Below are positions 1-64,000 of a DNA stretch of 64,000 bases, piece by piece. The stretch spans positions 26,751 through 90,750 of the forward strand of contig JBAYVE010000004.1 in NCBI GenBank assembly GCA_041674765.1, in the 5' to 3' direction. The DNA is from Patescibacteria group bacterium (lineage in GTDB: Bacteria; Patescibacteriota; UBA1384; XYA2-FULL-43-10; 1-14-0-10-43-13). The notes under the pieces were generated by a model. That model had not been told where the DNA came from, made no database searches, and saw nothing but the letters and a program-made list of their open reading frames with translations. How positions within the stretch are numbered: position 1 is the stretch's first letter; each line of letters begins with the position of its first letter. The translations under genes and the position numbers were made by a program.

Positions 1-300
<300 letters not shown>

Positions 301-455
301 AGTGGGGAAGGTAGAACGTAGAGCGGGGAACGTGGAACGTAGATTGGGAATGTAGAACGTAGAATGTAGATTGGGAACGTGGGAGGGGGAAGGTTGAGTG
401 TGGAGCGGGGAACGTAGAACGTGGAATGGGGGATAGAGAGCGTCAATAAGGAATA
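301..455. repeat. Purine-rich degenerate tandem repeat (units like GGAACGT / GTAGAACGT / GGAATGTAGAA)
   Basis: Direct reading: gtagaacgtagagcggggaacgtggaacgtagattgggaatgtagaacgtagaatgtagattgggaacgtggg...; related copy at 41621-41712. Confidence 0.8.
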
Positions 456-460
456 AAAAG

Positions 461-488
461 TGGCCGGTCACTGGCTGCTTTTTTATTT
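461..488 (+). terminator. Putative intrinsic terminator after serS/repeat
   Basis: Imperfect hairpin gccggtcactggc followed by TTTTTTATTTT. Confidence 0.5.
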
Positions 489-562
489 TGGAAACTTTGG
501 TACAATAAAACTGATATTGCATGTAGAAATTTAATCGGCTAATTTGTTAGAAAGGAGCCAGG

Positions 563-931
563 ATGAAGGTAGAATTTCATATTAAAGACATTGTGATTAG
601 CGCTAAACAGAAAGCATTGATCGAGAAGAAAGTGATGAAATTGAAGCGGTATTTGAAAGATGAGCCGATGATAATCGATATATATTTGAGGGATGAAACC
701 AGCCCTGAGAAGGGTGGCACGGATCAAGTAGTTGAATTATCGGCAGTTTTTGGTTCTGAAAAAATCTTTGTGCAACATGTCGATGACAGATTGATGCGTT
801 CCTTTGCTTACGCCTACAAATCCTTTGAGCGTGCAATGTCGGAATTCCAACGGAAAAGATTGGATAAGACGCAAAAAGGATCGACCGGTAAAATTGATAG
901 AGCACTACGACGGTTGGGAATAAGAAAGTAA
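563..931 (+). CDS. hpf: ribosome hibernation promoting factor / ribosome-associated inhibitor (YfiA/HPF family, short form)
   Basis: MKVEFHIKDIVISAKQKALIEKKVMKLKRYL...IDIYL pattern typical of HPF/RaiA; RBS aggagcc upstream; directly upstream of secA. Confidence 0.75.
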   Translation: MKVEFHIKDIVISAKQKALIEKKVMKLKRYLKDEPMIIDIYLRDETSPEKGGTDQVVELSAVFGSEKIFVQHVDDRLMRSFAYAYKSFERAMSEFQRKRLDKTQKGSTGKIDRALRRLGIRK

Positions 932-1226
932 GACAAGTTTACTGATGTTTTGTCCGAATGTAATGAGTACTTCTCACGCTCGAGCACCAAGCGTTCGAAG
1001 AATAAGTTATATATTTTTTAACTTGGTATCAGTTGCAATTGCTTTCATTGTATTGGGACTTTACTCGTGATAATATCTATTATGGCTGATGCCATTCTTT
1101 TAACTTAAAATTTAAAACGGAAAAGTTAAAACCATAATTTAAAAGGCAAAAATTTTCCGTGAGTTAAGTTTTACTGTTTTTGGGTTATGGTTTTTAGTTT
1201 TAACCTTTAATTTTTGAGTTATTATT

Positions 1227-4070
1227 ATGTCTTTACTCGATAAAATCTATAATCCCAGCCGTAGGGTGATAAGCTCCCTTCAGAGCCAGGTTGCGAAAAT
1301 CAACGCCTTTGAAAGCGAACTTAGCAAATTATCAGATGAGGCTTTGAAAGCCAAGACCTTGGAATTCAAAGAGAAGCTCGCTGATTTAGGCCGGCAGAAT
1401 GAAATCATAGAGGAGATCACACCCGAAGTTTTTGCGGTCATGAGAGAAGCGATGAAGCGTGTTTGGGGAGAACGCCATTTTGATGTCCAGCTGATCGGTG
1501 GATTGGTTCTTCATCAGGGTAAGATCGCCGAGATGAAAACCGGTGAAGGCAAAACGATTGTGGCTACTCTGCCCTTGTATCTGAATGCTCTGACCGGTCA
1601 GGGAGTCCACCTTGTGACTGTGAATGATTATCTTTCCCGCCATCAGGGAGAAGGAATGGGGGAAGTATTTCATTTTTTGGGTCTTTCTACCGGTATTATC
1701 CAGAGTAATCAGGAAACTTATCGTTTCGTTAAAAAACATAATTACAAACATTATTCGGAAAGTGAAGGCCTAAACTTAGAGCCTTGTTCGCGTAAGGATG
1801 CTTATGCTTGTGATGTCACTTATGGTACAAACAACGAATTTGGTTTTGACTATCTGCGCGATAACATGGCGCCGAGCGTTGAACTCTGCTCTCAGCGGAC
1901 GCTTAATTTTGCTATCGTTGATGAAGTGGACTCAATCCTGATCGATGAGGCTAGAACTCCGTTGATTATCTCGGCTCCGGCAGAGGAATCAACTGGCATG
2001 TATCAACAGTTCGCCTCACTCGTGCCACGGTTGAAAGAGGGAGAGGGATATATCGTCGATGAGAAGGACAAGGCAGTTTCGCTGACAGATAAGGGAATCG
2101 CCGAGATGGAAAAAATGCTTCATATAGACAATATTTATGAAGCCGGTGGTATCGCGATGGTTCATCACCTGGAGCAAGCCCTGAAGGCGCATGGTTTATT
2201 CAAAAAGGACCGTGATTATGTCGTCAAGGAAGGGGAAATTATTATCGTTGATGAGTTTACCGGCCGTTTGATGGTTGGCAGACGTTATTCGGAGGGACTC
2301 CATCAGGCAATTGAGGCGAAGGAAAATGTTGAAGTAAAAAGTGAGTCGCAGACCTTGGCTACAATCTCCTTCCAAAATTTATTTCGCATGTACGGAAAAT
2401 TGGCTGGTATGACCGGAACTGCCGCAACGGAAGCAGAGGAATTCTACAAAATTTACAAACTCGATGTTGTGGAAATTCCAACAAATAAATCAGTTGCCCG
2501 CAAGGATTTTCCTGATCAGATTTATAAAACGGTCGAAGCTAAGCTCGATGCGATTGTCAAAGATGTCAAAGAGAGAACCGAGAAGGGTCAGCCGATTTTG
2601 ATTGGTACTGTTTCTGTCGAAAGAAATGAGTTGCTGTCGAAAAGCTTGAAGAGGGCTGGCATCAAGCACGAAGTTTTGAACGCGAAGCAGCATGACCGTG
2701 AAGCCAAAATTATTGCCAAGGCAGGCCTCAAGGGCGCGGTGACTGTGGCAACAAATATGGCCGGACGCGGAACCGATATCAAATTGGGCGAAGGTGTCCG
2801 GGAAGTTGGAGGATTGCATGTTCTTGGTACTGAACGTCACGAGGCACGCCGTATTGACAATCAGCTCCGTGGCCGTTCCGGAAGGCAGGGCGATCCAGGG
2901 TCTTCTCAATTCTTTGTTTCGATGGAAGATGATCTAATGAGAATTTTTGGCGGCGAGCGGCTGAAGAATCTAATGAGTTCGTTGGGTCTGCCTGACGACA
3001 TGCCAGTCCAGAATGCGATGATTTCACGCTCAATTGAATCAGCCCAGAGAAGAGTTGAGGGATATAATTTCGACATTCGAAAACATCTCGTTGAATATGA
3101 TGATGTGATGAATAAGCATCGCGAGGTCATTTACAGGAAACGAAGAAGAATACTGGAATTAGAGGTCAACAACCAACAATCAACAACCAGCAACCAATCA
3201 AATTCCAATATTCAAAATCCAAATGACTATGAGACCATTGGACAGTCAGAGCCGACTGACCTGAGAAGCGAGATTCTCGAAATCATTGATGATGAGATTG
3301 AAGCAATAATCAATTTGAATATTGAAAACCCCGATAAGGCCAAATCGGAACTGACTGTAATGCTTGGTTCCCCGGTAGAGCTTTTGGATATGGAAAAACT
3401 AAAGGCTCAGGCAATAAGCCTTTATGAAGCTCGAGAAGAAAAGTTTGGGCCGGAAGTGATGCGTCAGATCGAGAAAGCGGTGTATCTAAGGACGATTGAT
3501 ATGCTTTGGGTCGAGCATCTGACAACGATGGACGAACTTCGAACCGGTATTGGACTTCAGGGTTACGGCCAGCGTGATCCTCTTATCGAATATAAGCAGG
3601 AAGCTTACCGTTTATTCGAAGGTCTACTCCGAAGCATTGAAAGTTCTGTGGCTAAAACAATTTTTCGCGTAGAAGTTTCTGCGCAACCCCAGCCGAGACC
3701 CATAGAAGAGAAAAAGCTGGAATATACTCAGCCTGATATTAGTGAAGTAGGCGGATTTGAGAATGACCTGCCCGCAGTCGCTAAAGCCCAGCTTTTGCAG
3801 GCGGGAAAAGAAGATCTGGCAGTTGCTCAGAAGATGCTTGCTATTCAGGCAGAGAGCCAAAAGCAAAAGGTTAAAAACGATGAGCTTTTAAAAAAATCAT
3901 TCGGTAAAGGCAGCAGCGTATATGACAGAATGAAGGAATCGAGTGCCTCAGGGCCTGCCTCTCAGGTCAGAAATAAATTATCAAAAGTCGGCAGAAACGA
4001 TCCCTGCCCATGCGGAGCGACTAAGGCAGACGGACGCCCGGTAAAGTACAAACATTGTCACGGGAAATAA
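1227..4070 (+). CDS. secA: preprotein translocase ATPase SecA
   Basis: 947 aa with DEAD-like motor motifs and C-terminal zinc-binding tail CPCGATKADGRPVKYKHCHGK; contains a low-complexity N/Q/S insert. Confidence 0.97.
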   Translation: MSLLDKIYNPSRRVISSLQSQVAKINAFESELSKLSDEALKAKTLEFKEKLADLGRQNEIIEEITPEVFAVMREAMKRVWGERHFDVQLIGGLVLHQGKIAEMKTGEGKTIVATLPLYLNALTGQGVHLVTVNDYLSRHQGEGMGEVFHFLGLSTGIIQSNQETYRFVKKHNYKHYSESEGLNLEPCSRKDAYACDVTYGTNNEFGFDYLRDNMAPSVELCSQRTLNFAIVDEVDSILIDEARTPLIISAPAEESTGMYQQFASLVPRLKEGEGYIVDEKDKAVSLTDKGIAEMEKMLHIDNIYEAGGIAMVHHLEQALKAHGLFKKDRDYVVKEGEIIIVDEFTGRLMVGRRYSEGLHQAIEAKENVEVKSESQTLATISFQNLFRMYGKLAGMTGTAATEAEEFYKIYKLDVVEIPTNKSVARKDFPDQIYKTVEAKLDAIVKDVKERTEKGQPILIGTVSVERNELLSKSLKRAGIKHEVLNAKQHDREAKIIAKAGLKGAVTVATNMAGRGTDIKLGEGVREVGGLHVLGTERHEARRIDNQLRGRSGRQGDPGSSQFFVSMEDDLMRIFGGERLKNLMSSLGLPDDMPVQNAMISRSIESAQRRVEGYNFDIRKHLVEYDDVMNKHREVIYRKRRRILELEVNNQQSTTSNQSNSNIQNPNDYETIGQSEPTDLRSEILEIIDDEIEAIINLNIENPDKAKSELTVMLGSPVELLDMEKLKAQAISLYEAREEKFGPEVMRQIEKAVYLRTIDMLWVEHLTTMDELRTGIGLQGYGQRDPLIEYKQEAYRLFEGLLRSIESSVAKTIFRVEVSAQPQPRPIEEKKLEYTQPDISEVGGFENDLPAVAKAQLLQAGKEDLAVAQKMLAIQAESQKQKVKNDELLKKSFGKGSSVYDRMKESSASGPASQVRNKLSKVGRNDPCPCGATKADGRPVKYKHCHGK

Positions 4071-4172
4071 GTTCTGAATTTTGTGAAAATCAAGCCGAGT
4101 CCCTTTCGTAGCTTTAGCGAAGGGGGACGGTTCTGGTAAGAAATATAAGAAATGCAACGGGAAATAACATAT

Positions 4173-4267
4173 CTACCTCACCTAGCCTCTCCTAAACTAG
4201 GAGAGGGATTAAACAGGATCATTGCAATTATTTCCCCTCCTGGATCAGGAGGGGTTAGGGGAGGTAG
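4173..4267. mobile_element. MITE-like hairpin repeat block (left copy) with ctacctc...gaggtag termini
   Basis: ctacctcacctagcctctcctaaactaggagagggat + second hairpin cccctcctggatcaggagggg; 37-bp core identical to 4630-4666. Confidence 0.7.
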
Positions 4268-4653
4268 TAAAAATAGAATATATTTTCAATAATAAAGATA
4301 GTGCTGATCTCAGGCGCAATCTTCGGAAGAATATGCCTATTACAGAAGTGGTTATTTGGCAGAGAATCAGGGCGGGCCAATTGGGTGGCTATAAGTTCAA
4401 AAGACAATATAGCGCCGCTAATTTTATTTTGGATTTTTACTGCCCATTAAAGAGACTAGCGATCGAGCTTGACGGTGAAAGCCATTATTTGGGCAACCAA
4501 AAAGAATACGATAAAGACAGAACTAAATATCTGAATTCGCTAAATATAAAGGTTGTTCGATTTACCAATAAAGAAGTGATGGAGAATATTGAGGGCGTGA
4601 TTGAGAGGATACTATCAATTTTAAATGAACCTACCTCACCTAGCCTCTCCTAA
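4222..4653 (+). CDS. DUF559 (Vsr/endonuclease-fold) domain protein
   Basis: LRRNLRKNMPITEVVIWQRIRAGQLGGYKFKRQ...ILDFYCP..LAIELDGESH...VVRFTNKEV matches the DUF559 signature. The ATG at 4222 lies inside the left repeat block, so the true start is uncertain. Confidence 0.75.
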   Translation: MQLFPLLDQEGLGEVVKIEYIFNNKDSADLRRNLRKNMPITEVVIWQRIRAGQLGGYKFKRQYSAANFILDFYCPLKRLAIELDGESHYLGNQKEYDKDRTKYLNSLNIKVVRFTNKEVMENIEGVIERILSILNEPTSPSLS

Positions 4654-4773
4654 ACTAGGAGAGGGATCAGAACGGGATCATCATGGCTACTTTCCCTTAT
4701 TTGATTAGGAGTGATTAGTAGGGCCATTGCAGCTACTTTTCCTTCTTCGATTAGGAGGGATTAAGGGAGGTAG
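4630..4773. mobile_element. MITE-like hairpin repeat block (right copy), direct repeat of 4173-4267 with a longer middle
   Basis: Same 37-bp core, shared ggatcat/attgca middle and terminal ...gggaggtag; overlaps the 3' end of the DUF559 ORF. Confidence 0.7.
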
Positions 4774-4788
4774 AAATCAGAAGCAATC

Positions 4789-5544
4789 TTATTTATTCTT
4801 ATCGGGACAAAGATCCCAAATTAAACGGAACCAAGTTCTATAGGTTTCTGCGAGTTCCGGATTAATCATGACAAAGATTGTGCCGTCCTCGCCGAAATTG
4901 CCAATGCCAACACTAGTAAAGGTAACGACATAATCTCCGAAAACATCGGTGACCCCTGGGGCTTCGTAGCCTTTGGGTAAAATTTTATATTCACCTCCGA
5001 CATTTTTGAGCGCCTCTGGCAGCTCTTTTTTGACTCTGGGATCGTAAAGAGTGTAATATTTCTTACCCTTTCTGGTCATCGCATCCTTATAGTCATCCAA
5101 ATACTGTTTCTCGACCCAGGGGGTAAACCAGAGGCCCTTGGCACCAAGAAAATAGGTATCCTCCGCCACATTGGCCATATCTCGAAGGTAATTTTTGTAG
5201 CCCTCTTTGCCCTTGTAAATAAAGGCGGCTTCTTTTTGGGGCTCAGTTTCATACATTTTTTTTAATTCAGGCAAAATATTATTCAACTGCTCCGACTGTT
5301 TCTGAAGCATCTCCTGCAATTTATCAGGACTGACCGCTCGAAATTTATTCTCTTCTTTCTTGAAAATACGAAAAACAAGGCCCTTTTCGATAAGGCGATT
5401 GAGCGTATCGTAAACATTGCGCCTGTTAACATCGGCTTTGAGTGAAATTTCGGCTACGCCGATCTCATTGGAAGAGAGTAGCGCCTCATAAATTTTTGCT
5501 TCATTGGGCGAAAGCCCTAAGTTACTAAAGATCTCTGAATACAT
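4789..5544 (-). CDS. TrmB-family transcriptional regulator
   Basis: N-terminal winged HTH (LGLSPNEAKIYEALL..GVAEIS) plus C-terminal TrmB-like sugar-sensing domain length. Confidence 0.6.
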   Translation of the reverse strand: MYSEIFSNLGLSPNEAKIYEALLSSNEIGVAEISLKADVNRRNVYDTLNRLIEKGLVFRIFKKEENKFRAVSPDKLQEMLQKQSEQLNNILPELKKMYETEPQKEAAFIYKGKEGYKNYLRDMANVAEDTYFLGAKGLWFTPWVEKQYLDDYKDAMTRKGKKYYTLYDPRVKKELPEALKNVGGEYKILPKGYEAPGVTDVFGDYVVTFTSVGIGNFGEDGTIFVMINPELAETYRTWFRLIWDLCPDKNK

Positions 5545-6100
5545 TTTTTCCTTTTCTTCCCCTCATTTTTAAGGAGGGGCTAGGGGTGGTTTATTTATTA
5601 ATTTTCAATTTTTAATTTAAATTTTTCTAATAACTATCAACGGATCAAATCTCTTCTAGCGTGTCATCCTCGGGACCGGCGGTGTTCTCTAGAGTGGTGC
5701 CTCATTCGAGTCTGCCTTCGATTCACACTCAGGCCCTGAGCCTGTCGAATGGGAGCCTGAGGGCTCTTCCCTCAGAGTCGAAGACCGGGGACCCAATTCC
5801 TTTTTTGCGGTGTCATCCTGAGGAACCGAAGGATCTCTGAACTTGTTTCAGGTGGCATTGACTTCGCATTCGCGAGGGATTCTTCGCCTCCTCAGAATGA
5901 CAGACTAATATGGTGTATAACTGATAGATTCTTCGCCTCCGAGAACATTGGCTCAGAATGACAGTTGTTATGGTGTATGTAATCACCATATGGTGATATT
6001 GACCACTCATTAACTTTATTATATACTTGCTCATCGTTCTTGTCAAGGCTTGCTTTGGTGAGAATGTTTTAAATATCAATCGAGCTCAAATTATGCTTTC
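5545..6100. repeat. Cluster of dispersed MITE-like repeats. Modules present: gtcatcctcgggacc; cctcagagtcgaagaccgggg; ctcagaatgacag; gattcttcgcctcc
   Basis: Modules recur at 20512-20740, 27545-27684, 30047-30225, 36294-36700, 40865-41000 and 45685-45960; no convincing ORF. Confidence 0.8.
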
Positions 6101-6150
6101 AAGCCTGGTTGGAGCTAGGACCTACACAACCTAGAGCGGGAGGGAAAGGT

Positions 6151-6789
6151 ATGCCAAGAATAGAGAGTGCAATTATCATCACTGATGATATGCGTAATCT
6201 GTTGATGCATTGTTGCCGATTGAGTGGGCTGACTCAGAAAGAGCTTGCTCGGAGGGCAGGAGTGGAACAGTCATGGGCTAGCAGAGCCTTAAATGGGAGT
6301 CGGAAACGTGTCGAGAGAGCGCTTATTCAAAGTACGGTCAAGGTAGTGGCGTCTGCCCTTGAAGAAAAACAGGAGATAGATTGCGAGCAAGCAGCAGCGC
6401 ACCTAAGAAGCGCTTTCGGCGTCGGCGGCGAGCTGGTTACAAATACAGCCATGTTGTTCCGGACGATAGCCATCACCGGGCTTGTAAATTGCGGTCTCGG
6501 AATGACCGATGAGCAGGCCGTGGTATTCTGCAACCTGCCCTGTCTATTCACGCGTTTAGAAGCAGTGAAAACGATTCTGCGCGGCTTGGTTGCTATTGCC
6601 AATGCGTCAAATGGCAAGGCAGCGGAAGCTGTCGGCCAAATGATTATTGTGGGGATTGTCAATTGCGGTCTTGGGATCACGGAAGACCAGGCCAAGAAAT
6701 TCGTCTCACAACCGAATCTGGGCGAGAGAATTGACAGTGTATTGAGTGCAATGAGTGCCATCGCGGCCGCATTCGAAACTGGCAATTGA
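6151..6789 (+). CDS. HTH (XRE-like) domain protein with two CGLG repeats, paralog A
   Basis: RBS gggagggaaaggt before the ATG; LTQKELARRAGVEQSWASRAL helix-turn-helix; internal repeats GLVNCGLGMTDEQAVVF and GIVNCGLGITEDQAKKF; GC about 52% versus about 41% in flanking DNA. Confidence 0.7.
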   Translation: MPRIESAIIITDDMRNLLMHCCRLSGLTQKELARRAGVEQSWASRALNGSRKRVERALIQSTVKVVASALEEKQEIDCEQAAAHLRSAFGVGGELVTNTAMLFRTIAITGLVNCGLGMTDEQAVVFCNLPCLFTRLEAVKTILRGLVAIANASNGKAAEAVGQMIIVGIVNCGLGITEDQAKKFVSQPNLGERIDSVLSAMSAIAAAFETGN

Positions 6790-6815
6790 GAAGAAGCGAA
6801 AGGAAGGGGGCAAAT

Positions 6816-7463
6816 ATGCCGCAGGTGGAAGTTACCCTACTAACGGGAGAGATGACAGATCTTCTCGTTAAATGTGTGAAAACGAGCAAGCTCAACCAGA
6901 AGGAATTGGCCGAAAAGGCGGGAGTACAACAATCATGGCTAAGCCGTCTTTTGAGGGGGGATCGCCATCGTTTAGAGGTAGAGTCGATCAATAAAGTTGT
7001 CGGAGCATTGGCTAAAACACTTGACACGATGGGCGCTGCTGCAAGCAATCAAGCAACATATCTCAGAGAAGTCTTCTTTGGCGATGTACTGAATGCCGGG
7101 CCAATGAGTGCTGTCAAAAAGATGGCTGTGATTGGGCTGATGAAATGCGGCCTCGGCATCGACGCAGATAGGGCGGGGGAAATGTTTGATAGTGATCCCT
7201 GTCTGATGACGAAAGTGCAGGGAGCCATTCAAGTGCTTAAGGCGATTGAGGCAATCATCAATGCAATCCCTGACAGTCTCAAGGACGCGGCAGTTGGGGA
7301 GATGATCACATCAGGGATCGAAGATTGTGGCTTTGGAACTCCTCATGATGTTGCCCGTGAATTCTGTAAGCCTGACGCGAAGGAAAAAATACAGAGGGCA
7401 GTGAGTGCCTTGAGCGGAGTGAGCGTCGTCATCGAGATCGCCCGAGGCGAGGATCGAAGTTAA
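6816..7463 (+). CDS. HTH (XRE-like) domain protein with two CGLG repeats, paralog B
   Basis: RBS aggaaggggg; LNQKELAEKAGVQQSWLSRLL HTH; repeats GLMKCGLGIDADRAGEMF and GIEDCGFGTPHDVAREF; same architecture as 6151-6789. Confidence 0.7.
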   Translation: MPQVEVTLLTGEMTDLLVKCVKTSKLNQKELAEKAGVQQSWLSRLLRGDRHRLEVESINKVVGALAKTLDTMGAAASNQATYLREVFFGDVLNAGPMSAVKKMAVIGLMKCGLGIDADRAGEMFDSDPCLMTKVQGAIQVLKAIEAIINAIPDSLKDAAVGEMITSGIEDCGFGTPHDVAREFCKPDAKEKIQRAVSALSGVSVVIEIARGEDRS

Positions 7464-7492
7464 TAACTAGTGACGCGCTAGCGAGAGTGGAC

Positions 7493-7540
7493 AAAAACCG
7501 ACCGTCCGGCGTGCAAGGATGCACAAAGGGCGGTTTTTTT
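7493..7540 (+). terminator. Putative intrinsic terminator after the HTH pair
   Basis: aaaaaccgaccg...gtgcaaggatgcac...gggcggttttttt compound hairpin with T-run. Confidence 0.5.
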
Positions 7541-7601
7541 AATTATTAATTTTAGTTATAATTTAATTGCATTTAATATTAGTCAACCTGAAAAGGAATC
7601 T

Positions 7602-8120
7602 ATGGAAAATAAAAGTGCTATACATTTTTTGATGACAGGTGGGACTATCGATTCTTACTTTGATCCGATAGAAGGCACAACGATACCCACTGAACACTCG
7701 TATATCCCAAAATTCATTCCCTTATTAAAACTTTATGAGAATTGCATTTTTACTGAAGTTTGCATGAAGGATAGCCGTGATTTGCTGGAAGATGACCGAA
7801 AGAGGCTGCTCAAAGCTATTAAAGAAAGTGATTCTCAAAGAGTAATTATTACTCATGGGAGTTATACTGTAAGCGATACCGCAAGGTTTATTCAGGAAAA
7901 TTTCAGAGAGAAAAATAAGACGATAATATTTGTTTGTGCGATGGTGCCGCTGGATGGTTTTTCACCGACAGACGCAGGGTTTAACTTAGGGTATGCGGTT
8001 GCTAAGTCTCAGGATTTGGAACCAGGTATATACGTTTGTATGAATGGCAGAGTATTTGACGCCGAAGAAGTTACAAAGATCCTTTCTGAAGGCAGATTTG
8101 GGTCAATCTATACTAAATAG
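7602..8120 (+). CDS. asparaginase/glutaminase family protein, N-terminal domain only
   Basis: LMTGGTIDS (TGGTI motif) and VIITHGSYT (THGTDT-like); only 172 aa, so it lacks the C-terminal domain. Confidence 0.5.
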   Translation: MENKSAIHFLMTGGTIDSYFDPIEGTTIPTEHSYIPKFIPLLKLYENCIFTEVCMKDSRDLLEDDRKRLLKAIKESDSQRVIITHGSYTVSDTARFIQENFREKNKTIIFVCAMVPLDGFSPTDAGFNLGYAVAKSQDLEPGIYVCMNGRVFDAEEVTKILSEGRFGSIYTK

Positions 8121-8194
8121 CTCGATTCAACCACTTGGGCAGGCGGAGGCTGCTGGCGGTTTTTTAAACCTCGAAATTTGGTTATAATAACTAT

Positions 8195-8947
8195 ATGGCA
8201 GAGAAGATAAAATATGGTTTTGGGGTGAGGCAATTCGGCAAGACCCCGAGGACTTTCGAGCAGGAAGTTGAGTTTGCAAAGATAAACGGTTTTGATTTTC
8301 TGCAAGTTTTTTATTTCTCTAAAAAAGGATTGGAGATGATCCCCCCAGGCAAAGGAATCGAGCGCATTCGTAAAGCCAATTTCCCGGTAATCATTCATGC
8401 GGGATTTGAACCAAGGGAGTTTCAAAAACAAATACCAAAGGTTGTAAATATCATTGATGAGCTTGGTGGCGGGGAGGTGATAATTCATCCCTGGAATCCC
8501 ACAGGTCGGCCTGAGAGCTCTTTCTCCGTCTTGATTCAGGAAATGGCAGTGGCTCGGGATATTTTCGAGGACAAGGGAATCAAGGTCTATGTGGAAAATA
8601 ATAGCGAAAAGGATTCGATTTTAATAGAACCTGAAGAAATCAAAGAGTTCTTCGGCCAATTTCCAGAGATGGAATTATTGCTAGATATAGGTCATATGGT
8701 CAGCTTCGAGAAGACAAAAGCGATCGCAAAAGTGAAATTACCGGCTCTGCTACACATGTCTGATCGTGATTTGAATGGTCCGCCAAATCATCTGCCTATC
8801 GGCAAGGGTAATATTGATTTTAAGAGGGTGATTGGGGAGATACTGCCTGATTTTCAGGGTAAGATTATTTTAGAGGTGACGGAGAGCGATGAGGCAATTA
8901 TTAATTCAAAAAAGATTATTGAATATATGTTAAGTAATAATTATTAA
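8195..8947 (+). CDS. sugar-phosphate isomerase/epimerase (xylose isomerase-like TIM barrel)
   Basis: VIIHAGFEP, VYVEN, LLDIGHM, HMSDRD..H.PIGKGNIDF pattern of AP_endonuc_2/XylA-like barrels. Confidence 0.55.
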   Translation: MAEKIKYGFGVRQFGKTPRTFEQEVEFAKINGFDFLQVFYFSKKGLEMIPPGKGIERIRKANFPVIIHAGFEPREFQKQIPKVVNIIDELGGGEVIIHPWNPTGRPESSFSVLIQEMAVARDIFEDKGIKVYVENNSEKDSILIEPEEIKEFFGQFPEMELLLDIGHMVSFEKTKAIAKVKLPALLHMSDRDLNGPPNHLPIGKGNIDFKRVIGEILPDFQGKIILEVTESDEAIINSKKIIEYMLSNNY

Positions 8948-8949
8948 TA

Positions 8950-9060
8950 GTTGGTCATCTCGACATCCGCCTCTGGCGAGACGAGAGATCTTCATTTGAG
9001 TGTTTGATTCTGGATTCCCGCCTACGCGGGAATGACAGCAGAAGAGGCGGTACATCAATG
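8950..9060. repeat. MITE-like repeat (ggattcccgcctacgcgggaatgac hairpin plus companion module)
   Basis: One mismatch from the 24-bp hairpins at 52013-52036 and 52214-52237. Confidence 0.7.
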
Positions 9061-9106
9061 ATAGATTGCTTCGCAAAGACACTCGCAATGACAGGTAAAA
9101 ATATTT

Positions 9107-9943
9107 ATGAAAAACAAAAACAAATTATCTTTTATTAAACGATTTGGCTGGTTGATTTTAATTGGTCTTGTACTTTTAATTGGTCTTTATTCGTATTTTG
9201 TCGAGCCCAAATTATTGGGTGTAAAGAGTTTCGTGTATGGGGGCGAGCAGGTGCCGGATGAGTTTATCGGCAAGAAGATTGTCTTTCTCTCGGATCTCCA
9301 TTTTGGTGTCGGCAATTTAGATTATGGCAAAATCGTTGAGAAAGTGAATGATGAAAAGCCGGACATAATCATTCTCGGCGGCGACTATATCGATCGCGAT
9401 CCCAAGTTTATCGATGAGTGCGTTTCTTATTTGGAAAAATTGAAAGCTCCTTTTGGGGTCTATGCGGTCTTTGGTAATCATGATAATCGCAGAAAAGTGT
9501 TACCAGGATTAAAAGCAGCTCTTTCCAAAACAGATATCAAAATTATCAACAACGAGTCCTTTTGGATTAATGCAGGTAGTTCAAGGATCAGAATCGGAGG
9601 AGTGGGCGATCTTGATACGGATGACCAATTGATTAAAAAAACGACCGCCGGCGTCTCAAGGGAGGAATTAATAATTTTGGCCTCGCATAATCCTGATTAT
9701 TTTGAGTCTTTGGTGGGGAATGAAGTTGATCTGGTATTCTCCGGCCACGTCCATGGCGGACAAATGAATTTTTTTAGGCTCTGGTATCCGATTTCGGTGA
9801 CGGCCTACGGAAAAAAATTTATGAATAGTTTGGTAGAGGAAAAGGGCATAAGTATCTTCACATCAAATGGCATCGGAATGACAGCCCTTCCTCTCCGTTT
9901 CTCAGCCAGACCGGATATAATCAGCGTTACTCTTGAGAAGTAG
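9107..9943 (+). CDS. metallophosphoesterase (calcineurin-like) with N-terminal TM anchor
   Basis: DLHFG, GGDYID, GNHD and SGHVHGGQ motifs. Confidence 0.85.
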   Translation: MKNKNKLSFIKRFGWLILIGLVLLIGLYSYFVEPKLLGVKSFVYGGEQVPDEFIGKKIVFLSDLHFGVGNLDYGKIVEKVNDEKPDIIILGGDYIDRDPKFIDECVSYLEKLKAPFGVYAVFGNHDNRRKVLPGLKAALSKTDIKIINNESFWINAGSSRIRIGGVGDLDTDDQLIKKTTAGVSREELIILASHNPDYFESLVGNEVDLVFSGHVHGGQMNFFRLWYPISVTAYGKKFMNSLVEEKGISIFTSNGIGMTALPLRFSARPDIISVTLEK

Positions 9944-10124
9944 CGCTTCAAGCATCCAAGTTCCAAATTCCAAGAACCAATCAATGTCCAAATTTCAAAA
10001 GTTAAGTTCTTTTGATTTGGAATTTAGAATTTGAATGGATGCTAGAGATTGGGTGTTGGTTGTTATTCTGTTGCCAGAAGTTTCTGTTATAATGTTCTTG
10101 TTGAATTATCTCTTGGAGGTTTAT

Positions 10125-11690
10125 ATGTCGCTCGCTAATAAAGTATTGTTGATTATATTGGATGGTTGGGGATTGTCTGGGAAGAAAGAGGGTAATGCCC
10201 CTTTGCTTGCTAAGACCCCGATTTTGGATTATGTCTACTCAACTTATCCGAAGACCTCTCTGACAGCCTCTGGCCTAGAGGTCGGGCTGGGGCAGGGAGA
10301 ACCCGGCAATTCTGAAGTTGGCCATCTAAATATCGGTTCCGGCCGGGTTATTTGGGAAAATTTGCCGAAGATTGATCAAATGATCGCAAATGGTGAGCTC
10401 TACAAGAATAAAGCTTTGCTCGAGATAATCGATCATGTTAAGAAAAATAACTCAACATTAAATTTCATCGGTCTTGTTTCGGACGGGGGAGTTCATTCCC
10501 ATATTATGCATCTATCTTCAATGATTGAATTTGCAGCCAAACAGGGGATAAAAAATATTAATATTCATATGATCACTGACGGACGGGATACACCGCCTTC
10601 TATCGCGGCAAGTTATGCTGAACAGCTCGAGGCCTTCTGCCGCGGTGTTGGTGCAGGTAAAATTGTAACTCTAGTTGGCCGTTATCTCGCTATGGACCGT
10701 GACAAGAATTGGGACCGGGAGAAGCAGGCTTTTGATCTTTTTACTCAGAATATAGGTGAAAAGTATGACACGGCTAAAGAAGCAATCGATGATAATTATG
10801 CTGCCGGAAAAACGGATGAATTTATTGAAGCCAGTGTAATCGGTGAGGGAGGTAAGGTTTCTGAAAACGACGGTGTTATATTTTTCAACCACCGTAATGA
10901 CCGGATGCGTCAGCTTCTCGATCTTTTCGAGGGGGGAGAAGGAGCTGCCGTTCCAACCGGCTTAAAATTAATCACGATGACGCAGTATTTCAAAGGACAA
11001 AAATCAGAATTTATTTTGTCGTCGCAGAATCTTGAAAATACCTTATCGGAGATTGTCTCCAAAAATGGCGGTACCCAATTTCATACGGCTGAAACTGAAA
11101 AGTATGCCCATGTAACTTATTTTTTCAAAGCAGGGAAAGAAGAGCCATACCAAGGAGAGGTTGATGAGGTCGTTCCGTCCAAGAAAACAACTTATGACAA
11201 ATTACCACAAATGTCAGCTCCTGAGGTAAGAGATCAGGTGGTTGCCAGCCTTAAAGAGGGATATAATTTGGTGATCGTAAACTTTGCAAATGGAGATATG
11301 GTTGGACATACCGGTGTTCTGGAAGCGGCGGTCAAGGCTTGTGAAGAGGTTGACCGAGATCTCGGTTTGGTTTTGGAAGGGGCCGCCGAACATGATTACA
11401 GGGTATTTATTACGGCTGATCATGGCAACTGTGAAGAGATGATTGCCCTAGACGGTACTACCCCAAACAAAGAGCATACGAGCAATCCCGTCCCCTTTGT
11501 CTACTTAAATTTTGAAAATCATCCTTACCGGCCCACCTCAGTGCCTTTTTTGGAACCGGATTATCTCCAATATGCTATAGGAACTCCGGTCGGAGTGTTG
11601 GCAGATATTGCGCCTTCCATCTTAGCCAATTTAGAAATTCCTCTGCCTGGAGAGATGGGTGGTATGGATTTGAGCGTAGCTATGCTATAG
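10125..11690 (+). CDS. gpmI: 2,3-bisphosphoglycerate-independent phosphoglycerate mutase
   Basis: LIILDGWGLS, GNSEVGHLNIGSGR, ITADHGNCE; RBS ggaggt before ATG at 10125 (ORF-track start 10035 is probably too early). Confidence 0.9.
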   Translation: MSLANKVLLIILDGWGLSGKKEGNAPLLAKTPILDYVYSTYPKTSLTASGLEVGLGQGEPGNSEVGHLNIGSGRVIWENLPKIDQMIANGELYKNKALLEIIDHVKKNNSTLNFIGLVSDGGVHSHIMHLSSMIEFAAKQGIKNINIHMITDGRDTPPSIAASYAEQLEAFCRGVGAGKIVTLVGRYLAMDRDKNWDREKQAFDLFTQNIGEKYDTAKEAIDDNYAAGKTDEFIEASVIGEGGKVSENDGVIFFNHRNDRMRQLLDLFEGGEGAAVPTGLKLITMTQYFKGQKSEFILSSQNLENTLSEIVSKNGGTQFHTAETEKYAHVTYFFKAGKEEPYQGEVDEVVPSKKTTYDKLPQMSAPEVRDQVVASLKEGYNLVIVNFANGDMVGHTGVLEAAVKACEEVDRDLGLVLEGAAEHDYRVFITADHGNCEEMIALDGTTPNKEHTSNPVPFVYLNFENHPYRPTSVPFLEPDYLQYAIGTPVGVLADIAPSILANLEIPLPGEMGGMDLSVAML

Positions 11691-11803
11691 CCACATTGGT
11701 CCTGATTTGCGGCCAGTCTATTTTAGAAGTATAATGTAATAGGAATCAAACCGGGCGAGAGTTTGTCAGGTAACTAAGTATCGAAGTAATATCAAAACAA
11801 AAT

Positions 11804-12583
11804 ATGGGCGATTTAGATCTGAAAGAAAAAGAGGAAACAGAGGAGAAGGGGGATAAGAAGAAGCCGGTCAAACCGGAAAAACCTTCGGAAAAAAACGAGG
11901 TCGTTATCTCATTCAAAAAAGTTTCCAAAATATATCAGTCGACCATCGAGGCATTGGTAGATATATCCTTTGATATCAATATTGGGGAATTTATTTCTGT
12001 GGTAGGGCCTTCGGGGGCCGGCAAATCAACTTTGATCCGACTCCTGACTTGCGAAGAGAAGCCCACAAGCGGGAGTATCTTGATAGCGGGCAGGGATGTC
12101 ACGCAGCTAAAGCAGAAGGATCTACCTTACTTTCGCCGAAAGGTCGGTGTAATTTTTCAAGACTTCAAACTTTTGCCGAAGAAGACAGTTTACGAAAATG
12201 TCTCATTTGCGCTTGAGGTGTCTGACGCAACAAACGAAGAGATCAACGACCGTGTCCCGAAGATCATCGAGCTGGTCGGTTTGACAAATCGTACAAATGC
12301 CTTAACCGAGCAACTGTCTGGCGGAGAAAAGCAGCGTGTCTCGATTGCCCGTGCTTTGGTTCACAATCCCAAATTACTTATCGCTGACGAGCCGACAGGA
12401 AATCTTGACCCCGTTTCTACCTGGGAAATTATCGAATTGTTATTCAAAATAAACAAGCAGGGAACAATAGTGATTTTGACAACACATGATAAAGAGGTAG
12501 TCGATTCGTTGGAGCGCAGAGTTGTAACGATAAAGAACGGCAGGATTGTATCAGATCAGGCTAAGGGGAAATATATACTTTAG
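11804..12583 (+). CDS. ftsE: cell-division ABC ATPase FtsE (with K/E-rich N-terminal extension)
   Basis: GPSGAGKSTLIRLL, LSGGEKQRVSIARAL, ADEPTGNLDP; followed by ftsX. Confidence 0.9.
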   Translation: MGDLDLKEKEETEEKGDKKKPVKPEKPSEKNEVVISFKKVSKIYQSTIEALVDISFDINIGEFISVVGPSGAGKSTLIRLLTCEEKPTSGSILIAGRDVTQLKQKDLPYFRRKVGVIFQDFKLLPKKTVYENVSFALEVSDATNEEINDRVPKIIELVGLTNRTNALTEQLSGGEKQRVSIARALVHNPKLLIADEPTGNLDPVSTWEIIELLFKINKQGTIVILTTHDKEVVDSLERRVVTIKNGRIVSDQAKGKYIL

Positions 12584-12587
12584 TTCA

Positions 12588-12700
12588 TCAAGTGCATAAA
12601 GCTAAAAGTTCATAAAGACTAAGGTTTGTAGAGTTAAAAGTTTGGAAAGTGCATAAGAACAAGAGTTCGTAAAGACTACTTTCCGTAGAGTCAGTCAGGA
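12588..12700. repeat. Two tandem ~55-bp units carrying the gtgcataaag/gttcataaagact motif
   Basis: gtgcataaagctaaaagttcataaagactaaggtttgtagagtta / gtgcataagaacaagagttcgtaaagactactttccgtagagtca; same motif at 18440, 23055 and inside prmC at 37640-37700. Confidence 0.65.
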
Positions 12701-12759
12701 AAATTTATATCATTTATTTTATTTATTACTTTGTTAATTTATTAAACTTCAGCTAGCTT

Positions 12760-13671
12760 ATGTTTTTCGTTTCCATTCATAGAATTTTGAAGACGTCGAT
12801 CATTTCTCTTTGGCGCAATCTCTGGTTATCTCTAGCGGCAATTTTGATTATGATTTTAACCCTTTTCACAATCTCCTTTTTTGTTACCCTGCTTTTTGTT
12901 ACTAGCAGAACGACCACGTCATTGCAGAGCAAGGTAGATATTTCTGCTTTCTTCAACGATACGACTTCGAAGGATCAGATTTTTGCGATCGAGAATAATC
13001 TGCTTTCCATGCCGGAGGTGAAATCAGTAGATTACGTGTCGAAAGAGGATGCTTTAGGGCGCTGGCAGGAGCGTAACAAGGACAATGAAAAATTGAGAAA
13101 TTTAGTTTCTGCTAATTTTAATCCTTTGCCGAGGAGTCTCGAAGTCAAAACCGACAAGCCGGAAAATCTTGAGAAGGTGTATGGCTACTTGAGCTCAGCT
13201 GACTACCAGCCTTTGATAAAAGAAATCAGCTATCAGAAGAACCGGGATCTCATCAATAGGCTCATGAAAATCACTACCTTTATCAAGATTATCGGCTGGG
13301 TTCTATCATCCGTATTTATACTTGTCTCAATCTTGATAATTTATAATACAATCAGACTGACAATCTACGCGCGTCATGATGAAATTGAAATAATGAAATT
13401 GGTCGGGGCAACGGACTGGTATACTGAAGGCCCTTTCTTCGTAGAAGGTCTCATGTACGGTTTGGTTGCGTCAATCATATCGGCGGTCGCACTTTACTTC
13501 GGCTATACACTTTCGATGCCGGCGGTCCAGAATTATCTGGATATAAGTATATTAAATTCCGGTAGCTTGGGATTAAACTTCTGGTTTATTACCTTTGTTC
13601 AAATAGTATTTGGATTGGTCTTGGGTACACTTTGCTCTGTTTTGGCAGTTAAAAAACATCTGAAAAAATGA
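12760..13671 (+). CDS. ftsX: cell-division permease-like protein FtsX
   Basis: N-terminal TM segment, large extracytoplasmic loop, three C-terminal TMs; located after ftsE. Confidence 0.85.
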   Translation: MFFVSIHRILKTSIISLWRNLWLSLAAILIMILTLFTISFFVTLLFVTSRTTTSLQSKVDISAFFNDTTSKDQIFAIENNLLSMPEVKSVDYVSKEDALGRWQERNKDNEKLRNLVSANFNPLPRSLEVKTDKPENLEKVYGYLSSADYQPLIKEISYQKNRDLINRLMKITTFIKIIGWVLSSVFILVSILIIYNTIRLTIYARHDEIEIMKLVGATDWYTEGPFFVEGLMYGLVASIISAVALYFGYTLSMPAVQNYLDISILNSGSLGLNFWFITFVQIVFGLVLGTLCSVLAVKKHLKK

Positions 13672-14888
13672 AAAATATTGCGATAAAATTTGTTATGTTT
13701 CTTCTACTTTTCACCTTTGTATTTACTCCTTTTTCTGTGAAATCAGCAAGCGTTAGTGATTTGCAAAAAACAAAAAATGCTTTGCAGGAACAGTTAAAAC
13801 AGATCAGCAACCAAAAGGTACAAAATGAGAAAGATCAGCAGATGCTACAGGACCAAATCACCAGGGTAACTGATCAAATTTCGCAAACCGAAAAAGTTCT
13901 GACTCAAACGTCAAGTCAGATCGGTGATACAGAAAGTGCGATCGAGACTTTGCTGGAACAAATTAAAACGCAGCAGGGTATACTGGCGGAGACGAAGGAC
14001 CGGCTTGGAAGAGTCGTTTCCTCTTGGTATATGGAGGGTAATGATGGTCTATTGACGGCACTTTTAAGCTCGGGAAATGTCTCTGAGTTGGTGGAAAAGC
14101 AGGAATATTATGATTCATTAAAACAACAGATCGAATCAGAAATAGATCAGATAGTAACTCTTCAGGCGAATTTGGCGGCTAAGAAGTCGGAGCAGGAGAA
14201 TCAATTGCAGGCGCTAAATAGTTTAAAGGAAGATCAAGCTAGCCAACAGCAGAATTTAGAGAAAAGTAAACAATACAAGGCTTATGTTCTGGACAACAAG
14301 AAGGATGCATTGGACGATCTGAAGACACAGGAGTCGGAAACGCAAAAGAGAATTAGTCAGATTGATTCACAGATACGGGCGTTGACGGCCACTAGCCGTT
14401 GGGGAGACCAGATCGTATCAGATAACGGAGGTTTGTCCGTGCCTTTTTACGCGCAGACGGGCAATTATACTAAATTGGGAAACAGTCCATATACAGTCAA
14501 TCAATATGGGTGTTTGATTACCTCAATTGCGATGGTAGCTTCATACTATGGCAATAACGTCACTCCTACATCAATTGCCTCTAACACAGCAATTTTTGAC
14601 AGAGAAGGTTATCTATTGGTTACAACGCCGCCGGGGGTTGGAGTTAATGTCCTGCCAAGCCAGGGAATAAATTGGGACACCGTGGATGCTGAGTTGGCAG
14701 CAAAGAGGCCGGTCATAATCAGTATATTTTTGCCGACTGTCGGTGCAGTTAACCGCGACGGATCTTCCCATTTCATCGTGATCAAGGGAAAAACGGGAAA
14801 CAAATATCTGATGAACGATCCGATCGGAATAGGAAGAGGTTACAATATGTCACAGGTGCGATCGATGAAATTAATAAGATCTTATTAG
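13668..14888 (+). CDS. secreted coiled-coil protein with C-terminal C39-like (papain-fold) peptidase domain; FtsEX-associated hydrolase analogue
   Basis: Signal peptide, long Q/E-rich coiled coil, then YGCLITSIAMVASYYG (Cys) ... SHFIVIKG (His); start overlaps the ftsX stop (ATGA). Confidence 0.65.
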   Translation: MKNIAIKFVMFLLLFTFVFTPFSVKSASVSDLQKTKNALQEQLKQISNQKVQNEKDQQMLQDQITRVTDQISQTEKVLTQTSSQIGDTESAIETLLEQIKTQQGILAETKDRLGRVVSSWYMEGNDGLLTALLSSGNVSELVEKQEYYDSLKQQIESEIDQIVTLQANLAAKKSEQENQLQALNSLKEDQASQQQNLEKSKQYKAYVLDNKKDALDDLKTQESETQKRISQIDSQIRALTATSRWGDQIVSDNGGLSVPFYAQTGNYTKLGNSPYTVNQYGCLITSIAMVASYYGNNVTPTSIASNTAIFDREGYLLVTTPPGVGVNVLPSQGINWDTVDAELAAKRPVIISIFLPTVGAVNRDGSSHFIVIKGKTGNKYLMNDPIGIGRGYNMSQVRSMKLIRSY

Positions 14889-14890
14889 CG

Positions 14891-16123
14891 TTGAAATCAA
14901 CTTTAGACAATAAACTTTCAAGTAATTCATGGAAGAAGCAGACTTTATTTTTCGTCGGCCTGATAGTTTGTTTTGCCATAGTTTTCTCGGTTGGTTATTC
15001 TATCGGTGAGAACGGCCGTATAGAAAAAAACGTAATTTCTAACTTTAAAAATACAAATTCAGGGAAGCCGGACAATTTAGATTTTTCGCTTTTTTGGGAG
15101 GCGTGGAGCAAATTAAGTGAAAGATCTGTTCAAGCGCCTGATCTGCAAAAGATGCTTTATGGTTCAATTTCGGGGATGCTATCATCGATGGATGACCCTT
15201 ATACGGTATTTTTCTCTCCAGAAGATAATAAGAGGTTCAGAGAAGACATACAGGGAGAATTTGATGGTATAGGAGTGGAGCTGGTTCTGAAGAATGGTTT
15301 GCCAACCGTTGTCGCGCCTTTATCAAAAAGTCCGGCAGATCAAGCAGGAATAAAAGCCGGTGATGTTATTTTGGCGGTGGATGAAGTTGATACATCAGGT
15401 CTCGGTTTCAATGAAACTGTTGATAAGATTAGAGGACCGAAGGGTAGCAAGGTACGCTTAAGGATATTTCGAGAGGGCAGCGATCAGCCTGTCAACGTAG
15501 AAGTTACAAGAGAAACCATTTCAATCAAAAGTGTTGAATGGGAATACCGAACTGAGAAAGGCAAAAAAATAGCGATAGTCCATGTACGCCAATTCGGCGA
15601 TGATACTGACAAACTGTTTGATGATTTTGTAAGTGAAATAGTAAAGACAAAACCGGCCGGTATAATAGTTGATCTGCGCAATAATCCCGGAGGGTATTTG
15701 GAAAGCGCGATCAATCTGTCAAGCTACTTTTTGGATGGCGGCATCGTCGTAAATGAGAAAGGAAGATCAGGCGATAATAAATCATATAATGTGACGAAAA
15801 AGAATAGGCTCTCTGGTTTTAGGACGGCAGTTTTGGTCAATAATGGCTCAGCCTCAGCCTCGGAAATTTTTGCTGGAGCGCTGCAGGATCGAAAAAGCGG
15901 ACGAGTTTTTGGCGAGAAAACCTTCGGCAAGGGTAGCGTTCAGGAGATAGTACAGTTGTCCGATGGCTCTGCTTTGAAGATTACCGTTGCCAAATGGTAT
16001 ACGCCAACTGGGCGTTCGATCAATGGTGAAGGGATAACTCCGGACGTAGAGATTAAAGGTAGCGACAGTAAAGAAGAAGATAGCCAGCTCGATGCAGCGC
16101 TTGAATATGTTATCGCTGATTGA
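14891..16123 (+). CDS. ctpA: carboxyl-terminal processing protease (S41) with PDZ domain
   Basis: PDZ GIKAGDVILAVDEV, S41 core LVNNGSASASEIFAGALQD..K. Confidence 0.9.
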   Translation: MKSTLDNKLSSNSWKKQTLFFVGLIVCFAIVFSVGYSIGENGRIEKNVISNFKNTNSGKPDNLDFSLFWEAWSKLSERSVQAPDLQKMLYGSISGMLSSMDDPYTVFFSPEDNKRFREDIQGEFDGIGVELVLKNGLPTVVAPLSKSPADQAGIKAGDVILAVDEVDTSGLGFNETVDKIRGPKGSKVRLRIFREGSDQPVNVEVTRETISIKSVEWEYRTEKGKKIAIVHVRQFGDDTDKLFDDFVSEIVKTKPAGIIVDLRNNPGGYLESAINLSSYFLDGGIVVNEKGRSGDNKSYNVTKKNRLSGFRTAVLVNNGSASASEIFAGALQDRKSGRVFGEKTFGKGSVQEIVQLSDGSALKITVAKWYTPTGRSINGEGITPDVEIKGSDSKEEDSQLDAALEYVIAD

Positions 16124-16166
16124 GCTTTGAAGCGGTTTTTTGTATAATGTTTCTGGAGGGATAATA

Positions 16167-18419
16167 ATGGTTGATGACACAAACACTACTAATATTGCTG
16201 CGAGACCTGCCGGGCAGAATATTGTTACAGGCGCTACATCGAGTTCCAAGGGCTTAAGTCCGTGGGATGACGATCTTGAGCTGCCTGAAGAAAAACCTAA
16301 GATTATTGGAACATTAGAGGGCGGCACTAGTCGAGTAGCGGCGAAGCCTTTTAGCTTGCCCGAGAATATAGAATCTACATCTGGCCCGAAAGTGGTTCAG
16401 GCCACAGATTTTATTCAGCCTGCGCCTCCAGCACCTCAAATGCCCCAGGCGTTGCAGGAGCCGGCGACGGTACAAGCCAAGCCTGAGATTAGCGGGATTA
16501 GCGATGCTAATTCTTCTTCCCCTGTTCCTGCTCAAACGATACCTCAAAAAGCTACGTTGTCATCACCACAACCGGTTGCCACCAAAAAATTTGTTGAGGG
16601 CTCTGCCCCCGACCAACCGACTGTTCAGGATATACGCCCTCCTATCTCGACTGTTACAACTCCTCCTGTTATGGAGATGAAGCCTCTCGCGCCAATTCCT
16701 GAGTCATCCAAGGCGACTGAACCTGAGCGAACGAAAACGAATCTTTTCTCCAGTTTGAGGATGTTTGGAAAAAAGGAGAAAAGAGCTGTCCCTGCTGCAC
16801 AAACAATTCAAACGAATGCCAATCCGAATAAAGAACCTTTCAATCTGAAGGTTCCGCTAACTGTTTTTACTTTTATTTTGATATTCATCGCCCTAGTTGC
16901 AGCAACGGAGAAAGGGTTTATCTCTATCGGGCTTGAGAAAGTTTACGGCGCTGTCGGAATCGAGCAGCTATGGGGAGGATTATCGAAGAACACAGAGCAG
17001 GCGCTTGGTAGATCGATTCTCAGTATGGCGGATCATCCTGAATTCAAGGTCAAAGGCAGTCTGGAACTCACGATAGATAAGACCATAAAATCGGAGATTA
17101 CTACACCACTAGTCTCTGAGAAAGAGGCCAGACAAATCTGGACTATGGCTCCGTTAACGCAGGCGATTTTGGCAGTTTTTGAAACAGACGTTTACGATGA
17201 TAATTCAGTATCTGACAATTCAAGCCTGTATTCTACTGATTATAGTTTCGGCGATACGAGTGATCCAGCCGCTGACGACAGTTATTATGGGGATTATGAT
17301 AATTCAAATAGTAACAACAGCAGCTCGCCGACAAACTCCAATACCGGACTTAGTAATACAAATACCCCTGCAGCTGATCTGGAGAATCCTTACCTAAATG
17401 AGAGCGAACTTTCTCCGTATGAAAGTATTGGAACTGAGACAACATCGAAGCAGATCAATATTGGCGTACAAGCCAACTCGAGTGCAGCGGGGCATGAAGC
17501 AACGTTGAGCGTTAACCGTGCGGCTGGAAGCTCTCAGATTTCACTTAAAAACAGTGATAATACGCTTTGGGTGAAGAGTGATAATATTTTATTTAGTAAC
17601 AACGCTGATCCGAATAAATGGTTGCAGTATGACTTCGCAAAGATGCAGGGTAACAAACTGAAGGATGTAATTTTCAGTCAAACAGTCGCAAAGAGCATTG
17701 TTATTGATGGTCAGCGCGTCGGAAGCGAAAAAATTGGTCAAACACTAACTTACAAATATACTATCTCTAAACTTGAATTTGGCGATAGTTTAGAAAAAAT
17801 CGGAATATCCTCCGACGTAGTTCAAAATATTCAGGGCGATGTTTGGATTGGCGTTGCCGATAAGCTCATACGCAAAATTACCTTGAAAATTGGAGCCTCT
17901 CCTTCCTATGCCGTCTCTGCGATGATTCTCAATTTAGAATTCTCCGAGTTCGATCAGAAAAATGAGTACATTTACCCTGATGTATCTTCGGTGGTCAAGC
18001 CTGACGGGAGTTCACTTGTTTCTGAAGAGATTATTGAGACGCCATCGGCGACTGGTTCAGAATCTTCAGTCAACAGTAATTCTTCTACTGTCACTGTTGT
18101 TCCGACAAATGATGAAACAAGAATGAGCGATTTGGCCGGGATCAAGGCTGCACTGGAGAACTATAAAATAGCTAATAAAAAATATCCTATTGCGGTTGAA
18201 AACGTCCGTCTCAATACTCTGGGCAATGCCGTCGAAAAGGCACTTGTCCCTAAGTATATTTCGGCGCTTGCAAAGGATCCAAACGATAGCTCCGGATGGT
18301 ACTATGGGTATAAATCCATCAACGGGTCCAGTTTTGAATTGAGTGCAAGAATTGAAGATATTTCAGACAGTCAGGCAAAAAAAGTCGGAAATGTATATCT
18401 TTACATTCTGACGAACTGA
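16167..18419 (+). CDS. large bitopic membrane protein: Pro/Thr-rich N-terminal region, one TM, and a C-terminal pseudopilin (GspG-like) domain
   Basis: RBS ggaggg; TM VPLTVFTFILIFIALVAATEKGF; C-terminus MSDLAGIKAALENYKIANKKYPIAVENV...AKDPNDSSGWYYGY resembles the T2SS G / type IV pseudopilin globular domain, but there is no N-terminal prepilin leader. Confidence 0.55.
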   Translation: MVDDTNTTNIAARPAGQNIVTGATSSSKGLSPWDDDLELPEEKPKIIGTLEGGTSRVAAKPFSLPENIESTSGPKVVQATDFIQPAPPAPQMPQALQEPATVQAKPEISGISDANSSSPVPAQTIPQKATLSSPQPVATKKFVEGSAPDQPTVQDIRPPISTVTTPPVMEMKPLAPIPESSKATEPERTKTNLFSSLRMFGKKEKRAVPAAQTIQTNANPNKEPFNLKVPLTVFTFILIFIALVAATEKGFISIGLEKVYGAVGIEQLWGGLSKNTEQALGRSILSMADHPEFKVKGSLELTIDKTIKSEITTPLVSEKEARQIWTMAPLTQAILAVFETDVYDDNSVSDNSSLYSTDYSFGDTSDPAADDSYYGDYDNSNSNNSSSPTNSNTGLSNTNTPAADLENPYLNESELSPYESIGTETTSKQINIGVQANSSAAGHEATLSVNRAAGSSQISLKNSDNTLWVKSDNILFSNNADPNKWLQYDFAKMQGNKLKDVIFSQTVAKSIVIDGQRVGSEKIGQTLTYKYTISKLEFGDSLEKIGISSDVVQNIQGDVWIGVADKLIRKITLKIGASPSYAVSAMILNLEFSEFDQKNEYIYPDVSSVVKPDGSSLVSEEIIETPSATGSESSVNSNSSTVTVVPTNDETRMSDLAGIKAALENYKIANKKYPIAVENVRLNTLGNAVEKALVPKYISALAKDPNDSSGWYYGYKSINGSSFELSARIEDISDSQAKKVGNVYLYILTN

Positions 18420-18528
18420 TAGTACGATAAGACAGTTCATAAGGTAAAGTTTTTAAGGCAGTAAGGAGCTTCAACTGCTGGATGAATTTTCCAACTTTAT
18501 ATCTTGAAAAACTAAAAAAGGAGCAAAT

Positions 18529-19080
18529 ATGGCATTTTGGATAATCATTGCTGTTATAGCGATACTAGCCATCGCCGTAATCGGCATATACAATAATTTA
18601 GTGAAATTACGAATCAGGGCAGACGAAGCTTGGAGCGATATCAACGTTCAGATGAAGAGAAGATATGATCTGATCCCAAATTTAGTTGAAACTGTCAAAG
18701 GTTACGCCAAACATGAGAGAGAGGCTTTTGAGAATGTTACCAAGGCCAGAGCAGAAGCTCTGGGTGCCACGGGCGTCGCCGATAAATCTAAGGCCGAAAA
18801 TCAGCTGGAAGGGGCGCTCAAAACAATATTCGCGGTTGCTGAAGCTTACCCAGACCTCAAGGCAAATCAGAATTTCGCACAACTACAGACCGAACTGACA
18901 GATACGGAAGATAAAATTCAGGCATCCCGTCGCTTTTATAATAGCAATGTGCGAGAGTTGAATATCGCGATTCAATCATTTCCGACCAGCATCCTCGCTG
19001 GTATGTTCCGCTTCCAAACGAAAGAGCTCTTCGAATTGGAGGAGGCAGAGGAAAAAGAGCCGGTCAAAGTTAAGTTTTAA
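18529..19080 (+). CDS. lemA: LemA family protein
   Basis: N-terminal TM, then NNLVKLRIRADEAWSDINVQMKRRYDLIPNLVETVKGYAKHE typical of LemA. Confidence 0.85.
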   Translation: MAFWIIIAVIAILAIAVIGIYNNLVKLRIRADEAWSDINVQMKRRYDLIPNLVETVKGYAKHEREAFENVTKARAEALGATGVADKSKAENQLEGALKTIFAVAEAYPDLKANQNFAQLQTELTDTEDKIQASRRFYNSNVRELNIAIQSFPTSILAGMFRFQTKELFELEEAEEKEPVKVKF

Positions 19081-19194
19081 ATGCTAAAATTATTCTTGGA
19101 GTGTTTATATCTTGAGCGTTTAAAAAATGAAAGACGTGTCAGAATGGAACGGTTTTAATCCGTTCGGATAGAAAACAATAATAAAACTGGAGTC

Positions 19195-19560
19195 TTGATG
19201 AAGTTAAATTTCAATAAACCGAACCTTTCGATCCCAAAAATGAAATTGGTCAAACTGGACATTTCTAAGATCAATCTTAGAAAGCTGAACGGAATGACTA
19301 TTTTGGCGGTCTTGTCATACTTAAGTATACTGGTAATAATCCCGGTATTATTTGGTCGAAAGAGTTCATATATCCGATTTCATGCGAGACAAGGGATCGC
19401 ACTGCTTTTTTTGTGGGTAATTTTTAGTTTTTCTTTTTATCTGCCTTTCATTCCGTGGGTGTTGGCAGTGATAATCATCGCTTCGATAATCTACGGCATA
19501 GTCAATGCGGTGACCGGAAAAGAGAGAATATTGCCGCTGGTGGGGAAATACGCCAAGTAA
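19195..19560 (+). CDS. small membrane protein (DUF4870-like), LemA/HtpX-associated
   Basis: Two TM helices with HARQGIALLF motif; start codon uncertain. Confidence 0.5.
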   Translation: MMKLNFNKPNLSIPKMKLVKLDISKINLRKLNGMTILAVLSYLSILVIIPVLFGRKSSYIRFHARQGIALLFLWVIFSFSFYLPFIPWVLAVIIIASIIYGIVNAVTGKERILPLVGKYAK

Positions 19561-19593
19561 TTAATGCGAAAATAGAAAATAAACTATTATATT

Positions 19594-20511
19594 ATGAATC
19601 TTTGGACACAAGTAGATAGTAATAAAAGGAGGAGCGCCGCACTGGTGTTCTTCTTTGTGTTAATCGTGATTGGGCTTGGTTGGCTTTTTTCATATGTTTA
19701 TAATTCTCCGGCAATTCTTGTGATTGCTGTCATAATAGCAGTTGTTCAAGCGCTTTTGAGTTATTATTCGGGTGACGCAATCGTTTTAGCAACTTCGGGC
19801 GCTCAACAAATACAAAAAAAGGATAATCCGGAACTCTGGCGCATTGTTGAGAACCTGTCGATAACTGCAGGCTTGCCGATGCCAAAAGTCTATATTATCC
19901 CCGATGCTGCACCAAATGCTTTTGCAACCGGCAGAGACCCGAAACACGCTTCGGTGGCAGTAACAGCAGGGCTGTTGCAACGCCTGGACAAAAATGAACT
20001 CTCTGGAGTGATCGCTCATGAACTATCGCATGTCGGTAATTACGATATTCGGCTGATGACGATCGTAGCAGTATTGGTTGGAGTAATCGCGCTCGTCTCT
20101 GACATTTTTCTGCGTTCTCGTTTATTTGGCTTTGGCGGGAAGAGGGATGAAAATAGTGGAGGCGGCCAAATTCAAACAATCTTACTGATTGTTTCCATTG
20201 TCGCCGCAATATTGGCGCCGATTATTGGCATCATCGTTCAACTTGCAATTTCACGACGGCGCGAATATTTGGCTGATGCCGATGGCGCTTTGTTGACAAG
20301 ATATCCGGAAGGATTGGCGGGTGCTTTGGAAAAAATATCACAGTATAAGGCTCCGATGCGAAAAACAAGCACTGCTACTGCTCATTTATTTATCGCCAAT
20401 CCACTTGGCGCGAAAGAAAAGGGTGAGGATCAATCCGGTTTTGTAAAATTATTCTCAACTCATCCGCCGGTAAAAGAGCGTATTAAGATTTTGAGAGAAA
20501 TGTCTCTCTAA
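19594..20511 (+). CDS. htpX: zinc metalloprotease HtpX (M48)
   Basis: HELSHVGNYD HExxH motif, four TMs, conserved STHPP C-terminal motif. Confidence 0.9.
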   Translation: MNLWTQVDSNKRRSAALVFFFVLIVIGLGWLFSYVYNSPAILVIAVIIAVVQALLSYYSGDAIVLATSGAQQIQKKDNPELWRIVENLSITAGLPMPKVYIIPDAAPNAFATGRDPKHASVAVTAGLLQRLDKNELSGVIAHELSHVGNYDIRLMTIVAVLVGVIALVSDIFLRSRLFGFGGKRDENSGGGQIQTILLIVSIVAAILAPIIGIIVQLAISRRREYLADADGALLTRYPEGLAGALEKISQYKAPMRKTSTATAHLFIANPLGAKEKGEDQSGFVKLFSTHPPVKERIKILREMSL

Positions 20512-20740
20512 TTCAGCTCCAAATGTCATCCTCGGGACCAATGGTGATCTTGGAAATGGTACCCGGGGATCCAATTCCTTATTTATATTAGAGGACAGGG
20601 GGCTCTTTCTCTTCGAGTCTGAGCGACGAGGTCGCTAGGCCTCAGAGTCGAAGACCGATGCCTGAATAATTCTATAAACCCCCTCTAGCTCCCCCTTGAG
20701 AAGGGGGAGAAAATAGTGTTTTGGTAAGATTCAATTGGAT
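20512..20740. repeat. MITE-like repeat cluster. Modules present: gtcatcctcgggacc; gaggacagggggctctttctcttcgagtctgag; cctcagagtcgaagaccg; ctcccccttgagaagggggag hairpin
   Basis: Modules shared with 5545-6100, 36430-36480 and 45790-45830. Confidence 0.8.
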
Positions 20741-20741
20741 A

Positions 20742-21314
20742 CTAATTAACTTTAAACATCCCGCCGTGGCCGGGGATGATATAATCGGCAAGTTCTAAGA
20801 CTTTTTTTCTCGATTCGATAAGTTCGGGCATATCAGTTGCATACGGATCATTTTCGGGATAGTTCTCTTTCCAAAAGACATCGCCGACAACGGCTACTTT
20901 GCCGCTTGTGGTTTGGACAAGAAAAGTCAGGGCGTCACGGTTATGCCCCGGGGTTTTGACGATCTCAATATTATCAGAATATTTACCATTTTCGATATCT
21001 CTGTCTCTACCTTCCTGCCATTCGCCGAAGAATTCAACAATTCTAGTCGTCTCCGGAAACATCCCCGCATTACGATAGTGATCAATATGTGAATGGGTGA
21101 TAAAGATATGGGTGATATCTATTACTTTCAAATTTTCCCTTGCCAGGGCATCAATAAGCATCTGTTGGCTAGGAAGTTCTCCGGGATCGACAATGCCAAT
21201 AATATCACCGTCTTTTATCAGTGATATTGTAGCTGCTGTAGTTGGCTCCTTGCCTGCCAAATGGCAGTCTTTATGCAGCCACCCCTCGATCAATATTTTA
21301 ACTTCTGCTGCCAT
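20742..21314 (-). CDS. MBL-fold metallo-hydrolase
   Basis: THSHIDH (HxHxDH) and downstream His/Asp ligands. Confidence 0.8.
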   Translation of the reverse strand: MAAEVKILIEGWLHKDCHLAGKEPTTAATISLIKDGDIIGIVDPGELPSQQMLIDALARENLKVIDITHIFITHSHIDHYRNAGMFPETTRIVEFFGEWQEGRDRDIENGKYSDNIEIVKTPGHNRDALTFLVQTTSGKVAVVGDVFWKENYPENDPYATDMPELIESRKKVLELADYIIPGHGGMFKVN

Positions 21315-22224
21315 AATACTCCTTGATTAGGGGGATAATTTCCTTGCGCATAATGATTCCTTGACGGATTGCATAATTATCCCTGAATTTGATATTTAGG
21401 ACGCTCTCGAGCATTTGACTGGTCTCTTTTTCCGTGGAGATAAACAGATTGAGATTATCACTCAGATCTATTGTTGTCAGGAATATCTCATCAAGCTCAA
21501 ATTGATTTTTTATTTCTGTTAATGTAATGGATATCTCTTGTAGTTTGCCAAGCAAAATATTTGAACCAGTTATTTCCAGTTGAAGAATACCTATCTTGAG
21601 ACCACCAAATTCCTGGATTTTCATATCATCAACCAGACTCTCCTCAAGATTGGCGAGAATTTCTTTTGTTTTGGTTTGCAGCATCGTGTCTGCAATATCT
21701 TTTGGAGCTTCAGCAATCTTGGATAACCAGTCTGCCATCACGATATCCCTATCAGTAGTTGTATTGGATTTAAAATTTAAGGTGTTGGAAACAATGCCGC
21801 CATACAAAAGGAAAGCTGAGTTCTTTGAGAGCTCAATTTTATTATTGTAGAATCTCTCCGCAATGAGTGTAGCTGCTGCCCCGACAGGTTCAATTTGCCG
21901 CTTTGCATTTTTGAAAGACGTTTCATCGGTTACTTTGCGGTGATCTATGATTTCGATAACATTGTCTGGGTTGATATCCTTAGACAAGCCTGGTAGATCG
22001 CTTGTATCTACCAAAACTAATTGGGATTTTGAACCAATTTTTCCGGTTGGAAATTCGATTTTGAGATAATTGAGTAAGTATTTAACTTCAGGATGCGGCT
22101 TACCGGTCAAGATCGGCATTGCCGGTTTGTCATTTTGGCACAAAAAGTCGGAATAGGCGATAGCGGACGCTGTGCCATCGAGGTCTGGCCCGTCATAGCT
22201 CGTTACGATTATTTTTTCTGTCAT
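21298..22224 (-). CDS. ppaC: manganese-dependent inorganic pyrophosphatase (family II, DHH/DHHA2)
   Basis: Recalled similarity to B. subtilis PpaC: DGPDLDGTASAIAY, LVLVDTSD, IEIIDHRKV (DHH motif reads DHR here), EPVGAAATLIAERFY, LLYGGIVSNTLNFKSNTTTDRD; 308 aa. Confidence 0.8.
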   Translation of the reverse strand: MTEKIIVTSYDGPDLDGTASAIAYSDFLCQNDKPAMPILTGKPHPEVKYLLNYLKIEFPTGKIGSKSQLVLVDTSDLPGLSKDINPDNVIEIIDHRKVTDETSFKNAKRQIEPVGAAATLIAERFYNNKIELSKNSAFLLYGGIVSNTLNFKSNTTTDRDIVMADWLSKIAEAPKDIADTMLQTKTKEILANLEESLVDDMKIQEFGGLKIGILQLEITGSNILLGKLQEISITLTEIKNQFELDEIFLTTIDLSDNLNLFISTEKETSQMLESVLNIKFRDNYAIRQGIIMRKEIIPLIKEYYGSRS

Positions 22225-22284
22225 CGTATGTCATCCTTTCAGAAGCTATTTTTAATAACCAAAGCATCTCAAAAAATCTAGCCC

Positions 22285-22314
22285 TTGACAATATTTAATT
22301 GATTATGCTACACT
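22285..22314 (+). promoter_or_regulatory. sigma70-like promoter (TTGACA, 18-nt spacer, TACACT)
   Basis: Read directly at 22285-22290 and 22309-22314, upstream of the TrpR-like gene. Confidence 0.5.
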
Positions 22315-22325
22315 GTGTTAACACG

Positions 22326-22655
22326 ATGATACTAATCAAGAATTATCAAAAAAAGATGAAAAGAGAATTGGAACCGGAATTACAATCAAAAGCAGCCAAG
22401 AAACTTTATGAAATTTTGGCGTTGATCGAAAAGCCAGAAGAGATGGCATCCTTTTTGCGCGATCTTTTGACCTTGGAAGAAATCGAAGAGGCGAGCCGGC
22501 GGTTTTTGATTGCCGGGCAACTTAAGAAAGGGGACAAAAGCATCCGTGACATTGCGAAGGAATTTGGCGTTTCGACAACGACTGTTGTTCGTATAAATTA
22601 TTGGTTGCATCACGGCACGGGTGGATATGGGATTGCTTTGGAGAAGCTAGAGTAG
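22326..22655 (+). CDS. TrpR-like (YerC/YecD family) DNA-binding protein
   Basis: LLTLEEIEEASRRFLIAGQLKKGDKSIRDIAKEFGVSTTTVVRIN fits the Trp-repressor-like fold; start ambiguous (22299, 22326 or 22356). Confidence 0.55.
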   Translation: MILIKNYQKKMKRELEPELQSKAAKKLYEILALIEKPEEMASFLRDLLTLEEIEEASRRFLIAGQLKKGDKSIRDIAKEFGVSTTTVVRINYWLHHGTGGYGIALEKLE

Positions 22656-22691
22656 ATTAGTTTCTCCAAGTGGAATTTCATATCTGCGATG

Positions 22692-22716
22692 AATCCGCAA
22701 TTACGCGGATTTTTTG
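22692..22716 (+). terminator. intrinsic terminator
   Basis: atccgc aattac gcggat followed by TTTTT. Confidence 0.7.
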
Positions 22717-22741
22717 GTGCCAAATTCTAGAGGAGTAAACC

Positions 22742-22939
22742 ATGAAATCACTCGCTAGTACGGAACAAAAACCTCAGGCGGTAATTGCCGAGAGGACAGC
22801 ACAGACTAGCCATACCACTCTTGAAGTGACTTGGGTCTGCCCGCAATGTAACCGAAAAATTATAACATTGGCATTTCCGGGCGATCTTGAGCTTGAGGCC
22901 GATTGTTCTTGCGGACATTCAGTAGCAATCCGTGTTTAG
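22742..22939 (+). CDS. small zinc-ribbon protein (CxxC...CxC)
   Basis: Strong RBS aggagt; CPQCNRK..DCSCGH; own terminator downstream. Confidence 0.5.
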   Translation: MKSLASTEQKPQAVIAERTAQTSHTTLEVTWVCPQCNRKIITLAFPGDLELEADCSCGHSVAIRV

Positions 22940-22980
22940 TTGTAATCTTCAGTTAGAGATTAGCGACAACGTCAACCTTT

Positions 22981-23014
22981 GCCCCGATGGTTTATTCCGT
23001 CGGGGCGCTTTTTC
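22981..23014 (+). terminator. intrinsic terminator
   Basis: gccccgatggtttattccgtcggggc followed by TTTTT. Confidence 0.75.
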
Positions 23015-23049
23015 TATTGAAGGAAGCAATATTAACGGTTAAAATCATA

Positions 23050-25223
<2,174 letters not shown>

Positions 25224-25236
25224 TAAAATATATTTT

Positions 25237-25494
25237 ATGTTAGATAAATCAGATATAAAAATTATCAAAACTCTTCTTGCCGAGCAAAAGGACGGCATTA
25301 TTGAGGAGGTCAAAGACATTGTTGATTTTGCGATAGAGAAATCAGAATCAAAGATGAATGATAGATTTGATAAGGTTGATCAGAGATTTGACCAAGTTGA
25401 TGTAAGACTTGATAAAATGGATCAGTCAATCTCGGATTTGGCGGAAACCGATCAATATATATTGGATCACCTAAATAAGCATGAAAAAAAATAG
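25237..25494 (+). CDS. hypothetical small coiled-coil protein
   Basis: 85 aa, D/K-rich heptad pattern, tight spacing after ligA. Confidence 0.4.
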   Translation: MLDKSDIKIIKTLLAEQKDGIIEEVKDIVDFAIEKSESKMNDRFDKVDQRFDQVDVRLDKMDQSISDLAETDQYILDHLNKHEKK

Positions 25495-25580
25495 TTCGTT
25501 TGGAAGTAAAAGCCGGAATTGGCGAAGTTTAGTCTCGTGACCTACTATTTTTGAACTATTTAGAGAATCACTTTTTATTT

Positions 25581-26498
25581 ATGAAAAAACTAGATTTACC
25601 AAAAATAGATATTCACAAGATTGAAGAAATCGCATCGCTTGGCAAGGCTGATTTGCATATCCACTCGAATCATTCTGACGCTCGTCCCTCAATCCAGGAA
25701 ATTCTTGATTATGTTGAAAATCATACGAATTTGGATGTGATTGCAATTACCGATCATGACAAAATTAGCGGAGCCTTGGAAGCACAGGAACTTTTGAGAC
25801 AGAAGAAATACCGCTTTGAGGTTATTATCGGCGAGGAAGTCACAAGTAAAGAAGGACACATTCTTGGTTTGTTCTTAAAAGAGCCAATTCCAGGCGGTTT
25901 AAATGCTCACCATACTTTGGAAAGGATTCATGCGCAGGGGGGTATTGCGATTGCAGCTCATCCATTTCAGCATGTCCGGGTAAGAGATCCCAGATATTTA
26001 ACGCTTGATGGTGTTGGTTTGGTCACAATTGTTAAAGAAAAGAACGGTTTTGATGCCGTTGAAGTAGTGAATGCAACGCCAACCTTGGGTGAAGAAAATC
26101 TCCGGGCCGCATTTGTAAATAGAACGATGCTTTTCAAAGGTGAAACTGGATCATCTGATGCTCATATTGTGGAAGCGATCGGCAAAGGTTATACGCTTTT
26201 TGAAGGCAATACAGTGCAAGATTTGCACAAAGCATTGAAGCATCATCAGACTCAAGCTATGTATGCCCCCTGGACTTTAATGGCTCTGTTTAAATATCTT
26301 TTCTTTTTCATCCCCAAAGGCCTCAGATTAGCTTTTTTCACACTAGTAAAAGGACGGAGAGAGAAACGCCCTCAATTGATCAATTTGCCAAAGATAAAAC
26401 TCCGTCCGGATCTATTCCTTAAAAGCAGCGGATTATTTACCCTCCGCAAACCGGAAGAAAAAGAAGACGGCAAAGAGGGAAAAATAACCATCAATTGA
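25581..26498 (+). CDS. PHP-domain metal-dependent phosphoesterase
   Basis: DLHIHSNHSD and AITDHD PHP motifs. Confidence 0.8.
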   Translation: MKKLDLPKIDIHKIEEIASLGKADLHIHSNHSDARPSIQEILDYVENHTNLDVIAITDHDKISGALEAQELLRQKKYRFEVIIGEEVTSKEGHILGLFLKEPIPGGLNAHHTLERIHAQGGIAIAAHPFQHVRVRDPRYLTLDGVGLVTIVKEKNGFDAVEVVNATPTLGEENLRAAFVNRTMLFKGETGSSDAHIVEAIGKGYTLFEGNTVQDLHKALKHHQTQAMYAPWTLMALFKYLFFFIPKGLRLAFFTLVKGRREKRPQLINLPKIKLRPDLFLKSSGLFTLRKPEEKEDGKEGKITIN

Positions 26499-26565
26499 AC
26501 GGTTTGCAGTTGAACTTTAGATGCGTTAATGTTAGGATTTCTTTGTAGCATTAACCAGATTTATT

Positions 26566-26859
26566 ATGCCAAAATTGACCGCTGAAGAGGTCTTGCATAT
26601 TGCTAGACTTTCTAAACTAGAGCTTTCAAAGGAAGAGACGGGAAAATATCAGGAACAGCTTTCTTCTATTTTGGCGTATGTGGAACAGCTAAATGAAGTT
26701 GATACAGATGGTGTCGAGCCGACTGCAAACGTCACGGGGCTGGAAAACGTGGAGCGCGAAGATATAGTTGAGCCGTCGGGAATTACACATGAAGATATCG
26801 CGAAGAATGCACCTGAATTTAAGGACGGCAGCTTCATTGTTCCGGGTGTATTCGAATAA
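26566..26859 (+). CDS. gatC: Asp/Glu-tRNA amidotransferase subunit C
   Basis: LTAEEVLHIARLSKLELSKEE...VEQLNEVDTDGVEPT typical GatC. Confidence 0.9.
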   Translation: MPKLTAEEVLHIARLSKLELSKEETGKYQEQLSSILAYVEQLNEVDTDGVEPTANVTGLENVEREDIVEPSGITHEDIAKNAPEFKDGSFIVPGVFE

Positions 26860-26881
26860 ATGATAAAATCAAAAGGAGATT

Positions 26882-27544
26882 ATGAACCCAGAACAATTTA
26901 GCGACGTTGGCGTTAGGCAGCCAAAAGATATGTCCCCAATGGATATACCCAGTGGGGTCGATCTTCATGAAAATAAGCTTCTTGACGACCAGGGAAGAGC
27001 CATTTTTAAATATGGCCTAGAGAGGATGTTGGCCGGGTCTATCAGGACTTTTGGAGAAGAACCAGATTCTCCAGCCGAGTATACCGATGGATCACTTCTC
27101 ATTTTTCAGCCCGGCTATTTTTATGTTCATGTAGCGAAACGAGACTTAGCAGCAGAAGAAATCAACAGTATTGGGCAGCTAGTAGCCGATCTAGATATTA
27201 AGTATAGCTATCACGAGTATCTAGCAAAGGCAGTGAAACAACTGGATGAAATTGCGCAGACAGCAAAACCACTCGAACTATCAAGGGCAAGGGTTGAGTC
27301 GGAGTATATTGTTGGGGAGAAAAGTAATACTGGTTTCGCTGATGATGCAATGAACAAGGAACTCGCTGATCTGGGTGTTATAGCTGGCAAAATGAGAGAA
27401 CGCCTTCCTGTCCTGCACGCTGAGATCTTGTCGATTCAAACAAATTTAAAAGAACTTGGAGTCTCGCTTATTCGAAGTCAAACTGGTGATCAAACTGGTG
27501 GAAGAGCGTTTCCAATCGGATTAGTTAGAGCGGATATTGAATAA
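26882..27544 (+). CDS. hypothetical protein inserted between gatC and gatA
   Basis: Strong RBS aaaggagat; 220 aa with no motif I recognise; followed by a MITE-like repeat. Confidence 0.55.
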   Translation: MNPEQFSDVGVRQPKDMSPMDIPSGVDLHENKLLDDQGRAIFKYGLERMLAGSIRTFGEEPDSPAEYTDGSLLIFQPGYFYVHVAKRDLAAEEINSIGQLVADLDIKYSYHEYLAKAVKQLDEIAQTAKPLELSRARVESEYIVGEKSNTGFADDAMNKELADLGVIAGKMRERLPVLHAEILSIQTNLKELGVSLIRSQTGDQTGGRAFPIGLVRADIE

Positions 27545-27684
27545 ATAATTGCCCCTTGGTTGTCATTTCGACTCCCTGATGTGTTGTCAGGGGCGGAGAA
27601 ATCTTTTGCGGCACAATGGCGTTAAGTCAGTCTAAAGATCTCTCGGCTGGCTACCGCCGCTCGAGATGACAGAAAAGAAAAACA
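27545..27684. repeat. MITE-like repeat (gtcatttcgactccctgatgtgttgtcagggg ... ctcgagatgacag)
   Basis: Near-copy at 36312-36350. Confidence 0.7.
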
Positions 27685-29169
27685 ATGAATTTGCATCAAT
27701 TTACAATCAAAGAGGCATCTGAGAAATTAAGAATGGGCGAAATTACTTCGGTGGAATTGACCGAAGCCATTTTTGTGAGGATTGATGAAGTCGAGTCAAA
27801 AGTAGGCGCATACATTACTCTTTGCAAAGAGAAGGCTATGGAGATGGCGAAGGCATCCGATGAGCGACGGAAAAATGGTAAAATTCTCAGCCAAATTGAT
27901 GGTATTCCTGTCGCCGTTAAGGATATTATTTTGACGAAAGATATCAAAACCACGGCTGCTTCAAAGATTTTAGAAGACTTTATACCGCCATATAATGCGA
28001 CAGTATATAAAAGGCTGGAACTATCTGGTTGTGTGCTTATTGGGAAGACTAATCTAGATGAATTTGCGATGGGTTCATCGACAGAGAATTCAGCTCTCGC
28101 TGTTACGAAAAATCCTTGGGCGATAGATAGAGTCCCTGGAGGATCATCGGGAGGCTCTGCGGCTGCGGTGGCGGCGGACGAGTGCCTGTTTGCGTTGGGG
28201 ACGGATACCGGCGGTTCGATTCGCCAACCAGCCAGCTTCTGTAGCGTGACAGGGCTAAAAGTCTCCTATGGATTGGTTTCCAGATATGGTGTGATGAGCT
28301 ATGCCTCGAGCTTCGATACTATCGGACCTTTCGCCAAATCTGTTGAAGATATTGCCATAATTCTAAACTCAATTGCCGGCAACGACAAAAAAGATGCCAC
28401 GACAGTTCAAGGAGAACTACCCGATTATTCGGAATGTCTAGCTGGTGACATTAAAGGTAAGAAGATCGGGATTCCGAAAGAATATTACGGAGAAGGATTG
28501 GACCATGAAGTGGCCGAGATATTAGAGCAAACTAAAAAGAAGTTTGAGGAATTAGGTGCTATAGTCGAAGAAGTATCATTACCCCTGACGCATTATGCGA
28601 TTGCGACTTATTACATCCTCGCCAAGTCAGAAGCATCATCGAATTTATCGAGATATGACGGAATTCGTTTCGGACATTCTGTCCTAAAATCACAAAAAAT
28701 AAACGACAAATCACAAACCTTGGAACAAGTCTATTTGGAATCCCGAAGTGAGGGATTTGGGCCGGAACCTAAGCGCTCAATAATGATGGGGACTCATGCG
28801 TTGTCATCAGGTTATTTTGATGCATACTACAAGAATGCTGCTAAAGTCCGGACGAAAATTCGAAAAGAATTCGAAAATATTTTCAAAGAGTATGATATAT
28901 TACTGACACCAGTCTCGCCGTTTCCGGCATTTAGGATCGGTGAGAAATTGGCTGATCCACTTTCGATGTATCTTGCAGATGTTGATACAGCGCCGGTAAA
29001 CGTCGCTGGAGTGCCTGCACTAAGCATGCCCGCCGGGCTTACAAGCGACGGTTTGCCAGTCGGAGCACAGCTGATAGGTCCGATGTTCGGCGAAGAAAAA
29101 ATATTGCAATTCGGCTATGCGTATCAATTGGCTACAGATTTTCATAAAAAGAAACCGTTTATTAGGTAA
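27685..29169 (+). CDS. gatA: Asp/Glu-tRNA amidotransferase subunit A (amidase signature)
   Basis: GGSSGGSAAAVAA amidase signature, 494 aa. Confidence 0.95.
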   Translation: MNLHQFTIKEASEKLRMGEITSVELTEAIFVRIDEVESKVGAYITLCKEKAMEMAKASDERRKNGKILSQIDGIPVAVKDIILTKDIKTTAASKILEDFIPPYNATVYKRLELSGCVLIGKTNLDEFAMGSSTENSALAVTKNPWAIDRVPGGSSGGSAAAVAADECLFALGTDTGGSIRQPASFCSVTGLKVSYGLVSRYGVMSYASSFDTIGPFAKSVEDIAIILNSIAGNDKKDATTVQGELPDYSECLAGDIKGKKIGIPKEYYGEGLDHEVAEILEQTKKKFEELGAIVEEVSLPLTHYAIATYYILAKSEASSNLSRYDGIRFGHSVLKSQKINDKSQTLEQVYLESRSEGFGPEPKRSIMMGTHALSSGYFDAYYKNAAKVRTKIRKEFENIFKEYDILLTPVSPFPAFRIGEKLADPLSMYLADVDTAPVNVAGVPALSMPAGLTSDGLPVGAQLIGPMFGEEKILQFGYAYQLATDFHKKKPFIR

Positions 29170-29179
29170 ATATAATAAA

Positions 29180-30046
29180 ATGGGATCCCCGGGTCATGGC
29201 TTTGCCTGCTCCGAGGATGATAAGGAGAAAATGGGTAAACGAGCACAAATCAGGAGGGAGAAAAAAGAATATGTTCAAAAGGTTCGCAAGGAAACTTTGC
29301 GTATAATTGAGCGAAGCAAAAATCCTTGGGAAAACTTTTGGCGGACGATCAATTTCTGGATTTATTGTGCCTGTTTTATTGCTATTATCGCTTTCCCTTT
29401 CATTAAAAAGGACACTATGAATGGAATAGAAAACGCTGTCATCTATACCTCGATGGGAGATATAGAGATCGAATTGTACTCAAAGGATGCGCCGAAGACT
29501 GTCGAGAATTTTGTCGAATTATCTAAGCAAGGTTTTTACGACAATTTAACATGGCACCGAGTTATTAAGGGGTTCATGATACAAGGTGGCGATCCGAAGG
29601 GCGACGGAACTGGAGGCGAGAGCGCCTTTGGTGGGACTTTTGAGGATGAAATTAACGCGACAGCCCTCGGCCTAGACAAACAGATTGTCAAAAACACTCC
29701 TTCTGTCTCCGGCCAAATTGGTACTGAGGATTTGGAAAAATATGGTCAGCTGACAGTAAAGGAATATTATGAACAGATCAAAGGTTACCAGTATAGTGAA
29801 AATCTAAAATCTCATAAGATGCAAGCCGGTTCAATAGCTATGGCTAATTCTGGTGCCGATACCAACGGAAGTCAATTTTTCATAATTACTGAACAGGATC
29901 AGCCCCATCTAGATGGTATGCACACAGTATTCGGCAGGGTGACGAAGGGCTTGGATATAGCCCTAAAAATTTCGGAGGTACCTGTTGACGACAGCGACAA
30001 GCCAATTGATCCGGTGATGATTCAGTCGGTAGAGATTGTTGATTAG
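29180..30046 (+). CDS. cyclophilin-type peptidyl-prolyl isomerase with N-terminal membrane/basic extension
   Basis: VIYTSMGDIEIELY..APKTVENF..GFYDNLTWHRVIKGFMIQGGDP cyclophilin core. Confidence 0.85.
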   Translation: MGSPGHGFACSEDDKEKMGKRAQIRREKKEYVQKVRKETLRIIERSKNPWENFWRTINFWIYCACFIAIIAFPFIKKDTMNGIENAVIYTSMGDIEIELYSKDAPKTVENFVELSKQGFYDNLTWHRVIKGFMIQGGDPKGDGTGGESAFGGTFEDEINATALGLDKQIVKNTPSVSGQIGTEDLEKYGQLTVKEYYEQIKGYQYSENLKSHKMQAGSIAMANSGADTNGSQFFIITEQDQPHLDGMHTVFGRVTKGLDIALKISEVPVDDSDKPIDPVMIQSVEIVD

Positions 30047-30225
30047 AGTTCCTTTGTCATTCCAGACTGTAAGCTTGATCCGCTAGCTAGCGGGCTGGAA
30101 TCCAGTTACCTGCACAAGCAAAGCAACTTCCTGGATTCCCGGATCATGGATCGCCCAACTATTAGATTTCAAAGGTTAAGGCTCATCCTGTCCGAGAATG
30201 ACAATACTTAATTTATGGGAAAGAT
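30047..30225. repeat. MITE-like repeat cluster (gtcattccagactgtaagcttgatccgctagctagcgggctggaatcc; ggattcccggatcatgg; gtcatcctgtccgagaatgac)
   Basis: Near-identical element at 40877-40930. Confidence 0.8.
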
Positions 30226-30228
30226 ATT

Positions 30229-30708
30229 ATGAATTATAATTCGAGTTATCACAAAAAACAAAAATATCAGCAGCAGCCCGGTGTCGCCGAGGTTTTGATT
30301 GTTGGAATTTTTAAGATGCTTTGGTGGCTGGTCAGACTGCCATTTAGGGGGTTGAAGCTTGGTGTTAAGAAAACAGGCTTGAAGATCGAAGATAGAAGTT
30401 ATATCACTTCTAAAAGGTTAGAGGTCGAAAAAATGTTAAATGCTGAAAATCAAATAGAACTTAAACATGCCGTGATGGAGGCTGATAAATTAGTTGATTA
30501 TGCTTTGCAAGTAGCTGGATATCCGGGACAGACATTTGCTGATAGGTTTAGAAGTGTACGCAATTCTATCAGTCCATCATTGTATGATGAAGTTTGGCAG
30601 GGCCATATTGTCAGAAACCAGATAGCTCATGCGCAGGAGTCGAATATTATGAGTAGCGAATTACGAAATGCTGCCCGGAAACTATTGAATTATTTGGAGA
30701 GGATTTAA
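30229..30708 (+). CDS. membrane-anchored HEPN-like protein (R-N-x3-H motif)
   Basis: TM VAEVLIVGIFKMLWWLV; C-terminal HIVRNQIAHAQE matches the HEPN Rx4-6H motif; stop overlaps the next start. Confidence 0.4.
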   Translation: MNYNSSYHKKQKYQQQPGVAEVLIVGIFKMLWWLVRLPFRGLKLGVKKTGLKIEDRSYITSKRLEVEKMLNAENQIELKHAVMEADKLVDYALQVAGYPGQTFADRFRSVRNSISPSLYDEVWQGHIVRNQIAHAQESNIMSSELRNAARKLLNYLERI

Positions 30709-30709
30709 A

Positions 30710-31105
30710 ATGAGTGGAGAATTTGAAACCGTTGACCCACGTAATCCAAGGGAAATTTTCCATAGTCTTTTTGATACTTATAGTAACTTTCTTCTATCTC
30801 TTGAGCATGAGCAGTACGGTGGAATCGTTCAGGCCGGCGGCATCGAGTCCTATTCTAGACTAGGAGAGGAGAGGGTAGAAAAGGCTAAAAAATTTCAGGA
30901 TCACATCAAGTATGTGATGGGTATAGTCCGCTTGAGTGGAGCCGACATCGCACGATTGAAAGAACTGGAAGGCGAGCCCTCTGAATATCAATTTACCGAA
31001 GAAGAAGTACAATTCGCGTTAAAGACAGAAGCCAAAGTGAAGATTGCATTCGAGATGATGAAGGGGCGCGAAGATGAATACACAGAGGAGTTTCTGAAGA
31101 GCTAG
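30710..31105 (+). CDS. hypothetical acidic protein, translationally coupled partner of the HEPN-like gene
   Basis: TAAAATGA overlap; 131 aa with no motif I recognise. Confidence 0.5.
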   Translation: MSGEFETVDPRNPREIFHSLFDTYSNFLLSLEHEQYGGIVQAGGIESYSRLGEERVEKAKKFQDHIKYVMGIVRLSGADIARLKELEGEPSEYQFTEEEVQFALKTEAKVKIAFEMMKGREDEYTEEFLKS

Positions 31106-31140
31106 CAAAGTTTAACAAGAAAATTTAAATTATAATAAAT

Positions 31141-32637
31141 ATGACAGAGTTAAAAACTACAATGGATTCGACAAGCTCACCACAGGTGGATTCGACTACC
31201 CTCGTTACAACGATCGGATTGGAAATCCACGTACAGCTAAAGACAAAAAGTAAAATGTTTTGTAGTTGTGATAACCAATCCTTCGTTGAAGCTACGGATG
31301 GCAAGTACGCTGCAGTAGAACCCAACACTCTTGTGTGCCCAGTCTGTCTTGGCTTGCCTGGAGCTTTGCCGGTGGCAAACAAGCAGGCGATTCTATGGAC
31401 AATCAAAACAGGTTTGGCTTTGGGTTGTTCTATTCCCAAAATTGCGAAATTTGACCGCAAACATTACTTTTATCCTGATCTGCCAAAGGGTTATCAGATC
31501 AGCCAGTACGATGAACCATTCGCGATCAATGGATCGCTTAAGTCAAAAGTTGAAGAGGAAGAAATCACTATTAGATTAAATAGAATTCACCTAGAAGAAG
31601 ATGCGGGGAAGCTTATTCATTCGGGTGGGAAGAGCTTGGTTGATTTGAATAGATCGGGAACTCCGCTAATGGAGATCGTAACGGAGCCGGATATTACTTC
31701 GCCGGAAATGGCGGGACAATTCTTGCGAAAGTTGCAAAAAATCGTTCGGGATGTCGTCGAGGTATCAGATGCCGATATGGAAAAGGGTCATCTTCGTTGT
31801 GATGCTAATATTTCAATTAGTGAAAGGCCAAAAGATGAAAATGGGAAGCACAGGATGTCCCAGATCATCGAATTGAAGAATTTGAACTCGTTTAGATTTG
31901 TGGAAAAAGCGTTGGCTTTGGTTGAGACCAAGTTGAAAGAGGAGCACGAAGATTGGCCCGCGAAATTGACCAAAGAAACTTGGGGCTATGACAGCATCAA
32001 CAATGAAGTTTATTTGCAGAGAAGAAAGGAAGAAGCAGCCGACTATCGTTATTTCCCAGAGCCGGATTTGCCGCCATTCGATACTTCGGCTATGAATTTG
32101 GATATATTAAAGTCAGAATTCAAAGAGACCGAGGAGGAAAAAATTGATAAATTAACTTCTCTTGGTATCCCTGAAGCGGAGGGCAAAGTTTTGGCTTCCG
32201 ATAGAAGCAAGAGCCAAGCCTTTTGCCAAATTAAAGATGAACTTTCAGATCAAAGCTATCCACTCCTTGCGAAAGCAATTGTGCATAATTATTTTGGTTT
32301 TGTTCCAAGCGATGAGAAAAAGTCGGCAGAATTTGCTAAAGCGATTGACAATTTGGCCGACGGCAAAATCAATAAGCAAACCTTTACGGCTATCGTGCAA
32401 GAAATTAATTGCGGGAAAACCTTTGAAGATGCATTTGAAAATTCTCAAGGAGAGGCAATCGATTTGTCGTCGATCGTCGGAAAGATTGTTTCGGCAAATT
32501 TGAAAGAATTAGAGCGCTATAAAAATGGTGAAAAACAGCTTTTCGGCTTTTTTATGGGGCAACTAATGAAAGAGACAAAAGGACAGGCAGATCCAAGAGA
32601 GGCAAATAGAATATTAAAAGAAAAATTAGAAAAGTAA
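31141..32637 (+). CDS. gatB: Asp/Glu-tRNA amidotransferase subunit B
   Basis: TTIGLEIHVQL, FDRKHYFYPDLPKGYQISQ, HLEEDAGK GatB/E motifs. Confidence 0.95.
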   Translation: MTELKTTMDSTSSPQVDSTTLVTTIGLEIHVQLKTKSKMFCSCDNQSFVEATDGKYAAVEPNTLVCPVCLGLPGALPVANKQAILWTIKTGLALGCSIPKIAKFDRKHYFYPDLPKGYQISQYDEPFAINGSLKSKVEEEEITIRLNRIHLEEDAGKLIHSGGKSLVDLNRSGTPLMEIVTEPDITSPEMAGQFLRKLQKIVRDVVEVSDADMEKGHLRCDANISISERPKDENGKHRMSQIIELKNLNSFRFVEKALALVETKLKEEHEDWPAKLTKETWGYDSINNEVYLQRRKEEAADYRYFPEPDLPPFDTSAMNLDILKSEFKETEEEKIDKLTSLGIPEAEGKVLASDRSKSQAFCQIKDELSDQSYPLLAKAIVHNYFGFVPSDEKKSAEFAKAIDNLADGKINKQTFTAIVQEINCGKTFEDAFENSQGEAIDLSSIVGKIVSANLKELERYKNGEKQLFGFFMGQLMKETKGQADPREANRILKEKLEK

Positions 32638-32710
32638 TAAGGAATTGGATTCCCGATGCCACTTCGCCAAGGCTATGAGGCACATGGTCAGGTCGGGAAT
32701 GACACTATTT
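32638..32710. repeat. 66-bp mini-element with inverted termini ggattcccga ... tcgggaatgac
   Basis: Read directly from the sequence. Confidence 0.75.
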
Positions 32711-32722
32711 TAAGGAAAAACT

Positions 32723-32998
32723 ATGGATAAAATAAAGAAAAAAAGCAATGAGTTGAGAATGGAATTTTTAAAGACAATGATTTCTCTGGCTACGGCTGGC
32801 TTTGGCCTTGCTGCGGCATTGGCCTGGAATGAAACGATTCAAGCGGTTATCACTGAGATCATACCAGAAAAAGGATCGGCAATTTGGTCAAAACTTATTT
32901 ACGCTTTGATTGTGACAGGCATCGCTGTATTGGTAACTTACTCTTTGGGCAAGATGATCCAAAAAGAGGAGAACGAAGCTGAGCTGATCAAAAAGTAA
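32723..32998 (+). CDS. small two-TM membrane protein
   Basis: 91 aa, two hydrophobic helices. Confidence 0.45.
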   Translation: MDKIKKKSNELRMEFLKTMISLATAGFGLAAALAWNETIQAVITEIIPEKGSAIWSKLIYALIVTGIAVLVTYSLGKMIQKEENEAELIKK

Positions 32999-33126
32999 AT
33001 TTCAGCAAATTTTCAGCTTAATTCCTGATAATAATTATATAATCTCTTGTTGCGTATTTAGGCCAAACGTCATATACTTTAATTTAGCGGAGATTTCGTT
33101 ATTTTTTATTAAGAAAGGGTTTATCA

Positions 33127-33399
33127 ATGACGTTAGAGCAAATACTAGTTCTCGTATCCATTATTGCCGTTCTATTATTATGTGCAGTTCTCCTGCGTCT
33201 TTATCAGATAATGACCAATGTAAAGAAGACGAGTGATATCATGGAAAAGAGGGTTTCCGAGCTTGACCGGGCGATTGATAAACTTGAGGCCAAAGCTGAA
33301 ACGCTTGTAGAAATGGTGAAAGGTTTTTTCTATTCAATGGATTTTATCAAAAAAATAAAAAGTTCGGTAAACAAAAAAGGAGAGACAGATGAAGAATAG
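33127..33399 (+). CDS. small membrane/coiled-coil protein (DUF948-like)
   Basis: N-terminal TM then coiled coil; overlaps the next ORF start. Confidence 0.45.
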   Translation: MTLEQILVLVSIIAVLLLCAVLLRLYQIMTNVKKTSDIMEKRVSELDRAIDKLEAKAETLVEMVKGFFYSMDFIKKIKSSVNKKGETDEE

Positions 33400-33586
33400 C
33401 AACAAATTCGTCCTCGGAGCACTTCTGGGCGGGGCAATCGGGGCAGTCGCTGGCATTTTATTTGCTCCAAGGAGTGGGAAAGAAACAAGAAAAATTGTCA
33501 GTAAAAAAGCCAATGATCTGACTGAAAAGGGCAAGGAATTAATTAAAGAAACGGCTGACACCATTTCCGATAAGCTCGATAAATAG
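33389..33586 (+). CDS. YtxH-domain protein
   Basis: FVLGALLGGAIGAVAGILFAPRSGKETR is the YtxH signature. Confidence 0.6.
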   Translation: MKNSNKFVLGALLGGAIGAVAGILFAPRSGKETRKIVSKKANDLTEKGKELIKETADTISDKLDK

Positions 33587-33593
33587 GAGAATT

Positions 33594-34802
33594 ATGTCAA
33601 AGTTGGAATATGAAGATTCATCTATGAAGGAGTATGTCGCTGATAAAAAAAATAAAGGCGCTCAATTAGCTTTTATCGTTATTATTGTGATTCTGATCTT
33701 TTTTGCAGGTGCGGTGGGTGGGATTGGAGGGGTCGTCCTTCTTTCTCAGAATAACGGAGAGTTGGCTACCAAAATAGGGCTATCCAGATTCAAAGATTTA
33801 GCGATTCCGACAACATCAACTCAAAAAATTACGGTTGAGGAATCAAATGCATTTATTGATGTCGTTAACAAAGTGTCAAACTCAGTAGTCTCTATTACAC
33901 AAAAATCGACTGTTCAAACGATTCTTGGTTCTTATGAAACTCAGGCGGCTGGGACAGGTTTTATTATAACAAGCGATGGTCTGATCTTAACTAACAAACA
34001 TGTCGTTAGCGATACAAACGGGACTTACACGGTAATCATGCGTGATGGGAAAACCTATGATGCCAAGGTTCAGTCGCTGGATCCGGTAAATGACCTTGCT
34101 GTGATAAAAGTGGAAGCTCGAAATCTTCCGGTGGTGGAGTTGGGTGATTCTGATCAGCTCCAGGTCGGACAATGGGTCATCACCGTCGGCAATGCACTCG
34201 GACAATTTCAAAATACTGTAACTTCGGGCATAATCTCAGCCAAGGGGCGCAAGATTGATGCTTCAAGCGCAAGCGGATCTAGCTCAGAAACCTTGAGCGA
34301 TTTGCTTCAGACTGATGCGGCAATCAACTCGGGAAATTCAGGTGGCCCTCTGGTAAATCTGGCCGGTCAAGTGATTGGTATAAATACCGCTGTCGCCTCT
34401 GGCGCACAGGGAATCGGTTTTGCAATCCCCATCAACGCGGCAAAATCGGCAATTGATAGTATCAAGAAAACCGGTAGGATAATCAGACCATACCTAGGTG
34501 TTAGATATTTTGAGATCACACCAAGCGTGGCCAAACAATCCAGTCTCCCGTCTGATCATGGGGCTCTCGTCCAACGCGGCAGGGGTTTAACCGACTTTGC
34601 AGTGGTGCCAGGATCGCCTGCCGATAAGGCCGGAATCGCCGAGAATGATATCATTACAGAGGTAAACGGACAGATTATCAATGAAGATCACAGCCTTGTT
34701 CAACTAGTTCAGCAATATCAGGTAGGTGAAACCGTCACGTTGAAGGTTGTTTCGAAGGGAGAAACGAAAGAAGTCAAAGTAAAACTAGAAGAAAGTAGAT
34801 AA
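33594..34802 (+). CDS. htrA: HtrA/DegP family serine protease with PDZ domain
   Basis: TNKHVV (His), DLAVIKV (Asp), GNSGGPLVN (Ser), C-terminal PDZ. Confidence 0.9.
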   Translation: MSKLEYEDSSMKEYVADKKNKGAQLAFIVIIVILIFFAGAVGGIGGVVLLSQNNGELATKIGLSRFKDLAIPTTSTQKITVEESNAFIDVVNKVSNSVVSITQKSTVQTILGSYETQAAGTGFIITSDGLILTNKHVVSDTNGTYTVIMRDGKTYDAKVQSLDPVNDLAVIKVEARNLPVVELGDSDQLQVGQWVITVGNALGQFQNTVTSGIISAKGRKIDASSASGSSSETLSDLLQTDAAINSGNSGGPLVNLAGQVIGINTAVASGAQGIGFAIPINAAKSAIDSIKKTGRIIRPYLGVRYFEITPSVAKQSSLPSDHGALVQRGRGLTDFAVVPGSPADKAGIAENDIITEVNGQIINEDHSLVQLVQQYQVGETVTLKVVSKGETKEVKVKLEESR

Positions 34803-34952
34803 AAGGCGGATTACGAATCACAGATTGGAAGAACTCTCTTAGGATGAAATCAAGAAAAACCGTTCCTCAACAGGGCGGTTTTTCATTATCCAACTATCTG
34901 TACAAAATGATTTTGTGCTATATTGGTAAGAGAATAATAAAAAGGAATTGAG

Positions 34953-36293
34953 ATGGATAAAATTACAATTGAGTCTAAGGGCATCGATATTAACGGAAAT
35001 GACTTTAGTCTCATCAAATCCGAAATAGCAGAGGCGTATCAAAAAATTGAAGACAAAAGCGGTGCCGGCAATGAGATGCTTGGCTGGGCTGATCTACCAA
35101 GTCAAATAAGCCAATCTGAAATCGTTGATATCAGGGAAACAGCAGAAAAAATCAAGGATAATTCCGATGCTTTTATTGTTATCGGCATTGGCGGTTCATA
35201 TCTGGGCTCCAGGGCAGTCATCGAAGCCCTGAAGCCATCATTTTTTAATAGTCTGCCAAAGAAGAAAAGGGATTACCCTGAAATTTATTTTGCCGGTAAT
35301 AATATCAGCGGAAAATATTTATCCGACCTTCTGCATGTTTTAGAAGGGAAGGATATCAGTATCAACGTGATATCGAAATCGGGGACTACGACAGAGCCGG
35401 CCATTGCATTTAGAGTATTCAAAGAATATCTGGAGAATAAGTATGGAAAGGACGAGGCGGCTAAGCGTATCATCGTAACTACAGATAAGGAAAAGGGTTC
35501 TCTTAAGAAACTCGCTGGTGACGAGGGCTATAAAACATTCGTCATCCCTGACAATATCGGCGGCAGATATTCAGTTTTGACTCCTGTGGGCCTTCTCCCT
35601 ATCGCTGTCGCAGGTATTGATATCGATGAACTAATCGGTGGCGCTAAAGCGAGTGAAGAAGATTTGAAGGGAAGAGATACTGAAAAAAATGACGCTTGTA
35701 TTTATGCAGCCGTACGTAATTTACTCTATCGGCAAGGTAAAAGCTTGGAGATCTTAGTAAATTATGAGCCTTCTCTTCATTATTTTGCCGAATGGTGGAA
35801 GCAGCTTTTCGGTGAGAGTGAAGGCAAAGGGGGAGCAGGAATCTTTCCGGCTTCCGTTGACTTCACGACTGATCTTCATTCTCTCGGGCAGTATATTCAA
35901 GCGGGAAAAAGAAATTTATTCGAAACGGTTTTAAATATACGGGATCAAGAACAGGACATTCCATTGGGGGAGGTCGAAGGAAATATTGATGGTCTGAACT
36001 TTCTTGCCGGAAAATCAATCAATTTTGTAAATCAAAAAGCTCTGGAAGCTACAGTTATGGCACATACGGACGGAGGAGTTCCAAATATTATCATCAATAT
36101 TCCAAAGATTAATGCTTATTATCTCGGCAATCTGATCTATTTCTTCGAGAAGGCTTGTGCTATCAGCGCTTACACTCTGGGAGTCAATCCGTTCGACCAG
36201 CCAGGCGTTGAGACCTATAAGAATAAAATGTTTTCTTTGCTCGGAAAACCAGGATATGAAGAACTAAAACCAGAGTTGGAAAAAAGAATCTAA
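34953..36293 (+). CDS. pgi: glucose-6-phosphate isomerase (short bacterial/archaeal type)
   Basis: [30 protein letters not shown] motifs. Confidence 0.85.
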
Positions 36294-36700
36294 ACATTTT
36301 TTATTTTATTTGTTTGTCATTTCGACACCTCAATGTGTTGTCGAGGTTTATTCAGGATCAAATTCCTTGCTTCCTCACCTTCTCGAGGGGAGGCTAGGTG
36401 GGGTGTATAAAATATAACTCCATTTGTTATTTTCTTTTTTTGAGGACAAAGGGACTTATTCTCTTCGAGTCTGAGAGTCTTTGATGTTTCTTTTTATCGA
36501 ATTGATATTTGCTAAGCAAAGTAACTGATCATCCCCCCATCGTCATTCCGGACTGTAAGCTAGAGATCTGGAATCTATCGTTATAATAGATCCTGAAACA
36601 AGTTCAGGATGACAGAATGAGTGAGGAGTTACTAAGCTAACTATTGACAAAATATTAATAATATACTATAATATATATAGATATCTGGATCTGATGGTAT
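36294..36700. repeat. MITE-like repeat cluster. Modules present: gtcatttcgacacc...; cctcaccttctcgaggggagg hairpin; gaggacaaagggacttattctcttcgagtctgag; gtcattccggactgtaagctagagatctggaatc; gatcctgaaacaagttcaggatgacag
   Basis: No coding potential; several modules match other clusters. Confidence 0.8.
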
Positions 36701-36714
36701 GAGGAGCAAAACTA

Positions 36715-37029
36715 ATGAAAATTCCCATTCATTCAGGATGGTTGGCTGTTGCAACGGCCATGGTGACACTCGCGGCCACGGGTGTAATACCGTGGTTGTG
36801 GATAGTGTGCTGGGCAGCGGTGTTTGTAGCCTTTTGGCTCATTACATCGCGTTTCGGGCTTCACAGAACGTGGGCCGCTGATCCTGCTTCAGTATCCATC
36901 ATCGCAGTTGTTGGCATCGTCCAAGCAGGATTGATTCTGCAGAACTACTCCTTCCAGGGACTGGTATTGGCCTTTGGAAATATGGTCATTATCAGCCTGT
37001 GCTGGCTAAACATTCGAAGATTCAGTTAG
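36715..37029 (+). CDS. small polytopic membrane protein (GC-rich, about 55%)
   Basis: 104 aa, 3-4 hydrophobic helices, W-rich; composition differs from the neighbouring genes. Confidence 0.45.
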   Translation: MKIPIHSGWLAVATAMVTLAATGVIPWLWIVCWAAVFVAFWLITSRFGLHRTWAADPASVSIIAVVGIVQAGLILQNYSFQGLVLAFGNMVIISLCWLNIRRFS

Positions 37030-37092
37030 CCAGTCAGTTAGCCAGTATGTATAATGCTACCCCTCGCCCAACTAGGTGAGGGGACAGCTATA
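37030..37092. repeat. ttagccagtcagttagccagt direct repeat plus cccctcgcccaactaggtgagggg hairpin
   Basis: Read directly from the sequence. Confidence 0.6.
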
Positions 37093-38103
37093 TTAATAGC
37101 TAGATAACGATATTGTAAGATAACGATCAAGACCTGCAAGGTCTTTTTTTAGTTCTATTTTTGCGGTTGGATAGTGATAGTGTGAAAATTTTTCTATCTC
37201 CATAGCATTTCTGGGATCAAGTTCAATTAAAATCGTACCATCTTCAGCAAGGTGGTTTCGGGCTTGCGCTAGAAATCGTTTGATTATCTCTGAACCATTG
37301 TCGTCGGCAAAGATTGCATTTTGGGGTTCAAACTTAACCGTATTATGTATTATGTATTTGGTATTATGAGTTTCCAGCTCATTGCTTAATACTTTATACT
37401 CACACTTTGATACCAGCTTCGGGACATACGGCAAGTTGGCGATAATAAGATCAAACCCGCCTGACGGCGAGGCAGGCTTTTTATGAAGTTGATGATTTTG
37501 GAATAAGTCAGAATGAATAAATTTAATCGTATTGTTCGAGCACAAGCGAGAACCAGCTTGGTTTGATAGTTCTCGGCCTCTGGCCTCGAACAATAACTTC
37601 TTTGCATTCTTCCTGGCCATTTTCAGGGCTTTTGCAGAAATATCGGAGGCGTATAAGTTTATAAAGTTGGAAAGTTCATAAAGTTCATCAAGTTTTTTGG
37701 CCAGTGAGATGATGAGGCAGCCGGAGCCGGTACCAAGGTCTAAAATTTTCAATTTACAATTTACAATTTTCAATTTTTTCTGAAGGACTTCAACCGCTTG
37801 TTCTACCAAAAATTCACTTTCGGGGCGGGGGATAAGGACATCGGGCGTTACCAGAAATTCGTACCCGAAAAATTCTTTTTTTCCGGTAAGATAGACAATC
37901 GGTACATTGTTTTGGCGTTTTTTCAACAATTTCTGGAATTTATTAATTTGGCTCTTTGACGGCTCGAACTCAGGATGGCTCAGAAGGAACGTCTTGTCTT
38001 TGCTAGTCGCGTATGACAAAAGAACCTGAACATCGAGTTCGGGAGAGGCACTTACCTCTTTGAGTTTGAGGACGGATTGAGAATATAGTTTCTTCAGGTT
38101 CAT
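37093..38103 (-). CDS. prmC: release-factor glutamine N5-methyltransferase PrmC/HemK, carrying repeat-derived in-frame insertions
   Basis: DLGTGSGC and NLPYVP (NPPY) motifs; located downstream of prfA; extra segments encoded by hairpin/repeat DNA (37440-37470, 37540-37600, 37640-37700, 37745-37790). Confidence 0.8.
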   Translation of the reverse strand: MNLKKLYSQSVLKLKEVSASPELDVQVLLSYATSKDKTFLLSHPEFEPSKSQINKFQKLLKKRQNNVPIVYLTGKKEFFGYEFLVTPDVLIPRPESEFLVEQAVEVLQKKLKIVNCKLKILDLGTGSGCLIISLAKKLDELYELSNFINLYASDISAKALKMARKNAKKLLFEARGRELSNQAGSRLCSNNTIKFIHSDLFQNHQLHKKPASPSGGFDLIIANLPYVPKLVSKCEYKVLSNELETHNTKYIIHNTVKFEPQNAIFADDNGSEIIKRFLAQARNHLAEDGTILIELDPRNAMEIEKFSHYHYPTAKIELKKDLAGLDRYLTISLSSY

Positions 38104-38171
38104 GGATTAATTTTCAATTAATAATTTAAAATTTAGAAATATTTTTAAATTATTAAATTCTAAATTTTAAA

Positions 38172-39239
38172 TTATGACTGTGCTGCCAGCTTCCTTGCTT
38201 GGTCTTCGGTCATAAGGGCGTTAACTATCGGCTCGATATCGCCATCCATAATATTTGGCAGAGAGTGCCAAGATTGATTTATTCTGTGATCGGTAACACG
38301 ATCTTGAGGGAAATTGTAAGTTCTAATTTTTTCAGAACGATCCCCTGTCCCGACCTGAGAAAGACGCAAGTCCTTTCTTTCTTTTTGCAGTCGTTCTTCT
38401 TCGGCGGCCAAAATTCTTGAGCGGAGAATACTCATTGCCTTGTCTTTGTTCTTCATTTGGCTTCGTTCATCCTGACACTGCACTACAATGCCGGTAGGGA
38501 GGTGAGTGATTCGGACAGCGGAATACGTTGTGTTCACAGATTGTCCGCCAGCTCCTCCTGAGCAGAAGGTATCGATGCGGAGGTCTTCAGTTTTTATATT
38601 TATATCGGCCTCTTCTGCCTCAGGCAAGACAGCGACAGTAACGGTGGAAGTGTGGACTCTCCCCTGTTTTTCCGTTTCCGGCGTACGCTGAACACGGTGA
38701 ACTCCGCTTTCATATTTCATCTTCGAATATACTTTTTGTCCGCTGACTTCAAATGTGACTGACTTTAATCCGCCAATTCCCGTTGTTTGAGATTCCAAAA
38801 TGTTTGCCCGCCAACCTTGACGTTCGGCGAAGCGGGTATAAAGGCGGAATAACTCGGCGGCGAATAATTCTGATTCGTCTCCGCCCGCTCCTGGCCTTAT
38901 TTCAATAATAGAGTTTTTTTCATCGTTCGGATCTTTTGGCAGGAGAGCCAATTCCAACTCTTTCTCCATCTTGTCTTTCTTGGGATTTAGTCGGTTTATT
39001 TCTTCGTGCGCCATCTCTCTGAGTTCTTCGTCGCTAGAACTGATCATCTCTTCGCTATCGGAGATATTCTTGAGTACGCTAAAATAAGAATTGATTAATT
39101 GTGCAAGATCATCAAGACTGGATTTCTCTCTTGCAATTTTAGTGAATTCTGCATTATTGGCTTGAATTTCAGGCCTCTCTAAGCTTGCTGAGAGTTCGTT
39201 GTATCTGTCTAAAATTTTTTGTAGTTTTTCTTTATTCAT
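38172..39239 (-). CDS. prfA: peptide chain release factor 1
   Basis: GGQ motif ([18 protein letters not shown]), PxT-like decoding region. Confidence 0.95.
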
Positions 39240-39284
39240 AATCTTTAAATGCTAAAGGTAAAATAACCGAAATAACGAAATCAT

Positions 39285-39322
39285 AGTTTTTAGTTGTTTA
39301 GTTTCTTTTCGCATTTAGCGTT
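39285..39322 (+). repeat. ribosomal-locus repeat copy A (ttagttgtttagtttcttttcgcatttagcg)
   Basis: Family also at 39862-39932, 40025-40093 and 40822-40860 (reverse orientation). Confidence 0.75.
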
Positions 39323-39415
39323 GTAATTAAAAAGCCAGCCTTTATCTCAATAATTATATTATAAAGATTTTGGGCCGACTTTAATACCCGCCTGCCGGCG
39401 AGGCAGGTAGAGTAG

Positions 39416-39700
39416 CTATTTGTCTTCTGTTTTTTTCTCTTCTTTGGCAGGTTTGGCTGCTTTTACGGCTTCCTTTTTGGCTGCCTCTTCTTTCATCTTT
39501 TTGGAAGCTTCCATTCTGGCCTTGAATTTATCTACTCTGCCGGCTGTATCAACAAGTTTCTGCTTGCCGGTGAAGAATGGATGACATTGAGAACAAATTT
39601 CAACACTAATATCGTCCCTGGTTGATCCGGCGGAAAATTTGGCTCCACAGGCGCAGGAAATAGTGATATCTTTGTAATTTGGGTGGGTATTTTTTTTCAT
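39416..39700 (-). CDS. rpmE: 50S ribosomal protein L31 with K/E-rich C-terminal tail
   Basis: [25 protein letters not shown]. Confidence 0.9.
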
Positions 39701-39861
39701 TTCAAAAACAGATTACTAATCATACAAATCTACAGATATCGAATTGTTACCGACTATTGGTAATCAATAATCCGTTAGTATTTGTTTTACTTGAATGATT
39801 CTATCACACTCTTGAACTTGAGTCAATAATATGATAAGATCGTACTTAGTTCAAGTTAATG

Positions 39862-39932
39862 CGAAAAACTAAAAGAAACGAAAGAACGAAATTTAGTTTT
39901 TTGTTGTTTAGTTTATTTTCGTATTTAGCTTT
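39862..39932 (+). repeat. ribosomal-locus repeat copy B (internally palindromic, about 70 nt)
   Basis: gcgaaaaactaaaagaaacgaaag...tttagttttttgttgtttagtttattttcgtatttagc. Confidence 0.75.
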
Positions 39933-40024
39933 AAAGGGGGAAGTCGACACATTCGTCTCAAATCTCTCTCCTTCCAAGGAGCCAGTCGAATGGATGAGGA
40001 TAATAAGAGAAAGTTCAGTTCAAC

Positions 40025-40093
40025 TCTAAAAACTAAAATAAACCAAATAGCGAAATTTAGTTTTTAGTTGTTTAGTTTATTTTCGTTTTTAGC
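40025..40093 (+). repeat. ribosomal-locus repeat copy C, 24 nt upstream of the rpsB start
   Basis: ctaaaaactaaaataaacc...tttagtttttagttgtttagtttattttcgtttttagc. Confidence 0.75.
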
Positions 40094-40116
40094 ATTATTT
40101 AGTAATAAGGATTTTT

Positions 40117-40821
40117 ATGAACCAGTTACCGAGTTTGAGAGAGATGCTTGACGCCGGTGTTCACTTCGGTCACAAGACCTCCAGATGGCACCCAAAAATG
40201 GCGCCTTACATTTACATTTCTAAATCTGGCGTCCACGTTATCAACTTGGAAGAGACAGAAGCGAAATTGAAAGAAGCAGTCGAATTCATCAGTCGTGAGG
40301 CTTCAGAAGGCAAAACTTTTATTTTTGTCGGGACCAAAAAGCAGTCCGGTGAAATTGTCAAAGAAGCTGCTGTTGAAGCGGGCATGCCTTATGTAAATGT
40401 TCGTTGGCTCGGTGGTACTATTACCAATTTTGAAGCTATCAAGAGCGCTGTCAAAAACTTTCAGAAACAAAAGGAAGAACTTGAAAAAAATAATGATCTG
40501 CCAAAGAGTGAACTCTCAAAACTTCGTAAAGAAGTTGCAAGAGGCGAAAAGTTTCTCGGCGGTTTAGTCGGTATGGACAGAAAGCCGGACGCGTTGATCC
40601 TTTTCGGTTCGTACGACGAGAAGATCGCACTCAGAGAAGCAAAAGGTATCAATATCCCCGTCGTCGCAGTTGTCGATACAAATGCTGATCCAAATGCTGT
40701 AGAGTATCCGATTCCTGCCAATGATGATGCCACAAAATCAGTAAAACTGATCGCAGACACTTTCGCTCGTGCTATCAAAGAAGCAAAAGCCAAGTCAGCC
40801 AAAGTAGCTGAAACAAAGTAA
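40117..40821 (+). CDS. rpsB: 30S ribosomal protein S2
   Basis: MLDAGVHFGHKTSRWHPKM N-terminus. Confidence 0.95.
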   Translation: MNQLPSLREMLDAGVHFGHKTSRWHPKMAPYIYISKSGVHVINLEETEAKLKEAVEFISREASEGKTFIFVGTKKQSGEIVKEAAVEAGMPYVNVRWLGGTITNFEAIKSAVKNFQKQKEELEKNNDLPKSELSKLRKEVARGEKFLGGLVGMDRKPDALILFGSYDEKIALREAKGINIPVVAVVDTNADPNAVEYPIPANDDATKSVKLIADTFARAIKEAKAKSAKVAETK

Positions 40822-40860
40822 CTAACGCTAAAAACGAAAAGAAACTAAACAACTAAGTAT
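40822..40860 (-). repeat. ribosomal-locus repeat copy D (inverted relative to A-C), immediately after the rpsB stop
   Basis: gctaaaaacgaaaagaaactaaacaactaa is the reverse complement of ttagttgtttagtttcttttcgtttttagc. Confidence 0.75.
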
Positions 40861-40864
40861 TACA

Positions 40865-41000
40865 TATTTCCCTCGTATGTCATTCCAGACTGTAAGCTCG
40901 ATCCGCCAGCTGGCGGACTGGAATCCAGGAAGTTTGGTCGTTATAATATAAAGTATTGGATTCCCGGATCATAGCGCTGTCTATCCGAGAATAACATTGG
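40865..41000. repeat. MITE-like repeat (gtcattccagactgtaagctcgatccgccagctggcggactggaatcc; ggattcccggatcatagcg; gagaataacat)
   Basis: Near-copy of 30055-30140. Confidence 0.8.
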
Positions 41001-41022
41001 GGGTAATTAAACAAAGGAATTT

Positions 41023-41619
41023 ATGTCAAATATTACAGCAAAACAAATCGCAGATTTGAGAGCCAAAACAGGCATAGGAATGATGGAATGCAAGAACGCT
41101 CTTGTCGAGGCCGGCGGTAATGAAGAAAAAGCGATGGAAATCCTTCGCAAAAAAGGTGCAGCCAAGGCAGCTAAAAGATCCGAAAGGGAGACAAAAAACG
41201 GAATCATCGAATCATATATACATGCCGGTGGAAAAATCGGTGTAATGGTTGAAGTGCTCGCCGAGACAGATTTTGTCGCAAAAAACGAAGAGTTCAAAGA
41301 GTTTGCGCACGACGTTGCTCTTCATATCGCTGCGATGGCGCCGAAATTTGTTAGTCGTGACGAGGTCCCTGCAGAAGAAGTCGCAAAAGAAAGAGAAATC
41401 CTTCTCGAAGAAGTAAAAGCTTCTGGTAAGCCTGAGAATATTGCTGAAAAAATTGTAGAGGGCAGACTTTCAAAATTCTATAGTGAAATTTGTCTACTCG
41501 AACAATCTTTCGTCAAGAATCCGGACTTAACTATAAATGACCTTTTGAATGAAAAAATTTCTAAGATCGGCGAGAAAATCGTTATCTCAAGATTTTGTCG
41601 GTTTGAAATTGGAGCATAG
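41023..41619 (+). CDS. tsf: elongation factor Ts (short form)
   Basis: ITAKQIADLRAKTGIGMMECKNALVEAGG UBA-like N-terminus. Confidence 0.9.
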   Translation: MSNITAKQIADLRAKTGIGMMECKNALVEAGGNEEKAMEILRKKGAAKAAKRSERETKNGIIESYIHAGGKIGVMVEVLAETDFVAKNEEFKEFAHDVALHIAAMAPKFVSRDEVPAEEVAKEREILLEEVKASGKPENIAEKIVEGRLSKFYSEICLLEQSFVKNPDLTINDLLNEKISKIGEKIVISRFCRFEIGA

Positions 41620-41620
41620 A

Positions 41621-41712
41621 ATAGTGGAATGTAGAATGTGGAATGTAGAACGTGGAAGGGGGAACGTGGAATGGGCGATGGGGAACGGGGCAGAACGGGG
41701 GAAAGAATGGAA
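41621..41712. repeat. Purine-rich degenerate tandem repeat, second locus (ggaatgtagaatgtggaatgtagaacgtggaagggggaacgtggaatggg...)
   Basis: Shares ggaatgtagaacgtgga and gggaacgtggaatggg with 301-455. Confidence 0.8.
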
Positions 41713-41717
41713 GGGAT

Positions 41718-41776
41718 ACCGGCCGCATGAAGGTGCTGCCGGTTTTTTTAATCGCCCCATGGGGGTGGGGCGATTA
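41718..41776 (+). terminator. tandem hairpins: accggc..gccggt + T7, then atcgcccc..ggggcgat
   Basis: Read directly from the sequence. Confidence 0.7.
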
Positions 41777-41837
41777 AAATCCCAATAAATGGGGCAAAAA
41801 CCTTCCGCTCGGCGGAACTTTTTGGTATTGTCTAATT

Positions 41838-42542
41838 ATGAAATATAACAAAATACTCATTAAACTCTCCGGCGAGGCCCTTCAGGGGAGCCGGCAGAGC
41901 GGCATTGATCCAGAGGTTGCTCAATTTGTTGCTTCCGAGATCAAGGAAGCGCAGGACTTGGGGGCAAAAGTAGCTGTTGTTGTTGGGGGCGGTAACATTT
42001 ACCGTGGCGCTGAGTCCTTTGAAAAAGATGGGATTAGAGAGGAAACCAGTCATTGGATGGGGATGCTAGCTATTTGTATAAATTGTCTGGCTTTGTCTGA
42101 TCTATTCAAGTCCTTTGGTGTTGAAAATCATGCTCTCTCTGCTTTGGGACAAGTTGGTGATATGGGATCATATTCAGTTTCAGAGGGCAAAAAAACATTG
42201 GACCAGGGTAAGGTTTTGCTTTTGTCAGGCGGTGAGGGAAAACCATTTCGCTCCTCAGATTCTGGGGCAGCGACCAGAGCCAAAGAGCTCGATATGGAGG
42301 TAATTTTCAAGATGACAAAGGTTGACGGAGTCTATGATTCTGATCCTTTTGTAAATCCAAATGCGAAAAAGTTTTCTGCGATCAGTTTTGATGAGGTTTT
42401 GGAGAGAGACTTGAAGGTGATGGACAGGGGCGCTTTTGAAACGTGCAAGGAAAATGGTATTTCAATAGTTGTTTTTAGGTTGGAAAAAGGTAATATTAGG
42501 AAAGCAGTGATGGGTCAGGAAATAGGGACCGTCGTTAAATAA
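41838..42542 (+). CDS. pyrH: UMP kinase
   Basis: ILIKLSGEAL, VVVGGGNIYRG. Confidence 0.9.
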   Translation: MKYNKILIKLSGEALQGSRQSGIDPEVAQFVASEIKEAQDLGAKVAVVVGGGNIYRGAESFEKDGIREETSHWMGMLAICINCLALSDLFKSFGVENHALSALGQVGDMGSYSVSEGKKTLDQGKVLLLSGGEGKPFRSSDSGAATRAKELDMEVIFKMTKVDGVYDSDPFVNPNAKKFSAISFDEVLERDLKVMDRGAFETCKENGISIVVFRLEKGNIRKAVMGQEIGTVVK

Positions 42543-42626
42543 TAAAAAACAGATTACAGATAATACGAATGTACGGATATATTTCGATCCAAATATTCGT
42601 AATCTGTGGTAAAAACGGAGTAAATT

Positions 42627-43184
42627 ATGATTGATGGAATTTTAAAAGAATCCAAACCAAAAATGCAGGCCTCCATTGCTGCATTTAGTGCCGAACTATC
42701 AAAAATCCGCACGGGCAGAGCCAATCCGGCCATACTCGATGGAATAATGGTTTCTTATTATGGCACGAACACATCCATCAAGGAGGTTGCTACAATTTCT
42801 GTTCCGGAGTCAAATCAGATCGTAGCAAAACCCTGGGATAGAAACGCTCTTGGCGCTATCGAGACAGCAATTCGAAATTCCGATATTGGGCTTGCTCCTG
42901 TCAACGATGGACAGCAGATTAGATTGATGCTTCCTCCAATGACGGAGGAAAGAAGAAGAGAAATAGCAAGTCAGGTCAGAAAAATGGCCGAAGAAGCTAA
43001 AATATCGGTTCGAAATGTCAGAAGAGAATCTTGGGACAAAGTCCAGACGGCCGAGAAGAATAATGAAGCAACAGAAGATGACCGTCGTTGGGCCGAAGAA
43101 GAATTGAACAAAATGGTTAACGATATGAACAAGGAAGTCGATCGTGTAGCGGCCGAAAAAGAAGCAGAAGTGATGAAAATTTAG
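42627..43184 (+). CDS. frr: ribosome recycling factor
   Basis: 185 aa; LSKIRTGRANPAILDGI and later RRE...VRNVRRE pattern. Confidence 0.9.
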   Translation: MIDGILKESKPKMQASIAAFSAELSKIRTGRANPAILDGIMVSYYGTNTSIKEVATISVPESNQIVAKPWDRNALGAIETAIRNSDIGLAPVNDGQQIRLMLPPMTEERRREIASQVRKMAEEAKISVRNVRRESWDKVQTAEKNNEATEDDRRWAEEELNKMVNDMNKEVDRVAAEKEAEVMKI

Positions 43185-43291
43185 TTTTTGCTATTTTCTA
43201 GTCGATAAAGTCGAAGATCGTGAAGTCAAAGATTTGCATTTAAGCAAGAATTTTAGAACTTACAACTTGAAAACTTTTAACTAAAGGAATT

Positions 43292-44434
43292 ATGTTAACA
43301 ACTATTATCGCATTTATCATAGTCCTCGGGGTCCTAGTCATGGTCCATGAACTGGGACATTTCGTCGCGGCCAAGTTATCTGGGGTGAAAGTGTTGGAAT
43401 TTGCGATCGGTTTTCCTCCGAGAATTATTTCATTCATCAAAAAAGAGACAAAGTACACAATCGGGCTTTTGCCGTTTGGCGGTTATGTGCAGATGCTTGG
43501 GGAGAATGGCGCCGACTTCACTTCAAAAACCAGTAAGGGCTCGAACGAGAAGGATAAAAAAGGAAATATTCTTAGCGATCCTCATGCTTTCCTTAATCAA
43601 TCTCCTGGCAAAAGATTTCTGATCAGTATCGCCGGAGTCCTCATGAACTTTGTGTTGGCTTGGCTGCTTTTGACCGTTGGTTATGTTGCTGGAATGGCCC
43701 CGATGACAGTATCACTGGAAAATGTCGCCGGGAAAGTATCATCTCCCAAAATTTATGTCGTCGAGGTGCAAAAAGATTCGCCGGCGGCGAAAGCCGGTTT
43801 GGAGCCGGAGGATATAATTTTGAAGGGAACCGACTCAGATCAAACAGTAACCTTCGATTCCGAGCAAAGCGTTAGTGATTTCACGGGTGCCAATAAGGGC
43901 AGAGAAGTGACTTTGACAGTTAGCCGTGAAGGGCAAATTTTGGACAAGAAATTGATCGTATCGGACAATAGCGATGCTCCGATTGGAATAGGAATATATA
44001 ACCAATCAGTGATTAGACTGCCATGGTACAAAGCCCCTTACTATGCTGCCCTTGAGGTCGGAGGCATTACCAAACAAATGTTTGTATTTCTGGGTAGCTT
44101 TTTCCACCAATTATTTGCAAGAGGGGAAATCTCCAAAGAGGTAGGTGGCCCTGTAGCAATCTTCAATTTGACAGGCGCAGCTGCAAGAGCCGGTGTAACG
44201 GCGTTGATTCAATTTATGGCTTTGCTCTCTATAAATTTGGGTCTAATCAATATTCTGCCTTTCCCTGCACTGGACGGCGGAAGGTTGCTATTCATTATTC
44301 TAGAAAAAATATTTGGCAAAAAGGTGGTCAAGGAGGAAGTCGAGGGAATAATTCATACCGTGGGTTTTGCTCTTTTAATACTTCTTATCCTGGCTGTGAC
44401 ATATAAAGATGTGATGAGAATGCTTGGTAAGTAG
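43292..44434 (+). CDS. rseP: RIP site-2 metalloprotease RseP (M50) with PDZ
   Basis: HELGHFVAAK HExxH, PDZ segment, C-terminal LDGG. Confidence 0.9.
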   Translation: MLTTIIAFIIVLGVLVMVHELGHFVAAKLSGVKVLEFAIGFPPRIISFIKKETKYTIGLLPFGGYVQMLGENGADFTSKTSKGSNEKDKKGNILSDPHAFLNQSPGKRFLISIAGVLMNFVLAWLLLTVGYVAGMAPMTVSLENVAGKVSSPKIYVVEVQKDSPAAKAGLEPEDIILKGTDSDQTVTFDSEQSVSDFTGANKGREVTLTVSREGQILDKKLIVSDNSDAPIGIGIYNQSVIRLPWYKAPYYAALEVGGITKQMFVFLGSFFHQLFARGEISKEVGGPVAIFNLTGAAARAGVTALIQFMALLSINLGLINILPFPALDGGRLLFIILEKIFGKKVVKEEVEGIIHTVGFALLILLILAVTYKDVMRMLGK

Positions 44435-44462
44435 CCCAATTAAATTGAAAGTTGGAGAAGTT

Positions 44463-45680
44463 ATGAAACAATCGAAATTATTTTTAAAAACTCGAAAAGA
44501 AGTGCCGGCAGATGCCGATTCGATTAACGCATCTTATCTGATACGTGCCGGTTTTGTTGAGAAGCAGATGGCCGGAGTCTATGCATTTTTGCCGCTTGGC
44601 CTTCGGGTTCTCAAAAAGATCGAGAATATTGTTCGTCTGGAGATGAACGATATCGATGGCCAGGAAATTTTAATGAATGTACTCCAGCCCAAAGAGCTTT
44701 GGGAGGAAACAGGACGGTGGGAATCTGCTGTTGATGTTTTTTACAAATTGACGGATAGCCGGGGCAAAGAGCTAAATCTCGCGCCAACTCACGAAGAACA
44801 GGTAATTGATATCGTTCGCAGAAAGATTAAGTCATACAAAGATCTGCCGCTTTCTCTTTATCAAATTCAGACAAAGTTCAGAAATGAACCAAGAGCTAAA
44901 TCTGGGCTGCTGCGTGGCCGTGAATTTATTATGAAAGATATGTATTCCTTTCATGAAAGCGAAGAAGATCTCTGGAAGTATTATGACAGGGCTATCGCCG
45001 CGTATAACAAAGTTTTCAATCATCTTGGACTAGAGGTAAAACTGGTCGAAGCATCAGGCGGTATCTTTTCAAAATTTTCGCATGAATTTCAGGTTTTGAC
45101 TCCTGTTGGCGAAGATACCATTTTCTACTGTGATAAATGTGATTTTGCTCAAAATAAGGAAATCGCCGAAGTAAAGGAGGGCGATAAGTGTCCTAAGTGT
45201 GATGGTAAGATCAAAATGGACCGGGGGATCGAAGTCGGGAACATTTTTCCGCTGATGGATAAATATTCGAAGCCGATGAAGGCGACATTTCTCGACAAGG
45301 ACGGGAAGGAAAAGACTTTTACCATGGGTTGCTACGGTATCGGCATTTCTAGATCTTTGGCGACTATTGTTGAAGTGAATTACGATGCTACAAAGAACCA
45401 AATGATCTGGCCAGCTGCGATTGCTCCCTATGAGATCCATTTGATTTCGCTAAACCAAAATGCTGAAGCGGAGAAAATATATAATGGATTAATAAAAGAC
45501 GGCAAACAGGTACTTTTCGATGACAGGGATATTTCGGCAGGTGAAAAATTCGCCGAGGCTGACCTTGTCGGTTGCCCGGAGAGAATTATTGTTTCCAAAA
45601 AATCTCTGGAAGCTGGCGGTTATGAATTAGTCGATGTCAAAAGCGGTAAGACTGAGATAAAAAAATCTAACTTAAAATAA
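44463..45680 (+). CDS. proS: prolyl-tRNA synthetase (short, no editing insertion, Zn-ribbon CxxC..CxxC)
   Basis: Class II motifs (FLPLGLRVL, FRNEPRAKSGLLRGREF), CDKCDF..CPKCDG, C-terminal anticodon-binding domain. Confidence 0.85.
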   Translation: MKQSKLFLKTRKEVPADADSINASYLIRAGFVEKQMAGVYAFLPLGLRVLKKIENIVRLEMNDIDGQEILMNVLQPKELWEETGRWESAVDVFYKLTDSRGKELNLAPTHEEQVIDIVRRKIKSYKDLPLSLYQIQTKFRNEPRAKSGLLRGREFIMKDMYSFHESEEDLWKYYDRAIAAYNKVFNHLGLEVKLVEASGGIFSKFSHEFQVLTPVGEDTIFYCDKCDFAQNKEIAEVKEGDKCPKCDGKIKMDRGIEVGNIFPLMDKYSKPMKATFLDKDGKEKTFTMGCYGIGISRSLATIVEVNYDATKNQMIWPAAIAPYEIHLISLNQNAEAEKIYNGLIKDGKQVLFDDRDISAGEKFAEADLVGCPERIIVSKKSLEAGGYELVDVKSGKTEIKKSNLK

Positions 45681-45684
45681 TGTC

Positions 45685-45960
45685 TTCCTGAACCGACGCC
45701 AGTCGTCCGTACTCGATGCGGGATCTGCATCTTGATTCAGAATCAAATTCATTTATTGTTCGAGCTTGTCGAGAACTATTTGCTGTTTTTTCTTCTCTTT
45801 GAGGACAAGGGGACTCATTCCGAAGTCGTCCCCCTATCCTCAAACACCAACCCCCTACACGGTATAGAGGTATTCTTCTCTTTTATAAAAAATTGAACTC
45901 CTTTTAGTCGCCCTTCGGGTAAGTAATTTTTTATGTAGGAGAAGAATTATCTGTATAAAA
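45685..45960. repeat. MITE-like repeat cluster (gggatctgcatcttgattcagaatc; gaggacaaggggactcattccgaagtcg; cccctacacgg...)
   Basis: Modules shared with 23115-23145, 36430-36480 and 20590-20640. Confidence 0.75.
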
Positions 45961-46017
45961 AAATATGCAGGGCCCCGAATTATCGGGGGCCCTGCATCGG
46001 TGCAGGAAAGCGGGGCA

Positions 46018-46524
46018 TCAACCCCGTACGACCATTTCTCCTTCCGGCGTTGACGTGAGCCGTGATCGAATATCACAGAGTGTTTCCATGAGGGAGGGAT
46101 TGGCACGCGTACCTTCTTCGAGAAATGTCGCCTTGACTTGAGCCACGGCGTTGTCGAAGCGATCGAGGAGAAATTCCGGCAATTGGTCGATCGCTTTGAA
46201 GCCGATGATAACAGCACGAAACGCGCGGTGAGATCTGGCGACTTCCAGAAGTTTGATACATTGTACGGGGTCGGGTTGAATTTCAAGTTCAACTTCAATC
46301 CGCATGATTTGTGCCCATGTACTCTGCATGGACAAATCGTTCAGCCCTTGATTGAGATACCAACAGGCTTGTGAGCGAGCGAGTGCATTTTGTCGTGCTT
46401 GGCGAGAGATTTCATGCAAGGCGTTCGCACGGAGACTCGGTCTTGTTTTGGCGATACTGTACAGATCAGCGATAGAGCGCTGATTCAAAGGAATTCGAGC
46501 ATTCTTATCCAAGGGTTTGGACAT
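46018..46524 (-). CDS. hypothetical protein (GC-rich island)
   Basis: 168 aa, about 53% GC, divergent from 46862-47743. Confidence 0.5.
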   Translation of the reverse strand: MSKPLDKNARIPLNQRSIADLYSIAKTRPSLRANALHEISRQARQNALARSQACWYLNQGLNDLSMQSTWAQIMRIEVELEIQPDPVQCIKLLEVARSHRAFRAVIIGFKAIDQLPEFLLDRFDNAVAQVKATFLEEGTRANPSLMETLCDIRSRLTSTPEGEMVVRG

Positions 46525-46861
46525 GGGATTTCCTCCTAATCTGGATTGTGTAGATTGCAGGGAAGTCTTTCGGGAGACGTCCCCTGAATATATACAAAAA
46601 ATCTGGCTCGGAATCCGGCCAGTTTTATTAGCGTTTCAATATTTTAGAATGACGACACTAAAAAGCTGGCCTCTTTGCGAGGAAATCTACCTTACCAACT
46701 TTTCTAATACATAAATTCATTATGGGGATATATTAGCAAAGGAGGCTTGGAAAATCAATAGTACCATCTCGGCGTTGACTATTTAGCGTTTTTAGGTTAT
46801 GAATAGTCTAACTTGTCAAGGCTGGTATCTTGGCTTGATTTTTATGACGGGGGGTCGTTTC

Positions 46862-47743
46862 ATGGCAACTTTCGTATTACCAGAGAAAACGCAAATAGCA
46901 AAAATTGTTGACCCTGCTGTTAGAGCAGACACTGTGGCACGATTTGCGCTAGAGCATATTCTGCTCGCTCAGCACATCCAAGTGCTGATCACAGAGGGGA
47001 TGGAGCTGCCGTTGGAATACAAGGAGTATCTTTTTCCGACGGTAGGCAATATCTCACTGGCGCTCGGAGAGGGCTACGCTGATAATTTCGTCAGCAAGGC
47101 ACTTCGCCGTAGCAGGATTATCAGCCCTGAGGACAAATCATACCTCAGAATGCTGACCGAAGCCCGTTACTTCCGCCACTCTGCGAAGGAAATCGAAGCC
47201 TTACTAGCGAGAATTCGGAAAGAGATCGCCAGCGGCAAGGCTAGCGGCTACAGACTGCTGAAAAAGGAGTTTGGTTTTCAGCCGGTCGAATTGGGCAATT
47301 TTTGCCGGGATTTTCTAACGCCTGAACAGTGCGAGGCACGAAACTCTTTGGCGATTCACCACAAACCGGAGAGGCCAACTGATCCCCAGATCAGTGCTCT
47401 CATCTTGGCTGACGCTAAGGCCAGGCTTCGCGAAGGAAAAGCCGTGAGTGCTAAGTCTTATGCCAGGCTTCACCATATTGGCTTAGGCAGCGTCAACAAG
47501 GGACTTCGGGGACTGAGCCGTGACGAAGCGGCTGATAGAAAACGGATTCTGAAACAGAAGACCTTTTACCCGAATTCCCCTGATCCGGAAGTCTCTCTCG
47601 GAGTAGCCATCGATAATCTTTCGAAGATTGCCGAAAGTCCGGAAGTAACGCCGGCTCGTGCTGCAGAAATTGCTGATACGGTCGAATTTTATGTGGCGCG
47701 ATTGCGAGCATTGGCGGCAGATGCCGATCATGGCCCATCTTGA
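46862..47743 (+). CDS. hypothetical protein (GC-rich island)
   Basis: About 293 aa from MATFVLPEK; putative promoter ttgact..tatgaat upstream; no motif I recognise. Confidence 0.5.
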   Translation: MATFVLPEKTQIAKIVDPAVRADTVARFALEHILLAQHIQVLITEGMELPLEYKEYLFPTVGNISLALGEGYADNFVSKALRRSRIISPEDKSYLRMLTEARYFRHSAKEIEALLARIRKEIASGKASGYRLLKKEFGFQPVELGNFCRDFLTPEQCEARNSLAIHHKPERPTDPQISALILADAKARLREGKAVSAKSYARLHHIGLGSVNKGLRGLSRDEAADRKRILKQKTFYPNSPDPEVSLGVAIDNLSKIAESPEVTPARAAEIADTVEFYVARLRALAADADHGPS

Positions 47744-47801
47744 TTCATTCTGAATCAAGATGGGCTTGTTTTATATCAGGAAATTCATTACATTTAGGTG
47801 T

Positions 47802-49103
47802 ATGACAAATATCAAAGATAAAATCAAAGATTTACCGAAAGAGCCGGGTGTTTATCATTTCATAGATGAAAAAGGCTCTGTTCTATATGTCGGGAAGGCC
47901 AAGAATTTACAAAACCGTCTCAGACAGTATTTCCTGAAAGAGCTTGGACGTGGTCCAGCGATAGAACAAATGGTAGAAAAAGCAAGAGATATTAAATGGA
48001 TCGAGACAGAATCGGAGATTGAGGCTGTCATACTTGAGGCAGAGCTGATCAAGAAGCTAAAACCGAAATATAATATCCGCCTCAAAGATGATAAAAGCTT
48101 TTTGGTGATTAGAATTACTAAAGAAGATTTCCCAATCGTTGAATTGGTTCGCTTTCGAAATGTCGATTTATCGGACAAATCTGCTTGGTATTTCGGCCCA
48201 TATCCTGCGGGGGAACTCCTTAGAAAATCATTAAATTATTTGCGCAAGATCTTTCCCTTCCGCGATTGCTCTAAGGCAAAGTTCAATACTTACAAAAAGA
48301 AGCAGCGAACCTGTATCTATGGAGATATTAGGGTTTGTTCTGGCCCCTGCAACGCCTGGGTGAATAAATCTCAATATAATAAGAATATTATCTATCTAAA
48401 AAATTTCCTCCGGGGTAAGAAAGGAAAGATTATTGCCGACTTGGAAAAGGAGATGAAAGCCTTTAGTCGAGCACAGCGATTTGAACAAGCGGCGCTAGTC
48501 CGGAATAAGCTAGCGGGACTTGAACACTTAAAAGATGTGGCCTTGGGCCTCAGAGACGACGTTTTCAACGGCAGAGAGGTGTCTTTCCATCGAATAGAGT
48601 TTTATGACATTGCGAACATCGGTAAAGAGCACGCTGTTGGATCAATGGTTGTCTTCACGGACGGCAAATCCGATAAAGACGAATACCGGAAGTTTAAAAT
48701 TGAGGATGAGATTTCTCCGACCTCGAAAACAGGGGGTCGAAATGACACTATTTTATTGAATAACGATCTAGGCCGCTTAAAGCAAGTTTTGCAGAGGAGG
48801 TTTAAAAATGATTGGCCAATGCCCGATCTAGTTCTAGTCGATGGCGGACCCCTACAGCTCAAGATTGCCAAAGAAGTAATTTCTGGTCTAGGGCTAAACA
48901 TTCCACTAGCTTCGGTTTCCAAAGGGCCTCGGCGGGAAAAGAATGATTTTCATTATGGCGACCTCAACATCGCAAATTTCATTGGCAATGATCGGCAACT
49001 CCAGAATATTTTGATAGAAGCGAGGGATGAGGCTCACCGCTTTGCAATTTCTTATTATCGCAAACTACATCGGAAAAGTGTTTTTCAAAATGACTCTCAA
49101 TAA
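47802..49103 (+). CDS. uvrC: excinuclease ABC subunit C homologue lacking the C-terminal HhH region
   Basis: GIY-YIG (PGVYHFIDEKGSVLYVGKAKNL..R), Cys-rich UvrC motif, UVR helix, RNase-H-like endonuclease region; only about 433 aa. Confidence 0.8.
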   Translation: MTNIKDKIKDLPKEPGVYHFIDEKGSVLYVGKAKNLQNRLRQYFLKELGRGPAIEQMVEKARDIKWIETESEIEAVILEAELIKKLKPKYNIRLKDDKSFLVIRITKEDFPIVELVRFRNVDLSDKSAWYFGPYPAGELLRKSLNYLRKIFPFRDCSKAKFNTYKKKQRTCIYGDIRVCSGPCNAWVNKSQYNKNIIYLKNFLRGKKGKIIADLEKEMKAFSRAQRFEQAALVRNKLAGLEHLKDVALGLRDDVFNGREVSFHRIEFYDIANIGKEHAVGSMVVFTDGKSDKDEYRKFKIEDEISPTSKTGGRNDTILLNNDLGRLKQVLQRRFKNDWPMPDLVLVDGGPLQLKIAKEVISGLGLNIPLASVSKGPRREKNDFHYGDLNIANFIGNDRQLQNILIEARDEAHRFAISYYRKLHRKSVFQNDSQ

Positions 49104-49146
49104 TATTTTCTATTTTTTTCCAATCGCTCGCATGTATAGTTGAACA

Positions 49147-50172
49147 GTGAATAATATTATAAAAACTTGGTGGAAATGGCTGAAATATGGTCCCGACGAC
49201 CCTCGTTTCGATGCCGGTGGTGATGTAAAGATTGCTGTGATCGGCGGAGGGACAGGCTTGTCCACTTTGCTTCGAGGTTTAAAGCAATATTCAAATAAAA
49301 TAACGGCCGTTGTCACTGTTGCCGATGACGGAGCTTCTTCGGGAATATTAAGGCGGGAATTCGATATTCTCCCACCCGGCGATATCAGGCAGTGTATTTC
49401 AGCTTTGTCTTATGACGAAAAGTTAATTTCCGGAATACTAGAGTATAGGTTTTCCAAGAGCAATAAAAGCTTTGGCGGCCATACTCTCGGCAATATTTGG
49501 ATAACGGCGCTTTCCAATCATCTTGGTTCTTTTGAAAGAGCGTTAGAAGCAACGACAGCTATTTTTCAAACTGCCGGCAGAGTCTTGCCTGCAACCCTCG
49601 AAAAAATCGAATTATGCGCTGAATTTGAAAATGGTACGGTCATAAAAGGGGAATCAAAATTGAAAGCTGGTAAGAAGATAGCAAAAGTTTTTCTGAATAA
49701 GAAAGGTGTCCGGGCCTACAAAGAGGCTGTCCTGGCCATCAAAAGCGCTGATCTAATTATCCTGGGGCCTGGAAGCTTATTCACGAGTGTAATCCCAAAT
49801 ATTTTGATCTCAGGCGTTAGGGAGGCTGTATCTGCAAATAGCAAAGCGGTTAGGGTTTTTGTCGCAAATTGCTCGACTGAAGTTGGGGAAACTGAAAATT
49901 ATACGATAGATGATCACATAAAGGCTCTGAATGCGCATGCTGGAAAAAGAATATTTGATTATTGTTTGGTGAACAGCAAAGTTTTGAAGGAATCAAGAAT
50001 TACTGAAAGAATTGGTGAAATTAATAACATTACGACAAACAAATCAGTTATATCTGAGGTGAAAATAAAAAGAGCCGATGTGGTTAATAGCGCAAAACCG
50101 CTCTATCACGACCCTCAGAAACTAGCAAAGGCATTGATCTCGTTGTATAATGATAATAGGAAATCAAAGTAA
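49147..50172 (+). CDS. YvcK/gluconeogenesis-factor family (CofD-like) protein
   Basis: IAVIGGGTGLSTLLRGLK, DDGASSG, LPPGDIR. Confidence 0.8.
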   Translation: MNNIIKTWWKWLKYGPDDPRFDAGGDVKIAVIGGGTGLSTLLRGLKQYSNKITAVVTVADDGASSGILRREFDILPPGDIRQCISALSYDEKLISGILEYRFSKSNKSFGGHTLGNIWITALSNHLGSFERALEATTAIFQTAGRVLPATLEKIELCAEFENGTVIKGESKLKAGKKIAKVFLNKKGVRAYKEAVLAIKSADLIILGPGSLFTSVIPNILISGVREAVSANSKAVRVFVANCSTEVGETENYTIDDHIKALNAHAGKRIFDYCLVNSKVLKESRITERIGEINNITTNKSVISEVKIKRADVVNSAKPLYHDPQKLAKALISLYNDNRKSK

Positions 50173-50190
50173 TCGAAAAGCGAGGGGAAA

Positions 50191-50970
50191 ATGCGCAGGC
50201 CTATTGTAGTTGCTAATTGGAAAATGCATACTCACTCGGCAGATGCTGGGATATTGGCAACATCTGTCAGGAACAATGTTGCTGATTTTGAGGGTGTTTC
50301 AATTATTATCTGTCCACCGATGATCTGGCTTACTGAAGTTGCGTCTATCATCGGAAAAGGCGGTCGTTTGGAGGTTGGAGCTCAAAATGCCTTCTTCGAA
50401 GCCGAGGGCGCGTATACGGGGGAAGTTTCTCCCACAATGATCAAGGACGTCGCCAATTATGTAATTGTCGGCCATTCAGAGCGCAGAGAGTATTTTGGTG
50501 AAACTGATCTGGATGTCAACGAAAAAACGATCGCTGCGTTGAAGGCTGGTCTGACGCCAATTATTTGCGTTGGCGAGCGGAAGAAGAAAAACAATCCCGA
50601 TGAACCGGTAAGTGAGCTAATCGAAGCATTGGCTCATATCCCAAAGAAAAATTACAAAGATATTATTGTTGCTTATGAGCCGGTATGGGCGATCGGAACA
50701 GGCGAGAATGCTGATCCAATTTATGTTTCTAAAATAATCACAAAGCTTCGAGAGATAGTTCACTCAAACACGTCAATCCTTTATGGGGGCAGCGTAAATT
50801 CAGGGAACGCTGAGTCATACGCCAAGATGCCACAAGTTGATGGTTTATTGGTAGGCGGGGCATCCCTTCGGGCTGCTGATTTTGTCAAAATATGCCGGAC
50901 TTGGTCGTTATCTAAGAATTTTAAGAATGATCTCTTTGTGATCAAGGAGGAAGATGAAGATAGCAATTAA
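50191..50970 (+). CDS. tpiA: triosephosphate isomerase
   Basis: VVANWKM, GHSERR, YEPVWAIGTGE. Confidence 0.95.
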   Translation: MRRPIVVANWKMHTHSADAGILATSVRNNVADFEGVSIIICPPMIWLTEVASIIGKGGRLEVGAQNAFFEAEGAYTGEVSPTMIKDVANYVIVGHSERREYFGETDLDVNEKTIAALKAGLTPIICVGERKKKNNPDEPVSELIEALAHIPKKNYKDIIVAYEPVWAIGTGENADPIYVSKIITKLREIVHSNTSILYGGSVNSGNAESYAKMPQVDGLLVGGASLRAADFVKICRTWSLSKNFKNDLFVIKEEDEDSN

Positions 50971-51943
50971 CGGTTTCGGCCGGATCGGCCGGGCTGCCGC
51001 CAAAATAATTACCGGACGCACTCAAATGGAATTGGTGGCTATCAATGATTTGACCGATGTCCCTACCCTAGCCCATTTGCTAAAGTATGATAGCTGCTAT
51101 GGCACATGGAAGTGTGAAGTTGGCTATGACGAGGGGGATATACTGATAGAAAAGCAAAGAATTCACGCCTATGCAGAGAAAGATCCGGCGTTGTTGCCAT
51201 GGCGTGAGCTTGGGATTGATATTGTTCTAGAATGTACTGGGCATTTTCTCACGACGAAAGATGCAGGGGCGCATCTAAAGGCAGGCGCCAAGAAGGTTAT
51301 ACTGTCTGCGCCGCCGAAGGATGAAACGCCGATGTATGTCATGGGAGTCAATGCTGGGAAATATGATGGAGAAAATATTGTTTCAAACGCTTCTTGCACA
51401 ACCAACTGTATAGCTCCTGTGATGAAGGTACTCGAAGATGAATTCGGCATTGAAAAGTCTCTGATGTCGACAATTCACTCCTATACTGCCGACCAGAATT
51501 TGGTTGATGGACCGCACAAGGATCTTCGACGCGCTAGAGCAGCAGGGATGAATATAGTCCCGACTTCGACGGGTGCGGCAAAAGCAGCATACAAAACTGT
51601 GCCGGCGCTTGAGGGTAAATTTGATGGTATTGCGCTCAGAGTGCCGACTCCGGTCGTTTCGCTTTCCGATATCACGGCTGTTCTCAAGAAAAATGTCACG
51701 GTTGAGGATATCAATAAGGCTTTTAAGTCGGCTGAAAAAGGTGTTATGTCGGGATTCCTAGCGACGACTGATGAGCAATTGGTCTCAATTGATTTTCGAG
51801 GATCTCAATTTTCGACGATTGTAGATCTATCTTTGACACAAGTGGTGGGCGATAATTTAGTCAAGGTGATCGCCTGGTATGATAACGAGTGGGGATACAG
51901 TGAGCGTTTGGTAGACTTGGCGGAGCTAATCAACAAGCGCTGA
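50954..51943 (+). CDS. gap: glyceraldehyde-3-phosphate dehydrogenase
   Basis: INGFGRIGR, ASCTTNCIAP. Confidence 0.95.
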   Translation: MKIAINGFGRIGRAAAKIITGRTQMELVAINDLTDVPTLAHLLKYDSCYGTWKCEVGYDEGDILIEKQRIHAYAEKDPALLPWRELGIDIVLECTGHFLTTKDAGAHLKAGAKKVILSAPPKDETPMYVMGVNAGKYDGENIVSNASCTTNCIAPVMKVLEDEFGIEKSLMSTIHSYTADQNLVDGPHKDLRRARAAGMNIVPTSTGAAKAAYKTVPALEGKFDGIALRVPTPVVSLSDITAVLKKNVTVEDINKAFKSAEKGVMSGFLATTDEQLVSIDFRGSQFSTIVDLSLTQVVGDNLVKVIAWYDNEWGYSERLVDLAELINKR

Positions 51944-52004
51944 TTAGCATTTTCAATTTTTTTGTCATTTGATCAGATGGACTCGCAGGCCCAGAATCTA
52001 GTGT

Positions 52005-52245
52005 TCTGTATTGTCATTCCCGCGGAGGCGGGAATCTATACAATGTAAATTCCTTTTATGAAACTATATTATGTTTATATATTAGCGAGTGAAAAGAACG
52101 GAACTTTGTATATTGGTGTTACTTCTGATTCAAAGAAAAGGGTTTGGCAACACAAGAATAAATTGGTAGTGGGAAGATTTATATTTTAATATTTAAGGCA
52201 AAACAACTTCCTCGATTCCCGCCTCCGCGGGAATGACGGACAAGG
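52005..52245. mobile_element. Truncated GIY-YIG nuclease mini-element bracketed by perfect 24-bp inverted hairpin repeats
   Basis: gtcattcccgcggaggcgggaatc at 52013-52036 and its exact reverse complement at 52214-52237; internal ORF 52058-52189. Confidence 0.75.
52058..52189 (+). pseudogene. GIY-YIG nuclease N-terminal fragment (43 codons)
   Basis: MKLYYVYILASEKNGTLYIGVTSDSKKRVWQHKNK matches the GIY-YIG signature; ORF stops well short of a full domain. Confidence 0.7.
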
Positions 52246-52253
52246 AGAAAAAT

Positions 52254-52484
52254 ATGTGTCTTGCGATTCCTGGAAAAATTGAAAAAATCGAAGGCTCAAA
52301 GGCATTCTTTAAATATGATCATAAAAAGTATGAAGTTGATATTCTGCTGGCACCCGAAGTCGAGATCGGTGACTGGATCCTAATGCATGATGGCCGGGCC
52401 CTTTCAAAAATTACAGAAGAGGAGGCCAAAGAAAATTTAGAGTTTATAAAACAACACAAGGAAATGGCCTGTCTGCCTCATTGA
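52254..52484 (+). CDS. hypC: hydrogenase maturation factor HypC
   Basis: MCLAIPGKI N-terminus with Cys2, about 77 aa. Confidence 0.8.
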   Translation: MCLAIPGKIEKIEGSKAFFKYDHKKYEVDILLAPEVEIGDWILMHDGRALSKITEEEAKENLEFIKQHKEMACLPH

Positions 52485-52497
52485 AATGCGAATATAT

Positions 52498-52911
52498 TTA
52501 CTTTATATTCCATAAAATACTGCTCATAAGAGCCCCCGCTCTTTTGAAGAAAGTTGGCTTTTGGGGAGAAGTTAGCCTCCTCAATTCATTGACCTTTAGT
52601 TGTTTGTTGTAGGCCGATTCTTGCTCGCGCAGCAATTTCGCATTTGATCCAGGAACAATAGCATCTCCTCTTCTCAGTGCCGCAAATTGCTCCGGATCAA
52701 AACCGGGAACTTTTGGCATTTCCGCAATTTCATTTTTGAGAAGTGCGATTCGAGCCAACCTTCCTACCTCTGCAGATCCTCTATTTGGGGCAGGTTTTTT
52801 GGTCAAGTTTTTGCTTGCCGGAGGCATTTTGGGAGATTGCTCTATCGGCTTTTGTTCTTCTGATTCTTCGAAAACTTGAGGTTCTTCTATTTCGCTATTT
52901 TCCACTCCCAT
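52498..52911 (-). CDS. hypothetical protein downstream of the ABC permease
   Basis: 137 aa; start overlaps the permease stop. Confidence 0.4.
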   Translation of the reverse strand: MGVENSEIEEPQVFEESEEQKPIEQSPKMPPASKNLTKKPAPNRGSAEVGRLARIALLKNEIAEMPKVPGFDPEQFAALRRGDAIVPGSNAKLLREQESAYNKQLKVNELRRLTSPQKPTFFKRAGALMSSILWNIK

Positions 52912-53705
52912 TACACATCCTTTCGGTTGAAAACAATTAGTGATCCGGCTAAGCCGAGAGCAAAAACTCCTAGTAATACATATATTTGGTAGTATTCAAA
53001 ACCTGTATTTCTCAATAATTTCTCAGGGTCATAGAGATAAAAAATCGAATACATATCTAAATTCTGTAATTTTTCTACCAGACGGGTAAGTGAGAGAAAG
53101 ACATAAGACCCAAGTGTGAAGGCGACAGTGAGTAGCATTACTCCGATTTTTGATTTGAGAATCGAAGAAAGAAATAGGCCAATACCATACAGTGCCCATA
53201 TCAACAACGTGGCGATGACAGTAAAGTTAGCAATGCCTTTGGCACTGATTGCAACATCAAATAAAATGCAGAATAAGTAGGTGAAAGAAGAAACGAAAAC
53301 AGTGATAAGGCTGGAGTAAAATAGAGCGGTGATTGCCTCAGCTAAAACTAGTTTTGTTCTAGAAATTGGCTGCGACAGGTTGAAATCCATCGTCCGTTTT
53401 TCGATTTGTCCGGCAATGGCCGAACCGGCTGCGCTACCTATATAGAAAGAAGTGATCAGAATGAAAAAAAGTGAGAAAAATTCCATTGATAGAAAACCTT
53501 CGATCGTACCGAAAGAGGCCATCCCTGAATCACCGAAAAATTTGGCAAAATCCTCCGGATAGCTTGAAATCAAGGCGTCGATGTCCATCTTTTTCATCGA
53601 AGGGAACATACTGATCATAAGAAACGTATACCCGACAAGACTGGCGATGTAGACTGCGACACTGTTTCTTTGTTCTTTCAATTTTTGTTTTATTATTGTA
53701 AACAT
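52911..53705 (-). CDS. ABC-2 type transporter permease
   Basis: Six hydrophobic helices; follows the ATPase gene. Confidence 0.75.
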   Translation of the reverse strand: MFTIIKQKLKEQRNSVAVYIASLVGYTFLMISMFPSMKKMDIDALISSYPEDFAKFFGDSGMASFGTIEGFLSMEFFSLFFILITSFYIGSAAGSAIAGQIEKRTMDFNLSQPISRTKLVLAEAITALFYSSLITVFVSSFTYLFCILFDVAISAKGIANFTVIATLLIWALYGIGLFLSSILKSKIGVMLLTVAFTLGSYVFLSLTRLVEKLQNLDMYSIFYLYDPEKLLRNTGFEYYQIYVLLGVFALGLAGSLIVFNRKDV

Positions 53706-53739
53706 AATGCGAATTAAGAAGATATGACTTTAAGTTGAA

Positions 53740-54621
53740 CTACTTATAAAAATGTAAAAATATCTCTTCTAGCGATGGTTCGGTAATTTTGAAATCGGTA
53801 ATATTAAATTTGGCCAGAGCTTTGATGATCTCGCCGTTTGGTCCGGCGGTCACAAACTTATAACCGTTGGTAGTACGGCCAATTTTCTTCAAGCCGGCGC
53901 TTTTCAGGGCGGAGAGGGGAATGGACTCTTTCGTTTCTACGAAAATAGTTCTAATATTTTTCTCTTTAAAATCCTCAATGTTTTCTATTTTTAGTAATTT
54001 GCCAGATTTTATGATACCAACTCGATCACAAATTTTTTCTGCTTCGGTCAGAATATGGGTTGAAAAGAAGGTGGTAGTTCCCCACTTCTTAGTCTCTAAA
54101 ATTGTATTGTAAAATTCTTGCTGGTTGATTGGATCCAAGCCGCTTGTAGGCTCATCGAGGATCAAAAGCTTCGGTTTATGCATTAGAGCCAATACTATCG
54201 CTAGTTTTTGTTTATTTCCCTTTGAATAAGCGCTAACTCTTTTTGATAAATTAAGCTCAAACCTTCTAAGCAGAACCTTCAGATAATTCTTATCAATTTT
54301 TTCTTTAAAGCCGCTGTAAAAATCGACGCACTCCTGGCCAGTCATATTCTCTTGCAGAAATATTTCTCCAGGCAGGAAGCCTATCCCCCTCCTGATTTGA
54401 ACGGATTTTTGATTTATATCAAGACCAAAAACCTGACCGCTCCCAGAGGATGGCCGAATCAAATCCAGAAGCAGGCGAATTGTGGTTGATTTGCCAGCGC
54501 CGTTTGGACCGATAAATCCAAATATCTCTCCCTCTTCTATTTCTAGATTCAAATCCTTGATGCCGATAACTTTGCCGCGGGAGTAGTATTTCGTTAAATT
54601 TTTTGTCTCGATGAGGTTCAT
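53740..54621 (-). CDS. ABC transporter ATP-binding protein
   Basis: GPNGAGKSTT Walker A, signature and Walker B regions. Confidence 0.9.
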   Translation of the reverse strand: MNLIETKNLTKYYSRGKVIGIKDLNLEIEEGEIFGFIGPNGAGKSTTIRLLLDLIRPSSGSGQVFGLDINQKSVQIRRGIGFLPGEIFLQENMTGQECVDFYSGFKEKIDKNYLKVLLRRFELNLSKRVSAYSKGNKQKLAIVLALMHKPKLLILDEPTSGLDPINQQEFYNTILETKKWGTTTFFSTHILTEAEKICDRVGIIKSGKLLKIENIEDFKEKNIRTIFVETKESIPLSALKSAGLKKIGRTTNGYKFVTAGPNGEIIKALAKFNITDFKITEPSLEEIFLHFYK

Positions 54622-54675
54622 ATACTGATTATAGCAATTCTTTTTTATTTTATAAACTTTATGACTTTCGACTGT

Positions 54676-55935
54676 TTAATGTGTTGCACAGGTGATACAG
54701 GGGTCATAAGCGCGAATGAGCATTTCAATATTTTTGTTTCTCTCTTTTACAGACAGGTCGTTTAATTTGGGAAGGAATAACGCCATATCTTTTTCCAGAG
54801 CTGGTAAGTTCTGAACCGTTGGAGTAACAAGGTCGCAACTGGTAATTCTCCCCTTATCATCAAGTTCATAATGATGAAAAAGAGTACCCCTTGGAGCTTC
54901 ACAAGCGGCAGTTCCGATACCAAATTTTTTTGGCAATTGTTGGTGTTCTTCTTTTATACTTTTTGATAGTTCTTCGAGTAATTCGACAGAATGTATGACA
55001 AAGTAATAATTTTCGATTGCTTGAGCTAATATATTGTCGAATGGATTGAGGAATGGCAGCTTTATCCCCAGTTCTTTCAAAATATCTTTTACAAAATCAT
55101 TTGGAAAAATATTTAGGTTTGTTCTAGCAGCGGCGCCAACTTGCATTATCTTGCCTTTTAGAGTTCCGAATTTTGTGCTGGTGTATTCTTTTAGCTCTTC
55201 ATCAATATAATCAGTATAATTCCCGGCTTCAAAAACTTGGCCTGTCGATGTCCATATATCTCCTTCATAGTAGGCAAATTTACCTTTTTGATGCAATGCG
55301 CTATCAATAATCTTGCGCTCTACTTCTGGATAATCGAAACTGGCAAAAAGTCTTAATGTTGATTCGGCTATTTCAATAACTGTTTGAGCGCTTCCTATTA
55401 ATTCTTTTAATTGGCTTTTTGCCGGATAAGATTTGAAACCGCCTGGGACATTGGTAATCGGGTGGACGGCTCTGCCGCCGATTACTTCGATAATTTTATC
55501 GGCGAATTTTTTGAGTTCGATCGCATTCTTGAACAGGTCGGGATGATTTTTTTGGAGTTCGAAGGATGAACTAACGCCGACATAGTCAGGCAAAACCAAA
55601 AGGTATAGATGTAGTGAATGACTCTGTATCATCTGTGCTGCGAGCATCAATTCACGCAACTTTATCGTCTGGTCCGACGGCGTTATACCGCAGGCGGCCT
55701 CAATGGCTTTTGTAGAGGTTACATTGTGTATGACCGGACAGATGCCACAAATTCTCGAAGTAATAATCGGGGCTTCCCAAAACTCTCGTCCGACTAAAAT
55801 TTTTTCGATAAAACGGTCGTTTTCGAGGCCAATAAATCTGGCCTTTTCAACTTCATTATTCCTCAGATGGGCATAAAATGCCGCATGGCCTTCAATTTTT
55901 GGTACTGCTTCCATGAAGAACTCTCCAAATTCCAA
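54676..55935 (-). CDS. hydA: [NiFe]-hydrogenase large (alpha) subunit, group 3b-like
   Basis: N-terminal RICGICPVIH and C-terminal DPCITCATH Ni-Fe ligating Cys pairs; about 419 aa. Confidence 0.85.
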   Translation of the reverse strand: MEFGEFFMEAVPKIEGHAAFYAHLRNNEVEKARFIGLENDRFIEKILVGREFWEAPIITSRICGICPVIHNVTSTKAIEAACGITPSDQTIKLRELMLAAQMIQSHSLHLYLLVLPDYVGVSSSFELQKNHPDLFKNAIELKKFADKIIEVIGGRAVHPITNVPGGFKSYPAKSQLKELIGSAQTVIEIAESTLRLFASFDYPEVERKIIDSALHQKGKFAYYEGDIWTSTGQVFEAGNYTDYIDEELKEYTSTKFGTLKGKIMQVGAAARTNLNIFPNDFVKDILKELGIKLPFLNPFDNILAQAIENYYFVIHSVELLEELSKSIKEEHQQLPKKFGIGTAACEAPRGTLFHHYELDDKGRITSCDLVTPTVQNLPALEKDMALFLPKLNDLSVKERNKNIEMLIRAYDPCITCATH

Positions 55936-56193
55936 AATATTACGAATTAACAGTGCAATTTTTCTTAATTCTTTGTTTAAATCAACATAATGTTATTCAC
56001 TGATCAGTAAGCCAATACCCTTTTAATCGTGATTCCCTAAAACCCTATTAAATGTATTTATTCTTCGAATGGTGCTCTTAAAAATGAGAAGTCTGTTACT
56101 GTATTAATAAGTGACCATAGTTCTCGTCGTTCCTCCTCGAACAATAAGGAACAGGGAAATAGTAAGGTTTTCGGGATCACGTTCTTTTACCTA

Positions 56194-56222
56194 TTGACAA
56201 AAGTAACAATTAAGTATATAAT
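56194..56222 (+). promoter_or_regulatory. consensus sigma70 promoter TTGACA, 17-nt spacer, TATAAT
   Basis: Read directly at 56194-56199 and 56217-56222. Confidence 0.65.
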
Positions 56223-56228
56223 GAGTAT

Positions 56229-56356
56229 ATTGTTACTTTAGTTGTGGGTGTGGCGTTAAGCCGTGCCTCTCGCGGCAGACGAGTTTATCTGCCGGAAGGA
56301 AGGGCCGCAGAAATGTGGTAGATACGACTCGTCGGACACAACCGACGAGTCTTTTT
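56229..56356 (+). ncRNA. ffs: putative small RNA, possibly SRP RNA (4.5S-like)
   Basis: Starts about 7 nt after the -10 box; contains CCGGAAGGAAG (the apical GGAA tetraloop region of SRP domain IV in E. coli and B. subtilis, as I recall it); ends in hairpin gactcgtcgg/ccgacgagtc + T5. Confidence 0.4.
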
Positions 56357-56357
56357 A
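56326..56357 (+). terminator. intrinsic terminator (hairpin + T5); A-tract on the other side allows bidirectional use after hydD
   Basis: gactcgtcgg acacaa ccgacgagtc ttttt. Confidence 0.75.
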
Positions 56358-57041
56358 TTTATCCAAATTTCCATAAATCGTGAACAGATTCTCTGTTTCT
56401 TCCCTCTCCACCATTGTATCAAGAATTTGCTTCAATTTCTTTACGTTCGGCTGGGGTATCGGGCCACGGCAGCCGAGACAGGCTTCGCCATTATTAACAC
56501 AGACAGAATTGCAGCCCATGCGAGTGATCGGCCCAAGGCAAGCTTTTCTATTTTTCAATCGGCATTCGTTTTCATTTTGCCGGCATTCGAAGCATACGGC
56601 CAGATCTGGAAGTGTGAATTCTTTCCCCCAATAAATGTCCAAGAGGCACTTATAGAGCTCTTCGTGACGGATCGGGCAGCCAGGGATGATGAAATCAACC
56701 TTTATTACCTCGGGGACCGTTTTGACTTTATCAGTTTTCGTGAATTCTTTCCCGTTTCGTTCTGATTGTATCCCTCCCAAATGCGCGCAGGCTCCAAGGG
56801 CGATGATAATTCCTGATTCTTTTCGTATTTTTTTTAGATGCTCAATCTGTTCTTTGCTGCCAGGGGAGCCCTCAACGATGGCAACATCATAGGGCCCTTC
56901 TTCTTTTTTATTTGAGCCGAGCCGGAAGTTCTTTATATCAAAATAGTCCAGTAGTTTGCTGAACTCTTCATAACTATTTAGCATTTCAAATTGACAACCT
57001 TCACAGCTTGTAAGCGAAAATATGGCAAGTGACTTCCTCAT
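56355..57041 (-). CDS. hydD: [NiFe]-hydrogenase small (delta) subunit
   Basis: LTSCEGCQ and GACAHLGG...GCPI Fe-S ligating motifs; start at MRKSLAIF. Confidence 0.8.
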   Translation of the reverse strand: MRKSLAIFSLTSCEGCQFEMLNSYEEFSKLLDYFDIKNFRLGSNKKEEGPYDVAIVEGSPGSKEQIEHLKKIRKESGIIIALGACAHLGGIQSERNGKEFTKTDKVKTVPEVIKVDFIIPGCPIRHEELYKCLLDIYWGKEFTLPDLAVCFECRQNENECRLKNRKACLGPITRMGCNSVCVNNGEACLGCRGPIPQPNVKKLKQILDTMVEREETENLFTIYGNLDK

Positions 57042-57097
57042 AAAACTCCTAATTAAATTCCAACTGCAACGCCCAACATCCATTCAAATTCTAAATT

Positions 57098-57469
57098 CTA
57101 TTTTTTCAAGATAGCTGCAAAAATAAGTATCAATTCATGAACTTCCTTGTAAATTTTTGCAGCCCAATCTCGCTTATTCGGATCTGCTTTCACAATCATC
57201 CTGAGCCAATGTAATGTTTCTTTAGCTTCTTTCTTGGCTATGGCAATCTTGTTCTGAAAATCTTTTTTTGAGTTTGCTTCGTTTGCTTCAGCATAATTAG
57301 CCCCTATACTTGTTCCGGATCGGACGATCTGACTTATCAATGGATTGGTAATAACTGATCCCTTAATATTTTGGCAAAATTCAATAACATCTTCGCCAAC
57401 CTTAGCCGTTCTATCCAGTAGATCGAATTTCTGAATATTGGAATTTGGTTGTTGATTGGATGTTGACAT
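57098..57469 (-). CDS. four-helix-bundle protein (23S rRNA-IVS / Avd-like family), copy 1
   Basis: SIGANYAEANEANSKKDF..AKKEAKETLHWL family signature. Confidence 0.75.
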   Translation of the reverse strand: MSTSNQQPNSNIQKFDLLDRTAKVGEDVIEFCQNIKGSVITNPLISQIVRSGTSIGANYAEANEANSKKDFQNKIAIAKKEAKETLHWLRMIVKADPNKRDWAAKIYKEVHELILIFAAILKK

Positions 57470-57513
57470 TGATATTTGGAATTTAACTCAGGGTAATTTA
57501 AATTGTTAATTAA

Positions 57514-58314
57514 TTATTTATTTAACTCTGGCTGAATATGATCCCACCGGAAAACCGGTCCGTCCTTACAGACTAAGTGTTTTCCGCAGTTGCAATGCTG
57601 ACAAACGCCGATTCCGCACTCCATCCGTCTCTCCATCGAAACGTAGATTTGGTCATCCAAAACACCACGTTTGTTTAACTCGCTGATCACGTATTGGTAC
57701 ATAATCTCCGGTCCGCAGATAAAAACCAGCGCTTTCTTTGCATTAAATTCTAGCGTCCTGATCGGCTCAGTAATCAAACCCTTTTTGCCGAAAAAATGTC
57801 TATCTGATCTCTCGGCATAGGCTTCAACATCAATTAAATCTTGGAGTTTCTCAATTTCATCGTAAAAGACAAAATGGTGTGATGTCTTGGCGCCGGCGAT
57901 AAGATGGATCTTCTTGTTCTTTGATCTTTTAATCGTAAGATCATGGAGAAGCGACCGGATTGGAACCATGCCCATTCCTCCGCCGACAAGAATCAGCTCT
58001 CTATTTTTAATCTGATCTATTGGCCAGCCGTTGCCGTATGGGCCTCTTATTTTCAAGCTATCGCCCACTAGCAGATTTGAAATCGCAGCAGATCTGTTGC
58101 CGTTAGCTCTGATGCAGAGTTCGAAAAAATCAATATTCTTATGGTGAGAGCAGGGAGCGAGAGTTATGGTTCCGAAGTGATCCAGGGCGGCTTCTATAAA
58201 TTGGCCGGGTTTGAAATCTAGATGCCCTTCAAGCCGGAATAAAAAAGATTCGGGAGCTATCTCTTCTTTATCGAGTATCCTATATTCTTTGTATGATAAA
58301 TTAAGCATTGGCAT
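57514..58314 (-). CDS. hydG: hydrogenase gamma subunit (FAD/NAD(P)-binding oxidoreductase with C-terminal 2Fe-2S Cys cluster)
   Basis: FNR-like fold, CGIGVCQHCNCG. Confidence 0.8.
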   Translation of the reverse strand: MPMLNLSYKEYRILDKEEIAPESFLFRLEGHLDFKPGQFIEAALDHFGTITLAPCSHHKNIDFFELCIRANGNRSAAISNLLVGDSLKIRGPYGNGWPIDQIKNRELILVGGGMGMVPIRSLLHDLTIKRSKNKKIHLIAGAKTSHHFVFYDEIEKLQDLIDVEAYAERSDRHFFGKKGLITEPIRTLEFNAKKALVFICGPEIMYQYVISELNKRGVLDDQIYVSMERRMECGIGVCQHCNCGKHLVCKDGPVFRWDHIQPELNK

Positions 58315-59278
58315 CGACTTTTTTTAACCTATCTTCTTCCTCCGCTATATTGGCCAGCGTCTGAATTATTTTTTTCTGATTGAGATTGGCCGGGCAAGCT
58401 TTGATACAACGTCCACAACCGGTACAGAGAATTTGACCACTTGATTGTTTGGCTCTGACAAATTTATGATGATACCAATTGTATAGACGGTCAGCATTTT
58501 CTGGTCGATAGTCAAAGTGATTTTGAATTTCAGAAAAGCTTTTAGAAAAACAGCTATCCCATGAGAGACAATGCCGGCAGCCAGATTTTTCATCATTGAC
58601 AATCTCCTGTTTGGTACAATAGCAAAGCGGACAAACCGCTGTACATGCACCGCAGCCAAAACAGTTCGAAGCTATTCCTTGCCAAAAAGCTTTAGAGCCA
58701 GCCTTGTCTTCTATCTTCTGCTCTAAGAGATTCAGATTTATAATTTCCGAGTTTTTTTCGATTGGTGTAATTGGCCTAGCTTTGGGGTCGTTTTTTATTC
58801 CACAATCAATTAAAATCTTTTGGCCCCGGGTTGAACCGCTGAAGATGTCGTATTTCTTACCGTTGGATTGGATATGGAGGTCAAACGATTTAACCTCGTT
58901 ATGGCCGAAAGCAGTGCAGAAGCACTCTCCGTCAGGTTTGCACTCTGTTGAGATAACTAGCGGCTTTCCGGGTAATAAATTGGTTTCCGAAAATTCCTTG
59001 TATAATTTTGCTAGAGCAATTACATCGCAATTTGTAAGACCGAAAAAAGCTAGTTTCCTCGCTTCCTTTTTTGCGGGCAGATATTGGAAGTGGTTTGGCC
59101 AGACTATCCCCTTGAAAGGCATGGTTGTCTTTGGGGTTGGTATAGGTATTTGATGGAAGTTTTGCAAAATTCCGAATTTAATATCCCCACCCTCTTTTTT
59201 GGTGCCAAAAATACTATATTCCCTTTCGATATAGCGGAAAATATGTTCAAGCTGAAACTCGGTGACTATTGATTTCAT
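58301..59278 (-). CDS. hydB: hydrogenase beta subunit (4Fe-4S cluster protein)
   Basis: CFGCGACTAVCP and CTGCGRCIKACP ferredoxin motifs. Confidence 0.8.
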   Translation of the reverse strand: MKSIVTEFQLEHIFRYIEREYSIFGTKKEGGDIKFGILQNFHQIPIPTPKTTMPFKGIVWPNHFQYLPAKKEARKLAFFGLTNCDVIALAKLYKEFSETNLLPGKPLVISTECKPDGECFCTAFGHNEVKSFDLHIQSNGKKYDIFSGSTRGQKILIDCGIKNDPKARPITPIEKNSEIINLNLLEQKIEDKAGSKAFWQGIASNCFGCGACTAVCPLCYCTKQEIVNDEKSGCRHCLSWDSCFSKSFSEIQNHFDYRPENADRLYNWYHHKFVRAKQSSGQILCTGCGRCIKACPANLNQKKIIQTLANIAEEEDRLKKVDANA

Positions 59279-59378
59279 CTCTTTTTATTTTATCTTTTTC
59301 GAGTTGAAACAGCAATTGTTTGCTGGTATCGCTTTATTATAGTAAAATTATCTTAGGGTTATTAGGTACGAGGGAATT

Positions 59379-60497
59379 ATGGAACTATTACAAGACGTTT
59401 CTTTGAGGGGAAAGAAGGTATTTCTCCGGGTTGATTTTAATGTACCTTTGGAAAAGGGTAAGATTTTAGATAACAACAGAATCAAGGCGGCTATTCCGAC
59501 TATTAGATTCCTAGCGGAAAGCCGGGCTATTATAATTATCGGAACTCATTGCGGCCGTCCGGAAGGAAAACCCAGTCCTGAAACTTCCGTGGCACTGATT
59601 GCCAAGGAATTAGAAAGAGTATTGAACCTAAAAGTTTTGATGGCAGAGGGTATTGTCGGAGAAAATATAAAAGGCGTAATAGATAGCTTACATCCAGGTC
59701 AAATTATCGTGCTAGAGAATCTTCGCTGGGACCCACGGGAGGAAGCCAACGACCCGGCATTTGCCAAAGAATTAGCCGGGTATGCTGATATATATGTCAA
59801 CGACGCTTTCGCAGTGTCTCATAGGGCAAATTCATCGGTTGATGCGATCACCAAATTTTTGCCAAGTTATGCCGGACTTTTGATGCAGTCAGAAATTACA
59901 AATCTGAGGCTCCTTTTGGAGAAGCCGGTTCGTCCCTTCGTTTTAATTGTCGGAGGCATAAAGGTGGCCGATAAAGCGGCGATGATCAAGAGGCTTGCCC
60001 CTCTAGCGGACAAAATTCTTGTCGGCGGCGGAGTGGCTAACACATTTTTGAAAGCAAGAGGCCAGGATATCGGGAAATCGGTTTTTGACGAGGAAATGAT
60101 TGCTGAGTGCAAAACAATGCTTGAAAAATTCGGTAGCAAGATTGTTTTGCCGGTAGACAGTGTTAGAGAAGATTTGGGAAGCGGCGAGTTTGGGATTATG
60201 GATATAGGACCGGAGACTAGAAAAATTTTTATTTCGGAAATATTGAATGCCAAGACAGTTTTGTGGAATGGCAATCTTGGCAAGAGCGAAGACGAAAAAT
60301 ATAGGGATGGTATGAGAGACGTAGCAATGGCGATGGCAAAAATTAGGCAGCACACCGTTGTGGCCGGAGGAGATACGGCCGCCTTTGTAATAGAAGAAAA
60401 ATTAAATAATGGCATTGCCTTCATTTCTACCGGCGGCGGCGCTGCCCTGGAATTTTTGGCAGGGGAGAAATTGCCTGGGATAGAAGCTCTACGATAA
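59379..60497 (+). CDS. pgk: phosphoglycerate kinase
   Basis: VFLRVDFNVPL N-terminus, 372 aa. Confidence 0.9.
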   Translation: MELLQDVSLRGKKVFLRVDFNVPLEKGKILDNNRIKAAIPTIRFLAESRAIIIIGTHCGRPEGKPSPETSVALIAKELERVLNLKVLMAEGIVGENIKGVIDSLHPGQIIVLENLRWDPREEANDPAFAKELAGYADIYVNDAFAVSHRANSSVDAITKFLPSYAGLLMQSEITNLRLLLEKPVRPFVLIVGGIKVADKAAMIKRLAPLADKILVGGGVANTFLKARGQDIGKSVFDEEMIAECKTMLEKFGSKIVLPVDSVREDLGSGEFGIMDIGPETRKIFISEILNAKTVLWNGNLGKSEDEKYRDGMRDVAMAMAKIRQHTVVAGGDTAAFVIEEKLNNGIAFISTGGGAALEFLAGEKLPGIEALR

Positions 60498-60526
60498 TTG
60501 CTATATTGCTTTATTGTTAGATTGTT

Positions 60527-60907
60527 ATGGAAACAAAAAAGTATCTACAACTTAATGACATTGAGGCATATAAAACAGCTTTTTCATTATCAAATTATGT
60601 TTGGGATAGGATAGTGGCTTGGGACCACTTCTCTAAGAGTACAATCGGTAATCAATTTGTCAGAGCAATCGATTCAATCTCGGCAAATATCGCTGAAGGA
60701 TTTGGCAGATACGGCAAGAAAGATAAAATCTGTTTCTATCGATATAGTTACGGATCAATCAAAGAGTCCCTTGATTGGAATGAGAAGGCAAAAGATAGGA
60801 AATTAATTTCCGAAGAAGAATACAGTCGTATCTTTGCAGATTTACAAAAACTGCCTAAATCTGTCAACTATCTCATCAAATTTACTAACGAAAAATTAAC
60901 AATATAA
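60527..60907 (+). CDS. four-helix-bundle protein (23S rRNA-IVS / Avd-like family), copy 2
   Basis: SISANIAEGFGRY..SYGSIKESLDW. Confidence 0.75.
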   Translation: METKKYLQLNDIEAYKTAFSLSNYVWDRIVAWDHFSKSTIGNQFVRAIDSISANIAEGFGRYGKKDKICFYRYSYGSIKESLDWNEKAKDRKLISEEEYSRIFADLQKLPKSVNYLIKFTNEKLTI

Positions 60908-60911
60908 CAAT

Positions 60912-61769
60912 ATGACAATACAACAATCGTCGCCTGATAAAACAGTCTTACAAGTCATAGACGTTAAGTCAGAGTTAATTAGAGCCAGACGTGAACATTA
61001 TGCAATCGGGGCTTTCAATACCAATAATCTCGAGGTGACGAAAGCAATCTGTCAGGCTGCCACCAAATTTGATGCGCCCATTTTGGTCCAGACAACACCA
61101 TCGGCGATCGAATATGCTGGATTAAGGCAGATTTTTGATATCATAACAACGGAAATTATAAACACCAAAATCAAGGCAGCAATTCATTTGGATCATGCCA
61201 AAGATTTTTCAATTATTTCTCATGCTATACGAGCCGGCTATCGGTCTATTATGTTTGATGGGTCAAAGTTGCCATACCGTGAAAACGTTCATTTAACATC
61301 GAAAGTGGTAAATTTTGCTCATAGCTATGGAGCGTCAGTGGAGGCCGAGATTGGTGTTATCTCTCATGAAGAGGGTGGGCATCTTTCTGGTAAAGCAGAA
61401 TTGAGCTCACCTTTGCAGGTCAAGGAATTTGTCAAACTGACCGGAGTTGATTCCATTGCAGTCTCAGTTGGGAATGAACATGGCGCTCCAAAGGGCGAAC
61501 ATGTTGATTTCAATCTGTTGGAGAAAATTTCTTTAGCAGTGGATATTCCTCTAGTCATGCACGGAGCCTCCGGTTTGACGGCAGGAGACATCCGGGAGGC
61601 GATCTCCTTTGGCGTCGCCAAGTTCAATATCGACACTAAAATCAAGAAGGTTTTTACCCATGAACTCGAAACCTCCGAAGCTTCCGATTATCGAGATGCG
61701 ATGAAGGAGGGAATGGCGGAAGTGGAAAAAGTCGTTGAGAATTATATAAAGCTTTTTTCAAATAACTGA
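60912..61769 (+). CDS. fba: class II fructose-bisphosphate aldolase
   Basis: IHLDHAKDF, MHGASG. Confidence 0.85.
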   Translation: MTIQQSSPDKTVLQVIDVKSELIRARREHYAIGAFNTNNLEVTKAICQAATKFDAPILVQTTPSAIEYAGLRQIFDIITTEIINTKIKAAIHLDHAKDFSIISHAIRAGYRSIMFDGSKLPYRENVHLTSKVVNFAHSYGASVEAEIGVISHEEGGHLSGKAELSSPLQVKEFVKLTGVDSIAVSVGNEHGAPKGEHVDFNLLEKISLAVDIPLVMHGASGLTAGDIREAISFGVAKFNIDTKIKKVFTHELETSEASDYRDAMKEGMAEVEKVVENYIKLFSNN

Positions 61770-61847
61770 TTGCAAATCACAAATAACAATTACCAAATTA
61801 CAAATAAATCACAAATCTAAAATCACGAATCTAACACAAACGAACAG

Positions 61848-62198
61848 ATGGCTAATTCTGAAAAAATATATGATCTTGAGGAAAGGACTTTTATATTTGC
61901 TAGGAATACGGTTATTCTCATTAAAAAACTACCTAAAACAATATCAAATATCGAATATGGCAAACAAGTAATCCGGTCTTCCGCTTCAACAGGCGCAAAC
62001 TATATTGAAGCGAATGAAGCTTTGGGTAAGAAAGATTTCCTTATGAGGATTAAAATCTCCCGCAAAGAAGCGAAGGAATCGGCTTTCTGGTTTAGGCTTC
62101 TGAAAGAAACCAATTCAAATTTTGCTCAAGAGCTAGAATCATTACTGAATGAGGCTACTGAGTTGAAAAAAATATTTTCATCAATGCTTGGAAATTGA
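61848..62198 (+). CDS. four-helix-bundle protein (23S rRNA-IVS / Avd-like family), copy 3
   Basis: STGANYIEANEALGKKDF..SRKEAKESAFWF. Confidence 0.75.
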   Translation: MANSEKIYDLEERTFIFARNTVILIKKLPKTISNIEYGKQVIRSSASTGANYIEANEALGKKDFLMRIKISRKEAKESAFWFRLLKETNSNFAQELESLLNEATELKKIFSSMLGN

Positions 62199-62258
62199 TA
62201 TACTTTGGGAGTTGTTATTTATTTGTAATTTGGTATTTGGGATTTGGAGTTTAGAAAT

Positions 62259-63221
62259 ATGCAGCATGATGTTGTTACAATCGGAGATGCTTTCGAAGAT
62301 GTTTTTGTCCAACCTGACTTGAAGGTAAATTCGGATAGATCCTTTGGCTCCGGTAAGGGGATCTGCTTCGAATTTGGTGAGAAAATTCCTCTAAATTTTG
62401 TCCAGTATGAAATTGGAGGCTCTGCATGCAATATTGCTGTTGGTCTCTCGAGGCTAGGATATAAAACTACTTTTGTAACAGCGCTTGGCAAGGATACGCC
62501 AGCTCAAAGAATCATCCGGCAGCTGGAAGATGAGGGAGTTGATACCAAAAATGTCATTGAAAAATCAGATATTCAAACCGGTTTTTCGGTGGTATTTTCT
62601 GTCGACGGTGAGCGGACGATTTTTTCATATCATGCACTAAAAGATTATTCCAAATTGAAGATCAAAGATAGCCTCAAATCAAAATGGCTTTTTGTCACTT
62701 CTCTTGGGGAAAATATTGGTGAGATCGAGAAAAGGATAATTGCTGAAGTTTCAGAGGAGGGGTCTCTTTTTGCCTGGAATCCGGGATCCATTCAGATTGC
62801 CAGAGGTGCCAGTCATTATCGTCATCTGCTTCGTTGCACTTCGATCTTATTCCTGAACCGTGAGGAGGCAATAAAATTTCTGGATTATCCGGCAAGACCT
62901 ATCATCGAAGAGGTGATGAAGAAATTGCATAATTTTGGTGCAAGAATTGTTGTGGTGACCAACGGCAAGGAAGGGGCCAGGGCCTATGATGGCCAGGAAT
63001 TTTATGAGATGTCAGCGATTCAGAGAACTGAGCGTATAGATGCTACGGGTGCCGGAGATGCTTTCGCAACAGGATTTCTAGGTAGATTGATCGATGAAGA
63101 TTGGAAAAAAGATATTGATTCCGACATCATAAAAAATGCTTTGAAATGGGGGATTGCGAACTCGAACTCCGTGATCCAGCACATAGGGGCGCAAAAAGGG
63201 CTGCTTGCAGAGATTGATTGA
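62259..63221 (+). CDS. PfkB-family carbohydrate kinase
   Basis: GGSACNIAVGLSRLG, DATGAGDAF. Confidence 0.8.
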   Translation: MQHDVVTIGDAFEDVFVQPDLKVNSDRSFGSGKGICFEFGEKIPLNFVQYEIGGSACNIAVGLSRLGYKTTFVTALGKDTPAQRIIRQLEDEGVDTKNVIEKSDIQTGFSVVFSVDGERTIFSYHALKDYSKLKIKDSLKSKWLFVTSLGENIGEIEKRIIAEVSEEGSLFAWNPGSIQIARGASHYRHLLRCTSILFLNREEAIKFLDYPARPIIEEVMKKLHNFGARIVVVTNGKEGARAYDGQEFYEMSAIQRTERIDATGAGDAFATGFLGRLIDEDWKKDIDSDIIKNALKWGIANSNSVIQHIGAQKGLLAEID

Positions 63222-63302
63222 CTCAAAGGAGCAAAAAGTGATATAGGATAAAAAGAACTCACCGCTATTTTCCTGTCCAAGGGCAGGCAAAGGAGTAAAA
63301 CC

Positions 63303-63857
63303 GTGAAAAGTCTAACGGGGCAGTGTTATGCTCAGATGATGCATGTGTTGGCAAAAATCGTCGAGCGCGTAGTGATTTCGTGGTCTTTGCCACGACGCCG
63401 GGATATTGACCAATATGTCCAGACCATCGACCTCATTGGGATCAACGGCAATGGATTGTTGAGACTCATGGTACAGGATCTCCGGCAGCATCCTGAACGT
63501 GCGAATGTTCTGCTTGATTTGATTGAGTCATTTGCACGGCGTCTGGGTGTGGAGTTTCCGGAGGTGACTGATGACATGAAGCGCCATCTTGCTGTGCGCC
63601 GAGCTGCAGTTTTGGATTGGTTCGATGGCATCGATCTGGAGTTGGGATTTCCCTTCAATCTGGTTTCCATGGTTGGAACGAGCGATATCACTGTAACATC
63701 GAGATTGAAGGACGGTAGTTTTAAAACATCTGGGGTCGGTGCGATTACCTTCCTTAATCCTGATAATCAATCGCCGATCGAGCCAACCATTGGAGCTCTG
63801 GTCACCGTCGTTTCAGGGGGCGGTCCGATGGATGGCCAATATCGAATTCAGGACTAA
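63303..63857 (+). CDS. hypothetical protein (GC-rich, about 52%)
   Basis: 184 aa; composition unlike the flanking pfkB gene; start uncertain. Confidence 0.4.
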   Translation: MKSLTGQCYAQMMHVLAKIVERVVISWSLPRRRDIDQYVQTIDLIGINGNGLLRLMVQDLRQHPERANVLLDLIESFARRLGVEFPEVTDDMKRHLAVRRAAVLDWFDGIDLELGFPFNLVSMVGTSDITVTSRLKDGSFKTSGVGAITFLNPDNQSPIEPTIGALVTVVSGGGPMDGQYRIQD

Positions 63858-63884
63858 CAATGCCTGGCTTCTCAAACGACAGTG

Positions 63885-63923
63885 CTCGCCGCCCCCGAAA
63901 TGGATTCGGGGAGCGGCTTTTTA
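63885..63923 (+). terminator. intrinsic terminator
   Basis: gccgcccccgaa..ttcggggagcggc + TTTTT. Confidence 0.65.
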
Positions 63924-64000
63924 TAATTGCTAGGTTTGAAAAAATTTAATTTTGTGCTAGAATTATGCGGAAAATAAAAAATTAATTCAAGGATAAAATG

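Follow-up and report, generated by a model that had tools for sequence, protein, structure and literature searches.

The window, by which we mean the whole stretch of 64,000 nt analysed here, comes from a tiny, uncultured CPR bacterium and carries an rpmE-prfA-prmC run whose last gene contains several kinds of repeat DNA. prfA (38172-39239) adjoins prmC upstream on the same strand, and relatives show the same synteny. The features referred to in the following are:

37093 to 38103, minus strand: prmC (release-factor glutamine N5-methyltransferase), an intact ORF of 336 aa
37339 to 37419, minus strand: segment E, the variable loop past the NLPYVP motif, residues 229-255
37456 to 37476, minus strand: insert A, a 21-nt GC-rich hairpin CCTGCCTCGCCGTCAGGCGGG, encoding PASPSGG, residues 210-216
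37530 to 37595, no strand assigned: insert B, a 66-nt nested palindrome with TA at each end, encoding LLFEARGRELSNQAGSRLCSNN, residues 170-191
37655 to 37694, no strand assigned: array C, unit AAGTTCATA, period 9, 4.6 copies, within KLDELYELSNFINLY, residues 137-151
37744 to 37777, no strand assigned: array D, heptamer AATTTTC/AATTTAC, 4.9 copies with 92% matches, within KKLKIVNCKLKIL, residues 109-121
39387 to 39407, minus strand: second copy of the 21-mer, intergenic, beginning 9 nt past the rpmE stop codon, an exact match to the cross-phylum consensus
45753 to 45800, plus strand: truncated and degenerate copy of the B family (TATTGTTCGAG-CTTGT-CGAGAACTA...), intergenic
56058 to 56147, minus strand: degenerate copy of the B family (TATTGTTCGAG-GAGGAACGA-CGAGAACTA ... 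TTCGAAGAATA), intergenic
12585 to 12680, plus strand: array of the AAGT[TG]CATAAAG motif family, intergenic
23057 to 23097, plus strand: array of the AAGTTCATAAAG motif family, intergenic, with AGTTTATAAAGTT and GGAAAGTT in common with the prmC array

Judged from profile matches and a structural model, prmC most likely encodes a working PrmC. Its product passes the cutoff of the curated equivalog TIGR03534 (211.3 bits versus 199.1), and its N-terminus matches PF17827, PrmC_N, with 1.5e-13. The AF2 model has a mean pLDDT of 83; its best PDB match is 2b3t_A (target-normalised TM 0.89, E = 2e-22), which we take to be E. coli PrmC and with which the predicted fold agrees. The combination of a class I SAM-methyltransferase fold and a PrmC_N domain characterises PrmC/HemK, and both are found here. 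An earlier note on this DNA had described the frame as kept and the functional motifs as intact. This holds true: the ORF is complete, and LDLGTGSG (SAM motif I) as well as NLPYVP are present and invariant in 30 CPR orthologues. The catalytic motif reads NLPY, not NPPY, with N-L-P-Y-V-P kept in 30 out of 30 orthologues. P0001, a protein recorded from a Patescibacteria MAG, has the identical sequence.

Residues 24-329 (306 aa) span just 252 profile positions, and CPR PrmC proteins range from 280 to 402 aa. When mapped onto the model, every repeat-bearing segment falls into a variable loop, mostly of low confidence, with pLDDT <50 at insert B and in the loop after NLPY (residues 231-255 of segment E) and about 77-80 at insert A. 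We infer that the inserts are translated, surface-exposed and harmless, and that enzyme activity is retained.

All four repeat motifs formerly listed in prmC are present above chance, and a fifth, a GTATTAT array (4.1 copies, 37340-37368) in segment E, can be added to that list. It had also been claimed that these repeats are shared with intergenic DNA, and this is what we observe: A recurs past rpmE, B as two degenerate copies, C as two arrays, and the heptamers at many loci.

Insert A consists of 7-nt inverted arms that flank a 7-nt centre, and folds into a stem-loop with either a 7-bp stem and a 7-nt loop or 6 bp and a 5-nt loop. The window holds precisely two occurrences of the 21-mer CCCGCCTG[A/C]CGGCGAGGCAGG, one at 37456-37476 and the other at 39387-39407, against none in 100 shuffles. 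The reported match of the hairpin to an intergenic copy was therefore recovered as an exact 21-mer, while the range given for it in prmC (37440-37470) was slightly off. Folding energies are -14.3 kcal/mol (z = -3.2) for insert A and -14.8 kcal/mol (z = -3.3) for the copy after rpmE. Alignment with 30 orthologues delimits A as exactly the 7 extra codons, placed between AAAAAG and TTT; 27 of the 30 lack it.

The same prmC site carries the 21-mer in three non-sister PrmC lineages. The shared insert is identical in 19-20 of 21 nt, and the carrier genes in 58-59% (P = 2.5e-4 to 1.3e-3). The 21-mer or its variants also occupy other PrmC loops and frames, twice in P0017 and further in P0034 and P0097, and another copy is nested in the B element of P0003. 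One ancestral origin of A within PrmC is unsupported by an NJ tree, in which the carriers are monophyletic in 0 out of 300 bootstraps, at the poor resolution that one short protein provides. Alternatively, a single old insertion may have been followed by several precise losses. The 21-mer is low-copy in related CPR DNA (5 in 0.94 Mb), so three independent insertions at one codon boundary are surprising unless targeting is very specific, and this speaks against repeated colonisation of the site.

Genome stretches carrying the 21-mer number at least 120, span several phyla and mostly have GC <0.5, where about one match or fewer is expected by chance. Identical copies are present in Patescibacteria, Bacteroidota, Acidobacteriota, Omnitrophota and Planctomycetota. 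Often the 21-mer constitutes a precise in-frame insert of 7 residues, as in UvrB, Era and TrmH, and it leaves exact 7-residue gaps against the UvrB and Era structure sequences; it was located within UvrB by alignment, and within UvrA, TopA and DinB by eye. In Aureibaculum TrmH, one species has the exact 21-mer and two have a diverged 21-nt insert at the equivalent site; six closely related sequences lack the insert precisely (those of A. algae, A. conchae and A. marinum, plus three unnamed homologues at 77-84% identity). Genes unrelated to prmC harbour 21-mers and B elements alike, in each of the six frames and in either orientation, with the PASPAGG reading frame of the 21-mer being favoured (36 of 81 in-ORF matches, P = 5e-9).

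The only preferences in the flanks of 93 matches are for a pyrimidine at +1 (C in 52%, T in 34%) and, weakly, for T at -2 and A at -1. Excision of the 21 nt restores the heptamer phase or the sequence of the orthologue, and comparison of inserts with orthologues and with the heptamer phase revealed no target-site duplication. Some copies are embedded in heptamer arrays. An all-vs-all BLASTP of 1421 ORFs from 8-kb stretches around matches yielded no protein family recurring beside 21-mers, i.e., no linked mobilisation gene; common families alone (ABC transporters, kinases, tRNA synthetases) were returned. A virus or plasmid as vector was rejected, given 1 match in 2.9 million IMG/VR contigs and, for a 42-nt dimer of the 21-mer, essentially chance-level partial BLAST matches in PLSDB and INPHARED, mostly from GC-rich taxa, besides a few short matches of at least 99% identity.

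No Rfam family reaches its gathering score anywhere in the window. An origin of the 21-mer from tRNA, rRNA, tmRNA, SRP RNA or RNase P RNA is considered unlikely, and so is its being a CRISPR repeat, integron attC, dif site, DNA-uptake sequence or 7-N7-7 operator. The 21-mer, its reverse complement and its six-frame peptides are absent from the literature searched, where broader searches led to RPE, MITE and REP work only. The cross-phylum 21-mer appears to be undescribed so far.

Insert B, 22 codons in size, has the architecture TA-TTGTTCGAG-S1-CGAGAACTA-loop-GTTCTCG-S2-CTCGAACAA-TA. Its arms TATTGTTCGAG / CTCGAACAATA are terminal inverted repeats of 11 nt with 100% complementarity, and the whole folds with -30.1 kcal/mol (z = -5.6). 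The palindrome formerly placed at 37540-37600 proved to be the inner stem, CGAGAAC...GTTCTCG at 37547-37575, of this larger structure. Many of the 30 PrmC orthologues lack B; P0007, P0016 and P0018 are orthologues without it. Among those that have it the stems are invariant at the nucleotide level and the loops differ.

B was considered as a conserved structure specific to prmC, which a metagenome scan ruled out, since it belongs to a dispersed family. Family B is found in at least 119 metagenome stretches, about 73% outside long ORFs, and some contigs hold arrays of copies. The 104 unique elements are 53-83 nt in size and have four conserved boxes with highly variable spacers between them. 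The arms recur throughout (the left one being fixed by the search pattern), T and then A precede the left arm in 100 and 95 elements, and A follows the right arm in 101. Lengths show no overall bias to multiples of three; all prmC copies are in frame. In ten family B loci searched with Rfam, no family covers B, and only a group I intron and tRNAs turned up. With its terminal inverted repeats and dispersed, mostly intergenic copies that lack a transposase ORF, family B looks MITE-like.

Tandem arrays scoring at least 40 are about ten times commoner than expected, 22 in the window versus 2.1 in shuffles and 46 in relatives versus 4.5. Period 7, 14 or 21 accounts for 10 of the 22 and 22 of the 46, compared with approximately 0.3 to 0.5 in shuffles. 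prmC represents 1.6% of the window and has 3 of its 22 arrays (P = 0.005); its enrichment is also seen when relatives are counted (P = 1.4e-4). Array D, which directly precedes LDLGTGSG, confirms the heptamer repeat reported at 37745-37790. The motif family noted at 37640-37700 was likewise recovered: AAGTTCATAAAG has 10 window matches versus 1.1 expected, three of which overlap and form array C, and the family has intergenic arrays. What did not stand is its description as an extra segment, as segment C is no longer than in CPR orthologues; each lineage has rebuilt this loop with a short tandem repeat of its own. The loop of segment E, too, contains other heptamer arrays or GC-rich palindromes in orthologues.

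The closest competitor to an exchange of repeats between loci concerns arrays C, D and E, which could stem from local replication slippage alone in an AT-rich, repair-poor genome. They would then have only a low-complexity composition in common with intergenic arrays, and nothing would move between loci. The different unit of each orthologue in the same loop suits this explanation, as do the shortness and imperfection of the arrays and their lack of predicted structure on folding. However, units do recur across loci and genomes. AAGTTCATA is found at three window loci and, in another loop and on the opposite strand, in the prmC of P0026 (L009 2171-2208). Arrays of the GTAGAAC/GTGGAAC type lie at 297-431 and 41617-41700, and AGAATTA is common to intergenic DNA of L010 and the prmC of L011. 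Moreover, non-triplet periods of 7 nt dominate even within the ORF. We regard slippage alone as possible but doubtful.

The earlier reading, in which repeats are tolerated as insertions in prmC, is supported by these results. We propose, with a probability of about 0.72, that repeat DNA of the kind that fills the intergenic spacers of this CPR lineage, either selfish or neutral, has entered the permissive loops of a working PrmC, doing so repeatedly and in related lineages independently. Three repeat kinds would have entered prmC: the 21-nt hairpin with inverted arms CCTGCCT / AGGCGGG around CGCCGKC, inserted precisely and with no target-site duplication; the 66-nt TA-ended, MITE-like palindrome; and short 7- and 9-nt tandem arrays. 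Selection would act as a filter, such that intragenic copies survive only in a tolerant loop, and only if they lack stop codons and their total length is divisible by three, and the survivors would then be translated into extra loop residues.

Presumably the elements are mobile at present, and the modes of movement given here are proposals. The 21-mer might move at the replication fork as a single-stranded DNA hairpin that is mobilised in trans, by a REP/RAYT- or IS200/IS605-like activity or by template switch, a route to which we give about one chance in three. For B, a TA-targeting transposase acting in trans is our best guess, and the tandem arrays would presumably expand by slippage. Against colonisation it must be said that no mobilising enzyme was found in the neighbourhoods searched. 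With odds somewhat below even, the 21-mer CCTGCCTCGCCG[G/T]CAGGCGGG may represent an undescribed class of ultra-short insertion element: a non-coding 7-7-7 hairpin with precise entry, no target duplication and no linked mobilisation gene, the same in at least five phyla and in frame in core genes (prmC, uvrB, era, trmH). Copying or rewriting of such an element would call for a trans-acting machinery that is conserved and perhaps of a housekeeping kind, and the heptamer arrays around some copies might arise from it too.

A second alternative takes the hairpins as selected cis elements of the rpmE-prfA-prmC transcript, e.g., an attenuator or terminator, an RNase site or a protein-binding site, conserved by purifying selection on structure instead of by recent insertion. 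A and the stems of B are conserved at synonymous positions among orthologues of about 50% identity, and the combination of invariant stems and variable loops in B could equally mean selection on structure. Together with the flanking A-run and T-run, insert A forms a 10-bp stem; in a consensus scan it comes out as terminator-like when the sense strand is read, at a position inside the ORF. The second copy of A lies just past the rpmE stop codon, and it has no U-tract. On the other hand, stems that never change offer no covariation support, the Rfam searches of the window and of the ten B loci gave no family for these hairpins, and A is missing from 27 of 30 orthologues and B from many. The same elements in unrelated genes, six frames and both orientations, as well as the diverged insert at the equivalent TrmH site of sister species, make a function in this transcript improbable.

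Far less probable still is that the segments are ordinary ancestral loops kept by protein-level selection, with a coincidental likeness to intergenic repeats. Some peptides do recur among orthologues (LLFE..REL..SR..SNN, NCKLKIL, PASPxGG), but the identity exists at the nucleotide level, synonymous sites included, the 21-mer is expected about zero times by chance, and family members occur in non-coding DNA and unrelated proteins. The sharing of A and B with orthologues, which by the earlier note's own criterion would point to ancestry, is literally observed and yet does not refute a repeat origin, because the inserts are far more similar than the genes around them, their carriers are never monophyletic, and A and B lie in unrelated genes. 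Least credible of all is a pseudogene or an assembly or adapter artefact, e.g., of a k = 21 de Bruijn assembler: the window does stem from a MAG and the element length equals the smallest k of MEGAHIT and SPAdes, but the ORF and its motifs are intact, the inserts recur in assemblies that were produced independently and with different tools, as well as in isolate genomes and long-read chromosomes, and an artefact could not give rise to the diverged copies at the orthologous site of TrmH.

Colonisation of prmC by repeats would extend in-frame repeat insertion into essential genes, best known from Rickettsia, to the Candidate Phyla Radiation, here in a single 1-kb gene that holds several element types. 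The peculiar variation in length among CPR proteins is partly explained by such inserts, which can also mislead gene callers, domain models and phylogenies. An identical, precise 21-nt insert in housekeeping genes of unrelated phyla is hard to fit to known mobile-DNA mechanisms. If the 21-mer is indeed mobile, it would reveal an unrecognised, widespread DNA-insertion activity, and its sites would amount to a natural survey of the loops in which conserved proteins tolerate insertions. Carriers of the 21-mer exist in culture (Aureibaculum sp. 2210JD6-5, Agriterribacter humi YJ03), and the question is therefore open to experiment.

Among known systems, the Rickettsia palindromic elements (RPE; Ogata et al. 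2000) of about 100-150 bp, restricted to one genus (reviewed in PMC2229807), are similar in being palindromic repeats found both in intergenic DNA and in frame within conserved housekeeping genes, where the extra peptide is tolerated, and some have TA termini (PMC2229807). They differ in that the elements here measure 21 and 66 nt, that several unrelated repeat types share one gene, and that the 21-mer is identical across phyla. Family B resembles the TA-ended bacterial MITEs (Correia/NEMIS, ERIC, RUP; PMC2229807) in its terminal inverted repeats, TA ends and dispersed, non-coding copies with occasional in-frame fusions. It is smaller, at 53-83 nt, has no known partner transposase, and is built from four conserved boxes and variable spacers, unlike the near-identical copies of one master.

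In the case of REP/RAYT systems, intragenic REPs included (PMC3733652), the 21-mer agrees in being a GC-rich hairpin of 20-40 nt, mostly downstream of genes, without target duplication; it is an imperfect palindrome of this size that forms a stem-loop. Some REPs are intragenic, notably in uvr and other DNA-repair genes (PMC3733652), as is the 21-mer in UvrB, UvrA, TopA and DinB. In contrast to REPs, which have a GTAG or CGTC tag at one end (PMC3733652), the 21-mer contains neither, and no RAYT gene was seen in the 8-kb stretches around matches. REP families are species- or genus-specific and high-copy, whereas the 21-mer is low-copy here and the same across phyla.

In cyanobacteria, the STRR heptanucleotide repeats (Mazel et al. 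1990) are reportedly tandem arrays in which a given 7-nt unit returns at several intergenic loci. Heptamer arrays of the window likewise repeat one unit at several loci (GTAGAAC type); they differ in phylum and units, and also lie within an ORF, in which seven codons correspond to three units. Short GC-rich hairpins or tandem repeats within coding sequences of AT-rich genomes, leading to extra or disordered protein segments, are known from the mobile GC clusters and byp elements of yeast mitochondria and from Borg tandem repeats. Intra-ORF repeat units of Borgs differ in having lengths divisible by three, and ribosomes bypass byp elements, whereas in prmC translation would simply continue through the insert in frame.

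In this stretch prmC lies downstream of rpmE and prfA. The earlier note held that it carries in-frame insertions of repeat motifs also found in intergenic DNA. All four repeat features it listed were confirmed in the sequence and are non-random, and a fifth repeat, a heptamer array, was found beyond them.

37093-38103, minus strand: prmC, 336 aa
38172-39239, minus (prmC strand): prfA
39416-39700, minus (prmC strand): rpmE
37456-37476: insert A, a 21-nt GC-rich hairpin (the 21-mer) inside prmC
37530-37595: insert B, a 66-nt nested palindrome inside prmC
37340-37368: heptamer array GTATTAT x4.1, in the hypervariable loop after NLPYVP
45753-45800: degenerate B copy, intergenic
56058-56147: degenerate B copy, intergenic

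The protein contains a PrmC_N domain and scores 211.3 bits against the PrmC equivalog TIGR03534 (cutoff 199.1). An identical protein is held in a Patescibacteria MAG record; identity falls to only about 50% for the next-nearest homologue, and lengths among homologues vary between 280 and 402 aa. Residues 24-329 (306 aa) span just 252 profile positions of TIGR03534, and the protein thus has approximately 54 extra residues. Of the catalytic and SAM motifs described as intact, LDLGTGSG and N-L-P-Y-V-P are invariant in 30 of 30 aligned CPR orthologues, so that the clade has NLPY (37426-37437, residues 223-226) where NPPY is canonical. An AlphaFold2 model built from 30 orthologues reaches a mean pLDDT of 83, with values below 50 over residues 177-189 and 231-255 and of about 77-80 near residues 205-216. 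Its top PDB match is 2b3t_A, E. coli PrmC in the RF1 complex (target-normalised TM 0.89).

Alignment to orthologues, as the note had proposed, delimits insert A as exactly seven extra codons (CCT GCC TCG CCG TCA GGC GGG, PASPSGG) at an AAAAAG/TTT boundary. It is absent from 27 of 30 orthologues and occupies the same site in the orthologues P0006 and P0002, where it agrees with the window copy at 20/21 and 19/21 nucleotides. Gene-wide nucleotide identity among the three carriers is 0.58-0.59, conserved residues agree at about 0.5 of their third codon positions, and a neighbour-joining tree built on 276 conserved columns groups the carriers in 0 of 300 bootstraps; the sister of the window PrmC, P0007, has neither A nor B. 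The 21-mer or near variants also occupy further loops and other frames in additional homologues, as the peptides LPCRQAG and CLAGRQA (P0017), RLPDRQV (P0034) and PASPAGG (P0097), and P0003 carries an inverted 21-nt variant nested within B. Other GC-rich palindrome-derived peptides sit in the same loops of P0002, P0009, P0011, P0014, P0019, P0026 and P0031 (VIAR..LAMT, HSERSEES..ILRHAQND, DCHFD..ERS..EIS..RNDN, DSRFHGNDS) and appear to be additional, widespread families of hairpin repeats.

A scan for CCTRCCTCGCCGKCAGGCGGG in one genome per GTDB species matched at least 120 stretches, where chance predicts about one or fewer even with the entire database at GC 0.33-0.50, the range of most matches listed. 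The listed matches include many Patescibacteria classes, Bacteroidota (among them the isolates Aureibaculum and Agriterribacter), Acidobacteriota (on long-read contigs as large as 2.5 Mb), Omnitrophota, Planctomycetota and others; viral contigs are almost devoid of the 21-mer. In DNA of this CPR group not selected for it, copy number is low (5 per 0.94 Mb). Sequence around the listed copies shows no kinship from match to match, their flank logo showing just a pyrimidine at +1, with T at -2 and A at -1 weakly favoured, and no recurrent protein family was found among the ORFs around them. Spans of 150 or more codons without a stop hold 64% of listed 21-mers against 83% of control positions, and 36 of the 81 listed in-ORF copies use the PASPAGG frame. 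Aligned to solved-structure sequences, the 21-mer of UvrB and Era is an exact seven-residue gap. Further hosts recognised by eye are UvrA, TopA, QueA, YchF, GreA, a class I aminoacyl-tRNA synthetase, RluA, P-type ATPases, DinB and, in the Planctomycetia MAG stretch L068 (about 5402-5464), the HATPase loop of a histidine kinase, where two full and one partial T-variant copies stand in tandem and in frame (PASPSGG PASPSGG PASPSG). In TrmH of Aureibaculum, the exact 21-mer occurs in one species and a same-site 21-nt insert differing at 6-8 positions in two others, while six close relatives of 77-84% identity (A. algae, A. conchae, A. marinum and three other homologues) precisely lack it. This exact copy beside diverged ones, together with the recurrence of insert A at a single codon boundary in three lineages that are not sisters, suggests strong target specificity or a process rewriting copies to consensus.

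One reading of the 21-mer is a pair of 7-nt inverted arms enclosing a 7-nt centre, and the recurrent G/T variant falls within that centre. Among the matches listed, it lies at the apex of host-specific inverted repeats, and within short tandem arrays, more frequently than controls do; the phase of such an array is restored once it is deleted. In Acidobacteriota (L044, L055, L126 with two copies, L129) the exact 21-mer forms the apex of a longer repeat family with arms CCCGGCAC.../...GTGCCGGG and roughly 90 nt of shared flanks; this suggests that it was inserted into, or belongs to, a larger lineage-specific element.

Insert B has same-site counterparts in many PrmC orthologues, with boxes TTGTTCGAG, CGAGAACT, AGTTCTCG and CTCGAACAA invariant and differing loops. 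A structure specific to prmC is ruled out by the metagenome scan, in which the boxes matched at least 119 stretches, and by the intergenic window copies; B is therefore a MITE-like element. Among the matches listed, the 104 unique full elements measure 53-83 nt, with no bias to multiples of three, and are preceded at the left arm by T (100/104) and A (95/104) and followed at the right arm by A (101/104). Listed elements sometimes form arrays, and about 27% lie within long ORFs; all prmC copies are in frame. Spacers S1 and S2 contain mini-hairpins more frequently than shuffled sequence, and across ten loci no Rfam family matched B. One CPR-like metagenome contig with three B-family elements, L167, also carries a group I intron at 8055-8279 (RF00028, 98.8 bits).

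Tandem arrays are approximately tenfold above shuffles in both the window and nine related loci, about half with period 7, 14 or 21; prmC accounts for 3 of the 22 window arrays and for 12 of the 46 found in the relatives. Array units are shared by separate loci and separate genomes. In every orthologue compared, a different short tandem repeat occupies the loop that follows the GxGxG helix: ACTTACG (sense frame CTTACGA) x4.4 in P0003, CAACAGC in P0008, TTCTACN in P0004, TCACTTGC in P0005 and a 9-nt AACTTTATG-type unit in the window gene.

Further repeats lie outside prmC. The 68-nt prmC-prfA spacer (38104-38171) is an AT-only nested palindrome with a heptamer array TTTTAAA x4.3; over 41 nt, this spacer matches prmC's internal heptamer array at 78% identity. 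A GTAGAAC/GTGGAAC/GGGGAAC family builds intergenic arrays at 297-431 and 41617-41700, and a GC hairpin bearing a T-run comes after the second. The ORF 61848-62198 (116 aa) is enclosed by inverted heptamer arrays, (CAAATNA)n on the upstream side (61769-61834) and (TNATTTG)n on the downstream side (62220-62247); its product by eye resembles the four-helix-bundle '23S rRNA intervening sequence' proteins (PF05635); in the relative L010, a PF05635 gene (29-421) likewise lies between 14-nt arrays. A perfect 12-nt tandem duplication, TCAGTTAGCCAG x2 (37022-37046), crosses the stop codon of ORF 36715-37029. It just precedes the convergent-gene hairpin 37060-37085 (CCCCTC...CTAGGTGAGGGG), which divides that ORF from prmC and whose CCTCACCTAG/CTAGGTGAGG motif recurs in a hairpin region around 4176-4210 (within 4170-4215); the two may represent another small repeat family.

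A regulatory role of the hairpins, acting in the prmC transcript, is a less likely alternative. The simplest account of the repeats in prmC would be that four permissive PrmC loops act as a sink for any repeat DNA active in these genomes, with persistence limited to in-frame, stop-free copies. For the 21-mer we favour, with modest confidence, trans-mobilisation of a single-stranded hairpin or template switching. Repeat-colonised PrmC loops match the Rickettsia palindromic elements and in-frame MITEs (PMC2229807) as well as intragenic REPs (PMC3733652), whereas a 21-nt element identical across phyla is a feature that the known RPE, MITE and REP families do not cover.

Follow-up and report, generated by a model that had tools for sequence, protein, structure and literature searches.

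The AT-rich element that recurs around rpsB in the window (the whole 64-kb stretch that was analyzed, part of a 92-kb Patescibacteria (CPR) metagenome contig) is best read as a lineage-specific, locally duplicated repeat of the MITE/REP/Correia-like kind, transcribed as a passenger in untranslated regions (UTRs) rather than acting as an autoregulatory element; a probability of about 0.55 was given to this reading. The repeats are separate from an S2-type leader at 39936–40012, which copies B and C of the repeat flank and which is the probable autoregulatory structure of rpsB. All copies lie in the UTRs of translation genes, within a cluster of conserved layout (prmC-prfA-rpmE on the minus strand and rpsB-tsf-pyrH-frr on the plus strand). 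In the 72.8 kb of contig that were read, rpmE and rpsB, which are neighbours, were the only ribosomal-protein genes. The features are listed below by their positions in the window.

37093–38103, minus strand: prmC
38172–39239, minus strand: prfA (release factor 1; PF03462, PF00472)
39248–39322, plus strand: copy A, a full imperfect palindrome (A-rich arm 39248–39283, T-rich arm 39288–39322)
39416–39700, minus strand: rpmE (ribosomal protein L31; PF01197)
39812–39840, plus strand: inferred rpsB promoter (TTGAAC, a 17-nt spacer containing TGA, and TAAGAT at 39835–39840)
39858–39932, plus strand: copy B, a full imperfect palindrome
39936–40012, plus strand: conserved rpsB leader of the S2-binding type, about 75 nt (8-genome alignment)
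39950–39955 with 39987–39992, plus strand: leader helix P1
39968–39981, plus strand: leader hairpin P2
39963–39967 (UCUCU) with 40006–40010 (AGAGA), plus strand: leader pseudoknot
40022–40096, plus strand: copy C, the best palindrome among the copies (arms of 30 nt with 83% complementarity, loop of 7 nt)
40117–40821, plus strand: rpsB (ribosomal protein S2; PF00318)
40822–40861, minus strand: copy D, a lone half copy (T-rich arm, inverted, with no partner arm)
41023–41619, plus strand: tsf
3' part of the cluster, plus strand: pyrH and frr

The 22-nt core of the repeat (TTAGTTGTTTAGTTTMTTTTCG) was matched four times in 64 kb with no more than one mismatch to the degenerate pattern, at 39290, 39900 and 40064 on the plus strand and at 40835 on the minus strand; shuffled sequence gave 0 matches (100 shuffles), with a chance expectation of 0. 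A profile built from the arms detected seven half-sites (E 6e-8 to 1.4e-5), all within 39248–40861, and no further half-site below E = 3 in the whole 64-kb window, the next-best match standing at E = 3. An additional 8.8 kb of this contig contained no repeat copy. All seven arms were inside 1.6 kb, with 0 in the other ~71 kb of the 72.8 kb read. The half-sites make up three imperfect palindromes of ~75 nt (A, B and C) and one inverted half copy (D), or 3.5 copies. The four copies of the original prediction were all confirmed at their places, but its copy A (39285–39322) had to be extended to 39248–39322; B and C are palindromic, as had been described, and copy A also proved to be a full imperfect palindrome.

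The repeat unit is very AT-rich, ends in AAYGCTAAA...TTTAGCRTT and carries an internal AAAC/TTTAG periodicity in its arms (TTTAG in the T-rich arm, as read from the sequence). Of all local inverted repeats in the 64-kb window, copy C is the longest. An independent assembly from a different sequencing run (Logan SRR6484325, locus L002) was 100% identical over 39941–40905, so copies C and D are no assembly artefact. The window also holds a second family of small repeats (GTCATTCC...GGAATGAC), which is truly dispersed and occurs in many intergenic regions.

Between copies, the T-rich arms were 83–91% identical (29–32/35) and the A-rich arms 79–82% identical (27–28/35), while the two arms within one unit were 71–80% complementary. 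Since the identity of the same arm between copies (79–91%) exceeds the complementarity within a unit (71–80%), the imperfect palindrome appears to have been copied as a unit. Copies B and C have in common an 'A' sequence variant and ~12 nt of 5' flank, and copies A and D share a 'C' variant and a GCGTT tail, a pattern that points to local copying. Double changes among the copies were seen at just one of the 21 hairpin pairs, which gives no covariation support for the repeat hairpins. The sequences next to A, B and C had no consistent direct repeat that could represent a target-site duplication; A and B, but not C, are flanked by TTAA-like sequence, and AT-rich DNA often contains TTAA. The gene annotations of the window and its 8.8-kb extension included no transposase, RAYT (Y1-transposase) or Nop-domain gene.

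Copy A follows the rpmE terminator hairpin and precedes the start codon of prfA by 8 nt. Its genomic orientation is that of B and C, which places it antisense to prfA; A, B and C are all on the plus strand although prfA is on the minus strand, and orientation is independent of the genes. The hairpin of the rpmE terminator is conserved, distinct from the repeats and positioned at ~39325–39385. As intrinsic terminators the repeats themselves were rejected, their stems being AT-rich without a GC clamp and the real rpmE terminator lying elsewhere; a replication origin or iterons were likewise rejected, the sign of the GC skew being unchanged.

Copy B would occupy the extreme 5' end of the rpsB 5' UTR, ~10 nt past a transcription start that the promoter motifs place near 39847. 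A divergent rpmE promoter (minus strand, TTGACT at 39826–39821 and TAGAAT at 39803–39798) probably overlaps the rpsB promoter, and copy B lies beyond it, outside the predicted rpmE transcript. A short ORF at 39859–40029, across copy B and the leader, was discarded as spurious (not conserved, and without a ribosome-binding site). Copy C follows the leader pseudoknot and precedes the ribosome-binding site of rpsB (AAGGA, 40105–40109); its end at 40096 is 8 nt before AAGGA and 20 nt before the ATG at 40117, not 24 nt as first reported. Copy D starts immediately 3' of the stop codon (TAA, 40819–40821), not 7 nt after it, and reads A-rich on the rpsB mRNA. Copies C and D thereby enclose the rpsB gene from its 5' and 3' sides, respectively.

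The rpsB loci of eight related genomes with the same gene order (S2 protein 68–76% identical) were used for comparison; no relative closer than 76% S2 identity was present in the databases. The repeat was absent from all eight loci. In six relative loci, no multi-copy repeat bracketing rpsB was found, and no complementarity between the rpsB 5' UTR and the 3' flank. The promoter arrangement TTGnnn-17(TGn)-TAnnnT was present in 8/8 genomes, and the −10 box and P1 were 109 nt apart in the window versus 29–44 nt in relatives (measured by script in five relatives, L008 and L012 being left out). This difference indicates that copy B is a ~75-nt insertion between the transcription start and the leader; when copy B is subtracted, the promoter-leader distance becomes similar to that of the relatives, as expected of an empty site.

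Between the window and L010, the closest relative, the leader is highly conserved, and the sequence on both sides of it is unrelated. Unrelated hairpins occupy the leader-to-ribosome-binding-site segment in L006, L007, L008 and L014, and this segment is without stable structure in L010, L012, L013 and L005; it differs between L006 and L007 despite their identical S2 proteins. Hairpins in this segment are accordingly optional and subject to turnover, and an obligatory hairpin between leader and ribosome-binding site was rejected on account of the four unstructured relatives. On the 3' side of the gene, the rpsB-tsf spacer is 201 nt long in the window versus 12–64 nt in most relatives. An 11-mer of the core, AAACTAAACAA, recurs in the rpsB-tsf spacers of L006 and L007 but at no other place in the 130 kb examined, which hints that copy D may derive from a native spacer and not from an insertion. 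The exact pattern GTTGTTTAGTTTNTTTTCGNNTTTAG was scanned against public genome, metagenome and viral collections, among which the source genome is not included, and gave two matches only, on a Vibrio contig and a phage-like contig, respectively. The two were rejected as chance matches; they lie within coding sequence and neither has a palindromic partner.

Helices P1 and P2 of the leader carry compensatory changes in 10 of 12 pairs (RNAalifold, 8-genome alignment), for example CGCUCA/UGAGCG to CAUUCG/CGAAUG. The pseudoknot, which joins the internal loop to a downstream A-rich box, is formed by 5–8 bp in 9/9 sequences, with double changes (GC to AU, GC to UA and UA to CG) and with the pair variants GGUUUCU/AGAAACC, AGUUUCU/AGAAACU and AAUUCUCU/AGAGAAUU. 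An Rfam search (cmscan of 38000–42500 at E ≤ 5) returned no match to the leader or to the repeats, and three weak unrelated matches elsewhere. Conservation with covariation among relatives had been proposed as a means of judging the repeats: these were absent from the relatives, and the RNA that covaries is the separate leader between B and C. The proposal that the repeats form a processing or autoregulatory structure is consequently unsupported as far as a conserved element is meant, given their absence from the eight relatives and the double change at 1/21 pairs. A conserved regulatory role is further weakened by copy A, whose orientation is opposite to that of prfA and whose folding is poor on the prfA strand (-8.8 kcal/mol).

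Folding energies were computed for each copy and for pairs of arms. Copy A gave -15.9 kcal/mol on the plus strand and, on the minus strand (the prfA sense), the value just quoted, with z -0.35. Copy B gave -21.2 kcal/mol (z -2.95) and copy C -20.2 kcal/mol (z -4.62); copy D alone has no fold. Copies C and D are 85% complementary over 47 nt, including a 30-nt stretch with one mismatch. The pairing of C_R, the T-rich arm of C at 40062–40096, with D (C_R:D) consists of 15 bp, one mismatch and 14 bp and reached -37.2 kcal/mol (RNAduplex), so that the rpsB flanks can indeed pair over about 30 nt, as had been predicted. The corresponding value for B_R:D was -29.7 kcal/mol, and the local hairpins reached -21.0 kcal/mol for C (C_L:C_R) and -18.3 kcal/mol for B (B_L:B_R). 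In trans, the A-rich form of copy A on the prfA mRNA and C_R gave -38.3 kcal/mol. In the minimum-energy fold of the whole predicted rpsB mRNA (1054 nt), C_R pairs with D over 28 bp and hairpin C is not closed. The C:D pairing is strong thermodynamically and is without support from conservation or covariation.

A functional long-range RNA, in which the T-rich arm of C (or B) pairs with D and closes the rpsB cistron by a ~30-bp duplex, is the likeliest of the alternatives, though unlikely. Such a duplex could serve as an RNase III substrate or, while rpsB is untranslated, keep ribosomes from loading; the outcome might be an S2 autoregulation tied to mRNA decay, or a separation of rpsB expression from that of tsf. 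It would draw on the advantage of C_R:D and B_R:D over the local hairpins and on the whole-mRNA fold given above. With one end 4 nt ahead of the ribosome-binding site and the other at the stop codon, the duplex would be opened by translating ribosomes, and there are precedents in the icaR mRNA of Staphylococcus aureus (PMC3868564) and in Correia elements (PMC2649163). However, the relatives have no 5'/3' complementarity and their spacers are mostly 12–64 nt. Because D is an inverted copy of the repeat, it is complementary to C in any case, and the local hairpins would form first during transcription. Copy A has no role in such a scheme, and the ribosome-binding site is itself outside the duplex. 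If the pairing were functional, rpsB would be a rare case of a bacterial protein-coding cistron closed by its own UTRs, and one built from a repeat.

That the copies are a partial view of an ordinary genome-wide MITE/REP family with tens of members is distinctly unlikely. The genome does contain another dispersed family, the GTCATTCC...GGAATGAC repeats, and no more than ~73 kb of it were inspected; yet seven arms in 1.6 kb against none in the other 71 kb would be very unlikely under random scatter.

Co-option of the repeats as a lineage-specific RNA 'clamp' on the rpsB mRNA, including cross-talk between prfA and rpsB, is improbable. When rpsB is untranslated, for instance under S2 repression at the leader, the T-rich arm beside the ribosome-binding site would exchange its own A-rich arm for the better-matching D immediately 3' of the stop codon, and the resulting ~30-bp duplex would trigger RNase III cleavage or lock the mRNA shut. 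The A-rich sequence in the prfA 5' UTR (-38 kcal/mol with C_R in trans) would allow the prfA and rpsB mRNAs to interact.

It is highly improbable that the ~35-bp arm acts at the DNA level, as the site of a lineage-specific DNA-binding protein (a regulator or a nucleoid protein) co-regulating prfA and rpsB-tsf, with four strong sites each beside a degenerate inverted site. Orientation independence is what a double-stranded DNA site would show, and the better conservation of the T-rich arm relative to its partner, its internal TTTAG periodicity and the confinement of the copies to one translation-factor gene cluster would fit as well. Against this, three of the four sites lie past the inferred rpsB promoter or 3' of the gene, a 35-bp site without conservation in relatives would be unusual, no candidate regulator is adjacent, and the gap in arm conservation is small (29–32/35 versus 27–28/35). 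Lastly, the hairpins were considered as tigRNAs of TIGR-Tas systems, or as targets of such guides, because these systems are common in CPR bacteria and their stem-loop arrays are palindromic, poorly conserved in sequence and flexible in position (bioRxiv 10.64898/2026.09.09.750476); the stems here are almost continuous, without an unpaired spacer pair, and with no box C (UGAUGA) or box D (CUGA) in any copy and no Nop-domain (Tas) gene in the window, a tigRNA identity is effectively refuted and a role as targets very improbable.

The passenger reading is favored by the local clustering, the absence of the repeat from eight syntenic relatives and the lack of true copies in the collections scanned. 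It is also favored by the insertion of copy B, the optional nature of hairpins at the site of C, the enlarged 201-nt rpsB-tsf spacer, the gene-independent orientation, the unit-wise copying, the 1/21 double changes and the failure to match any Rfam family. A palindrome of ~75 nt would have entered the untranslated regions of the prfA-rpmE/rpsB-tsf cluster and then multiplied there through local copying, with copy D as a half copy that was truncated or never completed. The copies are presumably co-transcribed with the genes. On the rpsB mRNA, B and C would fold as self-contained stem-loops on either side of the S2-binding leader pseudoknot, and they may be tolerated because the leader and the ribosome-binding site stay free. 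Any effects, such as an mRNA-stabilizing hairpin at the 5' terminus or a C:D duplex open to RNase III, would then be by-products and not a conserved design, and the repeat itself probably has no selected function.

Several observations count against the passenger reading. MITE and REP families are typically scattered, and the known copies here are all local (72.8 kb). There is no consistent target-site duplication, and no transposase or RAYT-like gene in the annotated window. Conservation is somewhat higher in the T-rich than in the A-rich arms (83–91% versus 79–82%), and C_R and B_R match D with far greater complementarity than they match their own partner arms; both patterns could result from selection, either for pairing or for a binding site. 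Each copy is in the UTR of a translation gene, and AAACTAAACAA occurs in the L006 and L007 spacers.

At face value the repeat adds a further example to the small palindromic repeats of CPR genomes, with local interest only. It illustrates that in these reduced genomes the UTRs of core translation genes turn over fast and accept hairpin insertions beside a conserved regulatory RNA. The promoter and leader context was judged a more useful result than the repeat: the rpsB genes of this Patescibacteria clade have a conserved promoter and a covarying S2-binding-type leader with a pseudoknot, and annotation of both is now possible.

Compared with known systems, the repeat resembles a MITE in that A, B and C are short non-coding units of 75 nt with terminal inverted repeats (halves 71–83% complementary) and in its presence/absence at orthologous sites, 8/8 relatives being empty. 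The suggestion in the original prediction of another MITE family therefore comes close to the preferred explanation, with the reservations that A, B and C show no target-site duplication and that the known copies are all local. REP units and BIMEs are extragenic imperfect palindromes, common in 3' UTRs and intercistronic regions, that occur singly or as inverted pairs and can stabilize upstream mRNA. REP units measure ~20–40 nt, are GC-rich, have a conserved head tetranucleotide and hundreds of copies, and are associated with a RAYT gene. The repeat is like them an extragenic imperfect palindrome; none of their other traits (size, GC-richness, head tetranucleotide, copy number, RAYT) was seen in it, the unit being 75 nt and AT-rich with 3.5 known copies and no RAYT gene seen.

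ERIC/IRU elements of enterobacteria are small palindromic intergenic repeats that are transcribed with neighbouring genes. Correia elements of Neisseria are also transcribed, and RNase III binds or cuts them (PMC2649163). The repeat is like both in its unit (70–150 nt with inverted-repeat ends), its place in UTRs and intercistronic spacers, its variable presence between related genomes and the long hairpins that it would give in mRNA. It differs in number, with tens to hundreds of dispersed copies in each of those families versus 3.5 known copies within 1.6 kb here. Unlike Correia elements, which have a TA target duplication, it has none evident, and it is extremely AT-rich with the AAAC/TTTAG periodicity.

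Of the features expected of RNase III processing stems, the near-perfect complementarity of flanks over at least ~20 bp is present in C_R:D; conservation of the pairing is not, as six relatives have no equivalent inverted repeat. In the icaR mRNA of S. aureus, pairing of the 5' and 3' UTRs with RNase III cleavage covers the ribosome-binding site and was shown experimentally (PMC3868564). The rpsB mRNA is similar in having a 3' UTR segment complementary to its own 5' UTR and thus a possible RNase III substrate; the predicted duplex differs in ending 4 nt short of the ribosome-binding site and in being, probably, a side effect of repeat copies.

The conservation and covariation that mark an S2-type autoregulatory leader are found in 39936–40012 and not in the repeats. 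The S2-interacting leader, for which Fu et al. (2013; PMC3616713) give a wider alignment, is widely distributed and has a pseudoknot formed by a GGU internal loop. The sequence at 39936–40012 is like that of the S2-interacting rpsB-tsf leader (t44 of E. coli, RF00127) in its position in the rpsB-tsf 5' UTR, and like the leader of PMC3616713 in combining a helix with a pseudoknot, in which a GGU-type segment of the internal loop pairs downstream. The leaders of the window and of L010 have (U)UCUCU/AGAGA(A) in place of the GGUUUCU/AGAAACC pseudoknot.

A third family of palindromes, whose ends read ACAGATKAC...GTAATCTGT, was located in the window and in three of the related rpsB loci, which were taken from eight genomes (L010 is the closest relative; L006 and L007 come from two strains with an identical S2 protein):

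window 39702-39788, in the rpmE 5' UTR
window 42545-42612, in the frr 5' UTR
L007 2440-2548, in the rpsB 5' UTR
L008 2895-3003, in the rpsB 5' UTR
L010 about 1420-1470, in the prfA 5' UTR

The element lies directly 5' of start codons, the translation genes concerned differing between genera, and the same end faces the gene each time. It is present in L007, and the near-identical strain L006 carries other sequence in its place. The family could consist of mobile hairpins, or of an operator shared between genes.

The spacer between prfA and rpmE contains two further structures:

window 39325-39385, - strand: conserved hairpin downstream of rpmE, with a T-run on its 3' side
window 39389-39411: small GC-rich palindrome, ACCCGCCTG(N)CAGGCAGGT

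The relatives' form of the hairpin is AAAATCGGCC...GGCCGATTTT, and its loop always holds a TATAAT on the prfA strand; the hairpin may serve as both the rpmE terminator and a prfA promoter. The GC-rich palindrome stands immediately 3' of the stop codon of rpmE, and only certain genomes have it; it was also found in the prfA-rpmE spacers of L007 and L010, and is missing from L006, whose sequence there otherwise equals that of L007. Comparison of the same spacer in these two strains (L006 2227-2473 versus L007 1816-1971) showed an insertion of ~91 nt in L006 with GGCGCT on both sides, a further example of small elements turning over rapidly in the UTRs of the prfA-rpmE/rpsB region.

A repeat family that is dispersed and richer in GC (GTCATTCC...GGAATCC / GGATTCC...GGAATGAC), probably the first family of the original prediction, takes up most of the enlarged rpsB-tsf spacer of the window:

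window 40870-40990: rpsB-tsf spacer
window near 30056-30140, 36542, 52013-52230, 9012-9029 and 32647-32696: further sites

A similar element is present in the rpsB-tsf spacer of L008. The 11-mer AAACTAAACAA, part of the 22-nt core of the AT-rich family, also occurs in the rpsB-tsf spacers of L006 (3746) and L007 (3294), in a position and orientation matching copy D, the inverted half copy directly after the rpsB stop codon; beyond these and the four window copies, no other occurrence was found in 130 kb of loci. In sequence so rich in A the match may have arisen by chance; alternatively, it could record where copy D came from.

Other features were recorded in the window:

38118-38175: prfA-prmC spacer, filled by an 18-nt inverted repeat that is perfect and made of A and T only (ATAATTTAAAATTTAGAA / TTCTAAATTTTAAATTAT)
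41620-41720: tsf-pyrH spacer, with a tandem GTGGAATGTAGAA repeat and, after it, a tract rich in purines and in G (GGAAGGGGGAACGTGGAATGGGCGATGGGGAACGGGG...); the 54-aa gene called here had no family match
57098-57469 (-), 60527-60907 (+) and 61848-62198 (+): three paralogous PF05635 genes ('23S rRNA-intervening sequence protein'), scattered among glycolysis and hydrogenase genes

The leader upstream of rpsB (39936-40012) is conserved in the window and the eight related loci (L005, L006, L007, L008, L010, L012, L013 and L014), with covariation in helices P1 and P2 and in a pseudoknot. The latter is UCUCU/AGAGA in the window and L010, in place of the usual GGUUUCU/AGAAACC. The leader had no match in Rfam, and it fits the S2-interacting leader type.

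Follow-up and report, generated by a model that had tools for sequence, protein, structure and literature searches.

Between proS and uvrC on the chromosome of a Patescibacteria group bacterium lie two open reading frames (ORFs) that are richer in GC than their surroundings, and the locus raises the question whether they came in together as a foreign module or belong to this place. A first-pass annotation of the 64,000-nt stretch of DNA analysed here (the window) took them for a candidate horizontally acquired pair of genes, preceded by a MITE cluster and followed by a perfect palindrome. We compared the window with related loci, and a literature search found nothing specific to this islet.

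Layout of the proS-uvrC locus

By ORF reading of the window, the proS-uvrC gap holds orfA on the minus strand and orfB on the plus strand in divergent orientation (Table 1). The two ORFs of 168 aa and 293 aa agree with the first-pass annotation, and so does their placement, the Pfam domains of both flanks identifying proS and uvrC; the control region between them is a divergent spacer as proposed, with a measured length of 337 bp, not 340 bp. ProS is 63-78% identical to that of syntenic relatives, the nearest relative compared being at 78%. No recognised motif had been claimed for either protein, and indeed both gave 0 matches in Pfam, PHROGs, NCBIfam and PADLOC. Apart from the HTH_41 match of one relative given below, orfA, orfB and their relatives had nothing above threshold in these libraries. 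Type II toxin-antitoxin pairs consist of two small co-directional genes, usually overlapping, in one operon and of known toxin and antitoxin families. The window ORFs differ in each respect, being divergent, 168 and 293 aa long, 337 bp apart and without Pfam or PADLOC match.

Table 1. Features of the proS-uvrC locus (window coordinates)
Feature	Position	Strand	Evidence
proS (prolyl-tRNA synthetase), left conserved flank	44463..45680	+	Pfam tRNA-synt_2b 6e-37, HGTP_anticodon 4e-10; 405 aa by gene caller
Short dispersed hairpin module GGGATCTGCATCTTGATTCAGAATC, including degenerate copy of orfB terminator arm	45720..45744	+	
Hairpin TTTGAGGA..TCCTCAAA	45798-45845	.	self-complementary match
Inverted repeat, 23-nt arms	45872-45947	.	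self-complementary match
Intrinsic terminator of orfA, ATGCAGGGCCCC..GGGGCCCTGCAT, then T run on minus strand	45965..45997	-	sequence reading; self-complementary over 33 nt; paired in predicted fold
orfA, 168 aa, singleton, predicted all-alpha solenoid	46018..46524	-	
Divergent control region, 337 bp, 40% GC	46525..46861	.	sequence reading
Predicted orfB promoter: TTGACT, 17-nt spacer, TATGAA	46775-46780, 46798-46803	+	sequence reading; inferred
orfB leader hairpin	46815-46834		sequence reading
orfB ribosome-binding site GGGGGG	46849-46854		sequence reading
orfB, 293 aa, pI 9.1, clade-restricted tandem-module family	46862..47743	+	
orfB HTH-like module 1, aa 113-163: ALLARIRKEIASGKASGYRLLKKEFGFQPVELGNFCRDFLTPEQCEARNSL	47198..47350	+	module HMM i-Evalue 1.5e-18
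orfB HTH-like module 2, aa 180-229: LILADAKARLREGKAVSAKSYARLHHIGLGSVNKGLRGLSRDEAADRKRI	47399..47548	+	module HMM i-Evalue 2e-13
Intrinsic terminator of orfB	47732..47766	+	16-bp stem (7 GC pairs), 3-nt loop, then TGTTTTATAT; terminator scan
uvrC, right conserved flank	47802..49103	+	433 aa from ATG at 47802; Pfam GIY-YIG, UVR, UvrC_RNaseH_dom

Nucleotide composition

The GC content is 50.1% in orfA and 51.4% in orfB, with 42.2% for the whole window. The region 46000-47750 has 48.9%, which is below the 52-55% first reported for it, and 52% was attained in single 300-nt windows only. Genes of the window have a mean GC of 42.4% with an sd of 3.4, and on this scale orfA and orfB stand at z 2.2-2.5; their codon-usage fit is at z -1.8 and -1.6, and the tetranucleotide distance at z 2.0. 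About 50% GC is also found in four other window genes (6109-6789, 6786-7463, 36715-37029 and 63303-63857). The composition is shifted moderately: the atypical character expected at first pass is there, an extreme shift is not.

The view of the first-pass annotation, that orfA and orfB were acquired together and recently as a two-gene module from a donor of higher GC, takes support from these data, since the excess is seen at all three codon positions, the GC1, GC2 and GC3 profiles of the two ORFs are nearly equal, and codon usage and tetranucleotides are atypical as well. A 12- to 16-nt repeat at both edges and the empty spacers of some relatives (see below) also speak for it. Genes of the orfB type, however, stood above their own locus in GC in all seven members analysed, by 0.6 to 15 points, and raised GC is most likely a trait of this family, not the sign of a single recent import.

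Hairpins of the spacers and the palindrome

A MITE cluster had been proposed at 45685-45960. It was not established, as hairpins internal to 45681-46017 account for the inverted repeats there, and neither terminal inverted repeats bounding a unit nor a target-site duplication was found there. The stretch 45675-46020 is strongly structured (fold z -5.4 against shuffles), with several hairpins including the orfA terminator, and the two long hairpins of the proS-orfA spacer span 45798..45950. Modules of 16-23 nt from this stretch are shared with other spacers of the window: an arm of the hairpin 45798-45845 has a 23-nt, 91% copy at 36439, and the module 45720-45744 has a copy with 3 mismatches at 23120, where the chance expectation is 0. 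Short palindromic modules recurring in several spacers resemble REP- or MITE-like dispersed intergenic hairpins. They differ from them in that no unit is bounded by terminal inverted repeats and target duplication, that copies share only 16-25 nt and number just 2-4 within the 64 kb window, and that the right-hand "copy" at the locus works as a terminator.

This right-hand element is the perfect palindrome cttgattcattctgaatcaag, which was located at 47739-47759 instead of 47741-47761 as first given. It forms the core of the orfB terminator hairpin, inside which the TGA stop of orfB also lies. Its assignment to the gggatctgcatcttgattcagaatc module reflects a real but short link, namely that 45728-45743 is the exact 16-nt reverse complement of 47747-47762, beside the one copy at 23120. 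At the corresponding position every relative has a strong hairpin with T-run, different every time; the palindrome is the intrinsic terminator of orfB and not the end of a mobile element. The edge repeat that would favour a joint import is likewise part of this terminator hairpin and of the dispersed module.

Some other candidates were rejected. The module GGGATCTG[CT]ATCTTG[AT]TTCAG contains CTG-N10-CAG as in a LexA-like SOS box and occurs also upstream of ligA; it was set aside, having just two copies and nothing that points to LexA. What looked like repeats near 37530-37600 proved to be 12-mers within prmC, at the level expected by chance. When the window and nine relatives were searched for Rfam families and tRNAs, a sub-threshold match on the orfA terminator hairpin was all that came up.

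Control region and expression signals

The predicted promoter of orfB was read from the sequence and was not called by an automated promoter scan. The same upstream layout precedes the orfB-type genes of relatives: TTGAC[TA], 17 nt, TAnnnT, a leader of 50-65 nt and GGGGG or GGAGG. A longer version of orfB, of 314 aa from the ATG at 46799, is disfavoured because the predicted -10 hexamer overlaps that ATG. Promoter and terminator signals of their own were present in each of the seven orfB-type genes analysed. The window gene is predicted to be a single-gene unit with a sigma-70-like promoter, a leader, a strong ribosome-binding site and an intrinsic terminator. Between the proS terminator region and this promoter, orfA is divergent, and it may be cargo controlled from the shared 337-bp region.

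Gap content in related genomes

The order frr-rseP-proS-[gap]-uvrC-cofD-tpiA was kept in 19 related loci, with a gap of 31 bp at the shortest and 4.8 kb at the longest, which marks the gap as a hot spot of gene turnover. Close relatives differ wholly in what it contains (L084, L085 and L003; L007 versus L010; L092 versus L093), and the spacers of L012, L095, L101, L010 and L084 are empty. Bacterial pangenomics has a general concept of chromosomal hot spots or flexible genomic islets, with conserved core genes on either side. The proS-uvrC islet resembles them in having the same core flanks, accessory content that differs between close relatives, some empty sites and an atypical composition. 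It is unlike them in its very small size of 0.3-4.8 kb with one or two genes, in lacking integrase, tRNA and direct repeats, and in that one resident family stays while its coding sequence is swapped.

That family is the one of orfB, which has a member at this site in seven further genomes or contigs of the clade (L083, L092, L093, L090, L004, L005 and L086). The distribution was assessed in loci gathered around proS, about 1.6 Mb in all, a scope in which copies elsewhere in the genomes would be missed. In all eight cases the orfB-type gene is downstream of proS, and in seven the next gene after it is uvrC, on the same strand; the eighth contig, L090, ends within the orfB-type gene before any uvrC. 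Absence from the same locus in relatives holds for orfA only. Three members (L083, L093 and L005) have no partner gene at all, and where other members have one, it is unrelated to orfA. In particular, L083 carries a window-type orfB allele with orfA absent. A divergent pair with unrelated partners recurs in L092/L090 and in L004.

The comparison of synteny therefore supports a site at which genes are won and lost and speaks against an acquired module, a point on which the first-pass annotation had itself proposed to be judged: relatives do carry the orfB family at the same locus, mostly with copies above host GC. Judged from these loci, orfB is therefore a clade-specific gene resident at the locus, and was not newly brought in from a remote donor. 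The pair is not a fixed unit either. A recent joint import is quite unlikely on these grounds, and the searches for a donor or a vehicle point in the same direction. Among 5.8 billion or 1.84 billion proteins only self-matches and the protein P0003 were found; phages and plasmids (tblastn) had no match to orfA or orfB, nor did viral-contig and metagenome scans with the orfB-P0003 alignment. No tRNA or tmRNA gene occurs in the 64 kb window, and no integrase, transposase or recombinase among the neighbouring genes; no phage, plasmid, integrase or tRNA link was found for the islet.

The orfB family and its HTH-like modules

Members of the orfB family are basic proteins (pI 8.5-10.2 in all seven analysed, the partial L090 gene being left out) with one to six tandem modules of about 51 aa. 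An exhaustive HMMER search with orfB gave P0003 as the sole match (2e-36), which aligns with orfB over the full length and is itself encoded directly upstream of uvrC; the L092 protein, of 530 aa, matches orfB in blastp at 1e-9. For the more distant members a module HMM was built without L093, L004, L005 and L086, and it picked exactly their uvrC-upstream ORFs among 3361 ORFs (L093 8e-25, L004 3.8e-8, L086 0.008, L005 0.013; background >0.28). After iteration the HMM converged on seven proteins, all at or below 4e-15, with no other ORF below 0.1, and a six-frame search added L090 (1e-12). A comparison of the profile of orfB and P0003 with that of L005 and L004 by hhalign (E 0.0057, probability 6.5%) was too weak, and the held-out HMM made the link instead. 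A search of the module profile against 5.8 billion proteins came back empty and is not counted as negative evidence, since it missed even P0001 and P0003, two proteins that had supplied modules to the profile.

The nature of the module is suggested by L093, in which the module at aa 167-192 passes the gathering threshold of Pfam HTH_41 (6.6e-7; 29.1 bits against a cut-off of 25). HTH_41 is matched by 2 of the 18 family modules and by neither of orfB's own, and orfB and P0003 have no Pfam HTH match at E <1; the modules of orfB are connected to the L093 module through the family module HMM (Table 1). Remote homology thus yields HTH-like modules for orfB by way of its family, not from a Pfam match of orfB itself. 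The module has the sequence pattern of a helix, a G-turn, "xxLAxxFG", a turn and a putative recognition helix, as in winged-HTH and HTH_41 (PF14502) proteins, including GntR- and MarR-like regulators. Its best PDB matches are the winged-HTH regulators ZitR/AdcR, YvoA and Lrs14, aligned on the HTH and not significant (E 0.02-0.2). Solved structures gave no match by sequence to the orfB-P0003 alignment or to L092, and a fold search with the AlphaFold model of orfB was uninformative, the model being of low confidence (pLDDT 52).

Taking the modules together with the basic character of the proteins, which is also regulator-like, the most likely activity of orfB would be sequence-specific DNA binding, as a regulator or another DNA-recognition protein. 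The family departs from winged-HTH regulators in its arrays of one to six modules without effector or oligomerisation domain, and in its restriction to one locus of one Patescibacteria clade, as far as the loci around proS were surveyed.

Evolutionary rate and probable replacement of alleles

Between L092 and L090, dN was 0.235 for the orfB-type gene (pN/pS 0.27), 0.205 for the partner gene (pN/pS 0.22) and 0.023 for ProS. By these values the orfB family evolves about ten times faster than ProS, and they speak for orfB-type and partner genes that are real, under selection and fast-evolving.

A different process is suggested by L092 and L093, which come from the same metagenome. Their proS genes differ by a dS of 0.20, and the flanks of the orfB-type gene are 94-98% identical in DNA, or 91-98% when promoter and terminator are counted in; exactly over its coding sequence the identity drops to 40-55%, and the proteins are only 29% identical (dN 0.815). 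We interpret this as probable replacement exactly over the coding sequence rather than drift. The trees disagree as well, since the UvrC fragment of L083 is nearest to L005 (81%) and its orfB-type protein is nearest to that of the window (39%).

The most likely route by which alleles and partner genes passed between related genomes is homologous recombination within the conserved flanks, which would account for the patchy distribution, the disagreement between gene trees and flanks, and the raised GC. We therefore favour, as the probable explanation of the locus, a proS-uvrC spacer that is a small gene-turnover hot spot with two independent single-gene units, orfB being the allele found here of an HTH-like family confined to the clade.

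Extreme allelic divergence between conserved flanks is known from the immunity regions of heteroimmune temperate phages (lambdoid). The L092/L093 pair, in which 91-98% identical flanks surround coding sequences 29% identical in protein, resembles such regions and idiomorph-like cassettes, and so does an orfB-type HTH-like gene with a divergent neighbour. The islet might accordingly be a remnant or minimal mobile element, or a prophage immunity region, with an HTH repressor-like gene and divergent cargo kept for immunity or exclusion. The divergent layout with a shared control region, the HTH modules and the recurrence of divergent pairs with unrelated partners would fit. We regard this as unlikely: the surroundings are not those of a phage, similarity to phage repressors such as cI and Cro was not detectable, and there was no match in PHROGs, PADLOC, phage records, BFVD predicted viral structures or viral contigs. 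No integrase, att site or structural genes are nearby, the 337-bp control region contained only a chance-level 9-mer repeat and no identified operator repeats, and all cases share one fixed chromosomal site beside housekeeping genes.

orfA and the coding status of the two ORFs

No homolog of orfA was detected among 5.8 billion or 1.84 billion proteins, self-matches aside; the viral-contig scan gave no match, solved structures gave none by sequence, and the L003 ORF showed no detectable homology to it. Its position in relatives is filled by unrelated partner genes. Since these minus-strand partner ORFs have no mutual similarity, there is no "orfA family", and orfA is best described as a lineage-specific singleton with a predicted alpha-solenoid fold. 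The single-sequence structure model is confident (pLDDT 76.9). Unlike HEAT/armadillo solenoids, orfA matches no HEAT/armadillo sequence model (no Pfam family at E <1), and its structural matches are generic for helical repeats, including some de novo designed proteins. An IS200/IS605-type element with HUH/Y1 TnpA or TnpB was also considered and rejected, as there was no Pfam match and the predicted all-alpha protein had no His-hydrophobic-His motif by inspection.

Because orfA has no homolog, the case for its being a coding gene is made by the length of the ORF, a correctly spaced ribosome-binding site, its own terminator and the confident model. One or both window ORFs could in principle be non-functional, having arisen by chance or being pseudogenes in decay, in a GC-richer and stop-poor stretch. 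The missing homologs of orfA would agree with this, as would several overlapping ORFs in other frames and the GC-rich gap ORFs of L004 and L068, which also overlap alternative long ORFs. It is nevertheless very unlikely. In orfB-type and partner genes of L092 and L090 pN is well below pS, orfB aligns with P0003 from end to end, well-spaced ribosome-binding sites and terminators serve both window ORFs, and random sequence of 50% GC would stay open over 168 codons with a probability of about 3e-4, and over 293 codons with one of about 8e-7 (estimated as (61/64)^n).

Meaning of the locus

What seemed to be a foreign GC-rich island is better seen, on the explanation that we favour, as a fixed chromosomal site at which small genes come, go and replace one another, and orfB would represent a family of tandem HTH-like proteins that had not been named before. 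Genomes of Patescibacteria are tiny, and for this reason accessory genes that persist in them are likely to matter. As a speculation, and a doubtful one, the site might be an idiomorph-like specificity locus, where ancient divergent tandem-HTH alleles under diversifying or balancing selection are swapped between conserved promoter and terminator, sometimes with an unrelated partner of their own such as orfA; it would then be a self/non-self, phage-immunity or host-interaction determinant of an undescribed kind in episymbiotic bacteria. If the orfB family is not a recognition or immunity determinant, the locus holds an ordinary lineage-specific regulator and a gene without known relatives. If it is one, it would open a way to study conflict between strains or interaction with the host in a lineage that is uncultured.

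Organization of the divergent gene pair

As the first-pass annotation had it, a divergent pair of open reading frames (ORFs), orfA and orfB, is present between proS and uvrC (Table). A start at the ATG at 46799, which would extend orfB to 314 aa, is unlikely. That codon overlaps the predicted -10 hexamer, the gene callers selected the start that gives 293 aa, and the alignment with the orfB homolog P0003 begins at the 293-aa start, after the same GGGGG ribosome-binding site. There is a GGAGG ribosome-binding site 7 nt upstream of the orfA ATG, and orfA has a terminator. The two ORFs are autonomous gene units.

The palindrome at 47739-47759 is not the end of a mobile element but part of the terminator of orfB. 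It forms the core of a hairpin which includes the orfB TGA stop codon and is directly followed by TGTTTTATAT, and which is therefore an intrinsic terminator. The orfB-type genes of relatives each end in a different strong hairpin and T-run just before uvrC.

The spacer between proS and orfA has strong secondary structure (z -5.4). It had been described as a MITE cluster, but no MITE delimited by terminal inverted repeats and a target-site duplication was found in it, and its repeated pieces are hairpin modules, short and dispersed. A second copy of the 25-nt module at 45720, differing at 3 positions, lies at 23120 in front of ligA (0 expected by chance). The module at 45720 also has an exact 16-nt stretch in common with the orfB terminator in inverted orientation; other pieces, of 16-23 nt, are found again in the spacer 36315-36480. 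The module reads GGGATCTG[CT]ATCTTG[AT]TTCAG[AG]ATC, with a related form GATCCTGAAACAAGTTCAGGAT; it contains CTG-N10-CAG, and one copy precedes ligA by 45 nt. Other repeats of the window are listed in the Table.

Table. Positions of features in the window and in loci of related genomes or metagenomes (L-numbers)
Feature	Position	Strand	Description
proS	44463-45680		Pfam-confirmed; left flank of both ORFs
orfA terminator	45965-45997
orfA	46018-46524	-	168 aa
orfA-orfB spacer			337 bp, 40% GC
orfB	46862-47743	+	293 aa
orfB terminator	47732-47766		16-bp stem, 3-nt loop
uvrC	47802-49103		Pfam-confirmed; right flank of both ORFs
XRE-type HTH gene 1	6109-6789	+	GC 50-51%
XRE-type HTH gene 2	6786-7463	+	GC 50-51%
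GC-rich ORF	36715-37029	+	GC ~50%
GC-rich ORF	63303-63857	+	GC ~50%
TrpR/YerC-like ORF	22299-22655	+	118 aa
Dispersed hairpin modules	23120-23144, 45720-45744, 47736-47762, about 36590		GGGATCTG type and related GATCCTGAAACAAGTTCAGGAT
REP-like hairpins	9010-9037, 52012-52036, 52211-52237, 30050-30105, 40873-40928		TGTCATTCC...GGAATGACA, in several spacers
G-rich degenerate tandem repeats	297-442, 41610-41701		~14 nt, GTGGAATGTAGAAC-like; two distant places
L004 ORF	9276-9668	-	Directly downstream of proS
L068 ORF	961-1521	-	Directly downstream of proS
L087 ORF	6226-6705	-	Directly downstream of proS
L007 ORF	2187-2492	-	Directly downstream of proS
L068 ORF	1658-2242	-	In proS-uvrC gap; PaaX_M / Cas2-like domain (Pfam PF20803, 1.7e-14)

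Base composition

The GC content of the window is 42.2%. The 52-55% reported for the region was overstated, since we measured 50.1% in orfA, 51.4% in orfB and 48.9% over the whole of 46000-47750, against a mean of 42.4% (sd 3.4) in the 59 other long ORFs (z 2.2-2.5 for the two genes). The shift is about equal at all three codon positions; codon-usage fit of the two ORFs gave z -1.8 and -1.6, and tetranucleotide distance over 46001-47500 gave z 2.0. The region is also not unique, because equally GC-rich genes occur elsewhere in the window, among them the two XRE-type HTH genes lying in tandem at 6109-7463; the tetranucleotide composition of 6001-7500 is the most atypical in the 64 kb (z 4.5). 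Each of the seven orfB-type genes analysed is 0.6 to 15 points above its host in GC, so the raised GC is a family trait and not the mark of a single recent import.

The two XRE-type genes are paralogous (36% identity, 5e-39), each with an N-terminal HTH (Pfam HTH_31/HTH_3) and, in its C-terminal half, several repeats of the motif 'G(L/I)xxCGLG', and may represent another accessory islet broadly of this type. The two other GC-rich ORFs had no significant Pfam match; one encodes 184 aa. The other encodes a hydrophobic, membrane-like protein of 104 aa, and no ORF of the window fits the codon usage less well (z -2.95).

Homolog searches with orfA and orfB

Neither protein, in which the first-pass annotation had recognised no motif, had a match in Pfam, PHROGs, NCBIfam or PADLOC. 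Among 5.8 billion proteins orfA matched only itself, and it had no match in viral contigs, phages, plasmids, PDB sequences or any fetched locus. Its single-sequence AlphaFold2 model, with eight helices, was fairly confident (pLDDT 76.9, pTM 0.60) and showed no structural match to predicted viral proteins.

When 1.84 billion cluster representatives were searched exhaustively with HMMER, orfB had P0003 (291 aa, E 2e-36) as its sole relative; blastp aligned 216 residues of the two at 39% identity. P0003 was found only on contig L083, flanked on one side by an ORF end that fits proS and on the other by the beginning of uvrC; its gene carries a promoter and a terminator of its own and lacks an orfA-like neighbour.

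In L092 (530 aa), L093 (519 aa), L004 (184 aa), L005 (306 aa) and L086 (219 aa), the plus-strand ORF immediately before uvrC appeared by eye as an array of a ~51-aa unit, which occurs twice in orfB. The L092 protein matches orfB by direct blastp (1e-9). An HMM built only from the units of orfB, P0003 and L092 was run against the window and 160 loci, which together gave 3361 ORFs of 80 aa or more. It recovered the held-out L093 (E 8e-25), L004 (3.8e-8), L086 (0.008) and L005 (0.013), and every other ORF was above 0.28. Three iterations gave the same seven proteins at ≤4e-15, with no other ORF below 0.1, and a search of 28,279 six-frame segments added L090 (1e-12), whose gene runs off the contig end. 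This survey covered loci near proS.

The unit consensus is xxLxxVRxEIxxGxxxSxxxLAxxFGxxxxxVxxxLxxxLtxxExxxR. Pfam HTH_41 matched 2 of 18 units, one L093 unit passing the gathering threshold; the best, not significant, PDB matches of the unit profile were HTH regions of ZitR/AdcR, YvoA and Lrs14; and all seven members analysed, leaving out the partial L090 gene, are basic (pI 8.5-10.2). These results support an HTH nature at the family level, which we infer also for orfB itself. The ORF at 22299-22655, by eye like TrpR/YerC-like HTH proteins, cross-matched weakly to the module HMM (E 0.2-1), as expected if the orfB module is HTH-like.

Variability of the proS-uvrC gap

We collected the neighbourhoods of ProS relatives in species-representative genomes and in metagenomes. 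In 19 loci, with ProS 63-78% identical to that of the window, the order frr-rseP-proS-[gap]-uvrC-cofD-tpiA is kept. Some of the gaps measure 31, 64, 66, 123 or 195 bp, and the largest reaches 4.8 kb. The content differs even among close relatives: in three loci with ProS 89-92% identical among themselves the gap is empty (L084), has a proB-like gene (L085) or an 88-aa HEAT_2 ORF (L003), and the ~390-bp gap of L007 holds a 101-aa ORF (54% GC) where the corresponding gap of L010 is 55 bp. The gap is a hot spot of variable content among relatives. The four single ORFs directly downstream of proS (Table) are mutually unrelated, without detectable homologs, and very GC-rich (54-63% vs 40-49% in the host; GC3 up to 75%). 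Coding is uncertain for the candidates in L004 and L068, the most GC-rich gaps inspected, because long ORFs overlap them in other frames.

The divergent layout is present in the window, L092/L090 and L004, and absent in L083, L093 and L005. The partner ORFs at the position of orfA (293 aa in L092/L090, 130 aa in L004, and others) are unrelated to orfA and to one another. A horizontally acquired two-gene module, as proposed in the first-pass annotation, is only partly supported. Relatives carry orfB-type genes at the same locus, an outcome that the annotation itself had named as refuting the proposal, whereas no relative was found with orfA. No mobility genes or donor were found for the islet.

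Divergence and allele replacement

Between L092 and L090, with ProS 96% identical (dN 0.023), the orfB-type proteins are 65% identical (dN 0.235, pN/pS 0.27) and the divergent partners 69% (dN 0.205, pN/pS 0.22), a nonsynonymous rate about ten times that of ProS. On these values, both genes are under purifying selection.

L092 and L093 come from the same metagenome (Ga0194053), with ProS 99% identical and proS dS 0.20. When the two were compared around their orfB-type genes (L092 7323-8915 vs L093 2198-3757), the DNA was 94-98% identical as far as the start codon, with 91% in a 101-bp promoter/leader block, and again 96-98% from about 10 nt past the stop codon, whereas over the exact coding sequence it was 40-55% (proteins 29%, dN 0.815). 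Promoter, leader and terminator thus all lie at 91-98%. Divergence in place could not give this pattern at a flanking dS of 0.2, and so a distant allele has replaced the coding sequence. A further ~1 kb, present in L092, carries the acidic 293-aa partner gene. Gene tree and flanks disagree as well, since the UvrC fragment of L083 is closest to L005 (81%) and its orfB-type protein is closest to that of the window.

Turnover of alleles and genes probably proceeds by homologous recombination in the conserved flanks. The orfB protein would bind DNA, and it may control orfA from the common 337-bp region. The proteins with tandem HTH-like modules form a family which is resident at this locus, evolves fast and is exchanged between genomes.

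Follow-up and report, generated by a model that had tools for sequence, protein, structure and literature searches.

The closest described counterpart of the locus reported here is the Ssn/NTS system of Chenal et al. (Nat Commun 2025; PMC11893778). The NTS of Neisseria has the consensus CGTCATTCCCGCGMAVGCGGGAATCYRG and is a longer, oriented repeat that contains approximately half of the neisserial dRS3 copies, dRS3 itself being ATTCCC-N8-GGGAAT (PMC11893778). The ssnA gene (NMV_0044) encodes a 94-residue, single-domain GIY-YIG protein of the group cd10448 (GIY-YIG_unchar_3), which is found across bacteria, and NTS-like repeats (SRMs) flank its homologues, with at least one SRM nearby in 71% and SRMs on both sides in 42% (PMC11893778). 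SsnA binds the NTS solely as ssDNA, recognizes the forward strand only, and cuts 5' of the repeat, at a distance of a few nucleotides; the three bases preceding the palindrome (GTC) have the greatest effect on cutting, the C following it has the greatest effect on binding, and the sequence of the loop is without importance (PMC11893778). Tyr6, Tyr17, and Glu64 are the residues that were mutated in the Neisseria protein, and mutation of the glutamate abolishes cleavage (PMC11893778). In N. meningitidis the enzyme restricts transformation by NTS-containing DNA (PMC11893778). The NTS-ssnA-NTS architecture was called "identical to" that of an IS and was likened to REP/RAYT, with no mobility demonstrated; selfish mobility of Ssn cassettes is a published hypothesis and not a demonstrated property (PMC11893778). 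A literature search on Ssn mobility found no follow-up.

The locus examined here lies in a 64-kb stretch of DNA, hereafter the window, and had been described in a first-pass annotation as a truncated GIY-YIG nuclease gene between inverted hairpins. It shares with the Ssn/NTS system a peptide that is 65% identical to gonococcal SsnA over the retained part, a 28-nt oriented hairpin repeat (25-26 of 28 positions), a repeat-gene-repeat layout, and solo repeats elsewhere. It departs from that system in that the gene is dead, its catalytic Glu region having been lost by a frameshifting deletion of ~149 nt; in that the host is a Patescibacteria (CPR) MAG and not a Pseudomonadota symbiont or pathogen; in that the loop of the flanking repeats starts with G, which the published search patterns do not cover; and in that the repeats face inward, whereas those of the gonococcal locus are the other way round. 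We consider the feature to be very probably (roughly 0.88) a decayed NTS-ssnA-NTS cassette. The locus is a new but dead example of a system already described in 2025.

Hairpin repeats of the NTS type in the window

The repeats of the NTS class in the window are as follows.

52012-52039, plus strand: left-hand NTS-like hairpin (SRM), in forward orientation and facing the cassette interior; TGTCATTCCCGCGGAGGCGGGAATCTAT; 25/28 to the NTS consensus.
52211-52238, minus strand: right-hand NTS-like hairpin, reading forward on the minus strand and facing inward; CGTCATTCCCGCGGAGGCGGGAATCGAG; 26/28 to the NTS consensus.
9010-9037, minus strand: solo NTS copy; TGTCATTCCCGCGTAGGCGGGAATCCAG; 26/28 to the NTS consensus; fits the published SRM search pattern.

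The inverted repeat GTCATTCCCGCGGAGGCGGGAATC that bounds the ORF has 24-nt arms at 52013-52036 and 52214-52237 that are 100% complementary and lie 177 nt apart, exactly as the first-pass annotation had it. Its further statement that each terminus is a stem-loop was also borne out: both arms contain the palindrome ATTCCCGC-N4-GCGGGAAT, giving an 8-bp stem and a 4-nt loop, and when folded as ssDNA the left and right arms reached -10.5 and -10.6 kcal/mol (z scores of -4.5 and -3.2 versus shuffles), respectively. Allowing up to three mismatches, the 64-kb window has three copies of the 24-mer, versus 0.00 expected from 100 dinucleotide-preserving shuffles. The third copy, on the minus strand with one mismatch, is the nuclease-free terminus that had been reported previously; the copy and its single mismatch stand, with the end corrected from 9037 to 9036 (9013-9036).

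The 20-bp dRS3 palindrome ATTCCC-N8-GGGAAT is matched exactly at 9014-9033, 52016-52035, and 52215-52234 (0.36 matches expected), and the GTC that precedes the palindrome and the C that follows it are kept in all three NTS copies of the window (GTC...GGGAATC). The left repeat is the point at which DNA homology to other ssn loci starts, and the right repeat has the position and orientation that it has in full-length cassettes. The solo copy sits in an intergenic cluster with two further GTCAT...ATC hairpins (8954-8990, plus strand; 9064-9092, minus strand). When the published SRM search pattern was run on the window it found the solo copy at 9010-9037, along with two doubtful sites (36541 and 61563), and it missed both flanking copies, in which the first loop base is G. 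A G at this position is present in 22 of 89 strict-hairpin copies from the survey of ssn loci described below. Because the published pattern misses both flanking copies over this one loop base, a generic repeat definition (GTCAT, a stem of at least 5 bp, ATC) was used in its place.

The window's counterpart in ENA is the 92-kb contig k141_1979706 of ERZ27247358. The identical sequence, with 0 mismatches, is present in contigs of a second sequencing run (SRR6484325), and the locus is therefore not an artefact of a single assembly. Two of the contigs from that run (the end of L002 and the start of L176) break exactly at the left hairpin, 52010-52039, where they overlap by 30 nt, and are otherwise identical to the window. 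The left hairpin interrupts short-read assembly, and this may reflect further repeat copies or variants in the SRR6484325 sample.

A truncated ssnA gene

Between the two hairpins, the following features were assigned.

52058-52189, plus strand: ORF of 43 codons, the truncated ssnA pseudogene as now read; MKLYYVYILASEKNGTLYIGVTSDSKKRVWQHKNKLVVGRFIF.
52058-52174, plus strand: retained ssnA codons 1-39, which contain the motif tyrosines Tyr7 and Tyr18 and also Arg28; 58-84% identity to homologues.
52170-52175, plus strand: deletion junction, within a short TGGGA/GGA microhomology; ~149 nt lost, not a multiple of three.
52170-52196, plus strand: 3' ssnA remnant WEDLYFNI*, out of frame with the 5' part.

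The GIY-YIG profile search that the first-pass annotation had proposed for the 43-residue peptide gave 33.6 bits against Pfam PF01541 (cut-off 22.6) over profile positions 2-35 of 78, the N-terminal half. This generic PF01541 model was the only Pfam match, and NCBIfam has no model specific to the peptide. By BLASTP the peptide is 65% identical (22/34) to the 94-residue N. gonorrhoeae SsnA (E 1e-15 for the pair); the membership criterion of the Ssn paper is a tblastn E < 1e-10 to Neisseria SsnA (PMC11893778). A full-length relative (L004) matches the gonococcal ORF with E 7e-29. That 94-residue ORF has Tyr6, Tyr17, and Glu64 as reported (PMC11893778), and NTS copies follow it in two gonococcal chromosomes.

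The ORF had been described as the N-terminal half of a GIY-YIG domain; the gene is indeed truncated, by an internal, out-of-frame deletion that keeps both gene ends. Aligned with 13 full-length cassettes, the window copy is homologous from the left hairpin to codon 39 (…KLVVG), where the match jumps to TGGGAAGATTTATATT and then extends as far as the right hairpin. TGGGAAGATTTATATT encodes the W-E-D-L-Y stretch, eight codons ahead of the normal stop, and is identical to that region in one of the surveyed loci (L013). Counted from the ATG through the original-frame stop (52194-52196), the gene measures 139 nt here versus 288 nt in 95-residue genes; ~149 nt, a non-multiple of three, have therefore been lost, and this loss shifts the frame so that the 3' remnant is out of frame and the ORF ends in …GRFIF*. 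The last eight codons are kept at the 3' end, where the Neisseria counterpart is WRDLWFDII*. The deleted stretch corresponds to roughly codons 40 to 86 and holds the REK-motif glutamate (Glu64 in Neisseria). Because the deletion took the region of the catalytic glutamate and shifted the frame, the product, as judged from its sequence, cannot act as a nuclease; the gene is a pseudogene of the Ssn family that lacks an intact catalytic core. A search of the 64-kb window and of 9.4 kb of the contig upstream of it found no intact ssn gene.

Homologous loci in other genomes

One genome per species was scanned, which gave at least 597 related loci; the best 80 of these were kept. These best 80 of the at least 597 come from CPR groups, Deltaproteobacteria, Chloroflexota, Planctomycetota, Bdellovibrionota, Ignavibacteria, Cloacimonadota, Alpha-, Beta-, and Gammaproteobacteria, and others. 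The peptide search returned small GIY-YIG proteins only, many of them truncated. Full-length relatives are mostly of 94-97 residues, the longer listed values reflecting upstream start codons, and the full-length gene encodes a single domain of ~95 residues without a DNA-binding domain. A sequence search of the PDB with a full-length relative found no solved structure.

Hairpins of the form ATTCCC-N8-GGGAAT or a close variant (TTCCCGC-N4-8-GCGGGAA) were found at 40 of the best 80 of at least 597 loci, mostly at stereotyped positions, namely a few tens of nucleotides 5' of the ATG and directly 3' of the stop, with loops that are reverse-complementary. For the strict hairpins at these best 80 of at least 597 loci, forward copies outnumbered reverse copies 27 to 2 upstream, and reverse copies outnumbered forward copies 29 to 4 downstream; both hairpins therefore point into the gene. 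Hairpin density across the same best 80 of at least 597 was 1.43 per kb near the gene versus 0.14 per kb, a 10-fold difference. With the generic GTCAT-hairpin-ATC definition, inward-facing repeats were present upstream at 49/80, downstream at 59/80, and on both sides at 42/80 of the best 80 of at least 597 loci. Full-length copies with the same termini, which the first-pass annotation had suggested seeking, thus exist, and the absence of inverted repeats from full-length homologues, named there as grounds for rejection, is not what was observed. Across the 89 strict-hairpin copies of other loci, with each copy turned to whichever orientation fits the NTS consensus better, the T of GTC and the C after the palindrome are invariant (89/89 each), and the G and C of GTC are kept in 86/89 and 88/89, respectively. 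Across the surveyed loci, the hairpin repeats are a trait of the ssn family.

The gonococcal locus is arranged otherwise: around ssnA (L181 481-1005, NZ_CP119140.1) the upstream NTS copies are reverse and the downstream ones forward, contrary to the inward-facing layout that dominates in the best 80 of at least 597 loci. (The 2.17-Mb record NZ_CP119140.1, filed as a "plasmid", is a mislabelled N. gonorrhoeae chromosome.) The closest homologues of the window gene (P0004 and P0001) are full-length genes that are each killed by a single nonsense codon, and truncated genes are present at several of the best 80 of at least 597 loci; decay seems, from these genes, to be common in the family.

Two further observations were made at these loci. 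NTS hairpin arrays accompany some ssn genes (L010, 1807-2720; L036, 1305-1488; L038, 867-2100), and in the first of these, from Ignavibacteria, 15 NTS copies lie downstream of the gene, most at a spacing of 41-42 nt, in a NIME-like arrangement. In addition, a nonsense-mutated ssn copy (L177 1-1460, GCA_043784805.1) adjoins TraG-/TraC-like conjugation genes; conjugation delivers ssDNA, and the association may therefore merit attention.

Assignment to the Ssn family and proposed mechanism

The window has the repeat-gene-repeat layout, with the left and right repeats matching CGTCATTCCCGCGMAVGCGGGAATCYRG at 25/28 and 26/28 positions, respectively. The NTS match, the homology to SsnA, and a low score with the group I intron endonuclease model TIGR01453 together assign the locus to the Ssn family of cassettes and not to homing elements. 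The earlier description of a "degraded selfish or homing mini-element" is therefore kept as to a degraded mini-cassette with conserved termini and dropped as to homing (TIGR01453, 17.4 versus 56 bits; ~95 residues without a DNA-binding domain).

We propose the following history for the decayed cassette. By analogy with Neisseria, intact ssnA would have encoded an enzyme of ~94-95 residues that bound the forward NTS as ssDNA and cut a few nucleotides 5' of it (PMC11893778). The cassette would have arrived by insertion at the gap|hypC junction, as one syntenic relative suggests. An internal deletion of ~149 nt at a short GGA-type microhomology removed approximately codons 40 to 86, the glutamate included. 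If an intact Ssn were encoded elsewhere in the genome, the flanking hairpins and the solo copy at 9013 would remain putative substrates, because all of them keep the GTC and the C. On transient ssDNA, as in replication, repair, or incoming DNA, such an enzyme would be expected to place one nick immediately beyond either end of the cassette, the two falling on opposite strands. Given that no intact ssn is present in the window or 9.4 kb upstream, the three hairpins may instead be orphans.

The gap-hypC junction and the possibility of mobility

The placement of the element between gap and hypC, as first reported, was confirmed by domain matches.

50954-51943, neighbouring gene: gap, with Gp_dh_N/Gp_dh_C domains.
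51944-52253, no strand: gap-hypC spacer of 310 nt, missing from the syntenic relative L085/L086.
52254-52484, neighbouring gene: hypC, HupF_HypC 71.5 bits; true start at 52254, reading MCLAIPGK.

The relatives' gap junctions were obtained by exact-protein look-ups of the closest GAPDH homologues; a metagenome scan with the GAPDH protein gave relatives of at most 60% identity among the matches listed and was uninformative on the empty site. The nearest named relatives by GAPDH are Candidatus Berkelbacteria (67-79% identity). One relative (L085/L086), with a GAPDH 79% identical to that of the window, has the same gene order (uvrC, tpi, gap, hypC, ABC transporter, NiFe-hydrogenase gene), and in it the last base of gap is 3990 and the first of hypC 3991, the stop codon abutting the hypC ATG (...aaataaATGTGT...). 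The empty site that had been sought in relatives is thus represented by this single syntenic gap|hypC junction, the gap-hypC synteny being common to this one relative only; further relatives have 2-30 nt after gap, without ssn. Because the gap stop abuts the hypC start in the syntenic relative, we judge that the 310-nt segment was probably inserted between the two genes. This single comparison, with a fairly distant genome (79% GAPDH identity), favours insertion over loss and is silent as to mechanism; the search for relatives turned up no genome closer than this one.

The spacer is made up of the 225-nt hairpin-bounded cassette, 16 nt to its right that hold the hypC ribosome-binding site, and 69 nt to its left. 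These 69 nt (51944-52012) had no match at the other ssn loci. A decayed second NTS was considered for this stretch and rejected, the best local alignment (score 14) falling at the 95th percentile of shuffles with only TGTCATT in common. The 69-nt stretch comes after a terminator-like hairpin (51925-51948; 8-bp stem) that overlaps the stop codon of gap and leads into a T-rich run. The two genes may be transcriptionally uncoupled here; the syntenic relative is without any spacer.

It is possible, if on balance doubtful, that NTS-ssn-NTS is an IS-like transposon with the hairpins as its ends and that the window copy is a non-autonomous, MITE-like derivative that intact Ssn could move in trans. 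Several observations are in keeping with this idea. The inward-facing inverted termini are conserved across phyla; the internal deletion spares both ends, as in MITEs; the syntenic relative L085/L086 has an empty site; solo hairpins and clusters of them occur in intergenic DNA, the window holding 11 GTCAT-hairpin-ATC units versus 0.54 expected; and the authors of the Ssn paper themselves remarked on the IS-"identical" architecture (PMC11893778). Like MITEs such as the Correia elements, the window cassette is short (225 nt), has perfect terminal inverted repeats, and has lost its coding interior. Unlike them, it has no target-site duplication and no multiple identical copies were seen, and the mobility of its presumptive parent is itself a hypothesis. 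No direct repeat was found at the ends of the window cassette or of the 13 aligned full cassettes, so that a target-site duplication is not visible at any of the 14. Some IS families make no target-site duplication. Against the same idea, transposition by Ssn has never been shown, its sole demonstrated activity being ssDNA cleavage without strand transfer (PMC11893778); just one cassette is present in 64 kb; and the relative with the empty site is distant (79% GAPDH identity), so that recombination or horizontal transfer could account for that site equally well.

A further comparison is with REP/RAYT (REPtrons, BIMEs) and IS200/IS605. In each, a small nuclease gene lies between inverted hairpins that are recognized as ssDNA, and the repeats are dispersed intergenically. 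The chemistry differs, as Ssn is a GIY-YIG protein that cleaves hydrolytically and has no known strand transfer, versus the covalent intermediate of an HUH tyrosine. The gene between the window repeats is GIY-YIG and not the HUH Y1 transposase of a REPtron. We would offer only tentatively the broader proposal that NTS-ssn-NTS cassettes are autonomous selfish mobile elements that insert at gene junctions, a GIY-YIG/ssDNA counterpart of IS200/IS605 or REPtrons, with the window locus a MITE-like deleted derivative beside the empty site of a relative.

Other readings of the hairpins and the ORF

The decayed NTS-ssnA-NTS cassette was weighed against three explanations that do without it. In the first, which is improbable, the hairpins are terminators or REP-like mRNA stabilizers of a gap-hypC operon and the ORF is incidental. 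REP elements stabilize upstream mRNA, and the hairpins here are stable and lie in the spacer of a co-oriented operon. Neither NTS hairpin is followed by a T-run, though, the only terminator-like site being the different hairpin at 51925-51948; the ORF is clearly homologous to ssn; and ssn genes in unrelated contexts are flanked by the identical hairpin type. Any regulatory effect would be secondary.

It is still harder to accept that the hairpins belong to another repeat system, either REP/RAYT or dRS3-type targets of IS110/Piv-like recombinases or filamentous phages, and that the GIY-YIG fragment is adjacent by coincidence. The core ATTCCC-N8-GGGAAT does equal dRS3 of Neisseria, which is reported as a phage and IS target. 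As with dRS3 and the neisserial intergenic mosaic elements (NIMEs), this identical core is found in intergenic DNA and clusters or arrays are possible (15 copies in L010); the window differs in having just three copies of the class in 64 kb and no mosaic RS units between them. It speaks against coincidence that the oriented flanks (GTC... ...C) that separate NTS from plain dRS3 are present in 3/3 copies, that the intervening gene is ssn, and that a RAYT or IS110-type ORF is absent nearby. Descent from a homing endonuclease gene, whether I-TevI-like or of the group I intron type, is equally implausible, since beyond the shared GIY-YIG fold and catalytic motif and a weak, sub-threshold similarity to TIGR01453 (17.4 bits, far under the 56.05 cut-off) the full-length relatives have ~95 residues and no DNA-binding domain, as against ~215-250 residues, a separate C-terminal DNA-binding domain, cleavage of dsDNA, and residence in introns or phage genomes for the I-TevI family, none of which applies here; the gene sits in a spacer and not within a target gene, there is no intron or intein context, and an Rfam scan of the 64-kb window gave no matches at all and hence no group I intron.

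Further hairpins and nuclease genes in the window

The window holds 11 units made up of GTCAT, an imperfect hairpin of one of several stem classes, and ATC, where none of 200 shuffles gave more than 3.

5812-5962, 8954-9092, 27637-27670, 36316-36613, and 48710-48746: GTCAT-hairpin-ATC units; examples are GTCATTCTGAG…, GTCATTGCGAG…, GTCATCCTGAAC…, and GTCATCTCGA….

Most of these units are clustered between long ORFs, and the one at 48710-48746 lies within an ORF. Three of the classes flank ssn genes in other genomes (L005, L047, and L055). Going by their sequences, the units resemble BIME/NIME-like clusters made up of several SRM lineages.

The window has another small nuclease gene that lies between hairpin repeats. 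It is a DUF559 (Vsr-like endonuclease) ORF at 4222-4653 (Pfam PF04480, 110 bits) with perfect 37-nt direct repeats at 4173-4209 and 4631-4667, each of which contains a hairpin with a 9-bp stem, CCTCTCCTAAACTAGGAGAGG; related hairpins are at 4234-4254 and 20689-20709.

When translated, the hairpins give stereotyped spurious peptides (…VIPAEAGI…, …SFPRRRES…, and …DSRLRGND…), in the window at 51962-52048 (plus strand), 52186-52305 (minus strand), and 9004-9138 (plus strand), and the same strings recur as N-terminal extensions of ssn ORFs in other genomes. Such hairpin-derived peptides are a likely source of false gene calls.

Significance

In itself the locus, a pseudogene copy belonging to a system reported in 2025, carries little weight. 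For annotation, recognizing the hairpins averts false gene calls, and the same hairpins break short-read assemblies. For the family, the locus extends Ssn/NTS cassettes, together with several other GTCAT-hairpin-ATC classes, to a reduced Patescibacteria genome; natural transformation, the setting of the role shown in Neisseria, is not established in Patescibacteria. A deleted copy that preserves its termini, paired with a syntenic empty site, is the type of evidence needed to test whether the cassettes are mobile. If they are, several element lineages would have left behind, as debris, the GTCAT...ATC hairpin classes that are scattered through this small CPR genome.
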